A stretch of 63,996 nt of DNA, the filler included, from Circinaria calcarea (lineage: Eukaryota): assembly GCA_051942165.1 (NCBI GenBank). It is 5 parts of 5 records of this genome, joined end to end, with 100 filler letters (N's around TTAATTAATTAA, not from the genome) between each part and the next. Parts side by side here need not be neighbours in the genome. Positions count along the whole stretch, not along the records: positions 12,924 to 25,736 come from JAVECS010000537.1; 4 more parts are not named here. One strand, written 5' to 3'. The stretch's first letter is position 1; each line of letters begins with the position of its first letter. Below the pieces are notes generated by a model. The model saw only the letters and a program-made list of their open reading frames with translations. It ran no database searches and was not told the origin of the DNA. Positions 1 to 63,996 of this stretch are shown in pieces. Made by a program: the position numbers and the translations under genes.

Positions 1-162
1 AGCATAGGCAGTTCTCATATGGTATACATTCTGATAGCCAAGATCTTGCAACGCTACTGTCATTGCTTTGTACACATCAGCGAAAAGCCCCTTTTGCTAG
101 GTCGACCAGCTTTGCCTACAAGTTGTCCCTGTCCGACAGAGGCCGAGTACCAAAACTTCCAT
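1..162 (-). CDS. 5' end of a Sulfotransfer_4-family P-loop protein (often annotated NAD-dependent epimerase/dehydratase); runs off the window
   Basis: Manual splice: exon 162-120, GT..CTGAT..AG intron 119-66, exon 65-1 gives MEVLVLGLCRTGTTSMTVALQDLGYQNVYHMRTAYA, matching the family motif GLxRTGTxS..AL..LGY..YHM. Not in the ORF track. Confidence 0.8.
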
Positions 163-1098
163 TGTTCCTAAATGACCTGGCCTGCTTGATTTCACCTATA
201 AACTTGCTGTTGGTGAAGAAGCAAACAGGACCCCGGTTAGACGATATAAGACAATCCTCCAAAAAGTCCCCTCGCCTAAAGTTTGGTCGAAGCCGCCATG
301 CTTCAACCAAATCCGCAATCGTATCTAAGAACGTTTTACAGTGGTCCTCGTTGACACGGGCCCGCTTGAGCGCGATATGAATGCCACGGTTTCTCAAACC
401 ACGGGCCGCTCGTTTGCTTCTCGGATCCAACTCCTTCTCGGGCGATGCGCGATGCGCGATGACGACTATTTGCGGCCTTACTTTTCAGTAAGGATGGAAT
501 GGTGCGTACTCGGGCCGAGCAAATAAGTCTGGCCGTGTGCTTACGCCGGGGAGGGGCACCAGTTCCCTGCTTCCACACAGAATTGGATCTGCTGCACTGT
601 CAGCCGCAATCTAAAAGCTGGTGTCACCTTCTATGCAAAGTCATGTTTAAGATGATCATTTGTCAAATGCTCGGATGACAGCTCGACTTGCCTTATCAGT
701 GGCACTGCTTTACCGATGACATTGGGGAGGTTTTTTCGATCCTTTGTTCCCATATTCCAAAGCAATTGGAAATCAGCCATCGCAAATGATGGACTGATCC
801 GCGACTTTTCATTTTCGGATGATTAGGTATGGCTGCGGCGTGGGAGATGTTACGTCGTGCCTAGACAAGATGGTGAGTGTGGGGGCTCATCAGGAGCAAT
901 ATTGCAGAGTACGCAGTGTAACTGTCTTCTCGGACTGCCAGTCATATGCCTCTGCTACAGGCCCTGCTGCGTCAATTTCCAACAATCCTGTCCATTGTTT
1001 TATGTCCATGATTCCTTGTTGGAAGCGTTCACCCCGCATATCTTTTCATCGAGAATTTGCCTCGCAAGTAATAAAATTTTCCTTGAAAGGCATTCGTA

Positions 1099-2434
1099 AT
1101 GGATAATCCAAGGCCGAATCCTCTCCCCCCGGACACGAGCAGTGCCACGGCACTGCTGGTTATCTTGTGGGTCACGCTGGTACCCGGCATAGTCCTCGTG
1201 TGTATGCGCATGTATGCAAGAATTTACATTCACCGCCATATATATTGGGATGACTATCTGATCTGTGTGGCACTGGTATGAACAGTCCGGACGCTCATTT
1301 CGCAGCAAACGGTATAAGATTTGCTGAGACAATTCCAGGCCGTGACAATCTACACCGCCGCTTTGAACCACCTGCAGGTCCAGAACGGCTTCGGGAGACA
1401 TATATTTTACCTCACCAGTGAGCAGATTTCGCAGGTGCTGAAATGGTCGACCTTGGCGGAGATGTCCAACGAAATCGCCGTCTTTTTCGTAAAGACCTCA
1501 ATCTGTTTATTCATTCTAAGGATGGTTGCAGGCACTTATAGAGCCGTGAGAATCGCTATCTGGGCCACTATAACGATCTTTTTTCTTATCACAGCTGTTG
1601 CTGTTATTACGTTAGGTGTGCAATGTACGCCCTTCGAAGGGATCTGGAATAAAAGTTTAAACCCACGATGTATCTCCAGCGAGACAGTCACGCAAATTAC
1701 CAGAGCATATGGGGGTACTTTATATCTATCTGGAGAATTACAGCTTACTGACCTTGAACTTAGTTTTAAGCGTTATTACTGATTTCATTACCGCCGGCCT
1801 ACCCGTGTTTATACTACAAGGCCTGCAGATGAATCTACAGACCAAAATTGCGCTGTGTATAATTATGGGTCTCGGGTTTTTGTATGGCATTCAGCAGTAT
1901 CACTGCTAAAAAAGCGTCCATACATGCTTATATTCTTCCAGTACTGCCGCCACATCTATTGGGAAAACAGTGACGACCAACTTCATAAGTTCCGATATCA
2001 CAAGTATGTCAGCCACTCATCTCCGAAGAAATCGAGCTGATAAACGCCATTTAGGAGATCTGGTACACGTTGAAATCTGGTCTCTGTAGGTTTCCACATC
2101 ACCGGATACGAAGAACGTAAGACCTAATTTCGCAATCAGGCTTGAGGACCAGGTTGGCATCATCGTCGCTTCGATGCCTGCTTTAAGACAACTGTTTGTG
2201 TGGAGTCGGAAATCCACATCGGCAAACGCCTACCCTTCAAATAATAGTCCCCAAGGAGCCTCAGCGGTACCAGCAAGGGCCGCCCAAGGTAGTACTGGAA
2301 GTAAGGAGGACCTCATTCCGATGGGAAATTTCGGTGTTCGAAAGACCACTGAAGTCCAAGTTGATATCTTGGATAGAGCCCGAAAAGATGGCCGCCTCGA
2401 GCAGGGTACTTTTGGGGATAGAATACCGGTTTGA
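1099..2434 (+). CDS. PTH11-like (fungal rhodopsin-domain) integral membrane protein without CFEM; multi-exon
   Basis: ORFs 1099-1281, 1321-1782, 1709-1909 and 2174-2434 join via GT-AG introns. Motifs: RMYARIY..WDDYLI, GFGRH, KTSICLFILR, QCTP..IW, TDF..LP..L.MN..TK..GLG, E.QVGIIVASMPALRQL. Confidence 0.88.
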
Positions 2435-3228
2435 GCTTGACTTTAGAAGTAATCCCGACTAGCGATCGCTTCTAAATGGTATGATCAAGGGACGATCTGG
2501 CAGAACTGCAGGCGGTAGACGCTCTGTGCTCTTGCGCTTTTTTTTTTCATTCTCCGAGAGCGACTTCGGCTCTTAAACTCACGAACCATCGGCAGAACCG
2601 ATCATACCTCCCCGGCTGTCAAGTCTTTACTTTCGTGGGAGGAAAGACATTGAATCGGGGGCTTCGTAAATCCCGCATCCCCATGTGCTCTTCCACAGCC
2701 TGGGAAAAGGGGTCTGTAGCTTGGGAAGTAGCGTCGATTCTTAAGCGAGGATGAATCTAATGCTGTTTGGAATTGAGACCCGCGAGATTCGGCTAAATTG
2801 GGAAAGTAGTATGTATACCCGGCTTCGCTGCGACTCTGGCAGATAACGGAGTTTGGGCGGGAATTGCAAATCCAGGCAATGACGACGACGAAAAGCAAAT
2901 CTGAAATGGTAGAGCTCACGCCCGCCGGAGTATGTGCAGATCGCCTGACCCACCCCCCGAAAGCCGAAGCGAGGCCAGCTTTCCCTACCGACAACTCGGC
3001 TCACCGCATAGATCCCCGCCACTGAGACGGGCTTGATTATTCCTTCAAGTTGGGGGCTGTCCCTCCACTCTCAGCCCAGATATACTGACCGAGCCCCCCT
3101 CTCGTTCTGGCCCACTAAGACTCCAAGTCCAATCTCTGTTTACTAGGGCCATTGCAGCCAAGAGAGTACTGGCACCCGCTCACGTTCGGTTTTCAATTCA
3201 CCGGTAGGAAACCCAAGGCGCGCTCAAT

Positions 3229-5125
3229 ATGCAGGCCGCCACAGATCCCTCGCCCGCATTCGAGCCTAAAGTCGTTGGTGTGGAGGACTCGGAGCTGCAG
3301 GTCAGGCCAAGAAACGGTGGGCAAGGCACTATTATTTTGATCCCACGGCCAAGTGATGACCCAAGAGATCCTTTGGTATGTTTTCCATCAAAGCATTTCC
3401 TTGGGAAAAGACAGTCGGAATCTGGCGCGGCATCAATGGCTGACCCTTCGACCCAACCTCCTCGCAGAACTGGGCTCTCGGCAAAAAGTACGCCATGTTG
3501 TTCGTGCTGTGCTTCGCCGCCTTTGCTGGCGCGACAGCGCCAACTGCGCACCAGACTGGATTTGTTGTCATTTCGTACACATACAATAAAACGCCGACTC
3601 AACTGTCGTATTCTATATCTGCTGCGGTCGCAGGGCTCCTGGCCGGTCCTGTGCTATTTACACCGCTTGCTCGTCTCATTGGCCGCAGTTCGACGATTTT
3701 TTGGAGCTTACTAGGTACTATTGCTACACAAGTATGGGCTGCAAGGATGACCGGCCAGAATGATTATAATTCGTTCGTCATATCGCGTCTGTTTGCCGGG
3801 ATGTTTGGATCGATCCCTACTATCTTGGGAAGCGGATATGTTATGGACATGTTCTTCTTACACCAGCGTGGGAAGTAAAGCTCCGAATTTCCTATTATAA
3901 GCGGCGTCGCTATGATTATTAGCTGACATTTTGCCGTAGAGCATTCGTCTGTTACGAACTCAGTCTATTGCTCGGTGTAATTGCCAGCCCAACCATTGGA
4001 GGTTTTATTGTGAACTCGAGGCCATGGCCGGATGTTTTCTGGTGGACGCTGGCTCCCCTGGGAGCAGCAGTAATCCTAGTTTTTTGCTTGGTTGAAGAAA
4101 CCGGCTTTTCACGAGGAGAAAATCAAACATCTTATCCTGCTATACCAGTATCGTTTTTCCCCAATCGAGTTAGAACCTATCTTTTAGGAACGTCCGTCGT
4201 GCCCAAAATACAGAGGTCTGCTTTGGTGGGTCTGTGGAAGCAACGGCGGATTGAGAATGTCCAATGCTAACGTTAAGGAAGCTCAAATCTGCTAGCCTGC
4301 CTTTCATAATCGGTATCGTGCCGGTGACCATTCTTGCTGGCTCATACACATTGATTACTTTTGCCTGGAGTATTTTAATAAGTACCGAGCTCACCATCTT
4401 CCTTCAAACACCTACCAGTGAAGGAGGCTATGGCTTCACGCCTTACAAAAATGCAGCCTGTAAGTGAATCATGATCCTAGAAGATTTACCTGAATTCCCA
4501 AAACTCAATGGGGAAAAAATTGGGCTAACTCCCCACCCTGCTAGTCACCTTCACCATTTGGACAGCTTTGCTTGCTGCTCAACTCACCGGTACTCTGTTC
4601 AACGATAGAATTCCTCTCTGGGCTTCTCGACGTATTGGACGCGGCATCTGGCATCCAGAGTATCGCCTCTGGAGTATGTTTCTACCCGCACTCCTGTCTC
4701 CAATCGGACTCGGCATATTTGGTGCCGGCCTACAATACCACCTACATTTTATGGTGCTCGCTTTGGGTACCTTCTTAGTCAATTTCTCTGCTCTCTTGTG
4801 TGTGCCCGTCTGCATTAATTATGTGGTCGAATGCTTTGTCGATTATCCGATTGAAGTTTCTGTTTGTATGAATATATATCGGCTCGCCCTCGGACTTGCT
4901 GTCACCTTCTTCTTCGTTTCTTGGTCCGACAAAGTCGGGGTCGGCTGGTTGTTTGGCATGGCGGCGTTCTTCTCTTTGTTTGCCATGATGCTCATACTTT
5001 TATTGGCATGGAAAGGGCGTGTGCTTCGCCGGCTGGGGTTCACACCGGATATTATGAAAACGGAGGATGGAAAACGCGTGGGCCGTTTGCATCCTACATC
5101 GACGTCTCTAAGCAGCAACTCTTAG
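3229..5125 (+). CDS. Major facilitator superfamily transporter (DHA1-like); multi-exon
   Basis: LIPRPSDDPRDPL|NW motif, hydrophobic helices, DMFFLHQRGK, PTIGGFI, EET, WHPEYRLW; canonical introns. Confidence 0.9.
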
Positions 5126-5479
5126 CAGCCAAGGGTCACCAACAATAGATATCTAGAATATTCTTAATGGCGCATCTGATTCGAGTCTCGGTTATAAATA
5201 TCTAGTAAATCTGCATTTCATGTATTCAAGGACACGAAAGTCAGCAATTCCCAAACAATCTCTGTTAATCCTAGGCCTCAACAGCCCAGTTCTTATCTAG
5301 ATTATTTCTATCAAACGCCACCAGCCAATTATATCTCGCTTGATAAGGCCGCCGCTGGTGTATCCATCTCCAATAAGATGAGAAAACACTAACAAACATT
5401 CCATCACCACCACCACCACAGTCGACGCTTAACCCAACCGATACGCGATAGTTTCGTAAACAACGCGAACCGATGATGA

Positions 5480-6690
5480 GAAAGTCGTCGGTTCAAAGCG
5501 TCCAGATTTCCTCCGAGGAGTAATGCACCAAGTTGCTGCTTGATTGCTGCTAGATGGCTACCTGAGGCCGAAATGCTTCGATTCGAGCGCAACCTCCTAC
5601 GCGGAGAAGGCTTTCCGTCCAAGAATGCGGCACGGCAGGCAAGGGGGGAGATCTGCCACTGTTGCGATAAAAAGGGGCTGAGTCGTCTGGTTGACGGGTT
5701 CGGTGAAAAGGGCGGTGGCAGAAACCTTGGTCGCGAATTCTTTCCGTTGAAGCCCCCAAATCTCATTTGCGCATTTTTCCCAATCGGGAGGGTGCGGTGC
5801 GGTGCGGTGCGGTGCCTGTAGCTGTCTTTTTTTGTCGGTCATGAGGTTTATAGATTCCTGCGAGTCTTTGGCGGAAATCCCAGCTCCCAGGTAAAGGTTT
5901 AGGAGATCTTCTCTAGAGATAAGGCGGGTGTTCTTTCTCCGGGGATAGTAGATTTAGAAGTATGTTAGTGACTATAACAACTCTTGGTAATCCGGATAGC
6001 GGTTACCCGACGTTGCTATACAACTCCGCTTCATTGCATAAAGGCTAGCTCTGTCCGAGTAGACCCTTTCCATCTCCTCGGATATCCGACGTTCAGGTAT
6101 AAATCCCTCGCCAGGCTATATAGCCAGTATACTTACGTTAACGAATCTGTCTGTAGCATCTGTTGGCGAACACAAGAGGTTGAGCCATCCGCTGCTATAA
6201 CAAGATCGGCACGCAGATTACTTCCTCCACCGTACATGGTGCTGTCGGAACCCACTCGAGCATGTCCATCGGTACATATAGTATCTGTCACGGCTTTCCC
6301 CTGGTCATATATCACGTGCCCTACTGAGTTTCGAGGGCTCCGGGCAATCGATACCCGGAAAGTCGGTGAAGTTGGCCTTTAGCCAGTACTAGACAACATT
6401 CCAACTCGGCATCAGCAATACCATATCGCACAACGGTTTTGACATGCTACTCGACATCGAGGCATTTGTAGGCCGGAGGCCACAACAGACCATGGCACGT
6501 TTCGAGGGATCATGATGTTTGAGTAACTCTTGAACTTTGTCCGTGGCGACGATTCCAGCTGCTTGGTCATCCAGGGATAGATTGGATTGAAGAATATAAA
6601 TGTTGTGATTATGACGCTTGAGAATTAATGCCATGCTTGAATTCGGTCAAGGAAACCCCCAGTCTGTAGCAAAATCATTAGTAAGGTTAC
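5480..6690 (-). pseudogene. Decayed FAD-dependent monooxygenase (2,6-dihydroxypyridine 3-monooxygenase-like)
   Basis: Family motifs occur in the expected order but in different frames with stops: GGSL..HG, ADLVIAADGSTS.VR, YTGYIAWRG, TIPGE, LMTD, FTEPVNQTTQPLFI, AFLDGK, AFRPQVA, NQAA. Boundaries approximate. Confidence 0.8.
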
Positions 6691-7139
6691 CGCGAAGGGT
6701 AGGGAAATATGCTTAGAGCTGATGTATCAACGATAACGATGTAGAGGCTGGGATTGTGGTAAGGAGTTTTCGATAGTGTGGAGGTAGAAGCAAGAGATAG
6801 AGTACCTAGTATTTGGTCCCCTGGGAAGATTTCAGATGTTATCTTAGAAGGTGAAATTCTGGAAGGGTGGATAGGGGGCATTTAGGAGCTATTACAATGC
6901 TAGGGTTTTCTTATCATCAATGTAGCGGCATGTTTTTCCCTCCGGCAACGTAGCTTCGATTAAAAGATGTAGCATGATTGAAGATAGTTCGAGCAGGGTA
7001 GCACAGGGTAATCAGTACTATAGAGGAGCATAAATTGAGGCAGCAGAAAATAACTAATAACATGGAACGATAACTAATACCCAATCTATAACTAGTAATC
7101 AAATCCCAACCCTTCGTAAACAGCTATATTATCGCATTA

Positions 7140-8573
7140 CTAATTTTCTGGTACCCGGGGACCAACGTTCTGCAAATTCCCTAGAAATGTCACAAGGACG
7201 GCACAGTAGGTTGCTGTCCCCACGAAAATCTCTTGCGTTCCAGCATCTGTAGAGAGCGATACCATGATCGAGAATAGAAACACGAAGGTCAACACGACAA
7301 CGGACATCCAAGTCCGAGACATTGAAGTTAGAAGAAAGAGAACAACTGGGATGAAGAGTACAGAAACAGCTAGAAATACCACAGCAAGCCTTGCGAAGGT
7401 CCTGATGCGCTCCTTGGAAAGATACTCAACTCTTTCATCTGTGATGCGATTCTGGTGTTTTGTGGCGTTCATGAACTTCTGTGATACCATATGTTAGTTA
7501 AATATAGAGTTTATATGTATGACTACAGTAAGCAAAGAGTACACAGACCCTCAACCAACACTTTGGCGACGAGTAGATGTAGTTCCACAACAGAGCTTCA
7601 ACGGGATTGCGCTTTGGAGGGACGATGTATATAAAGTCATCAGGGTGGAATATGAAGTCGTATTCTCCCTCGTCAACTGGCTTGTTCTGCCATATCCATC
7701 GGAACACGCTTTTGTGGTCTCTCTCGGATGTTTGATCTAATGCCTTTAGCTGACGATATTCCAATAGTACTTTCACTATAGAACGCGTTAGCTGAAGTTG
7801 ATGAAGCTGTAGACAATCTTTGTACTATATTTCCGAAGCTTTTCTTCCAGTAACGCAAGTAAGTCTTCTTTGATAGTGTCCGAGCCTCTCTTGTGACTAC
7901 GGAGGCGGTATAGCTTGCCGTCCGGCTCTATATCAACTCTATCTAGGTCCAGCAGCTGTTTCTCAATCGCGGTAATGTCGACCATATAATTCACGAGTAT
8001 CCTTGTATGGCATTGACCGAATCTCCTGAAGATTGAGAAATTTTCGCAGCCGTCCATGAAGGAGGCAAGCTGAGGCCAGCCCATAGGTTGCTCCTCGTCT
8101 ACATGAATATATCAGTCATACCACATATCAAGGTTCCAGAGATGTTCGACCATCTCAAATGGACAACTTACAGGACTCGTTTTCGAATAAGATTTCGCCA
8201 GGAGCATACTCGTCGGTCTGGTCTTGCAGAGGAGTCTGCCGTCGAGGTTTCAACGAGGCTAATTGAGCCGCGACCTCAGTCAACCTTTCTCGAACGCTCA
8301 AAGAAGGTGATCGAGATATCGGTGCTATCGAGTATTGTTATAGAGTACCTTTTATAACCAGTAACGAAGCATACCATGACTTGCTTGACTAACATTCGTC
8401 AGGTGGCCTGCCTCAATATCCCTAGAGAAACTTGTAAAGTCGTTGCTGCAGCCACTTCGAAGGGTGGATCTCAGTGTAAACGATCTCTTCACTTTCACAG
8501 GCCTTGGCGTGCTCGAAAAATCAGCGAAATTGACCATTTCGACCCCAGCCTCGTTACAGGATAGGGTGGCCAT
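7140..8573 (-). CDS. DUF6594-type protein with three C-terminal TM helices; 5 exons
   Basis: GWPQLASFMD..NFSIFRRFG..HTRIL...EKQLLDLD; C-terminal TMs ending QEIFVGTATYCAVLVTFL; exons splice in frame. Start is ATG 8573 or 8537. Confidence 0.8.
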
Positions 8574-8904
8574 CAAAACGTCAACGAAAACTGCCACTCT
8601 AATATATGAAAGCATGGCGAGGTCACCGACCTTAATGACTGTGGGATTTTAACACAAAGGCATTGCCTCACTTTCAAGGCAAAGTAGAAAGCCCAACTCG
8701 AAGCCGGACCTCCTGTCAAACCGCAAGGCTGAGATTAGTTCTGATATGATAATCATACGAACGTATATGAAATAGATAAATAGAGTCACGTGATCCCAAT
8801 AGCGACTCTCCAAAAGAGCCCCATTACTGGGAGTTTGTACCTCATCCACAGATGGGCGGAATATGATTAATCCGAAAATCTGCTATTGGCTTGCTCATCC
8901 TATC

Positions 8905-9000
8905 TGCGCCCTCAAAGTCAACCCTGCAGCTATCCCCATTTGCGCCCTCAAAGTCAGCCCTGGTGTCCTAAATCCTGCAGTTATCCCCATTTGCGCCCTA
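8905..9000. repeat. Imperfect direct repeat (36-bp unit, second copy with an insertion, partial third copy)
   Basis: TGCGCCCTCAAAGTCA..CCTGCAG.TATCCCCATT at 8905 and 8941; TGCGCCCTA at 8992. Confidence 0.8.
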
Positions 9001-10572
9001 CCGCAGATTACGCCCTAAGATATGCTCATACACTATCACGTAACTAGGGAGCAGAGCACCCTCCATACCAAACTATTTATCTATTCAAAGCTAATAAACT
9101 CCACTTACACTCTATGTTTGCTAGCGGTAACGATCCAATATGGAGTGCAATAGCCATTGTTCCGACCAACGGCAATTTCTTATGGATATCGAGGCTTCTA
9201 TCGTTAGATTACATGCCAGCCCAAACGGCGATGTAATGGCTTCTTCAGGGGCTGATATCACGACTCTAACACAGATCTTCAGTCGGGCCAACGTTGCTTA
9301 ACGTCGGAACATTAGGGGACTCCTTTTCTTCCAGAACAAATAGAACCGAAAACGCGCATTTCAGACCTTTGCTGGCGACTAGCTTCACCTTTAGCATGTA
9401 TTGCTACCCACGTTCCGACCAAGTTTGGAGTAAGCGTGGGATCCGGTAGGATATCCATACCAAGACAGTCCCTAGGAATGACTCAGATCATTGAGCGTAT
9501 GATGTTGTTCCCAAGCCTGAATTTGCATGTCTTCTAAGCAGTTCTAGCTTTCTGCTTTTGCTTTAGCCAGAGCAGAAGATTCACCCTCCGTAGGCGGGAT
9601 GCATCTTCTTCTTATACAACACAAAATGAAGGTTACGGCGACCTATAACGATAATGCAATGGGAAATCTTGTTGTTATTTCGGGGAGTCCCGTCGAGCGA
9701 AAAGACACGACCTAGTGAGGGTATTTGTAAGTTTGGGATACCTACCTCCAGACAAGTTACTTACTCATATTATTACCCTCAGGCGTTTGAGCTTTATACC
9801 TTATCACTAGCAGCTTACCTACCGTCATCCGCATTTTCGAGAAGCAAATGGCTACATTGTAGCCCACAAAACGACTCTTGCGACGTCCCTGTCTCTCGCG
9901 TGAACTTTGTACGCTATCTGGTTTTTCGACTCTTGCCTGGGATTTGAGCTTTGGGCCGTGTCGGACATGATCGCTTTTGTGTCATCGGTTGCCTTGATTT
10001 TCGATTTCTGCGAGAAGATATAGTAGAAACCGCGAGCTTACTGGCTGGGTCCCTATGGCTGATGTTGGCTGTTCGAATGATACTGTCACCAGGGTTATCG
10101 ACTTACACGGTATGATTCAAAAGCTGGTTACCGTGGGTAGTGCCCGGGAAGATATTGAAGAAGGCATAGGATGAATGGACAGCAATCTTATCCTTCTAAT
10201 TAAGCGGGGTGCTTGGACCCCGCTTGATTATTTTCCTATCCGATCTAATACACCAGATCTCCATGTCACGTGATAAAGGCCGGTTTCGCGGTGGCGAATT
10301 TCTGACACCGGAGAATCTTCCGTCGCATCTGAATTGATGCTCGGCAAGCAAATTCGCTGGATACTCTCTCACAAAATGGGATGACGTTGCAGACTGAAGG
10401 AAGCACGAAGTGCGATATTTTCACAGCCTAGCCCCTACGCAGGTCTCTTTCCCTGGTGTGGAGAAAGATGTCAATTGGAAGTTTGTGTAACTTACCGCTA
10501 TTTTTAGCGCTATCGCATCCGAGTCAGGGATCCGCAGTCAGAATACGATGCTCGTCACCAAAGCACCAATTC

Positions 10573-10662
10573 CCCACGAACTGGCACCTTCCTCACGAAC
10601 CGGTATCTCCTCACGAACTGGTATCTCCTCACGAACCGGTATCTCCTCACGAGCTGGCATCT
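10573..10662. repeat. Minisatellite, 5 x 18 bp (CCTCACGAACYGGTATCT)
   Basis: Units at 10573, 10591, 10609, 10627 and 10645. Confidence 0.92.
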
Positions 10663-12184
10663 TCCTAGTCCAGCAATCACAGGAGCCGGTGAATTAAACG
10701 AAAATGACGGAGTGAGTTCCTGTAAAAAAAATCGCAACTGCCTACTCTAACACCAACCAGCCATGCAGGAACACAGACCTGTAAAGAAATCTTCTACGAA
10801 AGCGGCGGGATCGAAATTGGCGATGATGAAGCAGGATGTCACCTGGCTGGACCCGTTGGAATCGTGAAGGGCGGCGGGACAGTGAAGCCTGTAAAGCCTA
10901 CGAGAACATGCGATGGAAGGATGTGGCTAATGTAAATTCCAGGGCACCAATACACCCGTCAAGTAAGGATTGGCGAAGGACGAATTCTATGATGAGAGAT
11001 CCGATGGAAACGCTGTTGCGAGGTTCTGGTATATATGACTATCTCAGTTGAAGGGTCATCTGCGGCAGTTCAATGGATGGAGGAGAGTTCTTGGATTGTC
11101 ATCTGCCTTAGACTGAGACGCCGCCAGCAATAGCTCAGCATCGTTGGCATATATAATCCATCAACAAAGCTCAATTGTGCTCGGGATTATGTATAACCAG
11201 TGACTCTATAACTGTAGTATAATCATAGTTGACCTCGCGATGACGCATACAGACGCCATAGAGGGCTCAGTACGTTACGCTTGTTTTGACCATGCTGCTG
11301 GGTCTAGTCCTCCGGTACTCGGATACTTAGACGTTGAAGCCCGAAGCTCCGTACTTGGCCTATCAAGTGTGGCTAGAATCTAGATCGGCGGTAGTAATCA
11401 CTTAAAATCCTTCGAGCTGGGAGGCTCAGCACACCCGTCACCTTGAATGCAGGGACCAATCAGGGCTATTGCTCAGTGATCGAAAGCTTCCACGCTAGAA
11501 GAATCTCTACCCCCCCCCCCAATTCGATCCCTGGTATTTATATTGCATAATCTTTATCTCGCTACTACCCTGGATGCAGCTAGTTATAGGGCGTCATAAA
11601 GCTCTCAGTCGGACTGAGGAATCTGTATACAGTAATACGAGCAATATGGTGTATAGTCTCTATTGAATAGCGGGAGGGCTATTGTGGTGGAGCCAAGGCG
11701 ACTACAGTGCGTGGCAAAATACTGGGCGCTTTTTCAGCCGGAGATTTTTTTTTTTGCGATCTCCGCAAGGATTAGGGATAAGCACTAGCTAGGATAGCCG
11801 TACCATAGTAATTTACTAGTAAACACTATCTTTATTTACGCGTAACTCCGCGTAATCCTAATTTTCATCGGGGAAGTTCGAGTCCACTCTTAAAACTTTC
11901 CAATTATTCTACCAATATAGGCGGCCAGGCATTAACTAGCAACCTAAGAAGCAATGTGCTTTATATGATACGCTCTGGAGCATCAGCTAAAGATATATCT
12001 ATAGCCAAAAAAATCGTCATCCTTATATAAAATATATGTAAGAAAAGACATCATCTCCATTATTTATCTTTAACTAACGTAAAGAAAGGGGTAAAAACCT
12101 ATCGTTTTCCACTTATTAACTAATTTCCAACTGGAATCTCCACTGGTATTATTCTGTTTTCGCTACGGCTAAAATTAAATTCCA

Positions 12185-12823
12185 TGTTATGGCGCCACGC
12201 CATACTCAGGGTCCAGAGCCAAGAAAGGACTAGCGGGTTCACCACACGTGACGGAGCAGAGTGAGCAGAGCGAGCAGAGCAGTGCTCAGGGTGCTCAGGG
12301 TGCTCGGATGAGCAAGGTGAGCGGAGTGAGCAGAGGAGTGCTCAGTGTTATGGCGCCAGCACCATAGCATGCACTAAGGACTAAACGGGGCAAGGTCTCG
12401 GGATAGTAGGGACCGGGCTCCGGGTTGCTCACGACGAGACTCTGTGTGACCTTAGGGAGCATGGGAAGCTCGGGCGTTGCTCACGACGGGTAGAGCGGGA
12501 GCAACGGGAGCATAGGGAGCAACCATTATATATAAGCAGGCTATTCGGCGCTCATTAGAATAGCATGTTTATAGAACCATAACGAGTTCAATATATCCCT
12601 TCATGTATTGAGCCTAGGGCAACAGTTCAACTACGCCCTATGTAACCGTGCTATTACCAATCGGGACTTATCATATTCCTCAATAGGCCCCAAGGATTGC
12701 AGCGCCCTTACAATATCCCCCTCTATATAACGTATTATACACCCTGCATACAGCCAATAAAACCCAGACTGCGCGAATTATCACGAAAATCTATATAAAA
12801 AAGTAGAATCCAATATATAGTAG
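12185..12823 (-). mobile_element. LTR retrotransposon remnants: LTR 12346-12712 with adjacent polypurine tract, abutting a second related LTR end (12185-12345)
   Basis: Identical TGTTATGGCGCCA at 12185 and 12346; imperfect inverted terminus GCGCCCTTACA ending at 12712; on the minus strand AGAGGGGGATAT directly precedes TGTAAG; internal GAGCA/TGCTC repeats and a TATATAA; AT-rich flanks at the contig end. Confidence 0.72.
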
Positions 12824-12923
12824 NNNNNNNNNNNNNNNNNNNNNNNNNNNNNNNNNNNNNNNNNNNNTTAATTAATTAANNNNNNNNNNNNNNNNNNNNN
12901 NNNNNNNNNNNNNNNNNNNNNNN
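12824..12923. other. Artificial contig linker
   Basis: 44 N + TTAATTAATTAA (stops in all six frames) + 44 N. Confidence 0.97.
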
Positions 12924-14009
12924 GTGTTGATTTTGGGGGGGGGGTTATTTTTTGGAATGGGGATAAGATGGGATGGTAATTCGTAAGGGAAGAGTGGGAT
13001 TTTTAAAGAGTGCGAGATGAGGAGAGGCTGTAGGAAGGAAGGAAGAAGAAGTAGGGATTTATAATTGCTGCGATAAAGGGGGTTTGGTGGCGTGTGGAAG
13101 AACGGTAGGGGATTTCATTGTCTAAAAACGAACAATAGACTTTCTTTGCTGGAAAATAATGGGGGGCATTTATTCCCTTTAACCTCAACCTTGTGAGCGG
13201 TAGATGCTGCATTGTTGCATCATTCCCAACCAAGGTCCCCTCCCCCCTTCTTTCCTTGCCCTCACCTCCTTGTCATTTCTCACTCTCACTTTCCCACCAT
13301 TTGGCGAACCCCCGAGATCTGGGTCGTGAGGAATCACTCCGTTCTGGGGTGATTTTATTTCAATAGCTGCTGAAAGCTGAATCTGAAAGCGCTTTCCGCT
13401 TTCATTTTATTCATGCATGGGGTTTGTTTTCCTGAGGAAGGGGGGGAGGGGGTTGGAGATGTCACGGAGGTCTCTCCCTCGCCGGGACCTTCCTTCACAC
13501 GAAGGACTCTGTATACGAAGAACTCTGTATATCAAGTAGCCACGAGAGACAAGTAGCAAAGTAGCAATAGCGGTAGAAAGCCATCTCATCTTCACCCTCC
13601 ACCACAGAACAGGAGAGACTGTGTGGAAAGGGAAAATAAGGGAATCGGGGAAAGGCAATCGGGAGAAGGGAATCAAGGAAAGGAAAAAAAGGGCAATGGG
13701 GAGAATAGAAGGAAGGAGGGAAAGAAAAGGGGGAATTTATGGAGGAGACTAAGCTAGCCTAGCTCAGCCCGACATGCCTATGGTAGGTTTGGTGGAAACA
13801 CGGAGACCATTTTGTCTCGTCAAAGGTTCAAGAGGGAAATGTTTAATGTGACATTGACACGACCCGACCCATACTGTAGGCAAAACTCCGAACCCTGACG
13901 GCTATGGATGAACCTATATACTCACAACGCACTCGTCCTCTTATCTGAGGCGGATTCTAGAATTCTCTTTCAGCAAATCAACTTCATCCAACCCACCCAA
14001 CCTCTCCTT

Positions 14010-17000
14010 TCACCTTTCAACGAGATAACCCAGCAACCTCCTTCCCGTAAACCTGCCATCGAAGACCGGTTGCAAGTGATCGAATTGGGAGAGCTCGTCC
14101 CAGTTTTCCATTCCCGTTTTTGTTCGCTCCTCTGCTTCTTTTCCCATGTTTTGTTTTTCCACGCCCTCTTTCCCCTCCACTTCCTTCCCCACTTCTACGG
14201 CCACGTCCGCTTCCACGGGACTCAATGGCAGCAGCCTCCCTAGAACCTCTCGAGCCTTCGCCGCTAGCTCCTGTGCTTCTTCTAAACCTTTGTCCTGTTG
14301 GGTAAGGATCTGTGAGAGGTGGAATTCCGCTCGCGCAACGGCAGCTTCGGACCAAGAACCAGGGCGGGAGTAAGAGGAAGTGAGAGCATGGCGAATAAGG
14401 CCTCTAATTAGAGTGGTTAGTCTGATGCTGGGACTTTATGGATTGGAGAAGTGCACGAGGGTACGCACTCAGCTTCAGGCAGATCTCCCGAATAATCGTA
14501 GAGTGCCCCCACCGCGTAGTAACTCTGCAGGGTCAAAAAGCTGAACTTGCCATGCTGTTTCAGACGCGAGTCTAGCACTTCCTTGTTCAAGTCCATAGAT
14601 CTTTGAAGGTCGCCGCTCTGCAGGAGAATGCAGGCGAGGTCGAATTTGGTCTTGTTGGTTGCGGAACTTTGACCTGTGGCGAGAGTAATGCAACGGAGGC
14701 CTTCTTCAGCGAGTGCAATTGCGCTGGCAAAGTCTTTGCGGTAGAGCCGGCAGAAAGCGGTGTGGTGGTTGTACTTGTAATATTCGTAAGGGATTTCGGC
14801 TTCGGTGCCCCATCCGTGGTATTTGGTAAGGCATTGCCGGAAGATGGGTTCGGCTTCTTGGTATTTGTTGTATTGGAGGAGGACGCAGCCGTAGTCTGAC
14901 CAAGCATTGTGGAGAAGGATGTCCTGGTTTCTGGTGACAGTTTCTGGGTTGGCTGGGTTCATACGGTCTTTCCTAATCTGCAAAGCCTTCCAGATACGGT
15001 CTTTACTCTCTGCGATATTACTGACTCCATAGTCCTGTAATAGGAGGGCGATTATAATGTGGATATTGGCTTCAAGCTGACCTTCATGGCTGTCTAGCTT
15101 CTTTAGTATGGCTTCAGCTGATCTTAAAAGGCGAAGCCCTTCGCTTGTCATTCCACGTTCCCAAAGGTTGATTCCTCCATCGGACAGCAGTTGCGCAAGT
15201 TTCATAGAAGGCATAATAGATGGCAAGGTTTCGATGACGATTTTCTGGATATTCAATACGTGGGGCAAATATTCTCTGCAAGCGGGCCAGTCTTCAGGGC
15301 TAGGGACCTGGATAGGTGATGGTAGAGGAAATCTTTTACGGACCAGGTCAAAAGCCTGCGCAAACACTTCCTCCCGTTTTTTTGCATCCTTGTCCAAATC
15401 TTGTAGAATTTTCCCCTGGAGTGATCTATGTATGCTCAAAACTTCCTCATCGTCCTGGCTCTTGACCGTGATAAGTCTTCTACGACTCAATTCCGTTATC
15501 ATCCTTTTGTATCTGGAGAATTAAATGTCAGCTTTTCTATGAGCTGATTGCCTAACCTATCGCTAAGGTCTCGAACCTGAAACTTTGATCTGAGTGTAGA
15601 AAGTCCAACGAAGGTTCCTCGTGCTCACCAACTAGTAGCTTTCGTTGAATGGTTTCACTATTCAAAAATGCTAGGATATTCAGTAATTCGCGCGCATCCA
15701 TAGTAACCTCACGTAAGCCAATGTTCCATACGGTCTCAAGTGCTTTATCAGTTGCCAAGGCGAGCGGATTCGTAACTTGTGAGGACGTCTTTGCATGCCG
15801 ACGCCGTTCATTCCACAATTGCACAAAGTCTGTGAGAGTACATTTCGATACTTGAACGTAACCGGCAATATGAGCAAGGGCCAAAGGAAGTCTTTCCGCA
15901 AGACTCGCGATCTCTCCCGCCAGCTTGTACTCGGGATGCGATATCAATCCCTTGTGATCCAAGCCCGGCTGCATCGATAAGAGTAACAGTCGTCTGCTCT
16001 CCTCCAAAGTCAATGCTCCTAGCTCAATGGTGTGGCATTTCGGTGATAAGGTTCTGCATCGTAGATCAGGCTTTCGAGATGTTATCAGTACTGATCCATG
16101 TAAATTAAGAGGGCCTATTGGCATATACTCCTGAATATCAGACCATGCGTTCACGTTATCAAAGACTAGTAGCCATTTTTTCTCGGTCTGCTCCAGGAAC
16201 TCTCTACCCAGTGTAATCAGTCGATCCTGGTCGTACAAAATATCATCATCAGTCACAACCAGTTGGGTCGCAATGAGGCTGTAGGTATCTGCGCAGCTGA
16301 TAGCTGTCTCCGCAGCTATCCAGAATATGTACGAGAACGCGGCCTCGTAACGGTATGTGTACTCTATAGCCACGCCAGTCTTTCCCATACCACCTGCTCC
16401 TGTGAGAACGCAGGTATTGCCAGGGACGGAGAGAATCTCGTGTAGCTTATCAATGTCTTTGTTCCGTCCAATGAAATCAGCGTTCCTTGGGGGCGGCTTT
16501 GTCCGGAAAGCAGGGAGTGGTCTAAATGGATTTTGTACTTGGCTTGGCAGATTAGTCCCAGGGGTCTCATTCAGAGGACTTAGGAGCTCGTTTTCGACCG
16601 GTAGAATCTCCTGCATGGACTGGTCTTCCAAGAATGTTTGTACTTTTGTCTTCCATAAGTCTCCATCAGCCTGGTTTGCGGGCTGCTTTTCGAGAAATGC
16701 CCTGACCTTCATCATCCACGAATCCCCTCTTCTTTGCATTGGAGGTCGACTAGGGCGAGTAGAGGCTGCGGGCTTCAAATTGGAAGGCTTTGGGTTTCGA
16801 ACCATGACCTCTTCATCCGAGTCTTCTGCAAACGGGAGATTTGAACCAGCCGAATCATTCTCCGCTGGTTCTTGCGTCGGCTGCCAAATATAACCACGCT
16901 GCTCTTCGACGAAGTCATGAAGAAGTTCGAATTTGTTCCTGTTCTCAGAGGCGTTGTCATCGAAGAAAGGGGAGAGGACCTCCTTCTCTAAACCATCTTC

Positions 17001-18562
17001 ACTCTGAATGGACATTAACGCTAATTGCTCCATATGATCTGCCATATGTTCCTTGAGAAGTTCAGTCTTTACGCTGGAGTATCCGCAAAATGGACATGGC
17101 TGATAGGGTGGTGTTTCCTCGGAGAGTCTCTCGCACAGTGAAACCATAATTGACATGCCACTAGCGTCAATTGTGGTCTTGTGTTTTTCAGTAAGATGTA
17201 ACTCGAATTCTGCCTTCTTTTCAAACTCACGGTTGCAAGCTTGACAGAACCAGACCTTGCAGAGTCGATGGTTGTCGATTTCGTGCTGAAACCATTCTTC
17301 TCTTACACCAAAAGTCTTATCTGCTCGTATGCAGTCATCAAATGTGCATAGATAAGGTTCTAGATCCATCAAGACGTGTTGAGCCCAGTCTCTTTCCGAG
17401 GCAATCTGAATTCCGACGACTACCTCTTGACCACAAAAACGACAGGTGAACTCGCTCCCAGATCTGAGCATGACGGGAGGCTTGGGTATTTCGTACCGGA
17501 CCCATCTAATCACCTGGTCTGAGTTGGCTATGGATATTGCAGAGTCGCCACTAAAGTAATTTGGTCGTGAGAATATAGTATCGTTGACAGATGATGGCCC
17601 CGCTTCGGAGGTGCTTTGGCTTATGATATTGCCATACGATGGAAATCCAATTCTGTGAGAAGGTCTCCTGAAACTGGAAGTGGAGAAGAAGCCGGAGTCA
17701 CGGTCTTGCTCATGGTTTCGTCTTCCTTCTTGCTTTGACCACAAGGTCTGACGATCTGGCAGCTGCAGCCCCTCCAGATATTGCCTTCTTTTCCAATTGG
17801 CAAGTCCGAGTCGACGGGTAAGCGATGGCGCCGCTTTGGGGAACATCTTTCTTGCTAGGGCAATATCTGTGTCTGCTTCATTTTGAGATGCATTTACTCG
17901 GTATAAATCTTGAGGTGCTGGATCTTGGAGTGCTGGGATTAGTTTGATGAGACAATTGACACTCTCTTCGATGTCTTCTATGAGTTGCTGAGGGCTCGTC
18001 TCAGAGCCTGAAGAAGACCTGCTGAGCATGAAGGGTTCGGCATCTTCTCGCTGTAAGTTAAGGTTGTCTATACGATTTGTCGGAGTCCTAAGCAGTGGAA
18101 TCGAACCGTCCTGGAGACTGCCACGTGCTACGGCAGTCGCGTAGATGTTAGTCCTTGTCCAACGAGTAAGGGGGATGATTATATATCGCCACAAGAGATA
18201 CTGGTAAATTTATCAACGAATACAATGACGCCCAGTTCATCTAAGATCCCAGAGGGTCTCTAGCATGTAATAGTGTACTTGTAAAGTCATAAAGCTATCA
18301 ATCTCTTACTTTCATGAAGCGTCGAGAGTAACGTCTCAAGCATATTCTTTGTAGCATCTTGTAGTCGGGAGGCCTTCCGTAGAATATGGTCGAGCGAGCG
18401 ATCTGAGGCTCCTGTATCATTTCCCCACTCCCGGAACTTGCTGAAGGAGGCGTCTAGCATGAAGTGTTGAAACCTCCATGCATCTTCGTTGGCCTCCATT
18501 ATGGTGCACAGCTCTGCGAAGGACTGGAGGCAATCCTCAAAAAGGGCGGCGATAGGAGCCAT
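14010..18562 (-). CDS. NLR-like protein: N-terminal helical domain + C2H2 zinc-finger cluster + NB-ARC + TPR; multi-exon
   Basis: Exon 1 MAPIAALF..FREWGNDTGA..SLDHILRKAS. The 880-aa ORF has CRFC, W..HV..DLEPYLCTFDDC, WFQHE..H, WFCQAC..F..HL..H and CPFC..HMADH, then Walker A GAGGMGKT, Walker B LLVFDN, ITSR and LPLALAH. TPR-like exon 15502-14466. A last exon of about 14405-14010 (EAAVARAEFHLSQIL..FDHLQPVFDGRFTG) is only partly shown in the ORF track. Confidence 0.88.
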
Positions 18563-19063
18563 CTTGTAGGCATGGCTCCTTTCATGATTCCGCATCCGTC
18601 CCAGCTCTTGCTTTGCCATGGTCATTGTAAAGAGACCGAAGTTTCCAAGTTCTAGCTGCCGGAGCTGAATCGAGAGGCTGAGCTCCTCGGGTTATGTACA
18701 AGCAGTCCAGAGGGGGAATCGATACGATGACAGTCACAGGATTGAAAGAGCCGGAGAATGGCGGGGTTATCCATCCTATCCAGATCGACCTTAGTACAGC
18801 AGCCATCACTCCCCGATAGATCTTAACGCTGCAAGGCTGGAAGCTTGGCGGAGGTTTGCCGAATCAGCCACCAAAACGTGATCTGGCTGCAGGATGCGGC
18901 GGGACGGGAAAGATACGACATTCAGTTACTTCGGAGGGGTCATGGTCCGTAGTGATATTGTAACTTCAAGCCTGTGTCGCAATTGGGGAGAGAGACCGAC
19001 GTTGCTCTCATCCGGCGACACCCTACCGCATCAATAGGCCCAGTTCAACACTGTTACAGCAAG

Positions 19064-20778
19064 ATGTCAGGCTTCGAAATTGTTGGTGTCATCCTAGCAG
19101 TATATCCCTTAATCGGGACCGCCCTGAAGGTATACCAAGCAACCAAGTCCCGGAGAGGAGCAGCTTCGTTGGCATTGGCCATTAGTACCGAGGAGATTAT
19201 TTTCAGCGAATTCGTTCAGAATCTGCTAGCGCCGAACGTCTCATCAGAAGCGGAGCTGGTTCGCCTTGCAGATCCGAGTTCCCAGAACCTCGAGTTGTGG
19301 AAAGACACCACGCTTCAGCAGAACTTACGGAATCGTCTAGGCCCAAGGAAAGCGAAAGTGGTCCTGGAGACGTTGTGTGAGATAGGGGAGTTGCTGAAGT
19401 CGTTGCAGGATGAGCTGTCTCACAAAGATCACGGAGTGGTAAGAAGAGTCGACGGGGAGACAAAGTGGATTTTTATTCGTTACGGCACCGCTGATGTATC
19501 GTGTAGGAGCTGCTCCGGAAGTTCCGTGCCAATGTTCGCGAGATCAAGCAGAGTCTGCCGCAATCCAGTCTGAGAGACCGGCTCGATAGCTTGACCAAGT
19601 ACAATTATCAGTTGAAACGCCTGATGACCGACCGCTCCTCTCCGCGCAATGTGACGTCCAAAACAGTGTCGGTGCCATCAAGACGTTACCTGCGGCGAGA
19701 TTCTAGCCACGTTGTCGATCTATACAATGTCATCTACAATGGGTATCAATGCAATTGCGATGTCCCCCATCTTGCCAATTTCGGCTTGCCCCAAATATCC
19801 GATCATTCTCAAACCGACAGTACCTGCTTGATCAACGATTGGCAGTTTGACCTTTTGTTCCCTATCGATGGCTCGGAGCCAGATGATGAACACTTCACGT
19901 CGGCTTCGGAGCTTGATCGGTTTATGGTGACCTGGTCCCAACTCAAAATCAATCGCGCCACGCCCGGGAGCCCAAAGAACGTAGCCAAGCAACAACTCCG
20001 ATCGATATCCATTTGTGAGTGCAGCGACGCTCGCCCGGCGGAACAGCAAGGACCGATTCAAGACTTGTGTGATCTGATCAAGACCCTTGATGCAAGCGTT
20101 CTGGCTGCGAACGCTCGTCTGGGCGTCTTACGGCTGAGGGAAAAACGATACGAGCTCCAGGCACCAGTCTCCCAACAAAATGCGGCCCCTCCACCCAGCA
20201 TGGTTTGCCTGGATGACCTGCTTACGGATCAACGCTTCTTAGTATCACGAAAAGAACGTATGAGTCTCGCGCTCCGGCTTAGCTATGCTATCCTACAATT
20301 CTACTCTACCCCGTGGATTGAGGCATGCTGGACTTGGAGGGATTTTTGCATCAACAAGCATAATGACTCGCAGTTGTTCATTTCCCGCAGGTTCTATTCG
20401 ACTCGCAGTCGTACGTCGGACCTGAGTAGCCGCAGATCATCGCTGAATTCAGGGTTTTGGGATATTGTCGGAGAGCCGATCCTGACCAGATTAGGGTTTG
20501 CTCTCATTGAGCTCGCCCTTGGTAGAAGGCTGGCTGAGCTGCGTCCGGAACATCAAGGGAGTGCAACGGATCCCGACGCGCTAGATTTCCGGACCGCCAG
20601 GAAACTGGTTGACGGTGGATACGTTATGCGGGAAGAAGGTCAACGGTATGAAGGGGTGGTGAAAGCGTGTCTCTATCATCAAATCGTGTCGAGTCAAGCG
20701 ACCTTCCAGGAGGAGGTTGAGCGATGCATCATTGAACCGCTGCATACCATGTGGACATCATCTTGGGGAGATCTATAG
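19064..20778 (+). CDS. HeLo-like N-terminus + DUF7580-type (kinase C-lobe-like) protein; 2 exons
   Basis: Starts MSGFEIVGVILAVYPLI; intron 19439-19506 splices in frame; CNC..H; SRKERMSLALRLSYAILQFYSTPWI..W; LGFALIELALG; Y..VVKACL. Confidence 0.82.
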
Positions 20779-21812
20779 GGTTAAGCCATGGCTCGGCTTC
20801 GATTTGAGTACGCGGGACCCCTATATCGAAGCCATCATGCTCGTCGGTGATTGCCACAGTTGGCACGTACGATAGCGCATTATGAATTGCATTGGCCAAG
20901 CGTAATTACCGAGTACCAATCGGGAGCTCCCAAGCGCGCGCTAGCCATCGATCCTCGGCAAGTGCGGGGTCGACAGTCTTCTCGAACATCTACTTGGTTA
21001 AGGTGCTCCCCTGCAGAAGATTATCAGCCTGAGATGGTAGTTTGCCGGTAGTGTGGTGATGGAGGGCAGTCTGCACGATTAAAACCCAGCCAACCTTGCA
21101 GTCTTTGAAGCACCTCAGCACCGCCGGGTTGAGTAAGTGACAGCAAGAGCAGGAGAGCAACAGTCGGCCATGGCAGGTAAAGCTGCCTTTCCTTCCGGAA
21201 GCGAGGAAACATGGTTGACAAAGCAGACACGGACGACTCCGCGAGAACGGATCAGGACTCTGAAGGTTGGATTCAGGAAACCATCGACGCATCCGAAAGG
21301 GATACGCGGAGGCAGCCGTGGAAGGCCACGTTTGCCAACACCGTCGATTGTGGCTTCGGCGACAGCATGGACCTCGTCGTGATTGAGAAGAGCAACGGCG
21401 GGGTGCCTGATCCGCTCTGCCCCTTCAAGACCCAAGGAAGCAGTCTCGCAGCATGAGGGATGGATCGAGGAACGGTATGCTATCAGGGAACAGCGTAATA
21501 AGGGCTCTCTGTCATAACTGATGCCGGAGACAGGCGAGGTTGAAAAAGCGGCCTGGGGCAGCGCTTTGGTTGAGGAAGGGTGGCCAAAGGAAACGGGAAA
21601 CGGGAAAACGAGATGCACCCACTATCCTCTCTCGCTCGCGGGAGATTGATCTTAGCTTTATTGGATCATTAGCAATCAGCGGCCCTTCTTTCTTCCTAGA
21701 CCCTGCTAGCTTGGATCGAAATGCAGCTAAGGCGAGCCTAATCGAGGGGGTGGGGGTGGGCCAAACGTAGAGATATACACAAACCATCTGTATCCTGTCC
21801 AGAACACTTGCT

Positions 21813-23029
21813 ATGGCAGCGCATGAGCTCCCAATCACCCTGAAATTCTTAAAATGGCAGAAGCTATACGAGACCGAGAAACCTTTTAAAATCTTCATCA
21901 ACGTCCCCAAAGACGCCCAAGACCCCCGGGATACCAATCTCGTATTCGAAAGCGTCAATGTTAGGGTACACAACGTTCGTGAGCATGTTGATGGTTTCTC
22001 GCTGGATAACAACGGTTTCATGTACCGGCAACATCTTACCCGGCTGAGTAATTTTACGGACCGGAAAAGCGTGGACGAGACTTACCTCCCCGAGATGGAG
22101 GCTCTTTTGAAGAAGGAGGTGGATGGTGTCGATCAGGTGTTCTTCTTTGATTGGAGGGTAAAACTTAAATCCCCGACCAAGGACAAGTAGTCGACTATAG
22201 AATCGCTAACGGACCCAGTAGCTACGCAAGAACGCGCCGGAAGTCGAAGGCACCGTCGTTGACATGAACGATCTGACCACATGGTTACGGCCTGCCGTCC
22301 ACGCCCACATCGGTGCCCTCTCCCCATCCGCTATCCGGAGTCCTTGCCGAAGTAAACTAATCCCGAGGAGATCAGAGCCCCGCCGCCGCTTTGAAAAGAA
22401 TCCAGCTCCAGCTCCCGGCCGAAGCATCCTACCTCCTCAAAGGTCGTGTCCGCATCATCAAGTACTTTCACCCTTCCCCCTTTCTTCTTCCCCCACTCCA
22501 ACTGACCAACCCACCTTTTCCTCCACCAACAGCATCTGGCGTCCCCTCATCCCCTCCGTGTCTGACTGGCCTCTCGCCCTCTGCGATGGGTCCACCGTTT
22601 CCCCCCACAGCCTCGTTGAAACCGATCACGTGCGCCGAAGCTACACGGGCTCGACCATGTATCTGATGCATGAGCCGCAGCAGAAATGGTACTATCTGAG
22701 TGGGCAGGGGAAGGCGGAGGTGGTGATTTTTAAGAATTTCGATTCGGAGCGGAGAGGGGTGAGGGCGAGATGTAAGTTTTCGACAGTGTTTGTGGTTGAT
22801 TTAAAGGGGCTACGCCTAGAGAATTGGGAGTAGGCTGCTTGATGGATAAAGATGGGAAAATATGCGGTGATGGATGGTTGATAGATGGCTAATCTCGATT
22901 GAATTAGATGCGCCTCATGCCTCCTTCCTGCATCCGGATGCAAAGGCAGACAGGCCGCCTCGAGAAAGCATCGAAGTCCGAGCTTTTGTCTTTACTTATC
23001 CTAAAGATATGAAGCTTCCGGATGCTTAA
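21813..23029 (+). CDS. AsaB/CmcJ/NvfI-like hydroxylase/desaturase (Fe/2OG-type); multi-exon
   Basis: FSLDNNGF, YLPEMEALLK, HAHI|DQS, N.WRPL..V.DWPLALCD, QKWYYLS.Q..EV.IFK.FDS, APHASF, RESIEVRAFV. Confidence 0.88.
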
Positions 23030-23824
23030 TTATAAGTTTCTATGCCTCGCTTGTCTTTTCAGATACAAGCAAAGACACGAAACCACCCCACTCTCAGCCT
23101 CAGTTGAGCGAGAGCGGAACACCGAAGGCGGGGCCCTCGTTTTTACTTCTAGCCTACAGATATCCAGCCTCCGAATTCTTTACCGCGTGTGACTCCATCT
23201 GACGGCCAACCTCAGCCTCCTCTTCCTCTTAATTTCCCCCGCAAACCAGAAAACTCCAGTGAAACCGATAGCGATAGCGATTTCTTTCAGACCACTTGGC
23301 CTCAATCCGGCGTGGGTTGCTACCCTCGTAGACAGGAGGGGAGGGAAGGAGGGAGAGGTTGTAACTGAGAGCTCCATCTCAGGGAGCGGGGCCGTTCTTT
23401 GCTGGAAGAAACCTCTGTAGGGAGGAAAGAAAAAGACTGGGGGAAGGGGGGGTAATTGGAAGATGGATGAGATCTTGGGGAGCACTAATACCTAACGGAG
23501 CTGGAAGCGCAGGATTCTTCGCTTCCAGCATTGCAAGCTGTCATGAGTGCAAATCTTGTTTATCATGTTACAAAGATATTCGATTGTTACGAAATACAAC
23601 CTCCTGCTTCGCTTGGCCTCGCGCCTGACGTAATACGCCTCTTCCTTGATCGCATCGCGTTCTGGTTTCAAGTGTGTGGGGCAATGATTATATGCGTTTC
23701 AACTATAGCCGTCCCTTGAATCTTGAGGATATACAAAGCTGTGATGCATGACTCTCCCGTCCGTCTTTGTGAATATGATGCATACAGCCCTCGATGGCCT
23801 AGTCATTTCAGCTGAGCTTACAAC

Positions 23825-25134
23825 ATGTCAGTTGTGCCAGGCTTTCTATTACATACGGGTGGCGTCGTAATTCCAGCTTTCCAAGTCGGAGTCCCAGACA
23901 CGTGGCACTGCCGCCCACAATACGGGGTTCGGCTCGGCGGTCAAGAATGCATCGATGCCATAATGCAAATGCCCCGCGGCGACAGGTCAATTGAGTATTC
24001 CATGGATGGGCCCGTGCGTGGCGATCATACTCTCCCCTGGAGCGTAAGGGCTAGTAAGTGATACAGGAACGTTTTGGGAATATAATCGGGTGGCGATACT
24101 GATGAGCTTGCAGATGATTGTCGAATCACGATTGAATTGGCTGGCCCTTCTCCTCGAACCAAGACGTATATTGCTATACCTGATGTGCTCCGTGGGGTGG
24201 CAGGTATATAACTGCAATCGAATCATAGCTATTCACGTTGATAATTCTACAACAGCCTGGTTGCTTGGCAAGTGTGTCCTTGACGAAGGTGGTCTGGGGG
24301 GATACGCAACCATGGGTTTTCAGGGCATATATAGCTATGTTCAAAACCCTGCTTTGGACCTGAACGGTCCCTGGCGTAAGTCAAAACCCCATTCCAGACA
24401 CGTCTGAAATACAGACTGAATCATGCTATGCAGCCACCTCGACCTCGTATCTTACAATCACCATCACGAGCAGGAGCAAACGCCGCTCGGGTGCAGGGGA
24501 TGCCGACCCGCTCATCCCTCTGCATTTGTATCTAGCTCAAGCACAATTCGACGGCTACCACCTGTCCAAGGAAACATATCCGTTTTACCAGGCCTTTTTG
24601 TCCATGTCACGCGCAATGCATACAGCAGGACGTCAACCGTGGTGGCAGCACCTATCCCGCTCACCCTCCCATCCGGATCAGATGACCTATGCCTGCGATG
24701 CCAATCTAGGTAGCCCACCCGAAGTAGATTGCTCTCGATTGGAGTACTCGGAGCTGGGTGCCCCATCGGATACGGTAGCAATCGTCCCTGGCATACCTAA
24801 GGTTCTCTTCTCCCAAGTCTGCACACTCGCAATTTCGTCCCCTATTCCTATCACCGTTACCTGGGCCCAAGTCAGCGCCGCTCTGGAGGCGTTGATAGGC
24901 ATTTGCGTTTCCGGACCTCTGAAAAGGACCGGGGGCAGAGCATACTATGCCGCCCAAGGGACGGTTATTCCCAATCGGGGAAGGCAAAAGAGATCGGATT
25001 CGCGAGTCTCGGGTATGTAGTCTTGGATCCACGAATATCGAAACGTACCTGAAATTGGTGCTGCAGTGTCCAACGCCCTTCCACCACATGTGAATCTCAC
25101 CCTCTACCAAACGGGATATTTTGTTCCCGAATAA
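23825..25134 (+). CDS. Cys-rich hypothetical protein with two similar C..LG.P...DC modules; multi-exon
   Basis: CRPQYG..L..QECIDAI..MP and YACDANLGSPPEVDCSRLEYS..CTLAI..W..V.AALEALI..C..GG; last exon NALPPHVNLTLY ends at TAA 25134. Start uncertain. Confidence 0.65.
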
Positions 25135-25692
25135 AGCGAGACCGATACAGCTTTTCGTGGACGGAGGCGGAGTCGACAGGTTAATCGGCATCACTAAAGT
25201 ATTGAGTGCAAGTCTCGTGTTGGAGTCCAGAACTTGAAAGAGGCGAAATCGGTGGAGTTCTCGGGCTTGATAGCCTCGCCTTGGCTTCCAGACAAACACC
25301 TCAGACCATTTACTCCCTCTCTCCCTCCCCCTGTTTCACAGCAAGGACCCTTTATCCTACCCATCTCCCTACTCGGTACCCACCAAGACTCCTGTCCCCA
25401 AACACGCAACACCTTACACATCGCAAGTATATCCAGCAACTTACACAACCCCCGAAACGCGCTTCCATCCCGAACCCGTCTATCGTACACACGAATATGT
25501 AAAAGTACACATCTTACCTACGCAACAGAATGTTCATCATGATCTTTCTGCCTTTCTTTTCCTTCTGGGCTCCTAAAAATTCTAGCAAAGCAAAGCGGGG
25601 GAGACTGAGGTATATAAAACGGGGATAGAGCAAAAGGAGCCGATTTAAGTTTTAACTATATATATCAAAGTTACCTCTCGACTCGAAATTAT

Positions 25693-25736
25693 TCCCAATC
25701 GTTTTACAAAGTATTCACTTTGTAAAACGATTGGGA
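25693..25736. repeat. Perfect 20-bp inverted repeat with 4-nt loop at the contig end
   Basis: TCCCAATCGTTTTACAAAGT-ATTC-ACTTTGTAAAACGATTGGGA. Confidence 0.93.
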
Positions 25737-25836
25737 NNNNNNNNNNNNNNNNNNNNNNNNNNNNNNNNNNNNNNNNNNNNTTAATTAATTAANNNNNNNN
25801 NNNNNNNNNNNNNNNNNNNNNNNNNNNNNNNNNNNN
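25737..25836. other. Artificial contig linker
   Basis: 44 N + TTAATTAATTAA + 44 N. Confidence 0.97.
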
Positions 25837-26240
25837 GTATCAGTGTTCTGTCGCGCGCGTGGTTTCCTTGGTTTCGGAGTCTTCTTGACCCCGTTCGTTG
25901 CGGGGCGCATAGGCAATTTCATGGCGGTGTTCGTCACTGTTTTTGACCTTTTCGCGGCTGGCTTCTTTGTTGTTGGCTTCAACTTTGAGGCTTTCTTTTT
26001 CCTTTCTTTTAACTCCTCTTCGTCTGGATCTCCTTCACTTTCGTCCGGGCTGCTCTCTTCTGCGTCCTCATCGTCCAGCTCGACCTCTACAGGCACAGCG
26101 CGTTTTCGCTTCCCATTACCAATGCTTCGAATTGCTATTTTGGGATCTTGTTGATACAGTGCTGGCTTCTGCGTTGCGCGCCCAGATCTCCGTCGATTGG
26201 TCGCGTCCATTTCTGACGTGGCTGGATCGGAGAGCTCCAT
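25837..26240 (-). CDS. 5' end of probable cohesin subunit Scc3/Psc3 (STAG); truncated by the contig end
   Basis: Disordered N-terminus RRRSGR..KP, KRKR, acidic tract DPDEEELKER, LPMRPATNG resembles Pezizomycotina Psc3 N-termini. The STAG domain itself is not present. Confidence 0.55.
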
Positions 26241-26659
26241 ACTCGACAGCCTGGCCGGCATTAGGGACTGTGCCAGTAGTACTTGAGAAATCGAAACCGA
26301 GTCCACGCGCGAAACGAGAAGGTTGTTATACTGCACGGTGGTGTAACACAAACTTCAAAAGGCAATACGTAGAGTACATCGAGTTACGTGACGAAAAAAC
26401 CCCGATACCGTTCGTTAGCGTGTCAAACCGGAAGATCATCTCGGGCCGTGCAGGGGCATCGGAAGAACTGGGGTGGAACTACTGGCTGCTAATTCCCAAT
26501 TCGCCCGTGACCGCGATATGGACTTCCCCAACATCGGCCATTGGTATTGCTGAAATAGCTCCTTTGGCTTTTCAATTTCGACATACCGTTGAGCCTTCAT
26601 GAGCACATGACTCGCGCAGCCCTAATGCGCCAATTGTCCGCCCACCGCTACTCCTAATC

Positions 26660-27694
26660 ATGCCTGCTTCTCTTTTCGCCCCATCCAACTCCAAGCCCGG
26701 GCAAGGGGTAGTCCATCTCACTCTCCTCCCACCTGCTACCCCAACCTTTAGCACTCTGGCCTATGCCTATCCCCTCAAACTCCTCCCCTCCGCTCCCCAC
26801 ATCCTCGGCCCCGTTAACTCTCCTTCGTCAACCTCCGCTTCCACCAACACGACTTCTCACACACCCCTCCGCCCGACCCTAGTCCCCCTCCTCTTCCTCC
26901 TCTCCTACGGTGGCGGCCTCCTTCCCCCAGATGTACTGTCTTTGAAAGTTACCCTGTCCCCCTCCACCCGCCTTGTCGTCACCACCCAAGGTTCCACAAA
27001 GATCTTCCCTCCGCCGCCGTCCCTGCCCCAGTCTTCCGCTTCCCAGTATCTTCACGCTCATATCTCCGCACACGCTGCCCTGTGGCTGGCTCCGGACCCG
27101 GCCCAGCCGTTCCGAGGGAGTAGGTACAGCCAGAGGCAGGTCTTTGAGGTAGATGCCAACGGTGGGAGCGTTGGCGTTGTCGATTGGGTTTGCGAGGGGA
27201 GGAGGGCGAGAGGGGAGAGCTGGAGAGATGTGGGTGGTTGGAGGGGTGGTAATGAAGTCTGGAGGGTCCGGAAAGATGACGACGGGAGGAAGTTGGTGGT
27301 TCGAGACAATGTGGTCCTTGAAGGAGATGATATAGGAGGGAGAATGGAAGGTGTGGGGGTGTTCGGGACGATTCTTCTCATGGGCCGGCTGTTTGAGAGC
27401 CTGGGCGGGTTCTTCCTGGAGGAATTCAATGCGCTACCACGGATTGGCGGGAGGGACTGGGGCGACATAAAGGCGGGAGAGGTAAGCGGGAGAGAGAAGC
27501 GAAGAAAGGAGAGATGGAAGGCGGAGAAAGAAGATGGGGTTTGGTGGACGACAGCGAGTGTCAGAGGCTGTGTGCTAATCAAGTTTGGAGCTAGGGAAGT
27601 TGAAGGAGCAAGGAAATGGCTGCGATGGATGCTCATTGAGGAGGGGAGTATTGGTAGGGAATTTGGAGATGGCGGGCTCATGTTTGCGAAATGA
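26660..27694 (+). CDS. ureD: Urease accessory protein UreD
   Basis: Intronless 344 aa; YPLKL, LFLLSYGGGL, TTQGSTKIF, PDP.QPF..S.Y.Q.Q.F, DWVCEGRRARGESW. Confidence 0.93.
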   Translation: MPASLFAPSNSKPGQGVVHLTLLPPATPTFSTLAYAYPLKLLPSAPHILGPVNSPSSTSASTNTTSHTPLRPTLVPLLFLLSYGGGLLPPDVLSLKVTLSPSTRLVVTTQGSTKIFPPPPSLPQSSASQYLHAHISAHAALWLAPDPAQPFRGSRYSQRQVFEVDANGGSVGVVDWVCEGRRARGESWRDVGGWRGGNEVWRVRKDDDGRKLVVRDNVVLEGDDIGGRMEGVGVFGTILLMGRLFESLGGFFLEEFNALPRIGGRDWGDIKAGEVSGREKRRKERWKAEKEDGVWWTTASVRGCVLIKFGAREVEGARKWLRWMLIEEGSIGREFGDGGLMFAK

Positions 27695-27950
27695 TACGGA
27701 ATGGGTATTTTAACCCGTCGCCTTTTACCAATATGGTTGGGGACAACCACCCTTTTTGGTGACTGTGCACGGAACGGCAAGTACCAATATCTCCATTCTA
27801 ATTCTATTTTGGGTAAGAAGCCTTCATGAGGACTATCAATACAGGACTCTCTTAGTCTGCAATCGCCTCTTAAATATTCTAAGTTGCGAGGTGCCATTGC
27901 TATGCAAAGATAGACTAGCACCTTCCTCGTTGCGCAAGCAAGTGCCACCA

Positions 27951-30065
27951 TCACTCGAACATGGTCGACCACTCAGGTGTCACAACGAATCCTCCGGTGA
28001 CCTGACCCAACGAGAGTCCAGCATTGCGTGCTTTTACCCTAGTTGCTTCGGCAGCCTCTTGGTTGATTGCTGAAGGTCTGTGGTTCAGCAGCAATACCTC
28101 TTGCAATAACTCGGCCTCAGCTCCCTTTCCAAGCTCGTGGTCCATACCTCCCCAGGAGATAATAACCTTCCCAGATTCGTAGATCGTAAGTCTGCCAATC
28201 TTACCTTCGACGTCAAATCTATTCTTGCCTTTGAATGCATTTGAAGCCTTGGCACTTAAAACAACAGGATCCCCTTCTTCGGCCTTGATCACTGGGTCGG
28301 TTGTTTTGGATATCCCCGCTGATGTTGAGTCTCTCGGCAAAGCCTTTGGTGGAACAGTCGGCGCATTTTCCGCGGTAGGTTTGTCGGCAGACTCTACCTT
28401 AGTAGCTTCATTAATGGCGTCGACAAGTTTGGGAATAACGGGTGGGAATTGGAATAAATAGACCATGTCTAGTCTCCTATCCTTCTTTTCCTCTGAAGCA
28501 TCTTTCATTGGAAGATCACCTTCAGCATCTTTTGCTGCTGGTACAGGGACGAAACCTGATCCCATCGATCCGAGCTCTTCTGTGAGGGCTTTGATATCGT
28601 TCTCAAATCGTTCCCATTCTTGCCGATCCTCCTCTGTTTGAAGTACGGGTTTTTTGCCTCGGAAGCCAGCTTTACCTCTTCGGCTGATCTTTGAAGGCAA
28701 TGGACGCCCATCTTTTTTTGGCCCTCTGGGCATTGGTCTTGGTTTAGGCTTAGGGGAGGTTTCTCTGGGTTTAGTCATAGACTTATCTACAGCCATAACC
28801 GAGGTACCTGTTGAATCAACAATCATGGCATTGTCATCATCTTTGGGCTCCTCCTTGATCTTTATATCATCCTTGCTATCTTCCTCGTCTTGAAAAACGC
28901 CCTTCCACTTCCTTTCGTCCCGTACAAACTCAACGTCTTTATGCTTTGCTTTAACTTTCTTTTGGTTCTTCCCGGGGGATTTGTTCTCCTCTTCGTTCGG
29001 TAGAAACAAGCTTCCTTCTGCTTCGCCTTTCGCCCTCGCCCTGCGCCGTAATTCTGCAGATGTAAGGGAACTCGCATCGGTGTTGACGCCCACAGTACGC
29101 TCCACATGCTCTTGACGATCCAACCGGACAGGTCTGGAAGTCCAGCCCGGTGGTTTTGGGTTCTTCAGGCCTCCCTTGCTTTTGATCGTCTTAGAGTTGT
29201 AGTCGATCTCTTGATCGCTAAGTAGGTTGATGTGCTCGATATTGATGCGTGGTCCGTTTACCCCATCCGACTCTGACTCCGAGGAAATATACAATGGATC
29301 GTGATCTTCGTTTTTGATCTTGGTTCCTCCTATCTTTGCCGAATCAGGCTTCGAACCAGCCATTGCAGACCCTTCCGTTTTGACAACTGGCTCATTCTTC
29401 ACCCCTGAAGATGATTCGGTATAGGACGATGCGTAGCCTCCACGAGAGCCTTTTCCCTTCTTCGGAACGGGCGCGGTTGTCATGCTCAGGGGGCCACTTG
29501 CTTGACCAACGCCACGTCTCTCGGTCCTCCATCCACTCATACCTCCACGGAAACCAGCCCGTGACGCACCTCGTCCTCCTCCCCGGCCGTACTGACCTCC
29601 TCTAACATTTGCATCGTCTCTGCTTGCTGCGTAGCTTGCCTGCCTCCGTTCTTCCTCCACTCGATCTTGTGCCTCTCGCTCTTCCTTGCTGCGTCGGAGG
29701 ACGGCTTTTTTAGGCTGTATTTTCAATCCAGCAGGCCGACTATTGGATACACCAGGAACAGAAGATGTTGGACCAGCTGCGGGGCCCGACCGTCTGTGTA
29801 GAGAGTCGAGCCGTTGAGCAGAGCGTCGAGCAGGTGAAGCGGTAGATGAAGCAGTAGAGGTTGAAGTTGGTATTTGGCTTGTAGGAAATGATGGTTGCAT
29901 TGGTCTATCTTGCAATGTTTGTTTAAGTGTCAAGGCATTTTGACTTACATCCTGGCTTTCATCGACAGTACCTTTCGGCCATGGTGCGCGTTGTGGTTCT
30001 TCTATCGAAGACTGAACAACATTGCGTTGAGGCGGCTGCTGCTTTGGCTGAGCTTTTGGGGGCAT
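27951..30065 (-). CDS. RPC53: RNA polymerase III subunit RPC4 (C53)
   Basis: 704 aa, disordered N-terminus with K..PK..RRSKEERE; C-terminal YLFQFPP..P, GKIGRL.IY.SGKV...WGG, SLGQV.GGFVVTPEW. Confidence 0.88.
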   Translation of the reverse strand: MPPKAQPKQQPPQRNVVQSSIEEPQRAPWPKGTVDESQDVSQNALTLKQTLQDRPMQPSFPTSQIPTSTSTASSTASPARRSAQRLDSLHRRSGPAAGPTSSVPGVSNSRPAGLKIQPKKAVLRRSKEEREAQDRVEEERRQASYAASRDDANVRGGQYGRGGGRGASRAGFRGGMSGWRTERRGVGQASGPLSMTTAPVPKKGKGSRGGYASSYTESSSGVKNEPVVKTEGSAMAGSKPDSAKIGGTKIKNEDHDPLYISSESESDGVNGPRINIEHINLLSDQEIDYNSKTIKSKGGLKNPKPPGWTSRPVRLDRQEHVERTVGVNTDASSLTSAELRRRARAKGEAEGSLFLPNEEENKSPGKNQKKVKAKHKDVEFVRDERKWKGVFQDEEDSKDDIKIKEEPKDDDNAMIVDSTGTSVMAVDKSMTKPRETSPKPKPRPMPRGPKKDGRPLPSKISRRGKAGFRGKKPVLQTEEDRQEWERFENDIKALTEELGSMGSGFVPVPAAKDAEGDLPMKDASEEKKDRRLDMVYLFQFPPVIPKLVDAINEATKVESADKPTAENAPTVPPKALPRDSTSAGISKTTDPVIKAEEGDPVVLSAKASNAFKGKNRFDVEGKIGRLTIYESGKVIISWGGMDHELGKGAEAELLQEVLLLNHRPSAINQEAAEATRVKARNAGLSLGQVTGGFVVTPEWSTMFE

Positions 30066-31327
30066 GATGAGGAATGAATGCAGAGAGAGATTTGGTCGTA
30101 ACCTTTAACCGGTGGGAGCGTTGTATCCCGGAGGACCGGGAGGGGGGAGGGGCCCGCACGTACGGAGAGAGAGTTAGCTAAGAACGTGTATGTGTCTTTC
30201 ATCTATGCGACTGCAATAACACTCGTGGTGGGGTCCAAAGCCCCATTGGTACTCCGTACTCGAATCACCATTACCCCACCACGCTATCGCGGCTATCCGC
30301 GTCTAAAAGCTGTAGGATCTCCGGTACAGCGGCTTTAGCGTTCCCGCGGCTCACCAGCATTAGTTTCAGATTAACGACCCTGAAACCAACCTATCAGCAC
30401 CCAGGACTAATTGATCCCCTTTTTAGTGAAGAATTCTACCAGAGGCGCCTTTTGTATCAAATCATGGTTATAACGTCTCAAGCGGAGTCTTACTTAATGG
30501 ATCAGTACACTTTTGGCTCGCGTAACGAGAGCTAGGAGCAAGAACTCTACCTGGATGCCAGCAGAATAGGATATTAAGTGGTTTACAGAAAATTCTCGCG
30601 AGAAACAGCTCGCAGGTTTCAGGGATTGTCAAAATTCGACATAGTGAAAGTCACCCCAGAATTGCTCCAGGAGATCGATCACTTCCGTGCAAACACAGAC
30701 AGCAATGGTGAAAAGCTTTATGTTTTCGCTATCTGAGGAGTAAAGCCGGCTGTCATGTGTCTGCCCTCATTATACTCGACAAAATATCCTCCACTACCAA
30801 ACAAGACAGACAGACTTTTGGCTGAGGGAGAAAGCAACGATCCCAAAACCAGGTTTGAATTAAAAACACAGGCGGAACGCTGGCAGTCCTTATGCTGATC
30901 CAACTAGCATGGGAGGATGACAGGAGAGCCAGAGCCCCAATTTAAAGGAACACAATCGTGTAAATCGCATTACTTCGCGAACAAGACAGCGATGACAACC
31001 CAGTGAAATGAAACTCAAACCACATACACGGAAGTGAACGAGGACGTCCTGTGAACCAACCCCACGACCTCAATACCAACCCAATCCGCACTCCGGAAGT
31101 GCAAATTAGAATGTTCCCAGGACGTCGAGACAACACACCACAAGATAGCTACTGCCATTACAAATTGTAGTATTCCGAAAATCAAAGAGGATAAGCAATG
31201 ACAAAGAGCCCGGTAACCGTTGGCGTGTCTTGTGCGCTGCGCCAGGAATTGCGGTCAAAATCAGCAAATCTCTTTGATTGAGTCATCCATCCGGCCACCC
31301 CTTCCTTGCTGCATGTCGCAGCGGTCC

Positions 31328-33619
31328 TTATCTCTTTCTCTTCTTGCTTTTTTCAGAGTTGCCTGGTCCTCCAGCCATATCCGTGAGTATAGCTCCGGCA
31401 GTTTGAGAATCACTATCGGGGACGTAGCCTTCACTACCCTTTTTTACAGGAACCCCCATGTGGCGTCCGTAACGGCCCTTGCGGCCATTACCCTCGTCTT
31501 CACTGACACAGCCTTCGATGCCGATACCGGCATCTTTGCATCTCTGACATGGGCGTTGCCTGTCACATCCCTTCTTACTCTTCCTGCATCGCTGGCACCG
31601 TGGCTTAGAGGACAAATCATCCTCATCAACGCCAAGTTGGTGCTGAAAGTTGAGTGTCGATGCGGATGATGTCTTGCGGGACTGCGTTGGTAGCGAAGCG
31701 GGTGATATGGGCGGCTGGGCTCCCGATGACACAAATGGCTTGGTCTTCTTCATCTGAACAACGGAGGGAGTCTTTGATGCCTTAGAAAGCTTGGTAGGAG
31801 CACCTCCTGTGCGTGCTTTCTTCGTCCCAGCATTGGCAGACTTAGCCTTGACGAACTTAGGCTTAGCCACCGAACCAATGCCTTTGACCGTTTCATCCTG
31901 ATCGCTCTTGATTAGGCCCTCTTTCTTCTCATCATATTCATATTCATCATCGACCTCGCCACCACTAATCTCAGTACTGTCGAAGCTAGGTAAGCTGTCG
32001 TGGACAGCTTTGCGCTGCCTTTTGACAGGGCCAAGCGAGCTGCGAGCAGATTCCGATTTTACTTGCGGTTGGTTCGGTGGCAATCTTGGCTGTTCTGTTG
32101 TATCACTTTCATTCTCACTCTCGCTTGTCACGGACGACGCAGCGTCAGCACGTCCACTAAAGGCATCGTCGAAGGTTGATGCCGAAGTTCGTCCGTGGGA
32201 GATATTCGACGCGTCCCCGAGACGCATCAACTGCAAAGCAACGTCCTCATCGGAGATGCAGCTGGCAATTGTTGGGTCTGGCGTTGGAAGAATACCAGCG
32301 CCGTTTGGACGAGGGACGTTCCCTGAAGATGATCGAGTAGCGATCTGAGGACCATTGGCGTTAGTACGATCACGCAGCCGATGGCCATGATGGTTAGCGG
32401 TAGGTACTGCAAATGGGCTGCCGCCGCCACTACCGCTACCACCTTGCGGGAGGGCTCCTTGCAGATTATCATTATAACCGTAATTCTGGGGAGAGTGCAG
32501 GGGCTGGCTATAAGCAAATGTGCGCTGTGTTGGTCGAGCGAAAGGCGATGGGTTATCTAGTCCGTTAGAACGGCGTTGTGGTGAAATGGACGAGATCGAA
32601 TTGGGCGCAGGTACTTGTGGAGGTACAAAAAGAGGCAGTTCCTTTGAGAACAGTGATTGTTAGCTCAGTAATCCTGTCAGGCAGTTACTGATCATCGCTC
32701 TACTTACGGAACTTTCGAACTTCGCCCTCTTTCTCCTGTTACCTTCAAGAATGTTGTCAAGGCTGATTTCGGCGCTGGCTAACTGTTCACTCCTCGCCTT
32801 ACGTGAACTGGACACCGATCCAGCTCCGCCGTCACTATCGCTGTAGCCATTGACAGTGTCGCTATGTAGTTCTTCCAAAGTCCCTTGGAAACTGTTGCCT
32901 TGGCTCTTCGCTCCAGAGCGAGAGCGTAGCTTCTGCGCAGATGTACTCCGAGCCCCCCTTCCTAATCGCGGTGATGCGCTTTGTTTTCGCGAAACTCGAG
33001 ATGCTGGACGAGATGGCGGTTGACCGTAGTGTAGGATTTGTGCAGGTTGGGGCGGTAACATTTGTAGGGCATCATCGGGATGAGGCGTTTTAGATGGCGA
33101 ACCAGGTTGATAACCCATCGGGCCTCGGGTATTAAAGTGAGGGGAGTAATCCTGAATAACCCGGACTTTGACAACCATATTGTTCTTAAAATTCTCATAT
33201 CTCGCAATGAGTGTGTTGCCCTGATCGTCCTCAAAGCTAACGCCCTTTGCAGCCCCTTCATAAATACCGTAGAAGTTTTTGACGGTGGTGACAATGGAGT
33301 CGGTAGTGTCGTGAGGGAAGATTTGGACTCGCATAGGCAAGCGAGCCCGATAATTGGAAGCCCCGTCGAGGTGTAGCTCGAATGCCACATTCTTCGGCGT
33401 TGGATTAACTGGCGAGACACTGTAGGCAGGGAGTCCACCCACAGCACCCGAACCGAAATATTGGTTTTCAGGCGCTGTTGCGTAGCCTTTGTCGAGCGAG
33501 TTATTAGCAGACATTGAGCGCCGAGTGGAATATTGGTGAGTATGGGTCTGGCTTTTGTCGGTCGTTTGATCGTGCGGTTGCTGGGCGGCTTCATGCGTGA
33601 GCATGTTCGAAACGTCCAT
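31328..33619 (-). CDS. Zn(II)2Cys6 transcription factor with C-terminal binuclear cluster; 2 exons
   Basis: Exon 1 has RARLPMRVQIFPHDTTDSIVTTVKNFYG and NRRKRAKFESS; intron at about 32705-32643; C-terminal CQRCRKSKKGCDRQRPCQRCKDAGIGIEGC. Confidence 0.88.
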
Positions 33620-36379
33620 TATAATATCTTCTTTTCAAGCTGTGTGATAGCGATGTATTCGAATACTCCAGAGTAAGTGATATGGCTGCAGCGATCGAAC
33701 TCGAGAGAGTGGAGGTCTTGTCGCAAAAGCTGCCTTTGTCGAAGGAGAGAATCTTGACACCTACAATTGAGAGAGGATCAGCTCACACATATATTTTCGA
33801 CGTCTTATGAATAGCGAACATCGTCGCAGTGTACACACAAACATATGGTAGCAAAATGGATGAGTCCCCCTTCTTTAGTTTGACGGTGTAGAGACCGCCT
33901 TCGCGAAGCGCCAGGACAGTGATAGAGGGAGGGAAGGGGATGTTATCGTAGCAGAAGCAAGATCGCATACCTATATGAGGTTGACTCCAGCTTCGGAAAA
34001 GAGATACGGATGACCTGGTGTGGCTATCCAGGCGATCTTCTCTGCGCCTTTGGGATATCCTAGGCAAGAGAAGGGCGTCAGCGTCCCAAGCATTCCTCAA
34101 GGGTGCTTGAGGTTTGTGGATGGACTTCTAGTTATGCGAAGATTCAGGTTGACGATGGTGATCTGTACTTACTTCCAGATAGCAGTGATGAATGTTACTA
34201 TCGAAGCTTGGCCGGGGGAGGATGTGGATGGGAGGAGAGACGAAGGTCCGAAGTGTGAAGTGCAACGTAGCGAAGGGTTCCACACCCAACAGTCTGCAGA
34301 GCGGTACTGCAGGAGATTGAGATCCGATGCGCACACAATAGAAAGGCCGAAAGGTTCAGCTGATGATCGCAGTCAACAGATGCGCAGTCGAATGGCTCCG
34401 AAACGGCTGAAGAGGGACGGCCAGGTGCGATATCAAAGAGAAAGTGGTTAAACGATTTTGGCTGGACTTGGACCAACTGATCACGTACGCCCCCCAGGCC
34501 GATTGCGAGCCAAGTGCACCAAATCCGCCCCTTCGCACAGTCAAGCCTCGACAAAGGAGAAGTTTGGTTAGCACATGTACCATCGAAACAGTCTCAACAT
34601 GCCCCGTAGAGATTGGTCTGCTGTGGATTCACTATACTACCTTACAGCGTCTGGGGCCATGGACCAGAGGACTAGAGAAAGCGGAGGACCCCTCACAGCA
34701 TCAATCGGACCAATGATCCCAAGTCTACGCATGCATGCCCGAGCAGCGTTTACAGGCCAATGCACAAAAGCTACCTATGCGCAAAACTGATCATGACAAT
34801 ACCGCTGGAGCAATCCTCTCTCGTCCAGGCAGAGACATTACTGCCGTCCTACCTTCCTCTGCTGACCATGCGCCAGATGGAACAGTACGGGAGTCCACCA
34901 ACGCCCAATCATCAAGATTCGTTACACATCACATTCGAAAATGAAGACACACCGTCTCCCCGTACCATCCCGACTCCTGCTCTCCCGCACCACCACCGGG
35001 GTCTCACTTCTTCGCTCGGCCGGGATTGAGCCCAGGTCTTGGGGCTGCAGTCGCAACGATAACAAGTACAGTGTATGAAGAACGAGGGAGAGATGCCTTC
35101 AGTCGTCCGAACATGGAGCGGCGATGGCGATGCATTTCAACCTCTTCCCCCAAGGATCTGCACGCCATCGCACACACTAAAAGCCGGCTCGATGGCTCGA
35201 TGGCTCGATGGCCCTTCTCCGCCAAACCGACTAAAATTCATATAAGATACGAGCTCGTCATGCATAGGTAGCTAAAAGTGTGTAGGGTAGTCTCCGAACA
35301 TCCGCGTCTGGACGGGCTTTCGGCATCCAGGGCATATCTTACCTTAAGGTACTCTCCTTATCACCTGTGATAGATGGCGCATATCGTAGCGTGATAGACA
35401 ACTCTGTTTTCCGTCCAAGGGGGACGGCCGCACCCTCAGCGTTTCGTTGCCAAATACTCGAGTTCCGACCCAAAGCGCTACAGTACGTATTGTTTGTACG
35501 GAGTAGATGACTGGTTTAGGCGTCCGGCTTTCCCGAGCTACTTGGCATGGTGCTCATCCTAGAATGTCTTTGTAGTTTCACGTTTCAGCTGGGCCAAGGT
35601 CGAATCGCTCGAAGAGGGGTCATCATCGGCGGTTATCCCACTCCTGAACCGATTCCGGTTTCAAGCCAGTGCTTCCGCGAGAATGACTCTGCAACGATGG
35701 AGGCCGTATTCCGCTGTCCTTGATGTCCCAACACTGCGAAAAGTGGGAACGCCCGGCGCAGGAACCGCATCACGTGACTGGTGTCCATTTCGTGTCTTGG
35801 AGCAGCAGCTGCGACGCGTAAAGCGGCCATATCGTCAGAGAGCCCACGATATGTTGGCACAAGGGCATAGGAGCACTTGTGTGGTTAAGAAGTTAATGGT
35901 CGGTTCATGGTAGTCAAATGCGGATTGAGTGCAACCTCTTTCTGCATAGCTACTGCCTGTATCGTGGCTTGGGAAGCATTTCATCGTCTCTTGGGTGACG
36001 CGACTGTTTACTTCCCCCAAGCCCGCTTTGCATCGAGGGACCGTGCCAAGGCCAGCTAGCGCTAGCGTCGCAACCAAGCGACTGAGCTCTCTATCTTTAC
36101 TCCCCTACTTTTAGTTTGTTTACTCGACTGTGTCCTCCATCCCGCAGCACTCTTAAAGGAGCAACCTTAACCACGGCCATTGTTACTCGCGTTTGACTTT
36201 GTCTATCTCGAAGCAGACTGCATATCGCACAAAGTACTGGGTATTAAACTTCTTGCTGCAGTGATCGTGTGGTTTGTTGACGCGATCTGGAAACAGGAGT
36301 CGACTGGCGACTGCAACAGCTCCCCTTTCCTGGGACTGTCTCGAGCTTCCGTCTGAAAAGTATCAACGCGTGATCCAAG

Positions 36380-38613
36380 ATGGACGCCAAAGTAAGTTGA
36401 TCCTATGCGATGACAGTATAGCTGCTTGGTACGACTCAAGCTTCCTGTCCTTGAACGTCGCGAATTCGAATAATTGCTGTCCCCCTCAGAGAAGTCATGT
36501 TTCGCATCATTCACTCTCCAACCCTAACTATGAATATCATTTTGAAAAACCCGGCTTACTAACCATTGTTTCTCAATAGCCCCAACGGCCCATCCGGGCG
36601 CTTCGCGTGCATGGTGACGAGAACATACCCGCTGTGGCACCCGGACAGAAGACTCTACACTCACGCAACAAGTCGAGTCCGGCATTATCGACAATGGCCA
36701 ATGCTGGTGGGCTTAAAGCCGCAATAAAGCGTAGCGCCTTCGGGGAAATTAGCAATACTGTCAATGCCAATCGACCGAGTCGAGATGACTCGGTCCTTCC
36801 TGTCAAAGCTGGATACGAGGTCAACGAGAAGAGCATAATACTGCAGCAAGAAAAGAAAGCCACGGCGCTGTCACGCCCGGCCCAACGTCCAATGTCTGTT
36901 GCGGGCACCAAAGGACTGCTAAATACTGTCACGAATTTCAGTACCATGGGTGCAGCAAAATCAGTACTCACTGACTCACAGCAATCAATCCTACCTACAA
37001 ACACGCGCAAGGTCCTTTCGAAACGCAACACCACCATCTTCAAGGACGTCTCTGCTATACAGCCAGAGAAAGATGTTTCTGATCTGATCAGACCTTTGTC
37101 CACCAAAGCCACCGTTGCAACTGTTCATCGTGATCCAAATTCCCGACAACAACAACAACAACAACAACAACAGGCACCAACAGAAATATCTGAAGGGCCA
37201 CAACCAAAGCTTCGGAGAACGCAGAGCAGCCATGTTGTGAAGACAGAACCGCATGCCAAGATTGCCGAACCATCGAACGTACCTGTGGCCTTGGAAGAAA
37301 GCACCACATTTCGTTCAGATGGGGTCTATATTGATGACGACGGCAATGTCCAGCTCTGCGAGTACACAGACGAAACGGATCGAGCGGAAACAGTTCCATC
37401 ACTCTCTGAAACTGACAATGGCGTCATTCTCCCCAAGGAGGTGATTGTCGCCAGTCATGAGGCCCAGGCTGGTCAGTTATTGGACAAGCAAATCGAGACC
37501 ACAGAACCAGAATTTGCTCGAAAACATGCCCTCCCTTCTGTTTCAGAACCGGAAGAGTACTGGGATGAAGAAGAATATGAAGAACACTATGATGACGAGG
37601 GTTATGTCACCGCTCGCTCTTGCAAGTCCCGGTCGGACAATACCACTGTTCTGTTCCCTAAGGTGAATGTTAAAGTGAAGAAGGAGCTTGCAGCGGCCAA
37701 GATCTTGATTGAGAGTACAAGGACACAGGAAGAAATAGAAGATGAGGCCTGGGATACAAGCATGGTTGCAGAGTACGGTGATGAGATATTTCAGTACATG
37801 AAGGAATTGGAGGTAAATCAATTCTTCAGCTAACAATAGAGTGAGACTGACCTTGAACAAACAGATCAAGATGCTGCCCAACGCTCACTACATGGACAAT
37901 CAGGCGGAGATTCAGTGGTCCATGCGGTCGGTACTGATGGATTGGCTCGTGCAAGTTCATCATCGATTCGGGCTCCTTCCCGAGACCCTATTTCTTTGCG
38001 TCAACTATATCGACCGGTTTCTGTCGTGCAAGATCGTTTCCCTTGGCAAGCTTCAACTCGTTGGTGCAACTGCCATCTTTGTAGCTGCCAAGTATGAGGA
38101 GATCAATTGTCCATCGGTCCAAGAGATTGTCTACATGGTCGATGGGGGCTACAGCGTCGATGAGATCCTCAAGGCCGAACGCTTTATGCTGAGTATGCTG
38201 CAATTCGAACTAGGATGGCCGGGACCAATGAGTTTTTTGAGAAGAATTAGCAAAGCGGATGATTACGATCTAGAGACGCGGACTCTTGCCAAGTACTTTT
38301 TGGAAATCACAATCATGGATGAACGATTCGTCGGAAGTCCCCCCAGCTATGTCTCTGCAGGCGCGCATTGCCTTTCACGCATGATGTTAAAGAAGGGTAG
38401 TTGGGTAAGAAAACTGCACTCCTAAAGTATCTACACTACTGACATACCCTAGTCACCAGCACATGTCTATTACTCCAACTATACCTACTCGCAGCTCTAC
38501 ACTCTGGTTTTGTTGATGGTCGAATGTTGCGAGAGCCCTCAGAAGCATCATGGCGCCATCTTCGACAAGTACACTGACAAACGGTATAAGCGCGCGTCGC
38601 AGTTCGTGGAGAG
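36380..38613 (+). CDS. G2/M B-type cyclin (Clb3/Clb4-like); 3' end truncated by the contig end
   Basis: Micro-exon MDAK 36380-36391, intron to 36579; D-box RSAFGEISN; MVAEYGDEIF; cyclin box MRSVLMDWLVQVH..LLPETLFLCVNYIDRFLS..LQLVG..AAKYEE. Confidence 0.93.
37147..37173 (+). repeat. (CAA)8CAG polyglutamine microsatellite in the cyclin
   Basis: Read directly; encodes Q9. Confidence 0.9.
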
Positions 38614-38713
38614 NNNNNNNNNNNNNNNNNNNNNNNNNNNNNNNNNNNNNNNNNNNNTTAATTAATTAANNNNNNNNNNNNNNNNNNNNNNNNNNNNNNN
38701 NNNNNNNNNNNNN
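38614..38713. other. Artificial contig linker
   Basis: 44 N + TTAATTAATTAA + 44 N. Confidence 0.97.
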
Positions 38714-39072
38714 GAGTAAAAAGGAGGGAAGGGGGAAGGAGGTTTAAAAGAGAGAATAATATTATTTAATCTTTTGCTAGCTTTACAGCACATTACTGGC
38801 CGGTCACACTTCATGGGAAAACTGGCTTAGGAGATTCACCCCTTTTCGGATGGATTGAATTGCAGTTGAACACAGCTGTCTCACTTGTATCCACCGAAAC
38901 TGCAACTGATAAATGCACTTCGGCCGTAATTCCCTTGGTAGGCGGGACTGCCCGCGGTGCCGGTGATTTTGGGTGAGAAGATGATCCGAAATGAAGCAGC
39001 TCGCCATCCAACAGGTTTGGCGGCGTGGCTGGCCAGATAATGATAGTGGAGAGCTCCTTTTCCTACAAGGAC

Positions 39073-40090
39073 TCAAGAGAAAAGCGAATATGAACTTGGC
39101 ATCGAAGTCTCGTTTCCCAACCGAATCGGGTCTTCGGACTCCTGTTCCAGGTCCACATAGTAATAGATCCAGTAGGAGCAAAATAAAAACGTCGCACCCG
39201 CAGTGGCCGCAACTGCCAGGAAAACCACCGCAATCTTCTCGGAAGTCAGTGAGCTAACTCCTCCCAAGAGGGATTGGAGAGAATCGATGAAACAAGTGAG
39301 CACTTACGTTGTCATCAGCAGTCCACGTATCCCTTCTTATGAGCGGCGTGCATACATAGATTGTAAGCCCGGCCAGGAAAGAGCATACGGAGTAGGACAT
39401 GAACATTACGGGACACTGCCATGTAAACACCATCTTCCGGCTGGGTTTCCACAAACCGTCATCGCTTCCTTCAGGTCGAGAGTCTGTCGCAACCTTTGTC
39501 AACAACAAGGGGCGATAGCGCCGAACGTCTGCTTGAATCAACTGGGTATTCTCAGAGGCGTGGTAAGCCCCAAGCAGATCAAGCACTACTATTTGCTGCG
39601 CCGAGATCAGCAGCCCTAGGATCGAGAGTATGAGGCTGCAGTACCATAACGCGGAGGAGAGCCAATACGCATTGGGAACGGCGTTCCAGGAGAAGGCGCC
39701 AATAACGGCGGCGGCGAGGATAGCACACTAAGACATCTAGTTGGCAAGTGGAGAAGGTGGCCATAGGCTTGACAGGGGGTTCAGAAGTGAACAAGCTTAC
39801 GGCTATGGAGGTAAAATGCAATTCCGCGAGCTTACGCTTTCGCCACTGGAAGATGAGACCGTTGAGACGCAGTAGCTTGCTTGATGGATCAGACTGCGAA
39901 GCGCAGGCTGCTATACGTTTGATAGGACCTAGGGTGCTGAAATTGAAGAATCGGTAGTAGGGAAAGGTCCCTGTGCGAACGATAATTGTGAGGAAAGAGC
40001 CCGAAAGACGCTATTGTAATAGATCAGACGGATGTTTTTGTAACCATTAACATGAAGCACATCTCTTTCAAGCGCAGAAAAGGCATATGT
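39073..40090 (-). CDS. Uncharacterised membrane protein with about 4 TM helices; multi-exon
   Basis: Spliced reading FPYYRFFNFSTLGPI..WRKRKLAELHFTSIA|..AVIGAFSW..ALWYCSLILSILGLLISAQQ..MVFTWQCPVMFMSYSV.SFLAGLTIYV.TPL|IAVVFL..FLFCSYWIY. Start not resolved. Confidence 0.7.
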
Positions 40091-40937
40091 GTTGTACAAA
40101 TAGTCCAGCAAAAATGCACATACTTAGGAGGAATCGCAAGTAAAAGAGCTTCGTGCTGCTCGCCTGTCGTATCATGAAACGATAAATGAATGGTTGACCA
40201 AAGAGTAGATGTACCTTGGAAATCCTCCTGATCGTTGACAGGTATTTACTTGGCATGTTGGTCTGGGATGTAACCTCATCAGTATCAACGGCAAGGACTA
40301 TATCGCGCATGATATAAACGGAGTAGATGCATAGAGCAGCAGAGAGAGTCATGATTCAGTCGATTACCTATTCATAGAGGACTCTTTTCTCTGTCAACAC
40401 AAACATTCTATCCCCAGGCGGGATGTGCTCCACGTACGTTGCGCAGCCTGGTGTGGTCGAAGTCGAATATATCAGAGATACGACGGCAGGTAGCCCTCAG
40501 GATATAATGCATGCGCTGACTCAAGTGATATCAAGCTGTCTTGTGATGGTTACAGTAAGTGACAAGGCGCTGAAACTTGCGCTCGCTATCCTGTTTCGAG
40601 CAGAGACCCCAACAAACGTTAAAAGGCAAATCTACAAGGACACAGTCTCCCATGGCAGATTCAGTGTTGGTTGTGGATATCTCTAGCCGTTCTTCATCCA
40701 ATTACTGTCGCATTTTTCCAAGAACAAACTACTTAACTAGATTACACTCAATGACGCTTCGGAGTCTATGTATGATATCCATTCGGAGGACATCTCCTTC
40801 TTGTACCCCAGCAAAACCCCCATATCTAAGACTGAGCCTTGACGCCAGTATCACAACCTTTTATCTATAAGATAAGTACGACCTACCCAACAGAGATTGT
40901 CGTCCTATCCGTCCAGTTGAGAGCCCATAAGAGAAGC

Positions 40938-42866
40938 TCATGGCCCTCTCACTGGCTGGTAGCACCATTGCCTCCTGCACTCCCTTACCTCCTGCTTCAC
41001 ACGATCCTGCGTCATCCAGGAGTGGTACCGACTCAGATGATCTCGGAATTCATCACTGTTGAGGAACTCGTCCGTTTCGCACGTTCTGATCCGACATGTG
41101 AATCGGGCACAGGTGGCGTACCGTTCCCACCTTGCTCTATCAGACGTTCGAGCTCTCCGCAGTCTGACCAGCTCTTCGGCACAATCTTGGAATAGGCTAA
41201 CGGTGTCGGCTTTTCCAGCCCATGTGTAGAAAGCACGCTTAATCGTCGCGATAGTTTCCGATCCAGCAGCAGCTTTGGTAAGCATACCACGTTTTGGCTC
41301 CCACTCATCCATTTTAATTTTCAGACTCCCAGTATCATTCAATCGGTAGTAGGGAAAGTTATCGTGATGAGACTTGTCATCCATTTCACGGTGCATCACT
41401 TCAGGGTCAGTCGCACTCTGGACGAACCCCTTCAACCTCGGTATGATGGTTTGGAAGCCTTTATCCGGAGGTTGCTTATCCTGCCTGGCTGTTCCAATGC
41501 TCACTACGACCCCCATCGAACCCTTTCCATGTGCTTCCTCGATTTCCCGAGTTGCTTCCCTTGTAGGATTGTTGGAGGTGTTGAAGCCTCCATCGGTAAA
41601 GCGCATATACTCCGAAGATCGTGAGATCTTGATTTTTAACGGTTCAAAATAGAGAGGTGCCGCTGTGGCAGCTCGGGCGACCTCCCATACTTCGAAAACC
41701 TGAGCATTCTCGTAGTTTATGCTTCTGTTGAACCGTCTGTTATTCTCACGTCCTCCCACACTGAGCAGACCGGACTGTTGGGTATTGGATCGACTTGTAT
41801 GCATCGTCCCTTGACGCGTAGATTTCCTCGACTGATTTGGAGAGGTTCGCTGATTGTGATCGTACGAACGAATTAAGTAAGGCGTAGCCACAGCTTTCTG
41901 GTCCGACTGGGTCATTTCAGTGGTAACAAATCTATATATCGGTAAGCTTTTGTAACTTCATGCACCATTGCTGTGACAAAAGAAGTGGCAAACATGATAT
42001 CTGAGAAATCATCTATATAGATCATCTGATTCTCACAGTATCTAGGTCTGGAATAGATAATGTAATGGTCAAGGAGGGGAAATGATATACTAACATTTTG
42101 CATAAGCCTCGTTTCAAAGGAAATGTTATCTTTTCATGAGCTTGGCGCATCTGTTCAGTACGCCTCTCGGCGACATCTTTAAAAACCCTATCTAAATCTG
42201 CGGCTCTGTATTTTGTCCGGTTCCCTAATCCATGGCGCATCGTGTGCAATTTGCGTGGCTTTCCGAATACTTCTTGTCCAAGATTCTCATATTCAGAGAT
42301 ACAGTCCGGAACAGTCATACGAAATCTTCCTAACATAATTGCGATGAGTCTGCTAAGTTTATCAAACATTGTGCGTCGAAGAGGTATGATAAAGCTTACG
42401 CTCCAGTACTAGATCCACATATATAATCAAAATAATGACATGGAAGGTACCTCCGAGTGTTTGAATACGCGCGACGTCTTTCCTCGGGGGAGTTGGCCGC
42501 AGCATGTTTCCTCTTCTCTTCTTCAGTTGGAGGCGGAACCTGTAAAAGGTTTTCAGGCAGCTCCTCCGGCCAAAAGCTGTGATGAATCCCATCGTCGTAC
42601 TTCTCTTCGGCGACGGCGATGAATTCCATTAGTTTTTCGAGTGTAAGAAGACTCCAGTAGCCGCGGATTCCACCACCATCTGTGGGCCTTGGAATTAGAA
42701 AGATGCAAATATATGGGAAAGGTAGCAAACCTAGGCTGAGCAGATTGTACCGCTTCCATTCTGTGTTCTCTTCAGTAGTCTCTGGTTCCTCGTAGAGAGG
42801 GCCCACAATATCCTCCGCTTCGTTTCGTTGCGCAGTGTCATAGGCTTGGCGGTTCATTGGGTTCAA
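40938..42866 (-). CDS. Patatin-like phospholipase (iPLA2-gamma type) with C-terminal C2H2 zinc finger; multi-exon
   Basis: LLSL|DGGGIRG, PCHYFDYICGSSTG (GxSxG), ARAATAAPLYF, FTDGG..NNP, VSIGT, YYRLN; terminal CRIRTC..F..HL..H. Start uncertain. Confidence 0.9.
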
Positions 42867-43826
42867 AAGCGTGCCCTCTCTCGGATCCTATAGCAAACAA
42901 ATAGTAAATTGCCACGTCCTAGGGCCAAATCTCAATGGCTAGTAGAATCCTTCATATGAGGTAGACGTGGAGCCTACCGAGCGGTCTCATTTCGCGAGGA
43001 TTACCAGTATAGCAATGAGTGTATCAATATGTGGAAAACACGATTAAATCGCTTAGGATAAACGCCTACAACGTGAGACGCCTGAAGTCTATTTAGTCAA
43101 GAGACCTCCGGGGAATCGAGATGAATGGCGGCAAGGAGGCAGTAACAGATCCCACGTAGAAAAGGGGAGCTGGCTTTTTGACGCATGCTGCATGTAGAGG
43201 GGACAATTGAAGGAAGGCAAAGCCGACATAAGCAGTAGTCATGCACTATTGCGAGGCTGGACAATTTGAACAGGTAGGCAAAGATAGGACTGAGGAGTAA
43301 CGAGAAAACACTAGCAGAAAGGAAAAGGAACCAGGGTCCCAACAATACGCCCGAGGTGCGTTTGCAATGCATACCACAGGGGGCTGCCTCGAAGATCAGC
43401 GAGCCTTGAAATCTGCCTGGTTTAATGGACCTAAGATGTAAACAGCTGCAAAAGCAACGCCCGAATCGAATCGGGAAGGTGCCAATCCTCATCTTCTGGA
43501 TGGTTGATATTTATTCTCGCTCAAGCTATGTCGATACAAATAATCCGTTTCTGGTTTACCATACAACGCAGGTTAACCAACCCCGTATGCTATGTATTAG
43601 GTAATATTCTGTGACAGTCACTTCTTAAGACCATCTAAAATATTAATATCAGTCACACCCTGCTTGGCACCTCTTTAGAAATATTAAAATGATTACCATC
43701 GTGCGTAGGATCCGAGGGTAGCCATTAGAAGACTAGTAAATAGGTTGTTAAAGTTAGAAACCGGTGTAAGTTTTCATAGAGATGCTGTATGACCAATACC
43801 ATATTATTCATTCGATCATGACAAGG

Positions 43827-43856
43827 AAAATTCAGCAAAATTCAGCAAAATTCAGC
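43827..43856. repeat. Tandem repeat 3 x AAAATTCAGC
   Basis: Read directly. Confidence 0.85.
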
Positions 43857-44526
43857 TTCATTGGCCTGAGTGGTGCGGCACAATTGTACATGCCCTGCAT
43901 CCGGCCCTGGTAAATAGGAGCCTCACTCATGAAACTGAAGGGTTAATACAGCCTCGTGTTGACTGCTGTGTTGTCAGCGATCAACGTGACGTTCTGACCA
44001 CACCTCGCTTGTCGGCCATTCAAAACTGGTTGCAACCGCCGACCTGGTCTTGGCAACGTGGAATCCAGCCTTTTTGGCTGAGGCTGAGAATCGCCTTTCT
44101 CCGTCAAGGGGGCGGCGCAAGTCTACCTTCCTTAACATCGGATAATTTTCTTTCTTTTCTGGCCAACGAGGAGGCAAGTCTCTGTTCCTCAAAATGGCGA
44201 AGCGGCTTTTCCGGGCAAGAAAATGGCTTCTAATAGTCCTCAGCGCATATCTGTCGCAGAAATATGCAGTTGATCATTTGACAACAAGGTGGTGCTCTGA
44301 TAAGCTTGGCTTGTAGGGGCGGCAGCACAAATGGTTGGTTGGTTGGATATAAACGCTCCGCGGCCCTCACGCCTCCCCAATAACACCCCCAGTCATACGC
44401 CCCCATTATAAGTAATGCCGCTTCACCTCAATCCTCAAAAGTCAATGATCTTTACTTTCCCATGCATCTGCAATTACATTGTGATTTCCTAGCACGTCTT
44501 TCCGAACTGCAATTGTCCTATTATAC

Positions 44527-44982
44527 ATGGACGCCATTTCTGAGAATGAGGTTCCTACCAAAGCAGCAGAAGAATGCTCCCCTCACAAATATCAATTCCT
44601 GAAGCACCGGGGGAAGTCTGCAACGCCTCCTTTGATCCGAAGAGTTTTAGTCTACGATGATGACCAAAAAAGCGTGAAAATCACTAGCGAAAAGAAAGTT
44701 ATCAGCAGTAAGTTACTCGTATCTTTTGGATGTTCCCAACTAACCGTAGTCTCCTGGCCAGAACAAGATGAGTATCAGAAATTGCAGCTCCCCTCGCGGC
44801 AAAGCTCGGTCACTATCTTCGTCGACTCAGAGACTGAGTCCAAGCCAACTACGGAGACCACGACACCAGATGGGCACAGCAATGTTATGCTTGCGAAACT
44901 CTACCTCAACCGTTTGGGCGGTTGGGGTACGGTACTGCGAATCCTCGGTCAACTCTCAACAGTATACATAAAGATTACATAA
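44527..44982 (+). other. Possible small or decayed gene, unknown product
   Basis: ATG downstream of a pyrimidine-rich leader; good intron signals (GTAAGT..CTAAC..CAG, about 44707-44761); downstream frames hit several stops; no recognisable domain. Confidence 0.3.
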
Positions 44983-47392
44983 CTCGGGAGCGAGGCTCCG
45001 TCGATATCCGGCTCATGAAGCGTTGGTGGCAGACACCATAATGCAAAATAGCATATGCGGCTCTTGGAATTGGAGTACCCCGGCTTACATGAATGGAGGT
45101 GTGATTTAGGAATGTCGGCCAATCTAGGCCGTAGGTCAAAATGAGCGAGACAGGTGTATCCTCCATTGATTGGGTGAGAGTATAGAAAGTGCTGGCAATA
45201 CTTCAACGGTGAAGGTGAATTTGCAACTTTGTGGAGTTCTGAGGAATTATGTGTTATGAATACAATCTAGACTGTCCTAATTACTGTTTCCGTTGCCTAG
45301 CATAAACTCCGATGAGAACACTCTTAGTATAACTCAAATATGTTATTCAATAATCGAAAATGTGTTTAAACTAGCCGCCGTGAATCTAATACAGTAGCCA
45401 TCCGTCGTTATTGTATAAATAGTGGGCAAGGCCCTAATCATGTAAAAGGAGAAAAGAGCAACACGTAAGTAACGAAACTCAATAAACATACGCAATGGAA
45501 GTGATTTTATAGAAGCCGTAAGGTCTGCATTATAATTTACTCCCTCATCGGCACATAGTGACTTTAAACATATTCCTGCACATTTGAAGTCACACGGTGA
45601 CTGCGAAGGCACTCTACATTACTACAAGAGGCCCCCGCCTAGGGGCTCGAAGCCTTACAGCTGGGGACTCTAATAGCAGCACATGGCTACGGCTACGGTC
45701 ACGAGGCTGAGGAGGTACCAAACAGCCACCCGGTCATTGCGATTATGTGCCGGAAATCCAAGCTTCCAGAAACGCCTTCTTTGGGTTTGGGGGCTTGGGG
45801 TGGCAGCACTAGCGGTGCAGCAAAGCACATGGTACTCGGATGTCAGTGGTCAAACATGAGAGGCGAAACAATAAGTCATTATACCTGCAGGGGTTGAATC
45901 AAATTCTGTCACCGGGCGCCCCCCGCCCCCTCAAAAGAAACTTTGAGCATATAACCAGGATGCTGAAAGTCATATGAACAACTCAAAAAGAGGCGCATTA
46001 TTAGTCTCTGACACATGGTTATGACGGGTCCCATCAAGTGGCTAAACACTAGAATTGAGGCCCCCCTTTGACTTCCTACGAACAATAAGCCCCTGAACGC
46101 CTTCCCTGGGATTTTGGGGGTGGTAAAGACGGCGGGGCTAGCTGCTGCGGAAAAGAAGGCAAAACATGCTGGGGTATCAAGGGTTATATATACGAGACAA
46201 CCTGCTGGTTCCAGATTCTTCCGCAGTTTCCAGAAAGTCAGCGCTATCCATCAGGCTGAAGCTAACAGAATTGCCTTACTGTAACTTTTGCGGGGAGATG
46301 ATGCAAGGCTTCACTTACTTTGAAATGGAGAGACCCACCGACATTATGCACCATCCGATGATTGGATAGATAAGGCATCTGTTATCAGGACAGGAATAAT
46401 AACTTTTACCTTTCCTTCCCTACATTTGTCGATCTGCAGGTCATTTCGAGCAGTTTTGACGCCGGAAAGGCATGGTTTTTTGGCATATCATCGGTCTCCG
46501 CGACCCTCCATCCAATTCGAATTATTACCATTCGTTGTCACTTTCCTTCCTTCGGCCTTCTGCTTATCTCGGATCTTCGTCAGCGCTTCGAGGCTGTCCG
46601 ACTACAGCTCACCATTCCGCTGATCTTACCTTCGACTTCGAGGCTATCGAGCACTAAATTGCCTCAATTCATTGTCAGTACCTCAAACCTTCTCTCCCCT
46701 CTTCTTCCAAGGCTATCGAGTTCTGATGTACCTCAGCTCAAACGAACTCCGTTAGGCGCAGCACCTAGTCCGGCTTACATACAAACCCGGGCGTATTTCT
46801 AATTCCCATGCAATTGAGGGACGAAATGATAGCTGTCCTGTCCGGAGACTTGGAATATGCCCCTTTCTATGCATGTGTTTTTAAGGCGACTCTGGGAAAA
46901 GGAGTGAAGCCAGCCGCTGCTAGTAGACTTTGCATATCTGAGGTCCAAAGGTGAGCATACTTTCGAGAGACTGATATATACCCAGGGAACTCGCGATGGC
47001 TCCTTTTCGCTTATCCTGGGCTAGTACGGTAAAGCATAGCTTCGGACGGGCGCTTATTTCATCATTAAATATATAAAATATAGATCGGAGATAATCTATT
47101 CCTTCCACAGCATAAACCATTTTGATTGTCCGGTGAATTCACGATACAGAGAGTCTCACGTCCGAAACGAATTTCAACAATACAGAGCAGTGTGATATAG
47201 ACTGTTTCTCAAGATGCATCCACAATTGCACGTGAAGCCTATTGAGCATATTTGCTAATTCAGAACAATCTCGCTATGTTGAGTCTATTCGACCAACTTG
47301 ATCAGTTTGCGTCATTCTGTATTTGCATATCTAGCATGCGTTTGCTGATTGTCACATTGCCTGCTGGAACAACGGCCGTTATCTAGTGTTAG

Positions 47393-47614
47393 CAGGGCCG
47401 CCAGTAGTCCAGACAGTCCAGCTTAACAGTCCAAAACATATGTGGAAATTGCAGGCAAACAAGGCGTTGACTGGGGAACATATACGCACGTGCCAACTTC
47501 TGCTACGTGCATATATGTTTCCTAGTCAACGCCCTACTTGCCTGCAATTTCCACACATGTTTCGGACTGTTAAGCTGGACTGTCAGTCCACAGTCCGGAC
47601 TACTGGCGGCGCTG
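47393..47614. mobile_element. 222-bp fold-back MITE, hAT-type
   Basis: Roughly 100-bp imperfect inverted arms around a ~13-nt loop; CAG..CTG termini; exact 8-bp flanking duplication AGTGTTAG (47385-47392 and 47615-47622). Confidence 0.93.
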
Positions 47615-47765
47615 AGTGTTAGGCGTTTGCTGATAGCCACAGGCCCGTACTTGAAGAAGGTATACAAGCAAGTTGTGATCTCTCGAAACAGAGGAACAGC
47701 TCCACTCTTCTCTCGCTCCAAAAAAGAGGCAACGATTGCTAATTACAAGGACAAAATCGTCGGTA

Positions 47766-48302
47766 ATGGCTACTCCGGTAGACAATAACCGGAACGATAA
47801 TGATCCACCATCAGATCCAAGTATTAATCCTGCGCGGGTATTGACATATCCAGCCAACGGTACTCCTGCAAGATTCGCCAATTTTACACCGGTTTATACC
47901 AGTAACGAAGATCCCCAACTCACACACCTGACCCACTTTCCCGATTTCGGTGTGTGCTGGCGACCCGACGGTCTCATGGACAGCCGTTGCATGAAGTATA
48001 CCATTCAGAATCCGGATGGTTCACCGAAGAGTACAAGCTATGTCGCGTTCTGGTCCGTATCAAAGCAATTACCCCCGAACTCTTACAAAGCACGGCTTGA
48101 TCGGGGAACACCTTCCGCACACTCTACTGCAACTGGAGATATCTTCTTTGTGGAGCTGGAGAGCCCAGAACGAGATGAACAGGGCCGAACAAGATATAAA
48201 TTTCACCCAGAAGAGCTTCCTATGAGACACTGGTGTGATCGTCTTATAGCAAAGCTCGGCAGAGGCACGCTATGCGAGTTGATGGAGATCCCTAATGCAT
48301 AG
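47766..48302 (+). CDS. Hypothetical protein (possibly the last exon of a longer gene)
   Basis: Open frame with globular-protein composition (VLTYPANG..HFPDF..W..LPPN..GDIFFVEL..G..Y); acceptor CTAAT..AAG just upstream. Confidence 0.55.
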   Translation: MATPVDNNRNDNDPPSDPSINPARVLTYPANGTPARFANFTPVYTSNEDPQLTHLTHFPDFGVCWRPDGLMDSRCMKYTIQNPDGSPKSTSYVAFWSVSKQLPPNSYKARLDRGTPSAHSTATGDIFFVELESPERDEQGRTRYKFHPEELPMRHWCDRLIAKLGRGTLCELMEIPNA

Positions 48303-49125
48303 AAACTTCTAACAAGGTAAATTTCTGCACGAAGAGTAGACCACTTCTTCTGTACCTGGGAGGTATGTGAGTCTAGACTGACGAATGACATTCCTTGTAG
48401 ACTGCAATAAGTGGCATTCAACAGGGTCTGTCAAAAGCTTCCATGCGTCCGGGATACCTTGAGTCTTGACTTCAAAGGCCTGTTTATGATGCCAAGCTGT
48501 AGTGCACAGAAAGTGCTAATTCTTCTCCCGTGGCCTGAGATCCCACTGTGATGTTCACTTCGACTTAGTGATGTTCATATTCCGGGAGCATATGAGCCAT
48601 AGACTCGCGCTCGACCCCTTACTTATAGAGTACACGCCGTCATTAACACGGAGTTTGTCATTATCTTCCATTACCTTTGTTGCTCAAGCATATATCGCAG
48701 TGGCTCTACTATAGGAAAGCAAACCCTCCAAAGTTTAGTCTCTCCCTCCTCGCTTTTAGGTTTCTCGCATGAAAGTTTGTCACGCGTATAAGCCCCAAAC
48801 GATTTCTCTCCTCAACCATCCGATATTAACCGCCATCCCTCTCACACACGTACTATATTGAGAACACCTTCCCTCTCACATACCCCCATAGCACACTGTT
48901 TTAACTTCCCACTTCCTTCCCCGTCTAACTCGTCCCCTTTATGCGAGTAAGGCCAAAGGCAGCAATCCCACTGTATCTTCACAAGATTCTGGTCCGTGGC
49001 GCTCTAGAATAATAAATATTGAACTCCTAATTCAGCCGTCTCGTTCAGCAATCATATACATTAGAGTAAGACCAACTGCAACTATCATCCAATTGACTCT
49101 CCGGTAAGGCTTGGATCACGCGACC

Positions 49126-50221
49126 GTGCCATCTATTCTGACCAGGCAGCCCATCAAGGCGCTCTTCACCATCTATACAATCATCAAGGAGATCCCGCAT
49201 ATATCACTCTGTTGCGTCAAGTTCTTTCCCCAGAATTTACGTCAGCACCCCTCCTACACATACCGACAAGCTATCGGCGTCGCCTTGCTTCGTGCCTGGT
49301 TCTCTTACGCAAGCACTGTCGAGTTCCAATTTCCTTCATCTCTGGAGCCTGGCAAGGAAAAGGACCGCTGGGTTGTCATACCCCCTGCTTCTGAGGATGT
49401 GTACCGTAAGCCAGTCGTTGGCAGCTCCATCAAATCTGCTCCGCTCGGCGGAAGCTGGTATCCCCATGCTTACCGCGCTGACTTGGATACCTCGCAGCGA
49501 GTTGTCCTTCAATTTCACGGAAGGCCATTTGTCATGCTCGGAGCGCGTGATAGCGATGTGCAGACCGGGCAGAAGGTCATCGCTGAGGGTCTCCAGTCGA
49601 TCGCCTTCTTTCCGCAATATCGCCTCTCGTCATATGAGAACTGTACATTCCCCGCCGCCTTGCAAGATGCTGTAACGGCCTACAAGCACCTTCTCGACCA
49701 AGAGATCGCGGCCTCGCGAATCGTCTTTCCAGGCGACTTGGCTGGCAGTAATCTTGTCCTCGCTCTCCTATGCCACATTCAAGAGAACCCCGGGTGTTCT
49801 GCCACTACCGGCTGCGGCCTTACTGTGGAGTCCGTGGGTGGACATTGCCTATGGCCATGAGGAATTGAGCGTGCAGCGCAATGAAGGTGCCAATTGGGTG
49901 CCAACACGCGTGGTTGAATGGGGGGCAAGGTTGTACAGCGGCGATACGCCCAAAGATGACCCCTATCTTAGCCCTGCAAGACATCCATTCATGAGCGGTG
50001 TTCCAACCTTTGTGGCAGTTGGCACTAATGAAATCCTGTATGATAGTATCGGGAAGTTTGCAAAGGATATGTATGATGTGAAAGGAAATAGGGTGAGCTT
50101 GGTGGATATGAGCAACGCTCCACACGATACTATGTTCGCAGGCATACCGCTTGGCTTTGCAGACGAGGGGATGGAGGGTGCCAGCCAAACCATAAGATGG
50201 CTTGAGGAACAGCGCGAATAG
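49126..50221 (+). pseudogene. Alpha/beta hydrolase (Abhydrolase_3/HSL family) pseudogene
   Basis: Frameshift near 49790 between ORFs 49111-49860 and 49754-50221; HGGx motif reads HGRP; catalytic GDSAG reads GDLAG; GTG at the expected start; intact YRL, FPAALQDA, LWSPWVD, PYLSP and APHD. Confidence 0.85.
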
Positions 50222-50391
50222 CAGTCGAGTCCTAATATAGTTGGTGCTTGATTCAATTCTGATGACGTTTCCGCCGGAACCTCCGCCATTAATGTCATCT
50301 TTTCATTGCCCCCAAGAATCCCACTCGTATCTACTGCACCACACTACTCGCGTCGCTCAGAAATGCTTGGTCCGCCAATCGTACCATGGAG

Positions 50392-50895
50392 CTAGATTAG
50401 GGAATATACGTTCCTTGGTGTCTCGATAATGGCTTCCAGTACCATCCCCTTCAAACCGGGCTCCAACTTCTCCAATGTGTTCCCTGCCACCCCGCTCAAA
50501 AGCGCTCTCACGTGCCCGACACTTGCCTGCGGTAGAAGGACCGAGACTCTCTTGAAAGCCAGGTTCAAAAACGCAATTGCCAGCGAAATTGTCATGCCTC
50601 CGACCTGCGCTTGCGAGACGATGCCGTTGATCAGAGCAACCTCATTTGGCTTCGCCTTGATCTGGGAGATTGAAAATGGTAGCTGCATTGATGTGCCCCC
50701 ACCGATGCCGAGCAAGATGTTATAGCCGTAAAGGCGCGCAACTGACGTTGGTACGTGAACTGTACACATGAACGCCGCACCACAGACCATACTTCTTCGA
50801 TTTATACGGTCCGCGCTCCCTGAGGGCAATAAGCTAAGCCCTGTATGGTAGCGGCCAAGCGCAAAAGTTGCGGGCAGTGCGCAAGTCAATTCGTA
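50392..50895 (-). pseudogene. 3' fragment of a DHA2-type MFS efflux pump
   Basis: TSVARLYGYNILLGIGGG..Q..FS.SQ..AQVGGMTISLAIA..L..AI...VY. Motifs look degenerate; the upstream intron (CTAAC 50928-50924) is interrupted by a repeat element. Confidence 0.68.
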
Positions 50896-50932
50896 CTATT
50901 CGGAGACATCTCGAGCGAGATTGTTAGTTTTA

Positions 50933-51488
50933 GGGCCTGTTCGGCAACACCTGATTTTCGAAATCGATTTCGAGAATCGATTTTGGCAGAATCGATTTCC
51001 AAAATCGATTTTGGCAGATTTCGAAAGAGTGTTCGGTTGACGTGATTTCGAGCTGTGCGATTCTCCGCTTGTAAGGGTTAAATAATAGGCTAATCACTAG
51101 TAAATTTACCAATTTACATTGGGAAACACGAAGCAATATTACTTGGCTGAATAAAGGCCCTAAGTTTGTGTGTGCCTTTTCTAACTCTAGGGCTCTTCTG
51201 GCCTAAATTAGTGAGTGTGTTTAAAAGGGATAATTTCGCTGTCGTATTTTTTTTTATCAGCGTGAATGGCATGCGTAATTGTTTTTATAGACAATTAATC
51301 GATATATTATAAGCCAGATTAATACCCACTACCTATATAGCATAGAAGTCATCGATATTATCTATTTTATTATGTATTTCATCGTGTTTCTTAGCGCAAA
51401 ATCGATTTCGAAAATCTCGATAAATAGGTCCCGACCTATTTATGCCAAGGCACTAAATTTGGGTGTATTGGCGAAATCGATTTTGAAA
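50933..51488. mobile_element. PIF/Harbinger-like non-autonomous element (MITE); right end lost in the gap
   Basis: TTA followed by GGGCCTGTTCGG; clustered AATCGATTT palindromes at 50961-51012 and again at 51398-51488; the contig's last bases CGAAATCGATTTTGAAA are the near reverse complement of TTTCGAAATCGATTTCG in the left arm; AT-rich interior. Confidence 0.65.
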
Positions 51489-51588
51489 NNNNNNNNNNNN
51501 NNNNNNNNNNNNNNNNNNNNNNNNNNNNNNNNTTAATTAATTAANNNNNNNNNNNNNNNNNNNNNNNNNNNNNNNNNNNNNNNNNNNN
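51489..51588. other. Artificial contig linker
   Basis: 44 N + TTAATTAATTAA + 44 N. Confidence 0.97.
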
Positions 51589-51673
51589 CAGACGTATAAA
51601 CGCGAAGCGCAACAACCCAAGAACTCGGATACTGCCCAAACAGTCACGTTTGCCCTTTGCTCTTTGGTCCTTG

Positions 51674-53890
51674 TCAGATTGCAATGTCTTCTACCCGAAT
51701 AAGTCCGCTGCCCATTCCAGCCGCAGCCCATCCTCCACAATGTAAATTCGGGTTCCACGATACCTGCATAATTCCCATTTCCTCTTCGTAAATGGTGGTA
51801 TGTCCAACACCATCCTTGCCCATCTTATCTTCTCTACGACCCTTGAAGAGATCAAGAGTCTCTACCTTGTACCCCTCGGTGATCCTACTCACTCCTTGCC
51901 CTTTCCGAGTCCACTCATGCTGAAACCATTTCTGTTTATGCTGATAGCTCTTTCGATTCAGCACCCGAGGCAAAGGATTAGTCACCGTGACTGAACCGTC
52001 CGTGGATCCAATAAGAATGCAAGTATGACATTTCCCAACAGATATGCTGAGAACAGCCGAGTCTGTTCTTGCGAAGCTAAGAGCGCAATAGAAAAGCCGA
52101 ATAGGCTGTGCGCGAATGTAGTCATTTTCATCTGGAGCAATGAAGGATCGGAGGGCCGGATGGTATTCTAAGCTAGTGGCGCCATGGCGTGCACGTGATG
52201 AGAGGACAAAGTCGGTAGCTGGAGTCCGCAAGTCCGTAAGACGTATATAACCATCCATAGAAGAGGTTGCTAGAAAATGCGGGTGATCAGGATATGCACA
52301 AGCCATGGTAAGTACGTAACTTTGGTGAAGGGACTGATAGAAATAGGGGTACGTCGTCAGGTATGATGATTGCTTGTCTGCATCTTTATCGGGTAAGGCT
52401 AGATCACTCGAGCGCGGGTCTGCTGATGAAACAATAATATCAGCTATATCCCAGACCGCGACAAAACCATTGGCGCATCCGGCAGCAAGGTCCGTAGCGG
52501 AAAGCCATGCCAGACAGGTACATATAGTATTTGGTGGTCTTGATTCGAATCCTGCACCCTCGTATTTCACATAGCATGTCGATGAACTCTGGGCCTTATC
52601 TAGTTGAATGTCTAGAACCCGAACACGGCCATCCCCCCACACACCTGCCAGCAAACCAACGAAGACTCTCTCTCGCCCGTCCTCATTTCTTGAATTTCGG
52701 AGGGCAGGACACCACTTCAGTTGTTTGACATGACCCCACTCAGTACAAATGACTTGAACAAGCTTTGGTGGCTCAGCCGGATCCATGCAACCCATACCTT
52801 TTGGGTCTATGGACGTAGCAAAAGCCCAAATCTGGACACAGGTCGGATATGAATATGAAGGTGCAAAGGCCGAGGATTTTGCGTCGACAAGATGTAAACT
52901 ATCGGCCATAGCAACTGCCAAGAACTGTATCTTGCCATTGTGATTAGGTGCCCAATCTAAGCAGCGGACTTTCGCGCCCGTGTTCAGTATCCATCCATGT
53001 CTTTTTAGAACTGGTCCTTTGTCCGCCACGCTCTCGTTCTCACCGTTGGAGGGTAAACTGCATCCCTCTGCGATATCCATATATTCCCCAGGCGCTAGGC
53101 TATATTTGTGCTGCTTCCCATATGGACCCATTAGGAAACTGTGAGAAGGCTTACTGTACCTGGGAAAGTATTTGGCAGCTTCGCTTACACCTAAGGGATG
53201 CATGCTTTGCTTTTCTACCATCAGTGCTCGTCCTTCATAATGATAGTACCAGTCCCAGGCAGCAGATGCTTCGGACTGTCTTTGATCTTCACTGTACGAA
53301 AATGGATGGCCCATCCCGCCGCGGCTGTGTCGATCCATTACACGGCTCGGTAACGTAAGATCTTTTGCCCACTTATCCCTTGACTGTACCATGGGCAAGA
53401 CTTCTTTCGGATCTGTTCCAATGAGGTTTTTGAGATGGAATTCTCTATCAGAATACTGGTCTGGTGCAATGATTCCGCGGGAGCGAGTCTCAGGATTCAG
53501 CCTCTTCTGCTCCCTGGAGAGCCCTTCTCTTGGATGACTGCGCGAATACCCTTGGGCTTTTTCATCTTTTACAATTTTAGCAGCATCGGTCTCGCTCGTG
53601 TAGGATAAAGCGTCCTCGTATTCTTCATCTGGTGTCCCTATCCCCGATCCATCAGACTTTCCGTCCGCTGTGACGTCACTTTCTTCCGTAGCATCATCTT
53701 CTCCGACTGCTGCTTCCGCATTAAAGTCTGCGTCCTCTTCTGTATCATCCAGATTTAGTATGGGCCGTGACTCGGCTTCAGGTTCAGAGCCAAGAATATC
53801 TAGCCCCTCAAAAGCGTCAATAGAATATTTCTTGTTTGGCACTCGCCCTCTAGCGGATTTGCGTGAGGGGGTCGGATCAGCCATGGGCAT
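51674..53890 (-). CDS. TFC6: Transcription factor TFIIIC subunit Tfc6/Sfc6 (WD40)
   Basis: 738 aa; KKYSIDAFEGL, GWILNTGAKV.CLDWAPN, Q.KWCP, G.ANGFVAVWD, SMDG...TDLR.P, WNPN..CGGWAAAGMGSGLIRVEDIAI. Confidence 0.87.
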   Translation of the reverse strand: MPMADPTPSRKSARGRVPNKKYSIDAFEGLDILGSEPEAESRPILNLDDTEEDADFNAEAAVGEDDATEESDVTADGKSDGSGIGTPDEEYEDALSYTSETDAAKIVKDEKAQGYSRSHPREGLSREQKRLNPETRSRGIIAPDQYSDREFHLKNLIGTDPKEVLPMVQSRDKWAKDLTLPSRVMDRHSRGGMGHPFSYSEDQRQSEASAAWDWYYHYEGRALMVEKQSMHPLGVSEAAKYFPRYSKPSHSFLMGPYGKQHKYSLAPGEYMDIAEGCSLPSNGENESVADKGPVLKRHGWILNTGAKVRCLDWAPNHNGKIQFLAVAMADSLHLVDAKSSAFAPSYSYPTCVQIWAFATSIDPKGMGCMDPAEPPKLVQVICTEWGHVKQLKWCPALRNSRNEDGRERVFVGLLAGVWGDGRVRVLDIQLDKAQSSSTCYVKYEGAGFESRPPNTICTCLAWLSATDLAAGCANGFVAVWDIADIIVSSADPRSSDLALPDKDADKQSSYLTTYPYFYQSLHQSYVLTMACAYPDHPHFLATSSMDGYIRLTDLRTPATDFVLSSRARHGATSLEYHPALRSFIAPDENDYIRAQPIRLFYCALSFARTDSAVLSISVGKCHTCILIGSTDGSVTVTNPLPRVLNRKSYQHKQKWFQHEWTRKGQGVSRITEGYKVETLDLFKGRREDKMGKDGVGHTTIYEEEMGIMQVSWNPNLHCGGWAAAGMGSGLIRVEDIAI

Positions 53891-54401
53891 TCCTTAAAAT
53901 GGCGAGAGATGTAGTAAAGAGTTTACGAAAGAAAAGGGCAATCTTAAGATACGGTGCATGGTGTGACAGCAACCCAAACGTACGATGCCAGTGAGTAGTA
54001 GAACGATAGTAAATCAGTAACGCTCACTGCTATAAGCTCATTGAGAAACCTTTTGGTATCAGCTTTCGTGCCAATGACATTGTTCACCAGTCTCCAACGA
54101 CTCTCATAAGTGCTTCAATGAAACGTTGAACCTACCTGGAAACCGTTTTTATGTAGTTCGGCAAACAACTGAAGATGTGATGTTCTAGCGGGAGCTATTC
54201 AAGATTGCTCTAGCGTAGAAGCAACGGTTCAATTCACGGACCGAACTCCGACTGATCCAAATCGTGTGAAGTACGAAGACGCCTCTTTTTACATGTATTG
54301 CCTTGAAACCAAGATCCTACAAAATCAAGCATAGCAGCGTTAGACCAGTCAGAATAAGTCATTCAACAGGGTCCTTGCAGGTAGTATCCCATCGCAGTTG
54401 T

Positions 54402-55865
54402 ATGGCTTCTCTACCTCAACCATATTCCTCACAACATCTTCGATCATCCTCACCGCAACGAGCGTCGCCTGAACCTGCACCAGAGGGCATTCGGAACTCA
54501 TTTGATGAACAACCCGAGTTGGCTTCGACTGCGACTGCTGATGAGCATCAAAAGAGCGCATCGAATATAACGCCACCGCTCTCACAGTCTTCAACTGCAG
54601 AAGAGCAGCAGGAACAAGCGCAACTTCAACCTCGAGAACCACCTGATGCTAATGAGCTTCGCAAATGCTGGATATGCTTTGCAGATGAGACTGAGGATAC
54701 CCCCACAACTTCCGCTTGGCGATCTCCATGTCCTTGCGCCTTGACCGCACATGAGGCCTGTTTGCTCGATTGGGTCGCAGATCTAGAGGCACCTAGCTCA
54801 CGAAACTCTTCTGGGGTGTCAAAGAAGATTGAATGTCCGCAGTGCAAGTCCAAAATCAGCATAGCCAGACCGCGAAGTCTCATAGTGGAAGGGGTGAATG
54901 CTGTCGACCGTATGACTGGCAGACTGGTAGTCCCCGGAATAGTCATAACGCTGGCTGGAAGTTTACTTGCAGGATGCTGGATCCATGGGCTTAGCTCGGT
55001 TTTTATTATCTTTGGCACGGAAGACGCAAACCGGCTTTTCGGTATCGATACACTGGAGGGAGTCTCGACGAGATGGGGGATCGGCTTGCCACTAATTCCT
55101 GTTGTGTTGGTCATGTCACGGACCAGCATCGCGGATGGTTTGCTCCCTATCCTCCCGATTTTCTTCTTTGCAACACAGATTCCGGATAGGCACCTTACAA
55201 GAACGGCTCTTTGGCCCCCTAGTGCAGCCATGACCATAGCAACGCTACCTTACGTAAGAGCCGCCTACAACGAACTTTACAAGAGAGTATTCGCGGAGCG
55301 GGAACGGAGGTGGATCAAAGAGATTCAACCACGAGCCGCAGAAACTGGAGAGGAAGGTGTTGCTGGAGGTGCGCAGGGAGGAGGTGCGGATGAGGATGCA
55401 GACGTGGGCTTCGAATTAAACCTAGCGGTAGAAATATTTGAAGAACGTGAGAAGATGGCAGTCCCTCAGCAAGCACAGCAAGGACAACCCCCTGACGGGG
55501 TTCCGGAGCCAGCTCATGCAGCTGCTCCTGAACATCTACCAGCCCAGCGGCCAAACAATCTCATCGTATCGACTAGTCGCGTTGCAGATACTGTTATTGG
55601 AGCGTTGTTATTCCCTACAATTTCAGCAGCTATGGGTGCAATTATCAAGCTGTCTCTTCCAAGGACGTGGACAACGCCTCCGGGTGACCGCTATCGACCA
55701 AACCTTTTGCAGACTCGCTGGGGCCGAAGCATTGTGGGAGGTTGCCTCTTTGTGGTGTTGAAGGACACACTTTCAGTGTATTCGAGATATCGGCTCGCTC
55801 AGGATCACAAGAAACGGAGAGTGCTAGATTACGACCGCAAAAAGGGAAAGGGGAATGGTAAATGA
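54402..55865 (+). CDS. RING-CH (RINGv, MARCH5-like) membrane E3 ubiquitin ligase
   Basis: CWIC..WRSPCPCALTAHEACLLDW..CPQC; downstream TM helices; GALLFPTIS, WGRSIVGGCLFVVLKD. First ATG at 54402. Confidence 0.88.
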   Translation: MASLPQPYSSQHLRSSSPQRASPEPAPEGIRNSFDEQPELASTATADEHQKSASNITPPLSQSSTAEEQQEQAQLQPREPPDANELRKCWICFADETEDTPTTSAWRSPCPCALTAHEACLLDWVADLEAPSSRNSSGVSKKIECPQCKSKISIARPRSLIVEGVNAVDRMTGRLVVPGIVITLAGSLLAGCWIHGLSSVFIIFGTEDANRLFGIDTLEGVSTRWGIGLPLIPVVLVMSRTSIADGLLPILPIFFFATQIPDRHLTRTALWPPSAAMTIATLPYVRAAYNELYKRVFAERERRWIKEIQPRAAETGEEGVAGGAQGGGADEDADVGFELNLAVEIFEEREKMAVPQQAQQGQPPDGVPEPAHAAAPEHLPAQRPNNLIVSTSRVADTVIGALLFPTISAAMGAIIKLSLPRTWTTPPGDRYRPNLLQTRWGRSIVGGCLFVVLKDTLSVYSRYRLAQDHKKRRVLDYDRKKGKGNGK

Positions 55866-57169
55866 CGCTGCGATGTAAAAACTGAAGAGCGATGGCGTTG
55901 TGGTTCGACTGAAGCATTTCATGGTGTTCGGTTTGGAGATACTCCCCTTCTTTTCCTTTGAGTTATATTGACTTTTAAAAATCGAGGAGTGGCGACACCC
56001 CAGGACATGCAAACATCGAGGGACGGACTCTGGCAACTTTGTATATCTCTATTCCAGATCTGAAGTCTAGTAGGTCGTTTCCTGAGAGAGTAGCTACTGT
56101 GAAAGGAAGGAATGTATTCTATGAGGTGGCTGCGTATCCTCTATCACACGAACAACTGGCTCATCTCATCAAAGTCTGACCTTAGCCATGGTTTAACATC
56201 CTGCAATGGAGATAAACTGTCCAAACAACGTTAGCTTTTGAGTCGCTAGTTCCTATCACGACGGCCATCAATCTCCATGAAGATCTACGTATCGGGTGAC
56301 GTATCTCACCGTGTTTGATCCATGTTGGAGGTTGATCGCCATGTACCTGCATCGTCGTGGTTTCGCATTTTGTGGCCACGCGAGATTTGAATATATGCGC
56401 TGTTTGGCGCACCACTCCTGGTCTTCCAACATACCCTGCCTCATACGGAGGATTTTCCTCAGCCTACTCCTGGGCGAGTCTCTCAACACATGGTCTCTTC
56501 TACCCTATTTTCCTTATCTGCCGCTAGAAGGGCACCAAGCACTTCTTCCACCCCATGCCGCTCGATGTGAAACAGCGTGTGGCAGATGCGCAGGAACCAG
56601 CGTTGTGGCCGGTCGTTGTGGCCAGGTATTTCTCCGAAACATGCTGCCTTCGTGGGACTGAGCCTTTCACCGCATCCCACGCCATACCATAGCGTGAATG
56701 TCCTATGAAGTCTAGCATTTCTGCCTCCGAGTCTCCAACGCTAATCCAAATGCTACGTTTCCGCCTTACTCGAGCCCGTTCCTCCCGGGCCTTGCAGTCC
56801 AACCGGGGTGTTGCTGGTGTCAGGAAACATGTTATATACTCCGTGCTCATAAGCGCATCAGTACAACGTACACGCTCTAGCATGCTTACGTACCACGGGG
56901 TGGTATCTCGATTGCCGCAATGCCAATCCCATAACCCTTTTTACTGCATCTGCCCACTGGCTTATCGCTCGTTGCTCCAGCTCACCGCTACATTCGTTGT
57001 CCAGCAACCTGGCTGCATTCATTTCACCTTTTTCTACCGGGCGGGACTCCCAGTGCATCAATGAGATTTGATATCGCTCCTCCAACTGCTGCGCAGGCTC
57101 TCTTTTCCTGTTACCCAAGAACCCACCGTGAAGCTTGAGGTTTCCTTGAAAAACCGGTACTAGTTCGAT

Positions 57170-58060
57170 ATGATTCGTCAAAGGCAATGGACACCACTCA
57201 CTTTTCTTATTCTCGTCCTCGCTCTCTTTTCGACGCCCATTGCATCCAAGGGCCCAGCCGGCTACATGCTCCCGTCGTCGGGTACTGCATCAACAACACA
57301 ATTCCAAATCGGACCAGAGCTCAAAACTGGAACATCTTGTGGCATGTCCGCATGGCCTCATGGCATCAAGGCCGGCAATCCGCCAGACGGGGCAGGACCA
57401 GGTTTCCTCTACGCTGCGATCAACCAGCTAGGGTTCGGCGCCAATCCATCAGGTATGAGCTCTTATACCTACCACTACATACAATGGCGGAATGAAATCA
57501 GGGGCTAACGCGGCCTCACAGTCCCTAACGCCGGCGGCCCCGGTGCTGCCTGCGGAGTTTGCTACAAACTCGCGCCCATAGATGCGGCCGGGAATGTCCT
57601 CTACCATCAAGCCCTTAGCTTCATGGTGGTCGACGAATGTCCTGCCAGCCAAGCCCTTCAGCGTGGCCCAGGCGGCCATTGCGCCCAGTGCAAGGCGGGC
57701 GACAAGAACAGCTATGGCCAGCAATGGCATTTTGACATTGCGGCCGATGCCATGAATCAGGAACAATATCAGCATTTCTATCGGGGATGTACGGACGGGA
57801 GGTAAGTCTTTCCCCCTGCTTTCAGAGCCTGCGGCCCCATCGCTTCCCCTTTTGCGTTCCTTTTTGCACACAAGACACGTCCCCCAGTGGAACCAAATAA
57901 CTAACGCGACCCCCTTCCAAACAGAAACTGGCACGCCGTCTTCTTTAGCATGGGTCCCTGCAACCCTGTCACGACCCCGAACCCGCCCATCAAACCATGG
58001 GGCTGCGTCAACGGCCAATGTCCGAATAACAATAGAGCTGGCGTCTGTCAGGGCATATGA
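57170..58060 (+). CDS. Secreted GH45/expansin-like double-psi beta-barrel protein; 3 exons
   Basis: Signal peptide; ASTT..GTSCG, YAAINQ..FG, GAACGVCYKL, MVVDECP, HFDI; introns at about 57453-57520 and 57802-57924; stop at 58060. Confidence 0.8.
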
Positions 58061-59787
58061 CACTCTTTACTCTCGATGCCGTTAAGGACTACTACCAGTA
58101 CCGTCGCCCGTGGTGTTCAATCGCGGGGAGGGGACACGGTCGTGTCGAGCTATAGCGTGCGGACAGCCTGCACATAGAGGCGCGCGTGCAAAAAGCTAGC
58201 ATATCACCACCGGAACTCGTGTGCCGAAGAGCGAAGGGGCCAGATGAAGCTCCCGACCATGCTGCTATTGAGAAAGGGGTGAGGAAGAGAGGGTGGGGAT
58301 AATGAAGACTTTTTGTAAATACATTGGGTGGCTAGATTTTTCTATTCCCCCCCGCGCGGGCATAGCAAACCGGAGATAGCGGTCCTAGGGGAGCGAGGTG
58401 GTATAATTAAAGCTCGAGCAGCCTTACGAGTATGTATTCTCTAGTGCCTAGGGGCGTTCTAGAGACTGAGACGAGGAAAACAGAGGAGTATAGATCCCCC
58501 CCCCTTTCCTGTTTAACAATGAGACGCAGCGGGAAACCGCCTTCGAGAAACAGGTCTCGCAATAGGAAATAATATAATCCAGGAACATCAATCTTAATAA
58601 ACCGAACCCTATTTTATCTTCCTGAGCGCCTCTCCCCCCCAGTAGAAGCACAGATTCGAAGAGAAGTATGCAAAAGTATATAAAAAAGACAGTTTTGTTC
58701 CCACGTTTTCTCTTCCTCATTCGAAACCATCCGTTGTGAGCCCCCTTCGGCCATGGAAGCCCCCCCCCCCCAGATCTTACGAACCTCGAACGTCAGAACG
58801 ATGAAGGAAAAGGTCTTCTCAAATAGGGACCAACGGGGGCCCCTCAAAAAAGGGGGGATATTTGAAGGGAAGCGTAGGGCTTGGCGTGGCTTTTTTTCGT
58901 AAAGGTTTAGATACATACTGTGGTAGAGGTCCGATGGAGGGTACGAGTTGCTGGCAGGGTTCATTGGACATTCGATGAGATATTGGGAGTTTGATCGGAT
59001 AAGTCAAGGGTTCTTGAAATTCCGCAAAGGTAAACTGTCGAGCGAATTGATATCTGCTAGCTAGCTTTCCCGATTAGGTTCATTGCCTAAAGTTGGTCAA
59101 GCTCGTGATCATGGCAGGCCCTGAACTCTAAACTGTTTGTATGATTTAGAGTTCCGAATCTGACCTCATTCCACCGTCGACCCATAGCTAGAGATCAGAG
59201 CCAAGGGTATAGGACATCAAAGACTGTCCGAAGCTCGATGCTGGATGACTGATGACACTCTTCGAACGGAGAGATGGTTTGCTCAAGAGAGATCCAATCC
59301 GCTCCCTTTGATGTCCTTTCTTCCCATGACACTTCCTGTATCCGTCCGTCCCGTCTCTGCCCCAAAGCTTGCCTCTGTGTCAGCGAATGCACCGCATTGC
59401 CATTCAACCTTGTGAGTAAGATGACCAGTTCTGTGTGCAGCAAACGCTTTTTCGTTCTAACAAAGGTTGAGATGATCCATTATACGGTTTCATTCTTGCA
59501 AAGCCGTAGATATCACTATCGTGAAGATATTGGTGGAGCAAAGCTGGTCTTAAGATGTACTATAGACTCTGAGTCTCCTGTGCTCTGGCCGCAACTGCCG
59601 ATCGGTAAGAGAGAACGTATCGCCCGAAATGCAGTTGGTGGACCCTCAGTGCCGAGAGTGTTTCCGAGAACGGGTTCCATCATCCCTCCGCTCCTAACAT
59701 GTCTACTATCATCCGCCCAAGACCAAATCTGCTAAGCCTCGAAGGGCCCAAAAATGCAATAATCATCATATACTCTGGCATCTTCCC

Positions 59788-61116
59788 CTACTTACCTTTC
59801 TTCTTCAATACAGCTCCTTTCCCGAAGAAATCACTCATCTTCTTCATACCCGTCGTATCCACCTTCTTTAAATCTCTCACTGCTTTGGACTGTCCGGCTT
59901 TCTTGCGCTTCTCCTCCTCATCTTTCTTCCGTTTCTTTTCGGCTCGGGTTTCAGCTGCCTCGTCATCCTCATTCATGCTGCGCTTAAGGCTGAAGTCTGC
60001 TAATGAACGCGAAGAAAACGCTTCAGCGCGCAGTCTTGCAATTTGGGCGAGGTGAGATTCCAAAGGCTTGAAATCTATCGGGCTATTGTCGGAGGCTAGA
60101 AGGTTGGTAATGGTGGTTTCAAGGGATGGATGGAGATATGCGGAGTTTATGTAGGAGAGTGCGGTTTTAAGCCGGAGGAGATCAGTTACTTCTGGTGGTG
60201 TTTCAAGCTGAGATGGTTGGTCAGGAGTAGTAATATTCGTTTTCTCGGAAAAGTCAGAGAATCTGGTTAAGAGACTCGATGTGCTGGTCTGCGAATCTGT
60301 AGTTTCGGATGTTGGAAGATCAGGTTCACGAGCATCTTCGAGTACCGCTCCCGAACAAGAACTATCTTCGCGTTTCACACCTATCACGGGTACCTCTAGG
60401 GCTTTGTAGACAAATTTCTCTTCCATGCTTGCTGGTAGTCCGGATGAAACCATCTTCCTCGCTTTTCTGACCAATTCCTGTACAAGCTTATCTTCATTTA
60501 ATCGATACATCCTCTCATTCCCAGCATCTACCGTATCGCATAAGATCTCCATCCTACTTTCCAGGATCTCACAGGTCCGTTGATGGTTTGAAAGCCGATC
60601 GAAGTGCTTCGACGTAGCCCATAGATTCTCAAAGAGATCTCCCGCAGATCGAAAGAGTGGTTTAGGAGATTCAGATCTCGAATTCGAGGGCATGGGATCC
60701 AAAGCCCGGATTATTAGGAAGAGCGGATCCATGGGGGTAACGGTGAAAAGTTCGGCGACTTTAGATACACATCCCTCTAGCATAGCCGATGATCCATTGT
60801 TTACTTCATGATTCGACGTCGCCCCGTTCTCCGCTTGGGATGCAATATTTTCAGACAAAGCGGTCTCGGTTTTGCACCCGGATTGATAGCTCCCGGGACT
60901 GCTTGCATGATTTGGCGCAATCAGTAAACTTCGATATGTTGACTTGGGAGCTGCAATCCTTGTGAACTCGTACACACCCGTTTCGGGACAGAAGTAATAC
61001 CGGGTTGGGACCGCTGTTCGAGGATGCGCCAATGTCAAGATGCAGGCATTTTCGCTGATAGCTTTTGGTGTTACGATCAGCTTTGGAGCTTCGGTGGATT
61101 GAGCTTCTAAGGGCAT
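59788..61116 (-). CDS. RNH202: Ribonuclease H2 subunit B (Ydr279-like)
   Basis: L.HPRT..RY.FCPETGVYEFTRIAAP...RS.LI, TPMDPLF, CDTVDAG.E.MYRL, LPASMEEKFV.KAL..P, LKKVDTTGMKKMSDFF. Confidence 0.9.
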   Translation of the reverse strand: MPLEAQSTEAPKLIVTPKAISENACILTLAHPRTAVPTRYYFCPETGVYEFTRIAAPKSTYRSLLIAPNHASSPGSYQSGCKTETALSENIASQAENGATSNHEVNNGSSAMLEGCVSKVAELFTVTPMDPLFLIIRALDPMPSNSRSESPKPLFRSAGDLFENLWATSKHFDRLSNHQRTCEILESRMEILCDTVDAGNERMYRLNEDKLVQELVRKARKMVSSGLPASMEEKFVYKALEVPVIGVKREDSSCSGAVLEDAREPDLPTSETTDSQTSTSSLLTRFSDFSEKTNITTPDQPSQLETPPEVTDLLRLKTALSYINSAYLHPSLETTITNLLASDNSPIDFKPLESHLAQIARLRAEAFSSRSLADFSLKRSMNEDDEAAETRAEKKRKKDEEEKRKKAGQSKAVRDLKKVDTTGMKKMSDFFGKGAVLKKKGK

Positions 61117-61355
61117 TTTGGGCCGTTGCTCAATGGCTTCTGGTCTCAGATCGAACCTGTCTCCCTTTATTAATGGCGTTACCTGGCACAAGACAAAACT
61201 AACATTCAAGCCATGGAACTCCCTATTACGGGTTCTGAGAACTGGAAGATTAGTGAAGTGGTTGATTAATAACGTGGGACCTTCAGGATTGTATATGTTG
61301 GGCTAGAGTTTTCCGCTACCCATCAATTAAGCCCTTTGAGATTCAAACACGGGTG

Positions 61356-61374
61356 AACGCGTTGAAGCGCGTTT
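61356..61374. promoter_or_regulatory. MCB-like elements in the RNH202/MCM10 divergent promoter
   Basis: ACGCGT at 61357-61362 and GCGCGTTT at 61367-61374, between two S-phase genes. Confidence 0.55.
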
Positions 61375-61585
61375 CTAGAGACAGCCGATCAGAGTCTTCA
61401 CAGTACATTTCGACGGGCCATATTGTTATTTGTCGAATTGACTAACTGTTGATGAACCTCATAGAATACCTACAGGTATTCTTGTATCTCTATGTATAGG
61501 ACTTCTGATATGTTTTAGATTGAGTATAGCTATCCTCCAAACTGAGTAAACAACGGCCAAGGTTGCATTCGCTATACACATAACT

Positions 61586-63996
61586 ATGTCCGCCAGTGAG
61601 CTACTCTCGGCTCCCCAGGCATGAGGAAACTTGCTAAAATTCTACTTAGTGGTTGAGGAACCACGCTGGCCACCAAGATCCCCTTATGAAGCTCTTATCA
61701 GCTCGCCCAATGGACGAAGGAGGGCTCAGCAAGGGCAGAACCGCCTCTCACCATCGCCATCACCTCTGAAAAAACCCTCTATAACCGCCAGCGTACGACA
61801 TATGCAAAAGCGATTGGAATACGAAAATCCGGCTGAAAACGAGGACGAGGATGAGGAGACATTGCAATTGCGCCTGGCAACACTTGAAGCGCGACTTAAG
61901 CTGAAGAGGCTACAATCGAGAAAAGCGAAGGCAGATGTAGGCGTTTCCGACATCAAAAATGAAACTCAGGGTGGCAGTCGACAACCAAAACCTAAAATCT
62001 CTATTCTATCTTCGCGAAAGCCTGAACGTCAAATCAAGGAAAGCGATATAGCTAAACCGAAGCCCTATACAGAAATCCAGGTACCATTATCTCCAGAGCG
62101 CAAGCGAATTGTAACGGAGGAGCCTCGATCGCCAGGAAGGGTGTTACTGGGTATTGATAAGGGCCTAAAAGCGAAAAACGTATCACTTCGACGTCCACCT
62201 ACTCTACGACCGCACTCTGTTGTCGATGATGATCCTTTCGGCGGGGATCTCCATCAGCAAGTGCCTCGGACGGCTACAACAGACTCGCGAAGTATCAGCG
62301 GACTGCACGCTCTTGAACCTAAGAAACTGACATTCAGTGAAAGGATAGCGGAAACTAGACAGCATGACAAGGAACAAAAGGCGCAAAAGGAACGAGCCGA
62401 TCGACTTCGAAAGCAAAAGAGCAAGGGTTTTGGGGTTCAACAGCAAGAGCTTGATGAATACAGGAATGCCGTCTCGGAAGCTGAGCAGGCTCGACCTGAT
62501 GCTCAACAGAGCAGTGGTAAAATGGACAGTGGTTTTTCAAGAGATGAGGTCATGAGAGCATTCAACAAGCCTTCCGGTGGTCTCATACATAGGAGTAAAA
62601 CCGTTTCTGGTGTGCGCAACTCTCGACATCAAGAAAATCCATCTACTACAGCCTCTTCAGACTCGCACTTACGACCGAGATCATCCGAATCCTCCCACAC
62701 TACAGTCTCATCAAAATCACACCAAGACCAACCATCGTCCTCATACTCTAATCAAAACCCCCGATCCCGATCCCCCACTCCCTCAACGGACTCCTCGCTC
62801 TTCGAACCCTTCTCCTCCGTTCACCTCTCCAAGCGCATCCTCCCTGATGCCTTCCTAACCCGCACCCTCGCCTCTAAAACTCCCGTCACCATCCCCTCCC
62901 TCCTCCGCGACATCAAATCCCCAACCTACGAGCTTCCCTCCTCCCTCTGCGAATCCGACTTCGTCGTCTTTGGCGTCATCGCCTCCAAATCCTCCCCCCT
63001 AAACCACAAAGACGCTCACAAGACCAACACCGTCTCCAATGCCTCCTCCCTTACCGAAGCTGCCGAGTCCGAAGCTAACGCCAACGGCAAGTACATGGTC
63101 TTCACCATCACGGACCTCAAATGGACCCTCGACCTCTACCTTTTCACCACAGCCTACACGCGCTTCTGGAAACTTGTCCCCGGTACCGTCATTGCCATTC
63201 TGAACCCCAGCATCATGCCTCCTCCCCCAGGCCGATCCGACACGGGCCGCTTTTCCCTGACCCTCAACTCCAGCGACGATACCGTCCTCGAAATCGGTAC
63301 TGCGCGTGATCTCGGCTTTTGCAAAGCCGTACGCAAGGACGGGAAAGTGTGCTCTGCGTGGGTCGATTGTCGACACACGGCATTCTGCGAATGGCACGTC
63401 GACCGGCAGATTGAAAAATGCAGACGGGGGCGGATGGAAACGCAAGGCATGAGCGCGCCCTTTGCGCCCGGAGGAAAGAGAAACGGGCGTACGGGTATCT
63501 TCGGCGGCAGCGGGGGTGGTGGTGGGAGGAATCGCAACAAGAACAAAAAAGACGACAACGAGTCCGGCTTAACAAAAGAAGGACCGCAATACGACCGCCA
63601 AACCCAATCCCGCTACTACATCACGCCCAACCTCCTGGGCCCTGGTCCCGGCTTCGGAGCAGGGAGAAGCGCAGCGCGCCTCCTCGACGCTGACGCCGAC
63701 GCCGACGACTTCTTAGGAGGGAGAGGGAGGGGAACCGAGAGCAAAGAAGAACGCCTGCGCAAACGCCTCGCCGAGCGCGAGAAGGAGAAGGAAATCGCCC
63801 GACAACTGGGCCAAGGGGGTAAGGGGAGCGGGGCCGAGTATCTGCGCTTGAAGCACTGCGAGGCCGGGTCGGAACAGCCGGATGAGGGAAAGGCTGGTGG
63901 GGAGGGGGAGAGCGTGGATGCGGGCGCGTTGGGACTGTTGGGGAATCGGGCAAGGGATGTCAGGTTGAGTCCGTTGAAGGGGAAGCTGAAGAGGAT
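61586..63996 (+). CDS. MCM10: DNA replication factor Mcm10/Cdc23; runs off the window
   Basis: Exon 1 61586-61595, intron to 61649, then WPPRSPYEAL.SSP.GR; SPGRVLLGIDKGL; FEPFS..HLSKR; DFVVFGVIASKS; EIGTARDLGFCKAVRKDGKVC..W.D.RH..FCEWH. Absent from the ORF track because there is no stop in the window. Confidence 0.92.

Follow-up and report, generated by a model that had tools for sequence, protein, structure and literature searches.

The window analyzed here, 63,996 nucleotides from Circinaria calcarea, is made up of five contigs joined by runs of N, of which only positions 12924 to 25736, one 12.8-kb fungal contig, are contiguous with the gene pair described below. The pair comprises an NLR gene on the minus strand and a partner gene on the plus strand, both intact and divergently transcribed about 440 bp apart, and spans 6.8 kb as a whole (Table 1). 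A preliminary description of this DNA had also proposed two intact divergent genes, and this holds: both reading frames are open and are supported by Pfam matches, orthologs, and RNA joints. Two of its details require correction. The NLR start codon that it placed at 18562 is an internal methionine, about 20 codons downstream of the position (18619 or 18625) at which orthologs and the deposited model begin, and the ATG-to-ATG spacer, depending on which of these starts is used, measures 438 to 444 bp instead of some 500 bp. At other loci, the ends of the NLR and partner tblastn hits lie 325 to 913 bp apart. All four introns of the two genes are spliced in metatranscriptome contigs from a relative with 90 to 95% identity, and the spliced RNA contigs of this close relative cover both genes. 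The joints include all three NLR introns and the partner intron (19437>19506, with GT..AG ends), 19 residues of which are wrongly kept in the deposited partner model, P0001. Downstream of the partner lies a small open reading frame (ORF) at 21211-21456, which some gene models fuse to the partner.

Table 1. Positions of the features of the divergent gene pair, counted along the window
Feature	Position	Strand	Details
NLR gene	14010..18625	-	4 exons: 18625/18619-18310, 18127-15577, 15512-14469, 14403-14010
NLR N-terminal four-helix bundle (predicted)	17931..18556	-	aa 22-169; interrupted by intron 1 (18128-18309)
NLR C2H2-type zinc-finger cluster	17013..17486	-	aa 318-475
NB-ARC NTPase domain	15810..16460	-	aa 660-876; Pfam NB-ARC E 4.5e-10
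Post-NB-ARC helical and TPR sensor region	14013..15511	-	aa 955-1432; intron 3 at 14404-14468
Shared divergent spacer between start codons	18626..19063	.	438 bp
Partner gene	19064..20778	+	548 aa; exon 1 19064-19438, intron 19439-19506, exon 2 19507-20778
Partner N-terminal four-helix bundle (predicted)	19064..19438	+	AF2 helices 5-27, 30-55, 62-92, 94-122
Two connecting helices, putatively "brace"-like	19507..19629	+	P0001 numbering 143-160, 165-185; AF2
DUF7580 domain, predicted kinase fold without catalytic residues	19705..20766	+	P0001 numbering 211-564

The NLR gene encodes, in order, a four-helix bundle, a cluster of C2H2 zinc fingers, the NB-ARC domain, and the TPR repeats. Its spliced ORF is open from the ATG at 18619 to the stop codon at 14010-14012 (1,432 amino acids counted from 18619), and over its whole length the product can be aligned with P0123, its ortholog in Xylographa soralifera, at 60% identity (query residues 13 to 1429, subject residues 15 to 1408). 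With a central P-loop NTPase (GAGGMGKT at 16377-16400) and C-terminal repeats, it is by definition a STAND NB-ARC-TPR gene. The preliminary description had named it as such, and Pfam confirms the assignment, but the gene's own N-terminal bundle and zinc fingers had been missed. Across orthologs, Pfam NB-ARC and DUF7779 were each found in 14 of 14 sequences and TPR_12 in 13 of 14, and both TPR_12 and TPR_10 were found in the exon translations of the gene itself. By sequence, the nearest solved relatives of the NB-ARC domain are plant CNLs, including NRC2a (2.7e-11) and ZAR1 (4.7e-7). The TPR region is the best-conserved part of the NLR (46 to 68% identity in tblastn comparisons with other lineages versus 39 to 45% for exon 2), and no internal repeats were found in its DNA.

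The N-terminal bundle of the NLR is predicted by an AF2 model (pLDDT 78.1; helices at residues 22-43, 45-69, 84-109, and 149-169) and does not begin with a hydrophobic helix, the 19-residue Kyte-Doolittle mean of the N terminus being -1.4. Matches of this domain to Pfam HeLo (PF14479) had bit scores of 18.2 and 17.5 (E 0.0023 to 0.0037), short of the gathering cut-off of 23.2, and 2 of 14 NLR orthologs matched the same family at E ≤ 0.05 (best, 4.9e-5). The top matches in a VIA structure search were generic bundles only. In the zinc-finger cluster, the Cys and His columns are invariant in an alignment of 14 NLR orthologs; zf-C2H2_2 matched this NLR below the cut-off (E 4.9e-4), and PF26082 is precomputed on NLR orthologs.

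The AF2 model of the partner (pLDDT 82.8, pTM 0.70) predicts a four-helix bundle at the N terminus, with a hydrophobic first helix (MSGFEIVGVILAVYPLIGTAL; 19-residue Kyte-Doolittle mean of 1.88 at residues 6-24). In VIA searches, the modeled bundle matched the Rx CC domain at Z 10.6 (rmsd 2.8, 104 residues aligned), the MLA13 CC domain at Z 8.8, the MLKL N-terminal domain 6ux8_A at Z 8.4 (rmsd 3.8, 124 residues aligned), and the NRG1 CC-R domain at Z 8.3, values in a range (8 to 10.6) that the tool warns may be generic, with designed bundles and the CBL bundle scoring alike. The CC domains of the plant NLRs Rx, MLA13, NRG1, and Sw-5b all fall within the partner's top 50 structural matches. Since the NLR bundle gave only generic bundles in the same structure search, it serves as a control for these matches. 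The partner's N terminus had been described as HeLo-like, a label that stands with respect to fold and language-model features but finds no counterpart in Pfam, as none of 88 family members matched HeLo (PF14479), HeLo-like/PigL_N (PF17111), SesA (PF17107), or Goodbye at E ≤ 1. In an Atlas feature search, the nearest named clusters include ones in which 29% of members carry HeLo (score 0.96), 13% PigL_N, and 14% SesA. This proximity is a lead and does not denote membership. Both the lack of a Pfam HeLo-type match and the generic range of the Z values would fit a pair that is coregulated without direct coupling, or that has a role other than cell death: a bidirectional promoter would serve one stress, developmental, or signaling pathway, with the zinc fingers and the pseudokinase as scaffolds. 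We regard this explanation as rather unlikely, and the fact that the nearest named Atlas clusters all belong to the HeLo, PigL_N, and SesA set speaks against it.

The C-terminal part of the partner matches DUF7580 (PF24476) at 61.2 bits (cut-off 27, E 1.8e-16). A Foldseek search with the partner model returned protein kinases as all of the best 50 matches listed, led by BRAF (E 3.7e-3, probability 1.00); the E-values for the kinase fold were all above 1e-3, which counts against the main reading given below. VIA likewise recovered the kinase fold (BRAF at Z 9.5 with 186 residues aligned), with 198 of 1,000 chains at a Z of at least 8. These models indicate that DUF7580 probably folds as a protein kinase but lacks the Lys, Asn, and DFG Asp required for catalysis. 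In the alignment of the partner family, the N-lobe has no invariant Lys or Glu and carries an invariant Cys/His cluster; the C-lobe carries most of the protein's invariant residues; the C-terminal end of the protein is predicted to be the last helix of the fold. As judged from sequence and secondary structure, F-Y-S would stand in place of DFG (20392-20400), G-E-P in place of APE (20470-20478), and W-R-D (20335-20343) would be a remnant of the HRD motif, retained in the family as W-R/K-D. The earlier remark that neither HRD nor DFG can be seen is therefore apt for DFG, but overlooks the HRD remnant. No Pkinase or MLKL-type Pfam match was obtained for any of the 88 family members at E ≤ 1, and a literature search found no paper naming DUF7580.

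Taken over its full length, the partner model most resembles MLKL. Mouse MLKL (4btf) aligned at Z 10.0 over 282 to 284 residues with both domains included, ranking third of 48,161 representative chains and first of Foldseek's 1,000 re-aligned chains, and AtMLKL3 (6ka4) aligned over both domains at Z 7.9 (252 residues). Together with the AF2 model and the Foldseek kinases, the 4btf match bears out the proposal that the partner is probably a helical bundle joined to a degenerate kinase fold recalling MLKL. Animal and plant MLKL and the partner model have a three-part layout in common, in which connecting helices lie between an N-terminal four-helix bundle and a C-terminal kinase fold that lacks catalytic residues; it is by analogy with MLKL that the connecting helices may be called a brace. 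The finding that, of all structural matches over the full length, MLKL is the best also argues against mere coregulation. However, the two domains of the partner are oriented unlike those of MLKL (rmsd of about 19.6 over both), which counts against the main reading, and a profile of 19 partner orthologs searched against all PDB sequences returned no MLKL at E ≤ 10. The partner further differs from MLKL in the Cys/His cluster of its N-lobe, in the lack of any indication that a RIPK3-type kinase acts upstream, and in that a conserved divergent spacer ties its gene to an NLR gene. To our knowledge, linkage of this kind to an NLR gene has not been described for MLKL. Plant MLKLs do function in NLR-dependent immunity, according to the accessible text of one report (10.1101/681015).

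We asked how far the pairing extends among fungi. Locus tags of the NLR and the partner are adjacent in seven named species of lichen fungi, and 37 contigs, recognized by lengths shared between 113 partner rows and 94 NLR rows, have the two together. All 21 testable metagenome loci, from about 14 lineages with partner identities of 28 to 48%, place the NLR upstream of the partner in head-to-head orientation. NLR and partner identities covary (r = 0.94 over 36 locus pairs, which are not independent). Given the head-to-head arrangement at every testable locus and the adjacency in seven species, the association goes far beyond what chance would produce. The preliminary description had offered synteny of the pair as a point on which its proposal could fail; orthologs proved to be linked almost everywhere testable, and the proposal is not refuted. 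Stipitochalara longipes, in which the partner-like P0079 and the NLR P0193 are listed on contigs that differ in length, may be a case of unlinked genes, and for the partners of the Leotiomycetes Xylogone, Phialocephala, Cadophora, Bisporella, and Scytalidium, a word-limited search found no NLR on the same contig. In many lichens synteny extends to the small downstream ORF, and in many lineages to the next gene as well; some of the linkage seen among Lecanoromycetes is therefore ordinary microsynteny. This synteny of the flank, seen in many lineages, is what might be expected if the two genes were chance neighbors, their adjacency reflecting general microsynteny among related lichen fungi. We strongly disfavor this view and consider it highly improbable in light of the 21 head-to-head loci at such low partner identities, the 37 contigs with both genes, the existence of a fusion gene (see below), and the loss of the downstream neighbor, retained by no more than 6 of the 11 testable lineage groups, from the other 5, in which the pair persists. 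That the NLR-partner linkage outlasts flanking synteny in this way speaks against coregulation without coupling as well. According to the accessible part of PMC13449251, conservation across seven species applies to no more than about 11% of Podospora NLRs, which makes the deep conservation of this NLR unusual. Deep 1:1 conservation of this kind, being unusual for fungal immune NLRs, favors the coregulated pair. One-to-one conservation, a highly conserved TPR region, and the lack of hypervariable repeats are atypical for NLRs of pathogen recognition or allorecognition and weigh against the main reading.

In Leptodophora, a natural fusion joins the two components. P0251 and P0357 carry partner residues 1-258 (33% identity, E 2e-36) fused to an NB-ARC domain that is 42% identical to that of the window NLR (E 5e-68). 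The pseudokinase is lost, the NLR's own bundle and zinc fingers are dropped, and the partner bundle occupies the N-terminal position of the NLR, which marks this bundle as an output module. That the partner's N-terminal module has been fused to this particular NB-ARC suggests that the two act in one complex and speaks against a pair that is only coregulated. The fusion also bears on a guard or adaptor model. The plant NB-ARC NLR ZAR1, whose N terminus is a helical bundle, works with RKS1/ZED1, partners that have a catalytically dead kinase fold. The present pair resembles this system in combining a bundle-bearing NB-ARC NLR with a partner whose kinase fold is predicted to be dead, and the solved NB-ARC sequences closest to that of the NLR include ZAR1; the pair differs in that the NLR sensor is a TPR region in place of LRRs, that the partner has a bundle of its own, and that the genes are adjacent and divergent, and sensor and executioner may have exchanged roles. 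In a ZAR1-RKS1/ZED1-like arrangement, the dead kinase would be a bait or adaptor on the TPR region, the NLR would report changes in the bait, and the NLR's own bundle and zinc fingers, or both bundles, would execute. The highly conserved TPR region without hypervariable repeats fits a conserved endogenous ligand, and the concentration of invariant partner residues in the C-lobe, the proximity of the NB-ARC to plant CNLs, and an NLR bundle with a weak HeLo match are further points in favor. A bundle with a hydrophobic first helix would be superfluous for a mere adaptor, however, and the NLR bundle has no such helix and only generic structural matches. Since the Leptodophora fusion, moreover, loses the pseudokinase and keeps the partner bundle in the NLR's N-terminal position, we judge this model unlikely.

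Known fungal pairs provide a further comparison. In NWD2/HET-S and PNT1/HELLP, as here, an NLR gene adjoins a gene with an N-terminal membrane-targeting bundle, of the HeLo or HeLo-like type in the known pairs and putatively membrane targeting in this one, and PNT1 is likewise an NB-ARC-TPR protein (PMC12881547, accessible part). Those pairs use a short amyloid motif, whereas none was found to be common to the NLR N terminus and the partner C terminus here; the NLR N terminus is predicted to be a folded bundle, and the regulatory C-terminal part of the partner is a 350-residue pseudokinase fold in place of a prion-forming domain. An hhalign comparison of the N-terminal profiles of the two proteins (P 0.07 to 0.1) also found no shared amyloid-type motif, in agreement with what had been noted before. 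The helical-bundle effector superfamily of PMC9815663 is related to the MLKL four-helix bundle (4HB), and two features of the present system recall its bundle-bearing NLRs: Leptodophora P0357 is an all-in-one NLR with the partner's bundle, and the window NLR bears a bundle with a weak HeLo match. Unlike in those NLRs, a separate protein carries the bundle that has the hydrophobic helix here, joined to a pseudokinase, and this bundle is not matched by the Pfam models of the families in PMC9815663, whose accessible text has kinases in the reference list only and does not mention zinc or C2H2.

Adjacency of the two genes across distantly related fungi suggests a non-amyloid cell-death module. Our main reading, which we place slightly on the probable side, is a conserved two-gene module of Pezizomycotina that combines a STAND/NLR switch with an executioner of MLKL architecture and operates without amyloid signaling. 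To the established gene structures, domain folds, missing catalytic residues, conserved linkage, natural fusion, and transcription, this reading adds autoinhibition, docking, membrane attack, and cell death, which we infer. The pseudokinase domain would hold the partner bundle inactive, by analogy with MLKL. Once triggered via its conserved TPR region, the NLR would oligomerize through the NB-ARC domain, and the oligomer would engage the partner through direct contact between the proteins, docking or clustering it without amyloid templating or a phosphorylating kinase. The partner bundle would thereby be freed, and its first helix would attack a membrane, with regulated cell death, or a membrane signal akin to it, as the outcome. 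The role of the NLR's own bundle and zinc fingers is left unexplained by this model. A more specific version, which we find plausible while giving it somewhat less than an even chance, is a fungal necroptosis-like axis in which the NLR would directly switch on an executioner of full MLKL architecture by docking or induced proximity, without amyloid or a RIPK3-type kinase. The NLR bundle, its killing helix lost, and the zinc fingers would form the docking platform for the pseudokinase. The NLR bundle would in this case resemble the sensor NLRs of plant sensor/helper pairs, and the platform and the pseudokinase are exactly the two modules that the Leptodophora fusion drops.

In the accessible part of PMC12881547, fungal HeLo/4HB executioners are either activated by amyloid templating from an NLR or built into the NLR, and bona fide MLKL homologs are described for plants. 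If our reading is true, the pair would represent a third wiring, a full MLKL-type layout in Pezizomycotina that is genetically locked to an NLR across fungal classes, and DUF7580 would gain a structural identity. It would also raise the question of how a four-helix-bundle killer is released by a pseudokinase without phosphorylation. Because the pair is compact, conserved, and transcribed, with a natural fusion that points to the domains involved, it is experimentally tractable, and the worlds of NLRs and MLKL would be joined in one small locus.

The NLR gene and its divergent partner gene keep each other's company in a wide range of fungi. Consecutive locus tags and equal contig sizes were found for the two genes in seven named fungi (Circinaria, two Xylographa, Gyalolechia, Letrouitia, Blastenia, and Pseudocyphellaria), and 37 exact contig sizes were common to the 113 partner rows and 94 NLR rows giving one. 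Metagenome contigs were scanned with the partner alignment, yielding 41 loci that were then searched by tblastn with the window exons. Wherever ~800 bp or more preceded the partner start (21 loci; ~14 lineages, by our own grouping of near-identical rows), NLR exon 1 invariably lay upstream on the opposite strand, with 325 to 913 bp between the ends of the NLR and partner matches, and the whole NLR was present in 13/13 loci with long flanks. Partner identity to the window at these 21 loci is only 28 to 48%. Loci with less than 800 bp upstream were left out (L005, L017, L024, L032, L038, and L039; at L017 an NLR match is partial and lies at the edge of the contig, E 2.5e-4, and at L032 the match is weak, E 1.4), and 14 further loci without the partner 5′ end fall outside the linkage count. 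The preliminary description had presented the two genes as a pair, and synteny bears this out, since their orthologs are linked elsewhere.

As an internal control, we followed the small ORF downstream of the partner, which 6 of the 11 lineage groups that could be tested had kept and which was missing by tblastn within 3.9 to 10 kb in the L002, L006, L007, L021/22, and L023 groups. We conclude that the pairing of NLR and partner is conserved beyond flanking synteny. NLR identity also covaries with partner identity (r = 0.94 over nine loci, which give 36 non-independent pairs). One possible exception is Stipitochalara longipes, in which a partner-like protein and the NLR are listed on contigs of differing size, and several Leotiomycete partners had no same-contig NLR match in a word-limited search. 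The window consists of five joined contigs, of which the second (12924-25736) carries the pair; genes outside it are not neighbors of the pair, and no further copy was found on the remaining four. The downstream ORF itself ends in CPFKTQGSSLAA, has no Pfam family, and shows synteny in many lineages; four deposited models (P0007, P0008, P0021, and P0023) fuse it to the partner. Pfam returned nothing for four flanking ORF translations. At L002 (17635-18135, plus strand), and also at L003 and L004, another gene with a C2H2 region related to that of the NLR lies ~6 kb downstream of the partner; at L002 its zinc-finger region is 33% identical to NLR residues 241-398 of exon 2. The pairs at L002-L004 and at L007-L009 have a mutual identity of only 37 to 38% and occur together in two samples, on contigs 0.3 to 1.5 Mb long. 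Either one genome may carry both, as ancient paralogs, in which case the pair would have been duplicated as a unit, or they may belong to two different fungi.

The closest database proteins are the hypothetical proteins Q9187_003323 and Q9187_003324 of a Circinaria calcarea lichen-fungus metagenome-assembled genome. Stop-to-stop ORFs searched with Pfam placed NB-ARC (E 4.5e-10) and TPR_12/TPR_10 in one large minus-strand gene and identified the second exon of the plus-strand gene as DUF7580 (PF24476, E 1.8e-16). The spliced NLR ORF is open and encodes 1432 aa that are 60% identical end to end with the Xylographa soralifera ortholog (P0123), and the spliced partner ORF is open over 548 aa, in keeping with the first view that both genes are intact. 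ATG 18562, initially taken as the NLR start, encodes an internal Met, and translation probably begins at 18619 or 18625. The divergent genes do share a spacer, but with the new start its size falls from the ~500 bp first reported to 438 to 444 bp. RNA contigs from a single metatranscriptome run, representing a relative of the window (23 of 26 at 90 to 95% identity, 3 at 95 to 99%, and none at or above 99%), span the NLR and partner with 4/4 introns spliced out; their coverage leaves a gap at 18526-19296, and they give no ranking of expression. Because these contigs skip all introns, both genes are transcribed and spliced as modeled, at least in the relative. The RNA joints back our corrected models, whereas both deposited models are flawed: that of the NLR (P0114, 961 aa) reads into intron 2 (15513-15576) and ends there, missing the whole TPR region, and that of the partner (P0001, 567 aa) retains 19 intron-encoded residues.

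Coordinates of gene parts, RNA joints, protein regions, and nearby features (nucleotides in window positions; aa, residues)
Feature	Position	Strand	Remark
Filler between contigs	12824-12923, 25737-25836, 38614-38713, 51489-51588		paired 44-N runs; five contigs of ~12.8 kb each
NLR exon 1	18619 (or 18625)-18310	-	GT-AG introns throughout the gene, full-length orthologs as guide
NLR exon 2	18127-15577	-	
NLR exon 3	15512-14469	-	
NLR exon 4	14403-14010	-	
Partner exon 1	19064-19438	+	
Partner intron	19439-19506	+	
Partner exon 2	19507-20778	+	
RNA joints	14401>14472, 15512>15577, 18127>18312, 19437>19506		metatranscriptome contigs of the relative
NLR four-helix bundle	aa 22-43, 45-69, 84-109, 149-169		P0114 numbering; AF2 pLDDT 78.1, pTM 0.60
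NLR C2H2-type zinc-finger cluster	aa 318-475		P0114 numbering; Cys and His invariant among orthologs
NLR paired linker motif	16641-16724 (aa 572-599)		
NLR NB-ARC	aa 660-876		P-loop GAGGMGKT
NLR Lys/Glu-rich insertion	~14075-14180		C-terminus
Partner N-terminal bundle	aa 5-27, 30-55, 62-92, 94-122		AF2
Partner loop	aa 125-142		P0001 numbering; low confidence, intron residues kept in error
Partner connecting helices	aa 143-160, 165-185		P0001 numbering; AF2
Partner alpha/beta domain	aa 211-564		P0001 numbering; AF2; follows the connecting helices
Partner Y-x-C-x-C-x-x-P-H and D-L-C	19750-19770, 20068-20070		C226, C228, H232, C332 in P0001 numbering
Small downstream ORF	21211-21456	+	

An AF2 model of the partner built from an 88-row alignment (pLDDT 82.8, pTM 0.70) was compared with known structures in two ways. 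Foldseek against the PDB returned protein kinases in 50/50 of the best rows listed, headed by BRAF (E 3.7e-3, prob 1.00), with no match at E ≤ 1e-3. When Foldseek's 1000 best chains were realigned with VIA, 198 reached Z ≥ 8, among them BRAF (Z 9.5, rmsd 5.1, 186 aligned), and the top chain was full-length mouse MLKL (4btf; Z 10.0, 284 aligned, spanning model residues 5-558). A second, Foldseek-independent search of 48,161 representative chains ranked the potato Rx CC domain first (Z 10.6, rmsd 2.8, 104/107 aligned), full-length mouse MLKL 3rd (Z 10.0, 282 aligned), MLA13 CC 12th (Z 8.8, 113 aligned), the MLKL N-terminal domain 19th (Z 8.4, 124 aligned), NRG1.1 CC-R 21st (Z 8.3, 107 aligned), and AtMLKL3 32nd (Z 7.9, 252 aligned over both domains), all of these being values below the Z of ~13 under which scores may be generic for bundles, with designed bundles and other helical proteins scoring alike. 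The NLR's own bundle, put through the same search, had no MLKL, CC, or HET-s chains in its top 50, so the partner's retrieval of the MLKL/CC set exceeds an any-bundle property.

The kinase fold is a degenerate one. Residues invariant among 19 orthologs include T412, W414, I415, W419, W421, D423, and F424 (TPWI..W.W.DF), F440-Y441, and G466-E467, together with L473-G-F-A-L-x-E-L; no invariant Lys or Glu was found in the N-lobe of the same alignment. Judged by order and secondary structure, these motifs would correspond to kinase landmarks, with F-Y-S at the expected DFG site and G-E-P at the expected APE site. By this mapping DFG is missing, as first noted; HRD, which likewise had not been seen, is degenerate but survives as a W-R/K-D remnant. 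At the other end of the protein, the hydrophobicity of the first helix (19-residue Kyte-Doolittle mean of 1.88, residues 6-24) would suffice for a membrane segment, and G3, E5, G8, L11, and P15 are near-invariant. By its predicted structure the partner is laid out like MLKL, its first helix being hydrophobic and its kinase fold dead, which upholds the earlier likening to MLKL as a helical bundle plus degenerate kinase lobe. Separately, the invariant Cys and His residues of the DUF7580 N-lobe could, to judge by the sequence, form a structural zinc site; the first of the two motifs is degenerate in a Leptodophora fusion protein.

Fold likeness does not extend to membership at the sequence level in the MLKL, HeLo, HeLo-like, or protein-kinase families. 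None of 88 partner-family members matched the Pfam models for HeLo, PigL_N (HeLo-like), SesA, Goodbye, or Pkinase at E ≤ 1, which rules out a HeLo-like N-domain by HMM. A search of the Atlas with language-model features gave a different picture, the named clusters nearest the 125-residue domain being a HeLo, PigL_N, and SesA set only: HeLo (29% of members, score 0.96, six matches), PigL_N (13%, 0.91, seven matches), and SesA (14%, 0.87), with 16 further matches having no family attached. The HeLo-like character proposed for this N-terminus is thus retained from these features as a lead only and finds no echo in the Pfam HMMs. The partner profile found nothing meaningful among PDB sequences (best, hemagglutinin coiled coils at E 0.03). 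A phmmer search against 1.84 billion representatives recovered 163 proteins at E ≤ 1e-3, and the family is therefore small. Among 24 of the longer matches, Pfam found DUF7580 in 16, nothing or unrelated weak hits in 7, and NB-ARC in 1 (P0251); when the A2 profile was used to look for DUF7580 in other domain arrangements, PF24476 proteins alone came back. Named members extend to Leotiomycetes, Sordariomycetes (Apodospora and Colletotrichum), and one verrucarialean lichen fungus.

The NLR comprises, from N to C terminus, a charged and weakly conserved stretch, the bundle, a disordered linker, zinc fingers, an acidic linker, NB-ARC, DUF7779, and TPRs. Its N terminus is hydrophilic (19-residue Kyte-Doolittle mean of -1.4). 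The bundle scored 17.5 to 18.2 bits against Pfam HeLo, below the cutoff of 23.2, and 2/14 orthologs matched at E ≤ 0.05. Its structural matches in VIA were generic bundles only (pectin methylesterase inhibitor at Z 11.8, designed bundles, and talin), Foldseek gave nothing significant (best E 0.73), the Atlas feature search returned unnamed clusters only, and the NLR profile did not find HET-s among PDB sequences at E ≤ 1. The acidic linker between zinc fingers and NB-ARC holds two copies of an ortholog-conserved amphipathic motif, (D)xW..KV..FL..Q, which could serve as a docking peptide. Near the C terminus, a Lys/Glu-rich insertion of ~30 residues, missing from orthologs, precedes a conserved FDHLQPVFDGRF motif. 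The best-conserved part of the NLR is the TPR region, at 46 to 68% identity to other lineages by tblastn versus 39 to 45% for exon 2, and no internal repeats were found in its DNA. In this conserved, repeat-free TPR region the window NLR is unlike many fast-evolving fungal NLRs.

A natural fusion puts the partner bundle at the effector-domain position of an NLR. Two assemblies carry it: P0251 (610 aa) comes from a run-assembly contig, and P0357 (763 aa), which falls in the same cluster, is named as a Leptodophora sp. hypothetical protein. Its first piece corresponds to partner residues 1-258 (bundle, connecting helices, and start of the N-lobe; 33% identity, E 2e-36) and its second to NB-ARC (42% identity to that of the window NLR, E 5e-68), P0357 running on into the post-NB-ARC region. 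Since the NLR and partner genes lie on opposite strands, a gene-caller merger is impossible. The fusion is missing the partner pseudokinase, the NLR's own bundle, and the NLR zinc fingers, which suggests that the lost modules are a docking pair, with the NLR bundle and zinc fingers facing the pseudokinase. In an alternative arrangement resembling ZAR1/RKS1, the pseudokinase would be held by the conserved TPRs.

Profile-to-profile comparison of the two N-domains with hhalign revealed no significant similarity, in agreement with the earlier statement that NLR and partner have no amyloid-type motif in common; the pair thus lacks the defining feature of amyloid-coupled pairs. By analogy with MLKL and with NLR-executioner pairs (PMC12881547 and PMC10197012), it may instead work like MLKL plus an NLR. 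The partner bundle would be held back by the pseudokinase; the NLR, once activated and oligomerized, would dock or cluster the partner; and the bundle would then attack a membrane. Overall, we lean slightly toward the partner being an NLR-controlled executioner.

We found no paper naming DUF7580 and, in the portions available of the literature on fungal HeLo-like, MLKL-like, and pseudokinase proteins, no description of this pair. On regulated cell death in fungi, a 2025 review (PMC12881547), in its accessible sections, ascribes bona fide MLKL homologs to plants and urges broader study of fungal HeLo/4HB proteins; MLKL is cited for the early-diverging fungus Basidiobolus (PMC11476962), and the accessible text of a 2022 survey of fungal NLR N termini (PMC9815663) mentions kinases in its references only. 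According to the accessible part of a 2026 paper, conservation across seven species holds for only ~11% of Podospora NLRs (PMC13449251), and by that measure class-level conservation of this NLR together with its neighbor is unusual.
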